Origin: an uncultured Chromatiaceae bacterium
GTDB lineage: Bacteria; Pseudomonadota; Gammaproteobacteria; Tenderiales; Tenderiaceae
Reading direction: 5' to 3'
Assembly (NCBI GenBank): GCA_947259785.1
Contig: CAMYNQ010000093.1
Location: 1-11,843, forward strand
Length of the DNA: 11,843 nt
Shown: in pieces, positions 1 through 11,843 of the stretch
Layout: every line of letters begins with the position of its first letter
Position numbering within the stretch: the first letter of the stretch is position 1
Made by a program: the position numbers and the translations under genes
Notes under the pieces: model-generated
The model's database searches: none
The model's input: only the letters and a program-made list of their open reading frames with translations
What the model was told of the DNA's origin: nothing

Positions 1-24
1 AATCAAGTGAACTGGAAAAATAAT

Positions 25-1308
25 ATGAATGTACTTATTACAGGTGCCAGCGGTTTCATTGGTAGCCATATTACCCAGACACTGATTAAGGATGGGCACA
101 TCGTTACTGTTTGTGTGCGAATTCCTAAACTAGCCCAACAACGCTGGCCAAGCGCTCACGCCATCACAACCGACTTCAGTAAAGATCACCATTCATCTGA
201 ATGGTTGCCACGCCTTGACGATATCGACGTTGTTATCAATGCCGTTGGCATTATCCGTGAAACCGGCTCACAAACCTTTGAAGCACTACACACTGCGGCC
301 CCTTGTGCTTTGTTCAAGGCTTGTGAGAAAGCAGGTGTAAAAAGAGTCATTCAAATTTCAGCACTAGGTGCGGATGAAACTGCCTTTAGCCAATATCACC
401 TTAGCAAACGCGCTGCCGATGAATGCCTCATGGAATTAAACGTAAATTGGTCAATATTAATGCCATCGATAGTTTACGGTCCTGGAGCCAAGAGCATGAC
501 CTTTTTTAGAGCCTTGGCGTCCTTACCATTGACGCCAATTATTGATAAGGGTGATCAGCCAGTACAACCTATTCATATAGATGATCTTATACAAGCAGTA
601 TCACAGATCATTCAGCCAGAGACATCTGGCCAACATCAAATCGAATTGGTTGGCCCTAAGGCTATTACGATTAAAGAGATTTATTCACTACTACGCCATT
701 GGCTGGGCTTGGGAAATGCAAGGTTCATTTCACTACCCTACCAACTCACACTCATTGCTGGGCGTTTAGGTGGTTTTCTTGGCAACACACCGATGACAAC
801 AGAGTCCGTCCAAATGCTGCGCAAAGGCAATACAGCTGACGTCACTCCATTTATTAAACAGTTTGGCTTTGAGCCCATTAGCTTTGAACAAGCACTGATA
901 AATATACCGGCACAGCAGACTGATCGCTGGCACGCCGGTCTTTATTTCTTAAAACCGTTATTACGATTTTCTATCGCTTTTATATGGATCTTCACTGGCA
1001 TCGTTTCTGCCTTTGTTTTCCCGATAGAACAAAGCTATGCCATGCTGGCCAAAGCGGGAATTACTGGAATCTGGGCGCCAATAATGCTCTATGGAGCAGC
1101 AGCTACAGACCTTACATTGGGCTTGGCGACACTAATGGCATATCGCCTACCTATCGTTGTATCGATACAGATTGCAGTAATTATTCTCTATTCGATAATT
1201 ATCACCTTTTCACAGCCTGAACAGTGGATACATCCATTTGGCCCGGTAAGTAAAAATATTCCATTTATTGTTGCAACGCTTACCATGCTCGTGCTGGAGA
1301 GAAAGTAA
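25..1308 (+). CDS. NAD(P)-binding SDR/NmrA-like Rossmann oxidoreductase with a C-terminal DoxX-like multi-TM domain (fusion)
   Basis: N-terminus MNVLITGASGFIGSH is a canonical GxxGxxG Rossmann motif. The C-terminal ~130 aa are hydrophobic with 3-4 predicted TM helices, like a DoxX domain. ATG at 25 is preferred over the GTG at 7 because the Rossmann motif normally sits at residues 5-12. The stop overlaps the next start (TAATG). Confidence 0.75.
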   Translation: MNVLITGASGFIGSHITQTLIKDGHIVTVCVRIPKLAQQRWPSAHAITTDFSKDHHSSEWLPRLDDIDVVINAVGIIRETGSQTFEALHTAAPCALFKACEKAGVKRVIQISALGADETAFSQYHLSKRAADECLMELNVNWSILMPSIVYGPGAKSMTFFRALASLPLTPIIDKGDQPVQPIHIDDLIQAVSQIIQPETSGQHQIELVGPKAITIKEIYSLLRHWLGLGNARFISLPYQLTLIAGRLGGFLGNTPMTTESVQMLRKGNTADVTPFIKQFGFEPISFEQALINIPAQQTDRWHAGLYFLKPLLRFSIAFIWIFTGIVSAFVFPIEQSYAMLAKAGITGIWAPIMLYGAAATDLTLGLATLMAYRLPIVVSIQIAVIILYSIIITFSQPEQWIHPFGPVSKNIPFIVATLTMLVLERK

Positions 1309-1781
1309 TGGACTACGAAACCCTTAAGTGGCTCCACATATTAAGCTCAACACTATTGTTTGGCACAGGTCTTGGCAGTGCTTTTTATAAGTGGTGCGCA
1401 GACCGCTGCGGTAACCTTCAAGCCATTTCCCATACCAACCGAATCGTTGTCATTGCGGATTGGGTTTTCACCACACCGACAGTGATCATTCAGCCAGTGA
1501 CTGGCGTGCTACTGGTAAACACAATGGGAATCGCACTTACTGAACCGTGGCTGCTCGCTACATATATTCTTTACGCTATTGCCGGTGGTTGTTGGCTCCC
1601 TGTTGTCTGGCTGCAAATCCGTATGCGGGATCTCTCCCTACAAGCTATACAAAAAAACACCCATCTTGATGACACCTATCACCGCCAAGCTCGCCTTTGG
1701 TTCTGGTTAGGCATGCCTGCATTTACAGCTATGGTGATTATCTATTTTCTGATGGTATTTAAGCCAACCATCGGTATATAA
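1308..1781 (+). CDS. small integral membrane protein, DUF2269-like (4 TM)
   Basis: 157 aa, four hydrophobic segments. Start overlaps the upstream stop by 1 nt. GGAGAG Shine-Dalgarno lies 5 nt upstream. Family assignment is from memory of the DUF2269 architecture. Confidence 0.6.
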   Translation: MDYETLKWLHILSSTLLFGTGLGSAFYKWCADRCGNLQAISHTNRIVVIADWVFTTPTVIIQPVTGVLLVNTMGIALTEPWLLATYILYAIAGGCWLPVVWLQIRMRDLSLQAIQKNTHLDDTYHRQARLWFWLGMPAFTAMVIIYFLMVFKPTIGI

Positions 1782-1791
1782 GGAGTACAGA

Positions 1792-2409
1792 ATGTCGAAT
1801 ATTAAAGAACCTGTCATCAAGCAAGCATTAGGTGAAAGCTGGGAAGAACTTGCCGAAATCGTCAAGCAACACTATGACATCACCCCAGGTGAATCCTCTA
1901 AAATGACCATCAGAGGCGTAATGGATGAAGTCTATCACTCAAAGATCGCCAAGCTTTTTCTACTGCCCGGTAGAATCTTTGGCGCATTGGTACCCTATAA
2001 AGGAACGGACATCCCAACCGAGGTACGAAACTGGACATCTGAAAATAATCACAAGGCGATGTTTTGGTATAGAACTCTGGACTTCCCTAATAAACCACCA
2101 TTGATTTTTGCCTCTCGTATGGAACACATAACAGATGATGAGATTATTGAATATGTACGTTATGGCATGGGTATACGCATGGGGATGTCGGTTGATGATG
2201 GTGCTTTAATTTTTAAGAGCAAAGGTTATGTGTGGAAGATTGCCGGTATCACAATACCAATTCCAACATGGTTTATCCTGGGTGATGCAGAAATCATCGA
2301 AAAAGAAATTTCAAAGAATGAGTTTTACATTGACTTCAATATGATCCATCCATTGTTCGGCCGAACATTTTCATACTCAGGTACCTTCTCAATTGCGGAG
2401 GATAAATAG
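1792..2409 (+). CDS. soluble hypothetical protein, DUF4166-like
   Basis: 205 aa ORF with an AGGAG Shine-Dalgarno 6 nt upstream. No TM segments. Placement next to the SDR/DoxX genes is typical for DUF4166. The family call is tentative. Confidence 0.5.
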   Translation: MSNIKEPVIKQALGESWEELAEIVKQHYDITPGESSKMTIRGVMDEVYHSKIAKLFLLPGRIFGALVPYKGTDIPTEVRNWTSENNHKAMFWYRTLDFPNKPPLIFASRMEHITDDEIIEYVRYGMGIRMGMSVDDGALIFKSKGYVWKIAGITIPIPTWFILGDAEIIEKEISKNEFYIDFNMIHPLFGRTFSYSGTFSIAEDK

Positions 2410-2410
2410 A

Positions 2411-2842
2411 ATGGCATTACCTCCAAACATGAAAGAAGACTGTAAAGTAATTTTGTTTGATGGTGTGTGTAAGCTGTGCAATTTTTGGAGTCAATTCATA
2501 ATAAAAAATGACCGAAAAATGATATTCATGCTTGCATCAGTGCAATCATTAGAAGGCCAACAAATACTCAAACATTTCAATATGCCGACAGACCATTTCG
2601 ACACCATGTTATATGTGGAAGGCGATCAGTCATTTGAAAAAAGTGATGCCTTTCTTAAAATCGTCAACCAACTAGATCTCCCATGGAAATTATTAAATAT
2701 ATTTCGATTCCTGCCAGGGTGGTTTCGCAATTGGTTATACGACCGAATTGCGTTAAATCGGTATGCATTATTTGGAAAGTATGACCAGTGCTTACTGCCA
2801 ACGCCAGACCACGCAAAAAGGTACTTAAGAAATGGCGACTAG
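2411..2842 (+). CDS. DCC1-like thiol-disulfide oxidoreductase (DUF393 family)
   Basis: N-terminal motif ILFDGVCKLCNFW matches the DUF393 signature (Y/F-D-G-x-C-x-x-C). GGAGG Shine-Dalgarno at 2397-2401, 9 nt before ATG 2411. The 2393 start in the ORF track would overlap the upstream gene and has no Shine-Dalgarno, so it is not used. Confidence 0.75.
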   Translation: MALPPNMKEDCKVILFDGVCKLCNFWSQFIIKNDRKMIFMLASVQSLEGQQILKHFNMPTDHFDTMLYVEGDQSFEKSDAFLKIVNQLDLPWKLLNIFRFLPGWFRNWLYDRIALNRYALFGKYDQCLLPTPDHAKRYLRNGD

Positions 2843-3224
2843 TTTAGTAAAAGTCAATCATATTGGCCGTTATGGATTGGCTTTTGTTTTTTTCTACCAT
2901 GGTTTAATACCCAAAATACTCTGGCCTAGCCAGGTAGAAACTAGCTTAGTAATGGCGCATAATTTTGGTGTGTCTGCGACAATAATTTCGTCCGCTGCAG
3001 GTGCAATAGAAATTCTGCTAGCGCTTACTATTGTTTTTTATATAAAATCCTTAATACCTGTGTACATCGCTGCTCTCATGCTCATAGTTCTACTATTTGA
3101 TGTTTATTTGGTGATGCCTGAATTGCTAACAGAAGCTTTCAACCCGGTTTCAACAAACATTTCGGCCTTAGTGTTGTGTTATTTGATATACATTACTCAA
3201 ACGCGAAAAGCGATTACACTATAA
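2832..3224 (+). CDS. DoxX-like family membrane protein
   Basis: 130 aa, 4 hydrophobic helices. Start overlaps the upstream stop by 11 nt, consistent with translational coupling. Last gene of a five-gene co-directional cluster. Confidence 0.6.
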   Translation: MATSLVKVNHIGRYGLAFVFFYHGLIPKILWPSQVETSLVMAHNFGVSATIISSAAGAIEILLALTIVFYIKSLIPVYIAALMLIVLLFDVYLVMPELLTEAFNPVSTNISALVLCYLIYITQTRKAITL

Positions 3225-3307
3225 ATGCTAGACAAACTCCCATTCCATTGAACTCACCACTACTACATCCTGTTAAGATGGCCCGGCCTATTCCGAGCCA
3301 CCACTTC

Positions 3308-4462
3308 TCACAACTTCATTGTTGAAGGACTTTTAACTAAGTCCTTCATTACACCTTCCAGACCGGAGTAGACATTGATATTGCCGATACGCTCGGTCAC
3401 TTTTTCCAACACTTCCAACTCCTTTAGACGCATTAAGGTTGGGTTGCCTTCAATCATCTTGGCAGTATTATGCAACGAGCGTGTCGCCGCGGTCTCTTCA
3501 CGCCGCTTGATCAAATTAGCCTCCGCCGCCTTTTCTGCCTCAACAACCTGATTGAGGATGGTCTTCATATCACCAGGCAAAATGATGTCACGCACACCGA
3601 CACTCTTGACCGAGATACCGTGCTCCTCAACTCGCTGACGGATACCGTCAGTCATCACCTTGTTCAGTGCATCTTTATCGTTCAGCAACTGGTCCAAAGT
3701 TTTGGTGCCTACTGCTTCACGCAGCTGCAACTGAAACTCCCGGTACAGGTAATCGTTGAAATCCGCCAGCTTGCTCTGAGCCAGCTGTGGATCTTCCACC
3801 TTATAAGCAGCAGAAAGGTTAAGCCTCAGGCTCACCCGATCTTTAGTCAAAATCTCCTGACCACTGACCTCGACATTCTGCAAACGCAGGTCAATGTGCT
3901 TGACCACAACATTACGATGATACTTCCAGTAGCCGTAGCTACCTGGCTGCAACAACGCTTCCAGTTTGCCGTTGACCAACAGTAGACCGACATGATTATC
4001 TTCCACTTCGGTGTAGTAGATGGTCTTAGACGCACTGCGCACCAACTGTGTGTTATGACCGCGGCCCAGCAGTGCCAGCAACGCCTTCGACACACGGAAG
4101 TCCTCAGTGATATCAACACGCTTCAACTCGATCTTCTCTAGACCCTTCCAGTAGATTTTGAAACTACCTGGCGCGACGATATCGACCAGCAGACCATCGT
4201 GGTACAACAGCCCCACCTCATAGTCGCTGAGCTGATACGCCTCAAGGTAACCTCGAGTCTTATCGGCAAAGGTAGAAACCAAAAACTTACCCAGACTGTG
4301 ATCCAACTCATGACGAGTGATATCAAAGCGCTCAGTTTTTACATTGCCAAGCAGATCGACGTAACGATACCTTCCTGGCTCAAGGACACCCGCAAAGCGA
4401 TTCTTCTTAAACAGGAAGGCCCTTTCGTTATCTGCAACATCTATTCTTTTAACGAAAAACAT
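3308..4462 (-). CDS. SPFH/band-7 (stomatin/slipin-like) protein with extended repeated N-terminal region and no predicted TM segment
   Basis: The C-terminal half has a typical SPFH core and coiled-coil (…ILPGDMKTILNQVVEAEKAAEANLIKRREETAA…NPTLMRLKELEVLEKV…). The start is moved to MFFVKRID (ATG complement at 4460-4462) because a GGAGG Shine-Dalgarno sits 5 nt upstream on the minus strand. The longer ORF-track start at 4501 has no Shine-Dalgarno. Confidence 0.8.
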   Translation of the reverse strand: MFFVKRIDVADNERAFLFKKNRFAGVLEPGRYRYVDLLGNVKTERFDITRHELDHSLGKFLVSTFADKTRGYLEAYQLSDYEVGLLYHDGLLVDIVAPGSFKIYWKGLEKIELKRVDITEDFRVSKALLALLGRGHNTQLVRSASKTIYYTEVEDNHVGLLLVNGKLEALLQPGSYGYWKYHRNVVVKHIDLRLQNVEVSGQEILTKDRVSLRLNLSAAYKVEDPQLAQSKLADFNDYLYREFQLQLREAVGTKTLDQLLNDKDALNKVMTDGIRQRVEEHGISVKSVGVRDIILPGDMKTILNQVVEAEKAAEANLIKRREETAATRSLHNTAKMIEGNPTLMRLKELEVLEKVTERIGNINVYSGLEGVMKDLVKSPSTMKL

Positions 4463-4704
4463 AATGCCTCCTAAATTATTATTACTTTTAAAGTCGGGCA
4501 CCCTCCATTGCAGGGGCGGAATATGACATTCAACAAACAGGAATGACTACTGAGAGGTTAATCGAATCATTGCCCAATATTCGTCTGTACAAGCCCGAAC
4601 ATACCTACCAATGCTCGAAGAACTTCAACGCCATTCGCGCCCACCAAAGCGGTCACACTCGGTCACTGCCACGTTGTTTAAAGTGAAATACCACTTCACA
4701 TCAA

Positions 4705-4718
4705 ACAAGGGTGCCCTT
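4705..4718 (-). terminator. candidate intrinsic terminator hairpin (CAAGG-GCAC-CCTTG followed by UUUGAUG) downstream of the tRNA-like element
   Basis: Read directly on the minus strand. A 5-bp GC-containing stem is followed by a short U-tract. A second hairpin (GUGAA-N7-UUCAC, then UUUAAA) follows at about 4680-4700. Confidence 0.3.
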
Positions 4719-4721
4719 GGT

Positions 4722-4858
4722 TTACTACATGAGGGGAGTCGAACCCCAGCCCGAAGGCTTTCCCTAAACACGTTTAACAGACGTGTGCTTTCGACCGGAT
4801 TCGAACCGGCAACCCACTGATAACTATCAGTTGCTCTACCCGATTGAGCTACTAAGCA
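4722..4858 (-). ncRNA. compound tRNA-like element with two tandem tRNA-like domains in the 3' region of the rtcBA transcript; not a canonical tRNA
   Basis: Minus-strand domain 1 (4858-4786) has a U8-A9 junction, D-arm GCUC-AAUCGGGUA-GAGC, hairpin ACUGA-UAGUUA-UCAGU and T-arm GCCGG-UUCGAAU-CCGGU. Its acceptor pairs for only 5 bp. Domain 2 (4785-4731) has ACACGU-CUGUUAA-ACGUGU (an Asn-type anticodon loop), AGCC-UUCG-GGCU and a second T-arm GGGG-UUCGACU-CCCC. Neither domain has an encoded CCA. Confidence 0.45.
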
Positions 4859-5072
4859 GTGTTTAGCCTCTTGACTGTATTGGTACACATATCACCAAAG
4901 GTGGATGCGCCAGACCAGATTTGGAACCGGAACCGCTAACACAGGCAAGTCATGCCAAACTCTTTTGGTCTGCATGTCATTCAAGCTTGATTCAACATGC
5001 AAACAACATTCTTTAATACGTGGCCGAACAACCCATTTTGCCCGGCCATTTCTCCTAGCCCTAAACTTCAGG

Positions 5073-5119
5073 ATAAGTACCTTAGAAATATTTTCTAAAA
5101 ATAAAAACATTTCTTAGGT
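5073..5119 (-). repeat. 47-nt near-perfect inverted repeat (14-bp arms, 19-nt A/U loop) immediately 3' of the rtcA stop codon
   Basis: Arms agtaccttagaaat (5073-5086) and atttcttaggtact (5106-5119) are complementary except for one position. The element starts 2 nt after the rtcA stop on the minus strand. It is not followed by a U-tract. Confidence 0.5.
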
Positions 5120-5120
5120 A

Positions 5121-6131
5121 CTAAATACGGATCTCCCATAGATCCTTGGCCAACCCTTCAAATTCAAAACGTTTATCCGTAAAGAGATGGATCACATCTC
5201 TATTAGTTTGGCTATGTAGGCTTGGCTTCAAAGTACGAAACACACCACCGCCACCAATTGCCATGGGCAACATCAGCTGATCCGCCAAGTGTTCACCCAC
5301 AGGCACTGCCGCGGCCTGATAACGACGAATGGCCTGGATCGCTCTACGCGCCACCTTCTCTGCTGACACACCTACCTTTCCAACATATTCAACCACTTCG
5401 GAGCAACATTCGTGATGCAAACGCATGGAAACGATATTGCCACTGCCCATGCTCTCCACTCTTTCAGACTTCAACACCTCCTCAGGCCATTTACATTGCT
5501 TAGCGATCTCAGCCAACTCCCGCACAGCTACATGACCGGGAATATTGGCGCTTGTCACTACGGCCTCTTTACCAATCAATACACCTGCGTCCAACAAGTC
5601 CAGGCCACTTAAACGACCTGCAGGTTTAATCACCGCCTGCCATTGGCCACCACCCTGCGGATAAAACCCGTGACGGGTCATTTTCAATTCGATCTCAACA
5701 CCCATCTGCCTTAACAGTGGCGCATACACCAAAGCAATAAAATCAAAACTCGGCGCAAAGAAGTTGTGGGTGCCACCTTCAAAACTCAGTCTGGACTCAG
5801 CCTCTGCCAGCGCCAGGGCAGGCAGCACGGTTTGAAATATCAACGTCGTGCTACCCGCAGTACCCACAGCGAAATGATATTCGCCTGCCTTAATCGCCTT
5901 CGGCTTGAAGACGATCTCGGTGGAGCCCACTTCTGCACCGCTTACCTTTGCATTGCTCACTGCTTGTGCTGCTTTTACACAAGCTAGGTGCTGACGCATT
6001 AATCCCGGCTTCACACGACCGGCACGGATGTTTTCAATCCGAATCTCCGTACCAGTCACCATCGCCATGGTTAATGAGGTTCGTAAAATCTGACCTCCGC
6101 CCTCACCTTGTGAACCATCAACAACCAACAT
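5121..6131 (-). CDS. rtcA: RNA 3'-terminal phosphate cyclase RtcA
   Basis: N-terminus [27 protein letters not shown]…[15 protein letters not shown] aligns residue-for-residue with E. coli RtcA (…[24 protein letters not shown]…IRAGRAKPGLLRQHL). 336 aa. It lies immediately downstream of rtcB. Confidence 0.93.
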   Translation of the reverse strand: [336 protein letters not shown]

Positions 6132-6186
6132 TGTTCTTATTCCTTTTTAAAACCCCCTTAACGCTGGAGGAGGTAAATCTTTTGTT

Positions 6187-7425
6187 TCAACCCTTCACAC
6201 AAACCACCTGACGCAGCGTATGCACAATCTCGACCAGATCCTTCTGCGCTTCCATCACCTGATCAATCGGCTTGTAGGCAGCAGGGGTCTCGTCAATCAC
6301 ACCCGCATCCTTACGACATTCAACACCCGCAGTAGCAGCTACATGCTCGTCAAGACTAACTACTTTCTTAGCCTGGGTGCGGGACATTACCCGCCCCGCA
6401 CCATGACTGCAGCTATGGAAACTTTCATCGTTCCCAAGACCACGTACAATAAAGGAGCGCGCTCCCATGCTACCGGGAATGATGCCGAACTCATCTTTGC
6501 GGGTACGCACTGCACCTTTACGTGTAACCAGCACATTCTCACCATAATGGTTCTCACGTGAGACATAGTTGTGGTGACAGTTAACCGCATGAGCATGTGT
6601 CTCAAACGCAATCGGCATTTCACTACGTACTGCAGCAATCACCCGCGCCATCATTACTTCGCGGTTAATACGCGCATACTCCTGCGCCCACTCCACCGCT
6701 TCCACATACTGCTTAAAGTGATCGCTACCCTCTGGCAGATACGCCAAATCTTTATCGGGCAGGTTCACAAACCAGCGTTCCATATCCTTCTTGGCCACTT
6801 CTATAAAGTGTGTGCCGATACGGTTACCGACACCACGTGATCCGCTATGCAGCATGAACCAAACGTCATCACCCTCATCTAGACATACCTCAATAAAATG
6901 GTTTCCAGTACCCAAGGTTCCTAAATGATTCACGTTGTTAGTATTCTTTAACAACTTGTGCTGCTCACACAGGCGATCAAAACTAGGCATCAATACCTTC
7001 CAAGCCGCCGCAACATCTGTAGGCAGATCACCCCAAGCACCTTTATCACGCTTGGGCATTCGACGACTGCGTGAGGAAGACCGGCCATGCGGCACAGCCG
7101 TTTCAATCGCTGCGCGAATACCGCTCAGATTATCCGGCAGCTGACCCGCCTTCAGCGAAGTCTTCACTGCCATCATGCCGCAACCAATATCCACACCCAC
7201 AGCCGCTGGGATTACCGCGCCAATGGTGGGAACCACGCTACCAATAGTGGCTCCTTTTCCCAGGTGTACATCCGGCATCACCGACACCCACTTGTGAATG
7301 AAGGGAAGGCTCGCGATGTTTCTCAGCTGTTGACGCGCTTGCTCCTCAAAAGGAACACCCTTGGTCCAGGACTTAATGGGGGCACCACCATGGTCACTCA
7401 TCACTTCGTAAGATGTTTCACACAT
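6187..7425 (-). CDS. rtcB: RNA-splicing ligase RtcB (3'-phosphate/5'-hydroxyl RNA ligase), paralogue 1
   Basis: Conserved RtcB blocks are present: KSWTKGVPFEE, MPDVHLGKGATIGSVVPT, AAVGVDIGCGM, GTGNHFIEV, LHSGSRGVGN, NCHHNY, IPGSMG and CSHGAGR (the His nucleophile context). AAGGAAG Shine-Dalgarno lies 7 nt before the ATG at 7425. An alternative start lies 8 codons downstream at 7401 (MSDHGG). Confidence 0.93.
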   Translation of the reverse strand: MCETSYEVMSDHGGAPIKSWTKGVPFEEQARQQLRNIASLPFIHKWVSVMPDVHLGKGATIGSVVPTIGAVIPAAVGVDIGCGMMAVKTSLKAGQLPDNLSGIRAAIETAVPHGRSSSRSRRMPKRDKGAWGDLPTDVAAAWKVLMPSFDRLCEQHKLLKNTNNVNHLGTLGTGNHFIEVCLDEGDDVWFMLHSGSRGVGNRIGTHFIEVAKKDMERWFVNLPDKDLAYLPEGSDHFKQYVEAVEWAQEYARINREVMMARVIAAVRSEMPIAFETHAHAVNCHHNYVSRENHYGENVLVTRKGAVRTRKDEFGIIPGSMGARSFIVRGLGNDESFHSCSHGAGRVMSRTQAKKVVSLDEHVAATAGVECRKDAGVIDETPAAYKPIDQVMEAQKDLVEIVHTLRQVVCVKG

Positions 7426-7480
7426 TATTCTGCTTCCTTCTTCTCTTATCGCTCGTTATTCATTGTTTGTTGTTAATGCT

Positions 7481-7497
7481 ATTGCAGCTGCCGTGCC
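7481..7497 (-). promoter_or_regulatory. sigma-54 (-24/-12) promoter for rtcBA: CTGGCACGGCAGCTGCA on the minus strand
   Basis: Matches the consensus YTGGCACGrNNNTTGCW with correct GG-N10-GC spacing. It lies about 55 nt upstream of the rtcB start and points toward it. rtcBA is a known sigma-54/RtcR-dependent operon in E. coli. A second TGGCA half-site sits just upstream at 7505-7509 (minus strand). Confidence 0.7.
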
Positions 7498-7643
7498 AGC
7501 TTTCTTGCCAGACAATAAAACACTTTCAACCAACTGATTTTATTTAAATATTTCAGACTAGAACAAACAACTGGTAACACCGAGCTATTTTGGCCATAAT
7601 TCCTAATATATCTATTTCGATATTTTGATATTTAATTTGATAT

Positions 7644-9233
7644 ATGAAGACTGTTGCAATCAGCTTATTGGGCACCGTACTGGACCAGAGGGGCAGAGGA
7701 AAAAAGCGTTGGGATAAATGGCGCCCTACTATCTCCCTCTGTCAGCAGGAAGATCTGCTGATCGACCGCATGGAGTTGGTGTTTCAGCCACACTTCCAAC
7801 GTTTGGCTGACCTCGTCACAGAGGACATTCAACGCGTATCGCCTGAAACCGAAGTCCGACACCACCATGTCGAATTTGAAGACCCCTGGGACTTTGAAGA
7901 GGTCTACGGCAGTCTCCATGACTTCTCCCGCCAATACGGCTTCGACCGCGACAAAGAAGAGTATTTAATCCATATCACCACCGGCACCCATGTAGCTCAG
8001 ATCTGCCTATACCTGCTAACCGAGGCGAACTACCTCCCCGGCCGCTTAGTACAAACCTCCCCAGCCAACCGAGACAACGTTGATGCCGGTAGTTATCAGA
8101 TTATTGATCTTGATCTATCGAAATATGATCAAATCGCCTCACGCTTTTCCCGTGAACACAGCGAAGGCACAATCTATTTGAAAGGCGGCATTGAAACAAA
8201 AAACAAAGAATTCAACCGCGTCATTGCACAGCTGGAAAAGATCTCGATCAACTCTGAAGATCCCATTCTACTCACTGGCCCAACCGGTGCAGGCAAATCA
8301 CAACTGGCCAAACGCATCTATCAACTCAAACAAACACGCGCCCAAGTAAAAGGACGTTTGGTGGAAGTAAACTGTGCCACCCTGCGTGGCGACAATGCCA
8401 TGTCTGCCCTATTTGGCCATAAGAAAGGTGCATTCACCGGCGCAGCCACACAACGTGCGGGACTGTTACTCGAAGCCCACGATGGCATATTATTTCTGGA
8501 TGAAATCGGCGAACTAGGTATAGACGAACAGGCCATGTTATTACGTGCCATCGAAGACAAAAACTTCATGCCCTTCGGCTCAGATACACCCGTCAGCAGT
8601 AACTTTCAACTAATAGCCGGTACCAATCGCGACCTATTTGATGACAGTCGCAGTGGTAAATTCCGCGAAGACCTGTTGGCCAGAATCAATCTCTGGACCT
8701 ATCGCCTACCCTCACTCAAAGAACGCATCGAAGATTTAGAAGTTAACCTGGATTACGAATTGGAACGCTTCGCCCAAAAAGCAGGCTCCCTAGTCAGCTT
8801 CAATAAAGCGGCACGCAGCCGGTACATGAAATTCGCTCACAGCAGTGAAGCCACATGGCGTGCAAACTTCCGCGACCTTAATGCCAGCATCACCCGTTTG
8901 GCTACCCTTTCTGACGGCGGGCGTATTACCCAAGCAGCTGTCGATGATGAAATAATGCGCCTGAAACACGACTGGTCCGCCAAATCACAAGAAATGAACC
9001 CAAAAGCAATCACGGCGAAATTTCTTGACGATGAAACACACACCAAACTGGATCTGTTTGATCATATCCAACTGACCGGTATTGCCAAGGTATGTAAGAG
9101 CGCCAAATCAATGGCTGAGGCTGGCCGGATATTGTTTGACCAAAGTCGGGAACAGAAGAAGTCAGTGAATGACAGTCATCGCCTGAAGCAGTTACTAGCA
9201 AAGTATGGACTGGATTTTAGTATATTTAAATAA
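7644..9233 (+). CDS. rtcR: sigma-54-dependent transcriptional activator RtcR (N-terminal CARF sensor, AAA+ domain with GAFTGA, C-terminal HTH)
   Basis: Collinear with E. coli RtcR across the whole length (MKTVA…GTVLD…RWDKWRPT…CQQE…YLIHITTGTHVAQIC…PTGAGKS…GAFTGA…FLDEIGEL…FREDLLARINLW…RLKQLLAKYGLD). 529 aa. Divergent from rtcBA. Confidence 0.93.
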   Translation: MKTVAISLLGTVLDQRGRGKKRWDKWRPTISLCQQEDLLIDRMELVFQPHFQRLADLVTEDIQRVSPETEVRHHHVEFEDPWDFEEVYGSLHDFSRQYGFDRDKEEYLIHITTGTHVAQICLYLLTEANYLPGRLVQTSPANRDNVDAGSYQIIDLDLSKYDQIASRFSREHSEGTIYLKGGIETKNKEFNRVIAQLEKISINSEDPILLTGPTGAGKSQLAKRIYQLKQTRAQVKGRLVEVNCATLRGDNAMSALFGHKKGAFTGAATQRAGLLLEAHDGILFLDEIGELGIDEQAMLLRAIEDKNFMPFGSDTPVSSNFQLIAGTNRDLFDDSRSGKFREDLLARINLWTYRLPSLKERIEDLEVNLDYELERFAQKAGSLVSFNKAARSRYMKFAHSSEATWRANFRDLNASITRLATLSDGGRITQAAVDDEIMRLKHDWSAKSQEMNPKAITAKFLDDETHTKLDLFDHIQLTGIAKVCKSAKSMAEAGRILFDQSREQKKSVNDSHRLKQLLAKYGLDFSIFK

Positions 9234-9439
9234 ACATAAAATCAGATAACTACAAAAGAATTCATTATTGCAACAGCAACCCCATTTGCGAATCACTACC
9301 TAATAGTCTTTGAGAACTGATGACGATATACTCAGCGTTTAGAAAATGAAGATAAAGAAAATTAGCTACGATTGACTCGTATATTGACCAGTCTTTAGAC
9401 CCACGACATTAATTATTTAAAAAAAGTGTCGATAGAGTA

Positions 9440-9468
9440 TTGACAGAAAAAAAGTTGAGGCGTAGATT
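9440..9468 (+). promoter_or_regulatory. candidate sigma-70 promoter (TTGACA-N17-TAGATT) for the downstream rbfA-like/rtcB2 module
   Basis: Read directly from the sequence: a perfect -35 hexamer, 17-nt spacer and a TAnnnT -10. It would give a leader of about 225 nt before the ATG at 9701. No experimental support. Confidence 0.3.
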
Positions 9469-9509
9469 CACGCCCAATCTTTTAATCACCAACCAACAGG
9501 AGGCAATGA

Positions 9510-9560
9510 ATGAATTTAAACAAAACAATCATGAGCCTCGCGCCCCTTACCTCTCGGTAA
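9510..9560 (+). CDS. possible leader uORF (16 aa, MNLNKTIMSLAPLTSR) with consensus AGGAGG Shine-Dalgarno; alternative frame 9506-9595 (29 aa)
   Basis: AGGAGG at 9498-9503 is followed by two overlapping ATGs in different frames (caATGaATG). The second has ideal 6-nt spacing. The uORF is followed by small hairpins (CCGG-N9-CCGG; AGCUUUU-N4-AAAAGCU) before the main gene. Confidence 0.2.
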   Translation: MNLNKTIMSLAPLTSR

Positions 9561-9700
9561 ATTCTTCCGGTCGTTTGGGCCGGGCTCCTACTTAAAAATC
9601 CCAGCTTTTCCAAAAAAGCTTAATTTCGCTGACATGCACTGGCTATGGACTCTTGCGTCCTTTGTACGCCTATCGTTATGTCATGCGCTAGGAGTATGTA

Positions 9701-10147
9701 ATGAACAATTCAAAACAATGGCTCAAGAAAGCCAAACAGCTATGTGACGAGCTAGGCCCGGAAGACGGGATCGATCCGCGTATTTTGGCGCGGGCACTAG
9801 ACACTAAAACAAAAAGTCATAAAAGCCAGCAATTATGCAAAGAGGCAAAACATACGCTGTCGCTGGTACTAGCAGGAGAACTCAGTGACCCAACGCTACA
9901 GAATCTGGGTGTAGTTGATGTCACGACAAATGATGACGGTCAGTTTCTTTTTGTTTCAGTCAGTCACATAGATACCGGCATAGTGCCGGATGAGAATCAA
10001 ACACTAAACAAACTGCAAGCAATACAGGGCTATCTTCGCTCTGCCATTGCTCAATCAGTAAAGCGAAAACGAGTGCCCGCTCTTAAGTTTCAATTGGTGC
10101 GGCCACCCAATGAGGTAAACAGTGATGCCTATTCAAAAAACAATTAG
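9701..10147 (+). CDS. RbfA-family (ribosome-binding factor A, type-II KH fold) paralogue with ~38-aa N-terminal extension, coupled to RtcB2
   Basis: Residues 41-131 align without gaps to E. coli RbfA residues 10-100. Shared motifs include ELSDPTLQ/EIKDPRLG, VVDVTTNDDGQFLFVSVS/VSGVEMSRDLAYAKVYVT, QGYLRSAIAQ/SGFIRSLLGK and KRKRVPALKFQL/MRLRIVPELTFF. GGAG Shine-Dalgarno lies 6 nt upstream. The 3' end overlaps the RtcB2 start by 23 nt. The housekeeping rbfA normally lies in the nusA-infB operon, so this is an extra copy. Confidence 0.6.
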   Translation: MNNSKQWLKKAKQLCDELGPEDGIDPRILARALDTKTKSHKSQQLCKEAKHTLSLVLAGELSDPTLQNLGVVDVTTNDDGQFLFVSVSHIDTGIVPDENQTLNKLQAIQGYLRSAIAQSVKRKRVPALKFQLVRPPNEVNSDAYSKNN

Positions 10148-11321
10148 CAAAGGCAAAGTACCGGTAAAGATCTATACCGATGAAGTTGAGCACGGCGCGA
10201 TGCAGCAGCTCTATAACATCGCACAGCTGCCGTTCATTCACAGCCATATTGCGGCCATGCCGGACGTACACCTGGGAAAAGGTGCCACGGTGGGATCTGT
10301 CATCCCCACCAAAGGTGCCATCATCCCTGCGGCAGTGGGTGTGGATATCGGCTGCGGTATGAACGCTATTCGTCTGTCGATTAAGGCCAAGGACTTGCCG
10401 GACAATCTACGAGCGATGCGCCTGGCGATCGAAGAAGCGATTCCGGTTGGTTTCAACATGCACAAATCAGATCGTGCACGTCAATCAACCATACGAGCAC
10501 TTTCTGGTGGACTGGATCAGATCATCGGCAAACACAAAAAGATCTACTCAATGCAAAAGAAGCCGTATCAAACCTGGATTCGCCAAATCGGTACGCTGGG
10601 TGGTGGCAACCACTTCATTGAGCTATGCCTGGATGAAAACGATGATGTCTGGGTGATGCTGCATTCTGGTAGTCGCGGTGTGGGTAATGTCATCGGTCAG
10701 TACTTTATCAATTTGGCAAAGAAGGATATGGGACAGCATATCGTCAATCTGCCAGACAAAGACCTGGCTTACTTCACTGAAGGGGCCAAGTACTTTGATG
10801 ATTATGTCGAAGCAGTTGAATGGGCGCAAGACTACGCCATGGCTAACCGGCGCGAGATGATGCACTTCATTCTCAAGGCACTGCGTAAGAAGCTACCAAA
10901 GTTTGGCATCACAAAAGAGGCCATTAACTGCCATCACAACTATGTGTCGCAGGAAGTTCATTTCGGTGAAAAAGTGTTTGTCACCCGCAAAGGTGCCATT
11001 CGTGCAGGTTTGGATGAGCTTGGCATTATTCCCGGCAGCATGGGCGCTAAGTCGTTCATTGTACGCGGCAAGGGTAATCCACAGTCATTCTGCTCTTGCT
11101 CGCATGGCGCAGGCAGAAAGATGAGCCGTAGTGCCGCCAAGCGTGAGTTTGGTGAACAGGATGTTATCCACCAGACCGAAGGCGTTGAATGCCGAAAGGA
11201 CAAAGGGATCATTGATGAGATCCCTAGTGCCTACAAAGACATCGACAAAGTAATGGAGCATCAGAGCGATCTGATTGAAGTAGTACATACGCTGAAACAA
11301 GTCGTATGCGTTAAGGGCTAG
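10125..11321 (+). CDS. RtcB-family RNA ligase, paralogue 2 (RtcB2)
   Basis: All catalytic blocks are conserved (MPDVHLGKGATVGSVIPT, AAVGVDIGCGM, GGGNHFIEL, LHSGSRGVGN, NCHHNYV, IPGSMG, CSCSHGAGR). It is about 60-65% identical to the upstream RtcB over the conserved blocks but diverges in the residue ~100-160 segment. GAGG Shine-Dalgarno lies 9 nt before ATG 10125; the GTG at 10122 is less likely. Confidence 0.9.
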   Translation: MPIQKTISKGKVPVKIYTDEVEHGAMQQLYNIAQLPFIHSHIAAMPDVHLGKGATVGSVIPTKGAIIPAAVGVDIGCGMNAIRLSIKAKDLPDNLRAMRLAIEEAIPVGFNMHKSDRARQSTIRALSGGLDQIIGKHKKIYSMQKKPYQTWIRQIGTLGGGNHFIELCLDENDDVWVMLHSGSRGVGNVIGQYFINLAKKDMGQHIVNLPDKDLAYFTEGAKYFDDYVEAVEWAQDYAMANRREMMHFILKALRKKLPKFGITKEAINCHHNYVSQEVHFGEKVFVTRKGAIRAGLDELGIIPGSMGAKSFIVRGKGNPQSFCSCSHGAGRKMSRSAAKREFGEQDVIHQTEGVECRKDKGIIDEIPSAYKDIDKVMEHQSDLIEVVHTLKQVVCVKG

Positions 11322-11426
11322 CAGCCTTAATCAACCAAAACAGGAGAAAAGGCATGTTTATAAACAAGCATACAAGAAACGACAGACACATAAACATGAA
11401 ACAAGAATTTAGAGAGAGATACGATT

Positions 11427-11843
11427 ATGAAGAAAGAGATCTTAGATGAAGTTATCGCCTGCCTGCCCGAAGAGCGAACACTGTTTCACTACTTCAAAGG
11501 CCAGTACGCCTTTCATTTGCTCACCTATGCTACACGGGAGCAGCCTAGTGTTAGCGCTATCAAGCGATCACCGTTTCAGCACCTGTTGAATCAGCCGGAT
11601 GTAAAAGCACTGCTTGCATATATGGGCAGTGGGAAACTCACACCTGAGATGTTTGAACATGCCTGGAAAGAGACTAGCCATCCTTTTGTATTGACGGTAG
11701 ATAAATGGGGTGACAATAACCGCTGGAATTATCAGACCACCCGTAAAGGCTGCAACCTGGTGCTTCAGCTCAATTTCTCAGAGAAGCATAACCGTGCCTA
11801 TAAACGACTGGTTAAACCGGACGATGATTACGTCTTCAACTAC
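11427..11843 (+). CDS. hypothetical protein, 5' part only (139 codons, open to window end); unidentified partner of RtcB2
   Basis: The reading frame is uninterrupted from ATG 11427 to the window edge. A purine-rich stretch (GAGAGAGA) lies 8 nt upstream. It is co-directional and about 100 nt after rtcB2. No motif was recognised: it has no GGQ motif, so it is not PrfH, and it shows no archease signature. Confidence 0.5.
   Translation, partial: MKKEILDEVIACLPEERTLFHYFKGQYAFHLLTYATREQPSVSAIKRSPFQHLLNQPDVKALLAYMGSGKLTPEMFEHAWKETSHPFVLTVDKWGDNNRWNYQTTRKGCNLVLQLNFSEKHNRAYKRLVKPDDDYVFNY

Follow-up and report, generated by a model that had tools for sequence, protein, structure and literature searches.

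A tRNA-like element in an rtcBA cluster is predicted to be the core of a larger structured RNA linked to a slipin gene

What bacterial RtcB repairs, and why tRNA-shaped RNAs travel with RtcB, is an open question in the field. From a contig of an uncultured Chromatiaceae bacterium (CAMYNQ010000093.1, assembly GCA_947259785.1), we analyzed a stretch of 11,843 nt, here called the window. On its minus strand, a 137-nt element made of tRNA-like parts begins 263 nt past the rtcA stop codon, in agreement with an earlier, sequence-only reading of this DNA, which had put it about 260 nt 3' of rtcA on the same strand. That reading had also seen in it a tRNA mimic within a cluster of RNA-repair genes (rtcB, rtcA, and rtcR), on the strand of the operon, and this description holds. 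The genes and signals of the cluster are as follows.

7644-9233, divergent from rtcB: rtcR
7483..7498, minus strand: sigma-54-type promoter TGGCACGGCAGCTGCA, 58 nt 5' of rtcB, with one mismatch to TGGCAC-N5-TTGCW
7425..6187, minus strand: rtcB (Pfam RtcB, 2.3e-130)
6131..5121, minus strand: rtcA (Pfam RTC, 1.3e-77)
4472-4467, minus strand: ribosome-binding site AGGAGG, 5' of the slipin ATG
4462 (ATG) to 3308 (stop), minus strand: slipin (SPFH/Band-7) coding sequence, 384 aa (Pfam Band_7, 1.7e-29)

The putative promoter is likely the RtcR-dependent start of a transcript that would run through rtcB, rtcA, the RNA, and the slipin gene, the start codon of which was set by alignment to homologues of 383 to 384 aa.

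All of the parts that had been named in the element, two T-arms, a D-arm, hairpins with GUU-centered loops, and a UUCG hairpin, are present on the minus strand at 4858..4722, where we find the following arrangement.

4786..4858, minus strand: tRNA-like cloverleaf 1, with D-arm, T-arm, 6-nt "anticodon" loop, defective acceptor stem, and no CCA
4858-4852, minus strand: acceptor 5' strand, UGCUUAG
4849-4833, minus strand: D-arm, GCUC-AAUCGGGUA-GAGC
4831-4816, minus strand: stem ACUGA/UCAGU with the 6-nt loop UAGUUA
4810-4794, minus strand: T-arm 1, GCCGG-UUCGAAU-CCGGU
4793-4786, minus strand: acceptor 3' strand, CGAAAGC-A, without CCA after it
4769..4785, minus strand: H2, an anticodon-arm-like hairpin, CACGU-CUGUUAA-ACGUG (5-bp stem, 7-nt loop)
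4749..4758, minus strand: H3, a small GC hairpin, GCC-UUCG-GGC, with a conserved GGnAAAG before it
4733..4748, minus strand: T-arm 2, (U)GGGG-UUCGACU-CCCC

An Rfam search had been proposed as a check that might reveal a bona fide tRNA. The tRNA model (RF00005) does score above its threshold, with 40.8 bits at 4857..4786 against a gathering score of 29 (E = 6e-6 for the whole window), but a bona fide tRNA is not what it finds: ARAGORN reports no tRNA gene in the window, the anticodon-like loop has 6 nt, the acceptor stem consists of five pairs, an A.A mismatch, a bulged G, and one closing G-C pair, and CCA is lacking. The element had thus been rightly described as something other than a normal tRNA.

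We compared 15 distinct loci, the window included, whose slipin proteins are 55 to 95% identical to that of the window; all are proteobacterial and the majority are metagenomic, so the sample is narrow. For two of them (L125 and L135), the sequence begins at the RNA, with nothing upstream of it. Rfam tRNA scores in the related loci range from 34.9 to 67.7 bits, and ARAGORN calls a tRNA at the cloverleaf position in 10 of the 14 other copies, twice without an assignable anticodon. Across the 15 loci, 92.7% of alignment cells in cloverleaf 1 pair, the D-stem is invariant, and the acceptor pairs 5:68 and 6:67 are frequently broken. The anticodon position reads GUU, UUG, UUU, AGU, GAA, CAU, or AAU in orthologous copies, and in other copies a tetraloop, a loop of 6 nt, or a 38-nt insertion takes the place of the anticodon loop. 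To our knowledge, bacterial tRNAs with the anticodon AGU or AAU are rarely if ever encoded. Judged from these alignments, the conserved part of the tRNA shape is the elbow (D-arm plus T-arm), not the anticodon loop. Of the 15 cloverleafs, that of the window is the most degenerate and could be losing whatever function the tRNA-like part has.

H2, H3, and T-arm 2 make up a second, partial tRNA. The H2 stem, read from the sequences of the loci, covaries (CACGU/ACGUG, GUCGA/UCGAC, ACCGA/UCGGU, GUCGU/ACGAC, and CACAU/AUGUG); its loop sequence is not kept among loci, and the hairpin is absent altogether in L125. In H3, 84% of cells pair and two of the three pairs are altered on both sides, and T-arm 2 occurs in every one of the 15 loci, with 92% of its cells paired.

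The 137-nt unit of the sequence-only reading proved too short, as conserved structure starts at about 5004 (or, in the near clade, at 5047) and continues to 4496. The comparison indicates that the tRNA-like element is the middle of a folded RNA of about 510 to 550 nt, lying at about 5047/5004 to 4496 on the minus strand, with these flanking parts.

5022..5047, minus strand: hairpin GGCCGGGCAA-AAUGGG-UUGUUCGGCC, in the near clade only, with no U-tract after it
4968..5004, minus strand: P0 hairpin GUUUGCAUGU...ACAUGCAGAC, then the A-rich linker CCAAAAGA
4851..4967, minus strand: 5' domain, a three-way junction (111.5 bits with covariance model R1)
4960-4955 paired with 4866-4861, minus strand: P1
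4944-4939 paired with 4880-4875, minus strand: P2
4938-4911, minus strand: P3, with the conserved bulge GCGG and the loop UUCCAAAU
4903-4893, minus strand: P4
4889-4881, minus strand: conserved single strand UGUGUACCA
4496..4716, minus strand: 3' domain, an irregular rod of about 200 nt enclosed by the long-range helix P10
4716-4707 (GGGCACCCUU) paired with 4505-4496 (GAGGGUGCCC), minus strand: P10

The order of the parts is fixed, from P0 through the 5' domain, cloverleaf 1, and then H2, H3, and T-arm 2 to the rod. Helices throughout the RNA are upheld by compensatory changes, apart from the invariant D-stem of the cloverleaf and P0, which was judged by eye only: read in this way, a hairpin of differing sequence stands 8 to 12 nt 5' of P1 in all 15 loci. 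The hairpin at 5022..5047 is shared by L001, L002, L125, L129, and the window, and L129 shows compensatory changes in it (GGCCGGGUAC/GUACCUGGCC). In the 5' domain, 88.3% of cells pair in a plain MAFFT alignment, compared to 29 to 44% when the partners are slid, and 90.5% pair in a model-fitted alignment; 17 of the 24 pairs are altered on both sides, and none of 500 shuffles reached the observed values. Only 2 nt separate P1 from the acceptor stem of the cloverleaf. A GGCA/UGCC hairpin between P1 and P2 was rejected, because the near clade has it without variation and the other loci lack it.

For the 3' domain, RNAduplex on long flanks was dropped because of spurious long extensions and weak z-scores, and each locus was searched for its best contiguous helix instead. 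The P10 boxes are that helix in 15 of 15 loci, with eight pairs kept in all of them and 9 of the 10 pairs covarying, though the paired percentage of P10 is inflated because the segments were picked as the best complementary pair. The interior of P10 measures 196 to 265 nt and folds as a rod in RNAalifold, with compensatory changes in 57 of 79 pairs in the subgroup of the window and in 21 of 31 in a second subgroup. The other loci gave no support to an alternative 8-bp pairing between CUGUGUUAG and CUGGCGCA of the window, and it was set aside. Thermodynamics alone does not reveal the structure, since the minimum free energy fold of a 171-nt stretch taken by itself is as stable as that of shuffled sequence (z = -0.28); for a 436-nt stretch, z = -3.7. 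We also rejected a protein-coding reading of an 87-aa open reading frame at 4625-4888, because the lengths of indels there are not divisible by three and this stretch forms structured RNA.

A terminator had been proposed directly after the element, where a consensus scan flags one hairpin as terminator-like.

4706..4719, minus strand: local hairpin CAAGGG-CA-CCCUUG, then UUUG

These bases overlap the 5' strand of the covarying helix P10, and a hairpin plus U-run at this position is not kept in the other loci, of which none passes the scan as the window copy does. In L134, moreover, the RNA and the slipin gene precede rtcA, so that transcription must pass the position there. Bases 4719..4706 are thus better read as the 5' strand of P10 than as an intrinsic terminator, and the RNA is probably not followed by one.

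The RNA had been tied to rtcA; we found instead that its constant partner is the downstream slipin gene (3308-4462), which the sequence-only reading had not noticed. In all 15 loci, whatever the places of rtcB and rtcA, a gene for a soluble SPFH/Band-7 protein (slipin) follows the RNA directly on the same strand. The order is rtcR-rtcB-rtcA-RNA-slipin in the window, L001, L002, L126, and L129, rtcB-RNA-slipin-rtcA in L134, and HNH-RNA-slipin in L128, L132, L136, and L138. RtcB is encoded inside the fetched region in 9 or 10 of the 15 close loci (among the window, L001, L002, L126, L129, L132, L133, L134, L136, and L137), and the distant loci L140 and L142 also encode it; none is found within 8 kb in L128, L131, or L138, and L131 has no rtc gene at all within that distance. 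The 5'-domain model R1 scores between 69 and 111 bits (rounded) in each of the 15 close loci and returned nothing at E <= 1 from a negative control of 905 kb of tRNA-rich viral DNA (100 stretches).

Beyond these loci, R1 gives only 17.5 bits on a Photobacterium relative, and a similar arrangement is kept around distant slipins (42 to 47% identical) of Photobacterium, Burkholderia, and Escherichia coli: an RtcR gene or sigma-54-type promoter, a leader with T-arm or tRNA-like modules, slipin, and then RtcB and/or RlaP. About 30% of complete E. coli genomes have a reduced version that follows a sigma-54-type promoter, and K-12 probably lacks it. Candidate cultivable carriers are Microbulbifer variabilis (L134), Photobacterium sp. 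GJ3, Burkholderia cenocepacia, and E. coli isolates that have the yjbD-lysC island. The window RNA itself had no match in E. coli genomes (distant mode) or in phages and only two in plasmids, both from Listeria, covering the D-to-T segment of the tRNA-like part with no annotated feature beneath. An RtcA-anchored genome scan returned four loci, two of them useful, and a core-specific pattern returned L125 as its only metagenomic locus and nothing from viral contigs. The looser pattern of a T-arm, 40 to 56 nt, and a T-arm occurs in more than 120 viral stretches, of which 100 formed the R1 control, and no slipin relatives were found in viral contigs.

[quoted passage not shown] According to Wang et al. 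(2018, bioRxiv 10.1101/312249), some bacteria encode RtcB beside a Band-7 protein and a predicted tRNA-like noncoding RNA, the b7a-tRNA, which occasionally adjoins Rsr and was proposed to be functionally redundant with YrlA, a prediction that was not validated; the passage of that preprint on this class credits a Y-RNA-like role to Burroughs and Aravind. A literature search for later work on b7a-tRNA found only that preprint, and Rfam holds no b7a-tRNA family. The RNA of the window is very probably a member of this class, as the tRNA-shaped core of a slipin-linked RNA, a match made through the account of Wang et al. Like the b7a-tRNA, it has a cloverleaf in noncoding DNA, adjoins an SPFH/Band-7 gene, and lies in the neighborhood of RtcB; one difference is that the window copy is more degenerate than the phrase "strongly resembles an authentic tRNA" implies.

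We see about an even chance that the best overall explanation, a b7a-type RNA serving as the RNA partner of slipin and driven by RtcR and sigma-54, is correct. In the mechanism that we propose for it, which we would rate somewhat short of even, RNA damage would activate RtcR, and the RtcR/sigma-54 transcript of rtcB, rtcA, the RNA, and slipin in the window would carry the RNA. The RNA would then be the RNA subunit of a slipin ribonucleoprotein, as Y RNA serves Ro60, its 5' and 3' domains holding the slipin oligomer and its tRNA-shaped module acting as a docking site for the tRNA-directed repair enzymes of the gene neighborhood (RtcB, RtcA, RlaP, and the CCA-adding enzyme); it would not decode. 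The N-terminus of slipin, read from its sequence, has no evident hydrophobic segment. An AlphaFold2 model (mean pLDDT, 83) combines beta-strand repeats and an SPFH domain with a long helix, and among structure matches in the PDB only the major vault protein aligns across the whole model, N-terminal repeats included (414 to 463 columns, E of about 1e-10), with an identity of 14 to 15% and low TM-scores. The slipin model resembles cage-forming SPFH proteins.

The strict position of the RNA 5' of slipin, on the same strand and with P10 close to the ribosome-binding site, would fit equally well if the RNA were a purely cis-acting leader or processing signal, that is, the 5' untranslated region of the slipin mRNA with no role in trans. 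In this reading, the tRNA-like module would work in the manner of tRNA punctuation: cleavage there by RNase P and 3' processing enzymes would separate the slipin mRNA from the rtcBA mRNA and set the stability or translation of the slipin mRNA. P10 ends 26 to 99 nt 5' of the start codon, the RNA is the first transcribed element past the RtcR gene or sigma-54-type promoter in Photobacterium, Burkholderia, and E. coli, and five copies (L128, L133, L135, L137, and L138) encode an N-CCA past the acceptor stem, like processed tRNA genes. However, more than 500 nt in three covarying domains exceeds the needs of a processing site or translational operator, the ribosome-binding site is outside every conserved helix, and the flanking domains persist even though H2 can be missing (L125) and the number of tRNA-like modules differs among loci. 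We regard a leader of this kind as unlikely, though the likeliest of the rival readings.

Several loci have arrays of four to nine real tRNA genes just upstream of the RNA, including those for Asn, His, Lys, Gln, Tyr, Phe, and Arg, isoacceptors that include known anticodon-nuclease targets. These arrays would suit a decoy or competitive inhibitor of anticodon nucleases or tRNA-targeting toxins, or a damage sensor repaired by RtcB, but anticodon nucleases recognize the anticodon loop, which is the least conserved part of the RNA, and the large flanking domains and the link to slipin would be left unexplained, making this role improbable. A YrlA-type Y RNA whose Ro60/Rsr partner would be encoded at another site of the genome is less credible still, in spite of the rtcBA cluster, the tRNA-like module, and the occasional b7a-tRNA beside Rsr: YrlA (RF02553) scores 19.6 bits on the window against a cutoff of 69 and has no match at E <= 0.05 in L139, L140, or L142, the cloverleaf has normal topology rather than a permuted order with a Ro-binding stem, and, as had been noted before, no rsr lies nearby, with no TROVE/Rsr gene among the ten largest open reading frames of the window or the called genes of the eleven loci tabled with Pfam. 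The earlier suggestion of a Y-RNA analogue thus survives as the role proposed for the class by Burroughs and Aravind and fails as an assignment to YrlA. Least probable of all are a tRNA that still functions in decoding and the relic of one, whether a decayed gene, such as the tRNA-Asn remnant once considered, or an integration scar, since the Rfam score and the ARAGORN calls in other copies are outweighed by the defects of the window copy, by an anticodon identity that shifts between orthologous copies around an invariant D-arm, by the conserved domains that abut the acceptor stem, and by compensatory changes, which show selection for structure and so argue against decay.

Returning to the slipin ribonucleoprotein, a bolder version, which is speculative and which we consider unlikely as a whole, is that the b7a-tRNA is the visible core of an undescribed RNA of more than 500 nt that co-assembles, possibly during transcription, with an MVP-shaped soluble slipin into a vault- or Ro-like cage with one or two tRNA-shaped handles for RtcB, RtcA, RlaP, and the CCA-adding enzyme in tRNA or rRNA repair. 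If true, such cages would form a new class among bacterial ribonucleoproteins, and E. coli would have a natural version of it; if the reduced E. coli version is related, natural E. coli isolates could be used for experiments. What is added here is a set of boundaries and a covariation-backed secondary structure for an RNA much larger than its tRNA-like part, the rule that the RNA precedes a slipin gene, a covariance model that recognizes all 15 close relatives, and the conservation of the elbow.

Among known systems, the tRNA-like domain of tmRNA, mascRNA, and viral tRNA-like structures share with this RNA a mimicry of the T-arm and acceptor that recruits tRNA-processing or tRNA-binding proteins; in Rfam, only T-arm fragments match (12.8 bits for tmRNA and 16.2 bits for mascRNA), and architecture and gene context differ. 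The vault, composed of the major vault protein, vault RNA, and the TROVE protein TEP1, resembles the proposed slipin ribonucleoprotein in pairing a small structured RNA with a cage-forming protein that has beta-strand repeats at its N-terminus, an SPFH-like shoulder, and a long helix, but vault RNAs lack this kind of tRNA likeness, and slipin oligomerization and RNA binding are predictions; the likeness is one of analogy and not of membership. YrlA and other bacterial Y RNAs with Ro60 (Rsr) are also noncoding RNAs with a tRNA-mimicking module, encoded in rtcBA operons and with a presumed role in tethering effectors to a scaffold protein. YrlA (Chen et al. 2014) has about 110 nt in a permuted order (T-arm, closed acceptor stem, and D-arm) and a Ro-binding stem, whereas the slipin-linked RNA is about five times larger, keeps the normal order of the cloverleaf, and has no Ro gene nearby. 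The window offers a clean example of what would be a Band-7-associated counterpart to the Ro/Y-RNA system.

Positions 4858..4722 (-) of the window contain all of the sequence features named in the sequence-only reading: a D-arm and two T-arms (GGUUCGAAUCC and GGUUCGACUCC), one stem capped by a 6-nt UAGUUA loop, a second hairpin whose 5-bp stem carries the 7-nt loop CUGUUAA, a GC hairpin with a UUCG cap, and an acceptor stem of 5 pairs with a mismatch and a bulge, with no CCA after it. The Rfam tRNA model matched 4857..4786 (-) at 40.8 bits (cut-off, 29), and ARAGORN called 0 tRNAs in the whole window; together with the 6-nt loop, the defective acceptor, and the missing CCA, this bears out the view that the element is not a normal tRNA. 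We also found that the 137 nt originally outlined is too narrow, as conserved parts extend from hairpin P0 (5004) to helix P10 (4496), and that this larger RNA is followed by a gene for an SPFH/Band-7 protein ("slipin"), a link absent from the earlier account. The genes and the parts of the RNA are as follows.

7644-9233 (+), rtcR
7425..6187 (-), rtcB
6131..5121 (-), rtcA
5004-4968 (-), P0 hairpin, with an A-rich linker next
4967-4851 (-), 5' domain
4960-4955 with 4866-4861 (-), P1, GUUUGG:CUAAAC, 2 nt before the acceptor stem
4944-4939 with 4880-4875 (-), P2, closing a three-way junction
4938-4911 (-), P3, with a conserved 5' bulge GCGG and a terminal loop beginning UUC
4903-4893 (-), P4, small hairpin
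4889-4881 (-), conserved single strand, UGUGUACCA
4858-4786 (-), tRNA-like cloverleaf
4785-4769 (-), H2, anticodon-arm-like hairpin, missing in locus L125
4758-4749 (-), H3, small GC hairpin
4748-4733 (-), T-arm 2
4716-4707 with 4505-4496 (-), P10, long-range helix enclosing 196-265 nt across loci
4462..3308 (-), SPFH/Band-7 slipin gene

Homologues of 383-384 aa were used to place the slipin start at ATG 4462, which AGGAGG precedes, and the end of P10 is 26-99 nt from the slipin start codon across loci. RNAalifold folds the stretch enclosed by P10 into an irregular rod. Upstream of rtcB, at a distance of 58 nt, is the sigma-54-type site TGGCACGGCAGCTGCA. Immediately past the rtcA stop is a near-perfect AT-rich inverted repeat of ~20 bp (5073-5123 (-); AGUACCUAAGAAAUGUUUUU...AGAAAAUAUUUCUAAGGUACU), which is missing at the same place in the related loci L001 and L002, gave only chance miRNA matches in Rfam, and could represent either a transcription-blocking stem or a small insertion. 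The window also encodes a second RtcB paralogue (10122-11321 (+); Pfam RtcB, 6.9e-132), preceded and overlapped by an ORF of 148 aa that carries the domain of ribosome-binding factor A, RbfA (PF02033, 5.3e-12; both within 9701-11321 (+)). This pair recalls the known RtcB2-PrfH ribosome-repair pair, and no tRNA-like RNA was found beside this paralogue.

An RtcA-anchored genome scan yielded two gammaproteobacterial metagenome-assembled genomes in which the ~600-nt rtcA-slipin spacer is kept entire (mean column identity, 77%), a pattern scan added one further metagenome locus (L125), and the contexts of the remaining loci were fetched with slipin homologues as anchors. The same RNA lies directly 5' of slipin, on the same strand, in 15 distinct loci (slipin identity, 55-95%), with these gene orders.

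rtcR-rtcB-rtcA-RNA-slipin: the window and others
rtcB-RNA-slipin-rtcA: L134, Microbulbifer variabilis
rtcB-ORF-RNA-slipin: L133
tRNA array-HNH-RNA-slipin: L128, L132, L136, L138

In L137, an opposite-strand 187-aa ORF with no assignment occupies the position of the HNH gene (~186-190 aa in the other four), and L131 has no rtc gene within 8 kb. Since the upstream genes vary and slipin is always 3' of the RNA, the constant partner is the slipin gene and not rtcA.

The arrays 5' of the RNA-slipin pair hold 4-9 ordinary tRNA genes (L128 5841-6681; L132 6286-6724; L136 5696-6523; L137 6769-7258; L138 4457-6358), with isoacceptors for Asn, His, Lys, Gln, Phe, Leu, Tyr, Arg, Pro, Gly, Glu, and Met. 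Deletion of trcR in Anabaena jointly derepresses rtcB, a tRNA operon, and the genes for an HNH protein and a slipin (PMC10272220). A large repair island 3' of slipin in L136 (9219-15738) encodes a protein of 556 aa whose only match, to HEAT_2, is faint, an HD-domain enzyme of the CCA-adding or poly(A) polymerase family, RlaP, another RtcB, and a PrfH-like protein of the RF-1 family; in L137, a CCA-adding-type enzyme and RlaP adjoin rtcR. Past the RlaP gene of L129 is a group II intron domain (10913-11134; RF02005, 172.8 bits).

In a plain MAFFT alignment of the 5' domain, 88.3% of cells were paired, compared to 29-44% with slid partners, both-side changes occurred in 17 of 24 pairs, and the observed values were reached by 0 of 500 shuffles. 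The model-fitted alignment gave 90.5% (27-43% with slid partners), and the cloverleaf, H3, and T-arm 2 gave 92.7% (33-48%); the D-stem of the cloverleaf is invariant, and acceptor pairs 5:68 and 6:67 are frequently broken. The P10 segments were chosen as the best complementary pair, which biases their paired fraction (92%, versus 43-65% with slid partners) but leaves the covariation of homologous positions unbiased; 9 of 10 pairs covary, and 8 pairs are preserved in 15/15 loci. Within the rod, compensatory changes affect 57 of 79 predicted pairs in the window subgroup and 21 of 31 in a second subgroup. R1, a covariance model of the 5' domain, scored 69-111 bits in all close loci and gave no match at E <= 1 on 905 kb of tRNA-rich viral DNA.

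Five copies (L128, L133, L135, L137, and L138) encode N-CCA directly 3' of the acceptor stem, just 5' of H2, where the window clade has CACG; the encoded N-CCA suggests possible processing of some copies into RNAs with a tRNA-like 3' end. The "anticodon" arm of L129 (7596-7633) carries a 38-nt insertion that lengthens its stem.

We propose that activation of RtcR would lead to transcription of the RNA together with the repair operon, that the RNA would join slipin in a ribonucleoprotein as its RNA subunit, and that its conserved D/T elbow could offer a tRNA-shaped handle to RtcB, RtcA, RlaP, or a CCA-adding enzyme. RlaP and the CCA-adding enzyme recur in the islands of L129, L136, L137, L140, and E. 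coli. The chief alternative is that the RNA works purely in cis, as a leader or a processing signal; its strict placement 5' of slipin and a closing helix close to the ribosome-binding site fit this alternative equally well, and the two readings are compatible. The RNA is not YrlA, as it falls short of the Rfam model (19.6 bits; cut-off, 69), the topology is that of a normal cloverleaf, and no rsr gene is nearby: Pfam found no TROVE/Rsr domain among the ten largest window ORFs, in keeping with the original remark that no rsr was visible, nor was rsr among the called genes of eleven loci with Pfam tables. Nor is it the decayed tRNA-Asn remnant or integration scar that had also been suggested, as the compensatory changes show that selection maintains the structure. 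A decoding role is rejected as well: the orthologous copies are assigned by ARAGORN to Asn, Lys, Thr(AGU), Phe, Met, or Ile(AAU), or receive no anticodon, and some have a 6-nt loop, a tetraloop, or the 38-nt insertion, with the D-arm invariant in all; to our knowledge, AGU and AAU anticodons occur rarely if ever in tRNAs of bacterial genomes. A conserved terminator after the element can be dismissed, since the terminator-like hairpin flagged by a consensus scan at 4719..4706 (-) is the 5' strand of P10 and, with rtcA located past the RNA and slipin in L134, transcription there must cross this position.

Large "plasmid" records yielded more distant relatives, with slipin identities of 34-47%.

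L142, Photobacterium sp. GJ3: rtcR; divergently, a weak 5'-domain match, two complete tandem tRNA-like cloverleaves, slipin, rtcB; RNA at 5677-5818
L140, Burkholderia cenocepacia: rtcR; divergently, an extra T-arm 5' of a tRNA-like with a GAAA tetraloop in place of the anticodon loop, slipin, rtcB, RlaP; RNA at 5630-5740
L139 and L143, E. coli: sigma-54-type promoter (TGGCACGCTTCTCGCA), leader with a single T-arm (AUGGGUUCGAUUCCCAC), slipin, RlaP; leader at L139 5690-6003 and L143 3501-3851

In both L142 and L140, rtcR is followed by the RNA and slipin and only then by rtcB, and the two loci differ in how many modules they have and in how these are ordered. Across Photobacterium, Burkholderia, and E. 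coli, the number of tRNA-shaped modules therefore varies, and the second "half tRNA" of the window family probably comes from a second full cloverleaf. The E. coli leader has no D-arm in L139 or L143 and may represent a relative of the window RNA in reduced form. Its island (slipin, RlaP nucleotidyltransferase, and a zeta-toxin family gene, between yjbD and lysC) has no RNA annotation, is present in 1,632 of 5,426 complete genomes, and is possibly a convenient experimental system. The comparison shows a covarying architecture, an unvarying order in which the RNA precedes slipin, and, for several lineages, a setting with RtcR or sigma-54.

Read by eye, the slipin sequence shows no evident N-terminal hydrophobic segment. 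Its AlphaFold2 model (mean pLDDT, 83) comprises beta-strand repeats (three beta-hairpin repeats in the first ~190 residues), an SPFH domain, and a long helix. Foldseek aligned the model with stomatin, HflK/C, and prohibitin over ~250 columns, and in the PDB only major vault protein hits spanned the full model, with 414-463 columns including the N-terminal repeats (E about 1e-10), a weak but suggestive analogy to the RNA-carrying vault cage. As pure speculation, the P3 bulge and UUC loop recall the paired T-loop modules with which T-box stem I and RNase P recognize the elbows of tRNAs.

A 2016 abstract reportedly proposed that SPFH/Band-7 and Ro/TROVE proteins are scaffolding cofactors and that each has its cognate RNA. 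According to a later preprint (Wang et al. 2018, bioRxiv 10.1101/312249), some bacteria encode RtcB beside a Band-7 protein and a predicted, unvalidated Band-7-associated tRNA-like RNA (b7a-tRNA), which appears interchangeable with YrlA. Judged by sequence, the window element has the context and cloverleaf of the b7a-tRNA class as known from these two sources, and it is a member of this known, predicted-only class. Rfam 15 holds no b7a-tRNA family, and our literature search found no work on it later than that preprint. The larger structured RNA with its flanking domains may be new, and as defined here it is open to direct testing. The idea of a tRNA mimic in an RNA-repair operon, analogous to Y RNA, stands, but it was wrong as to boundaries, terminator, and partner gene.
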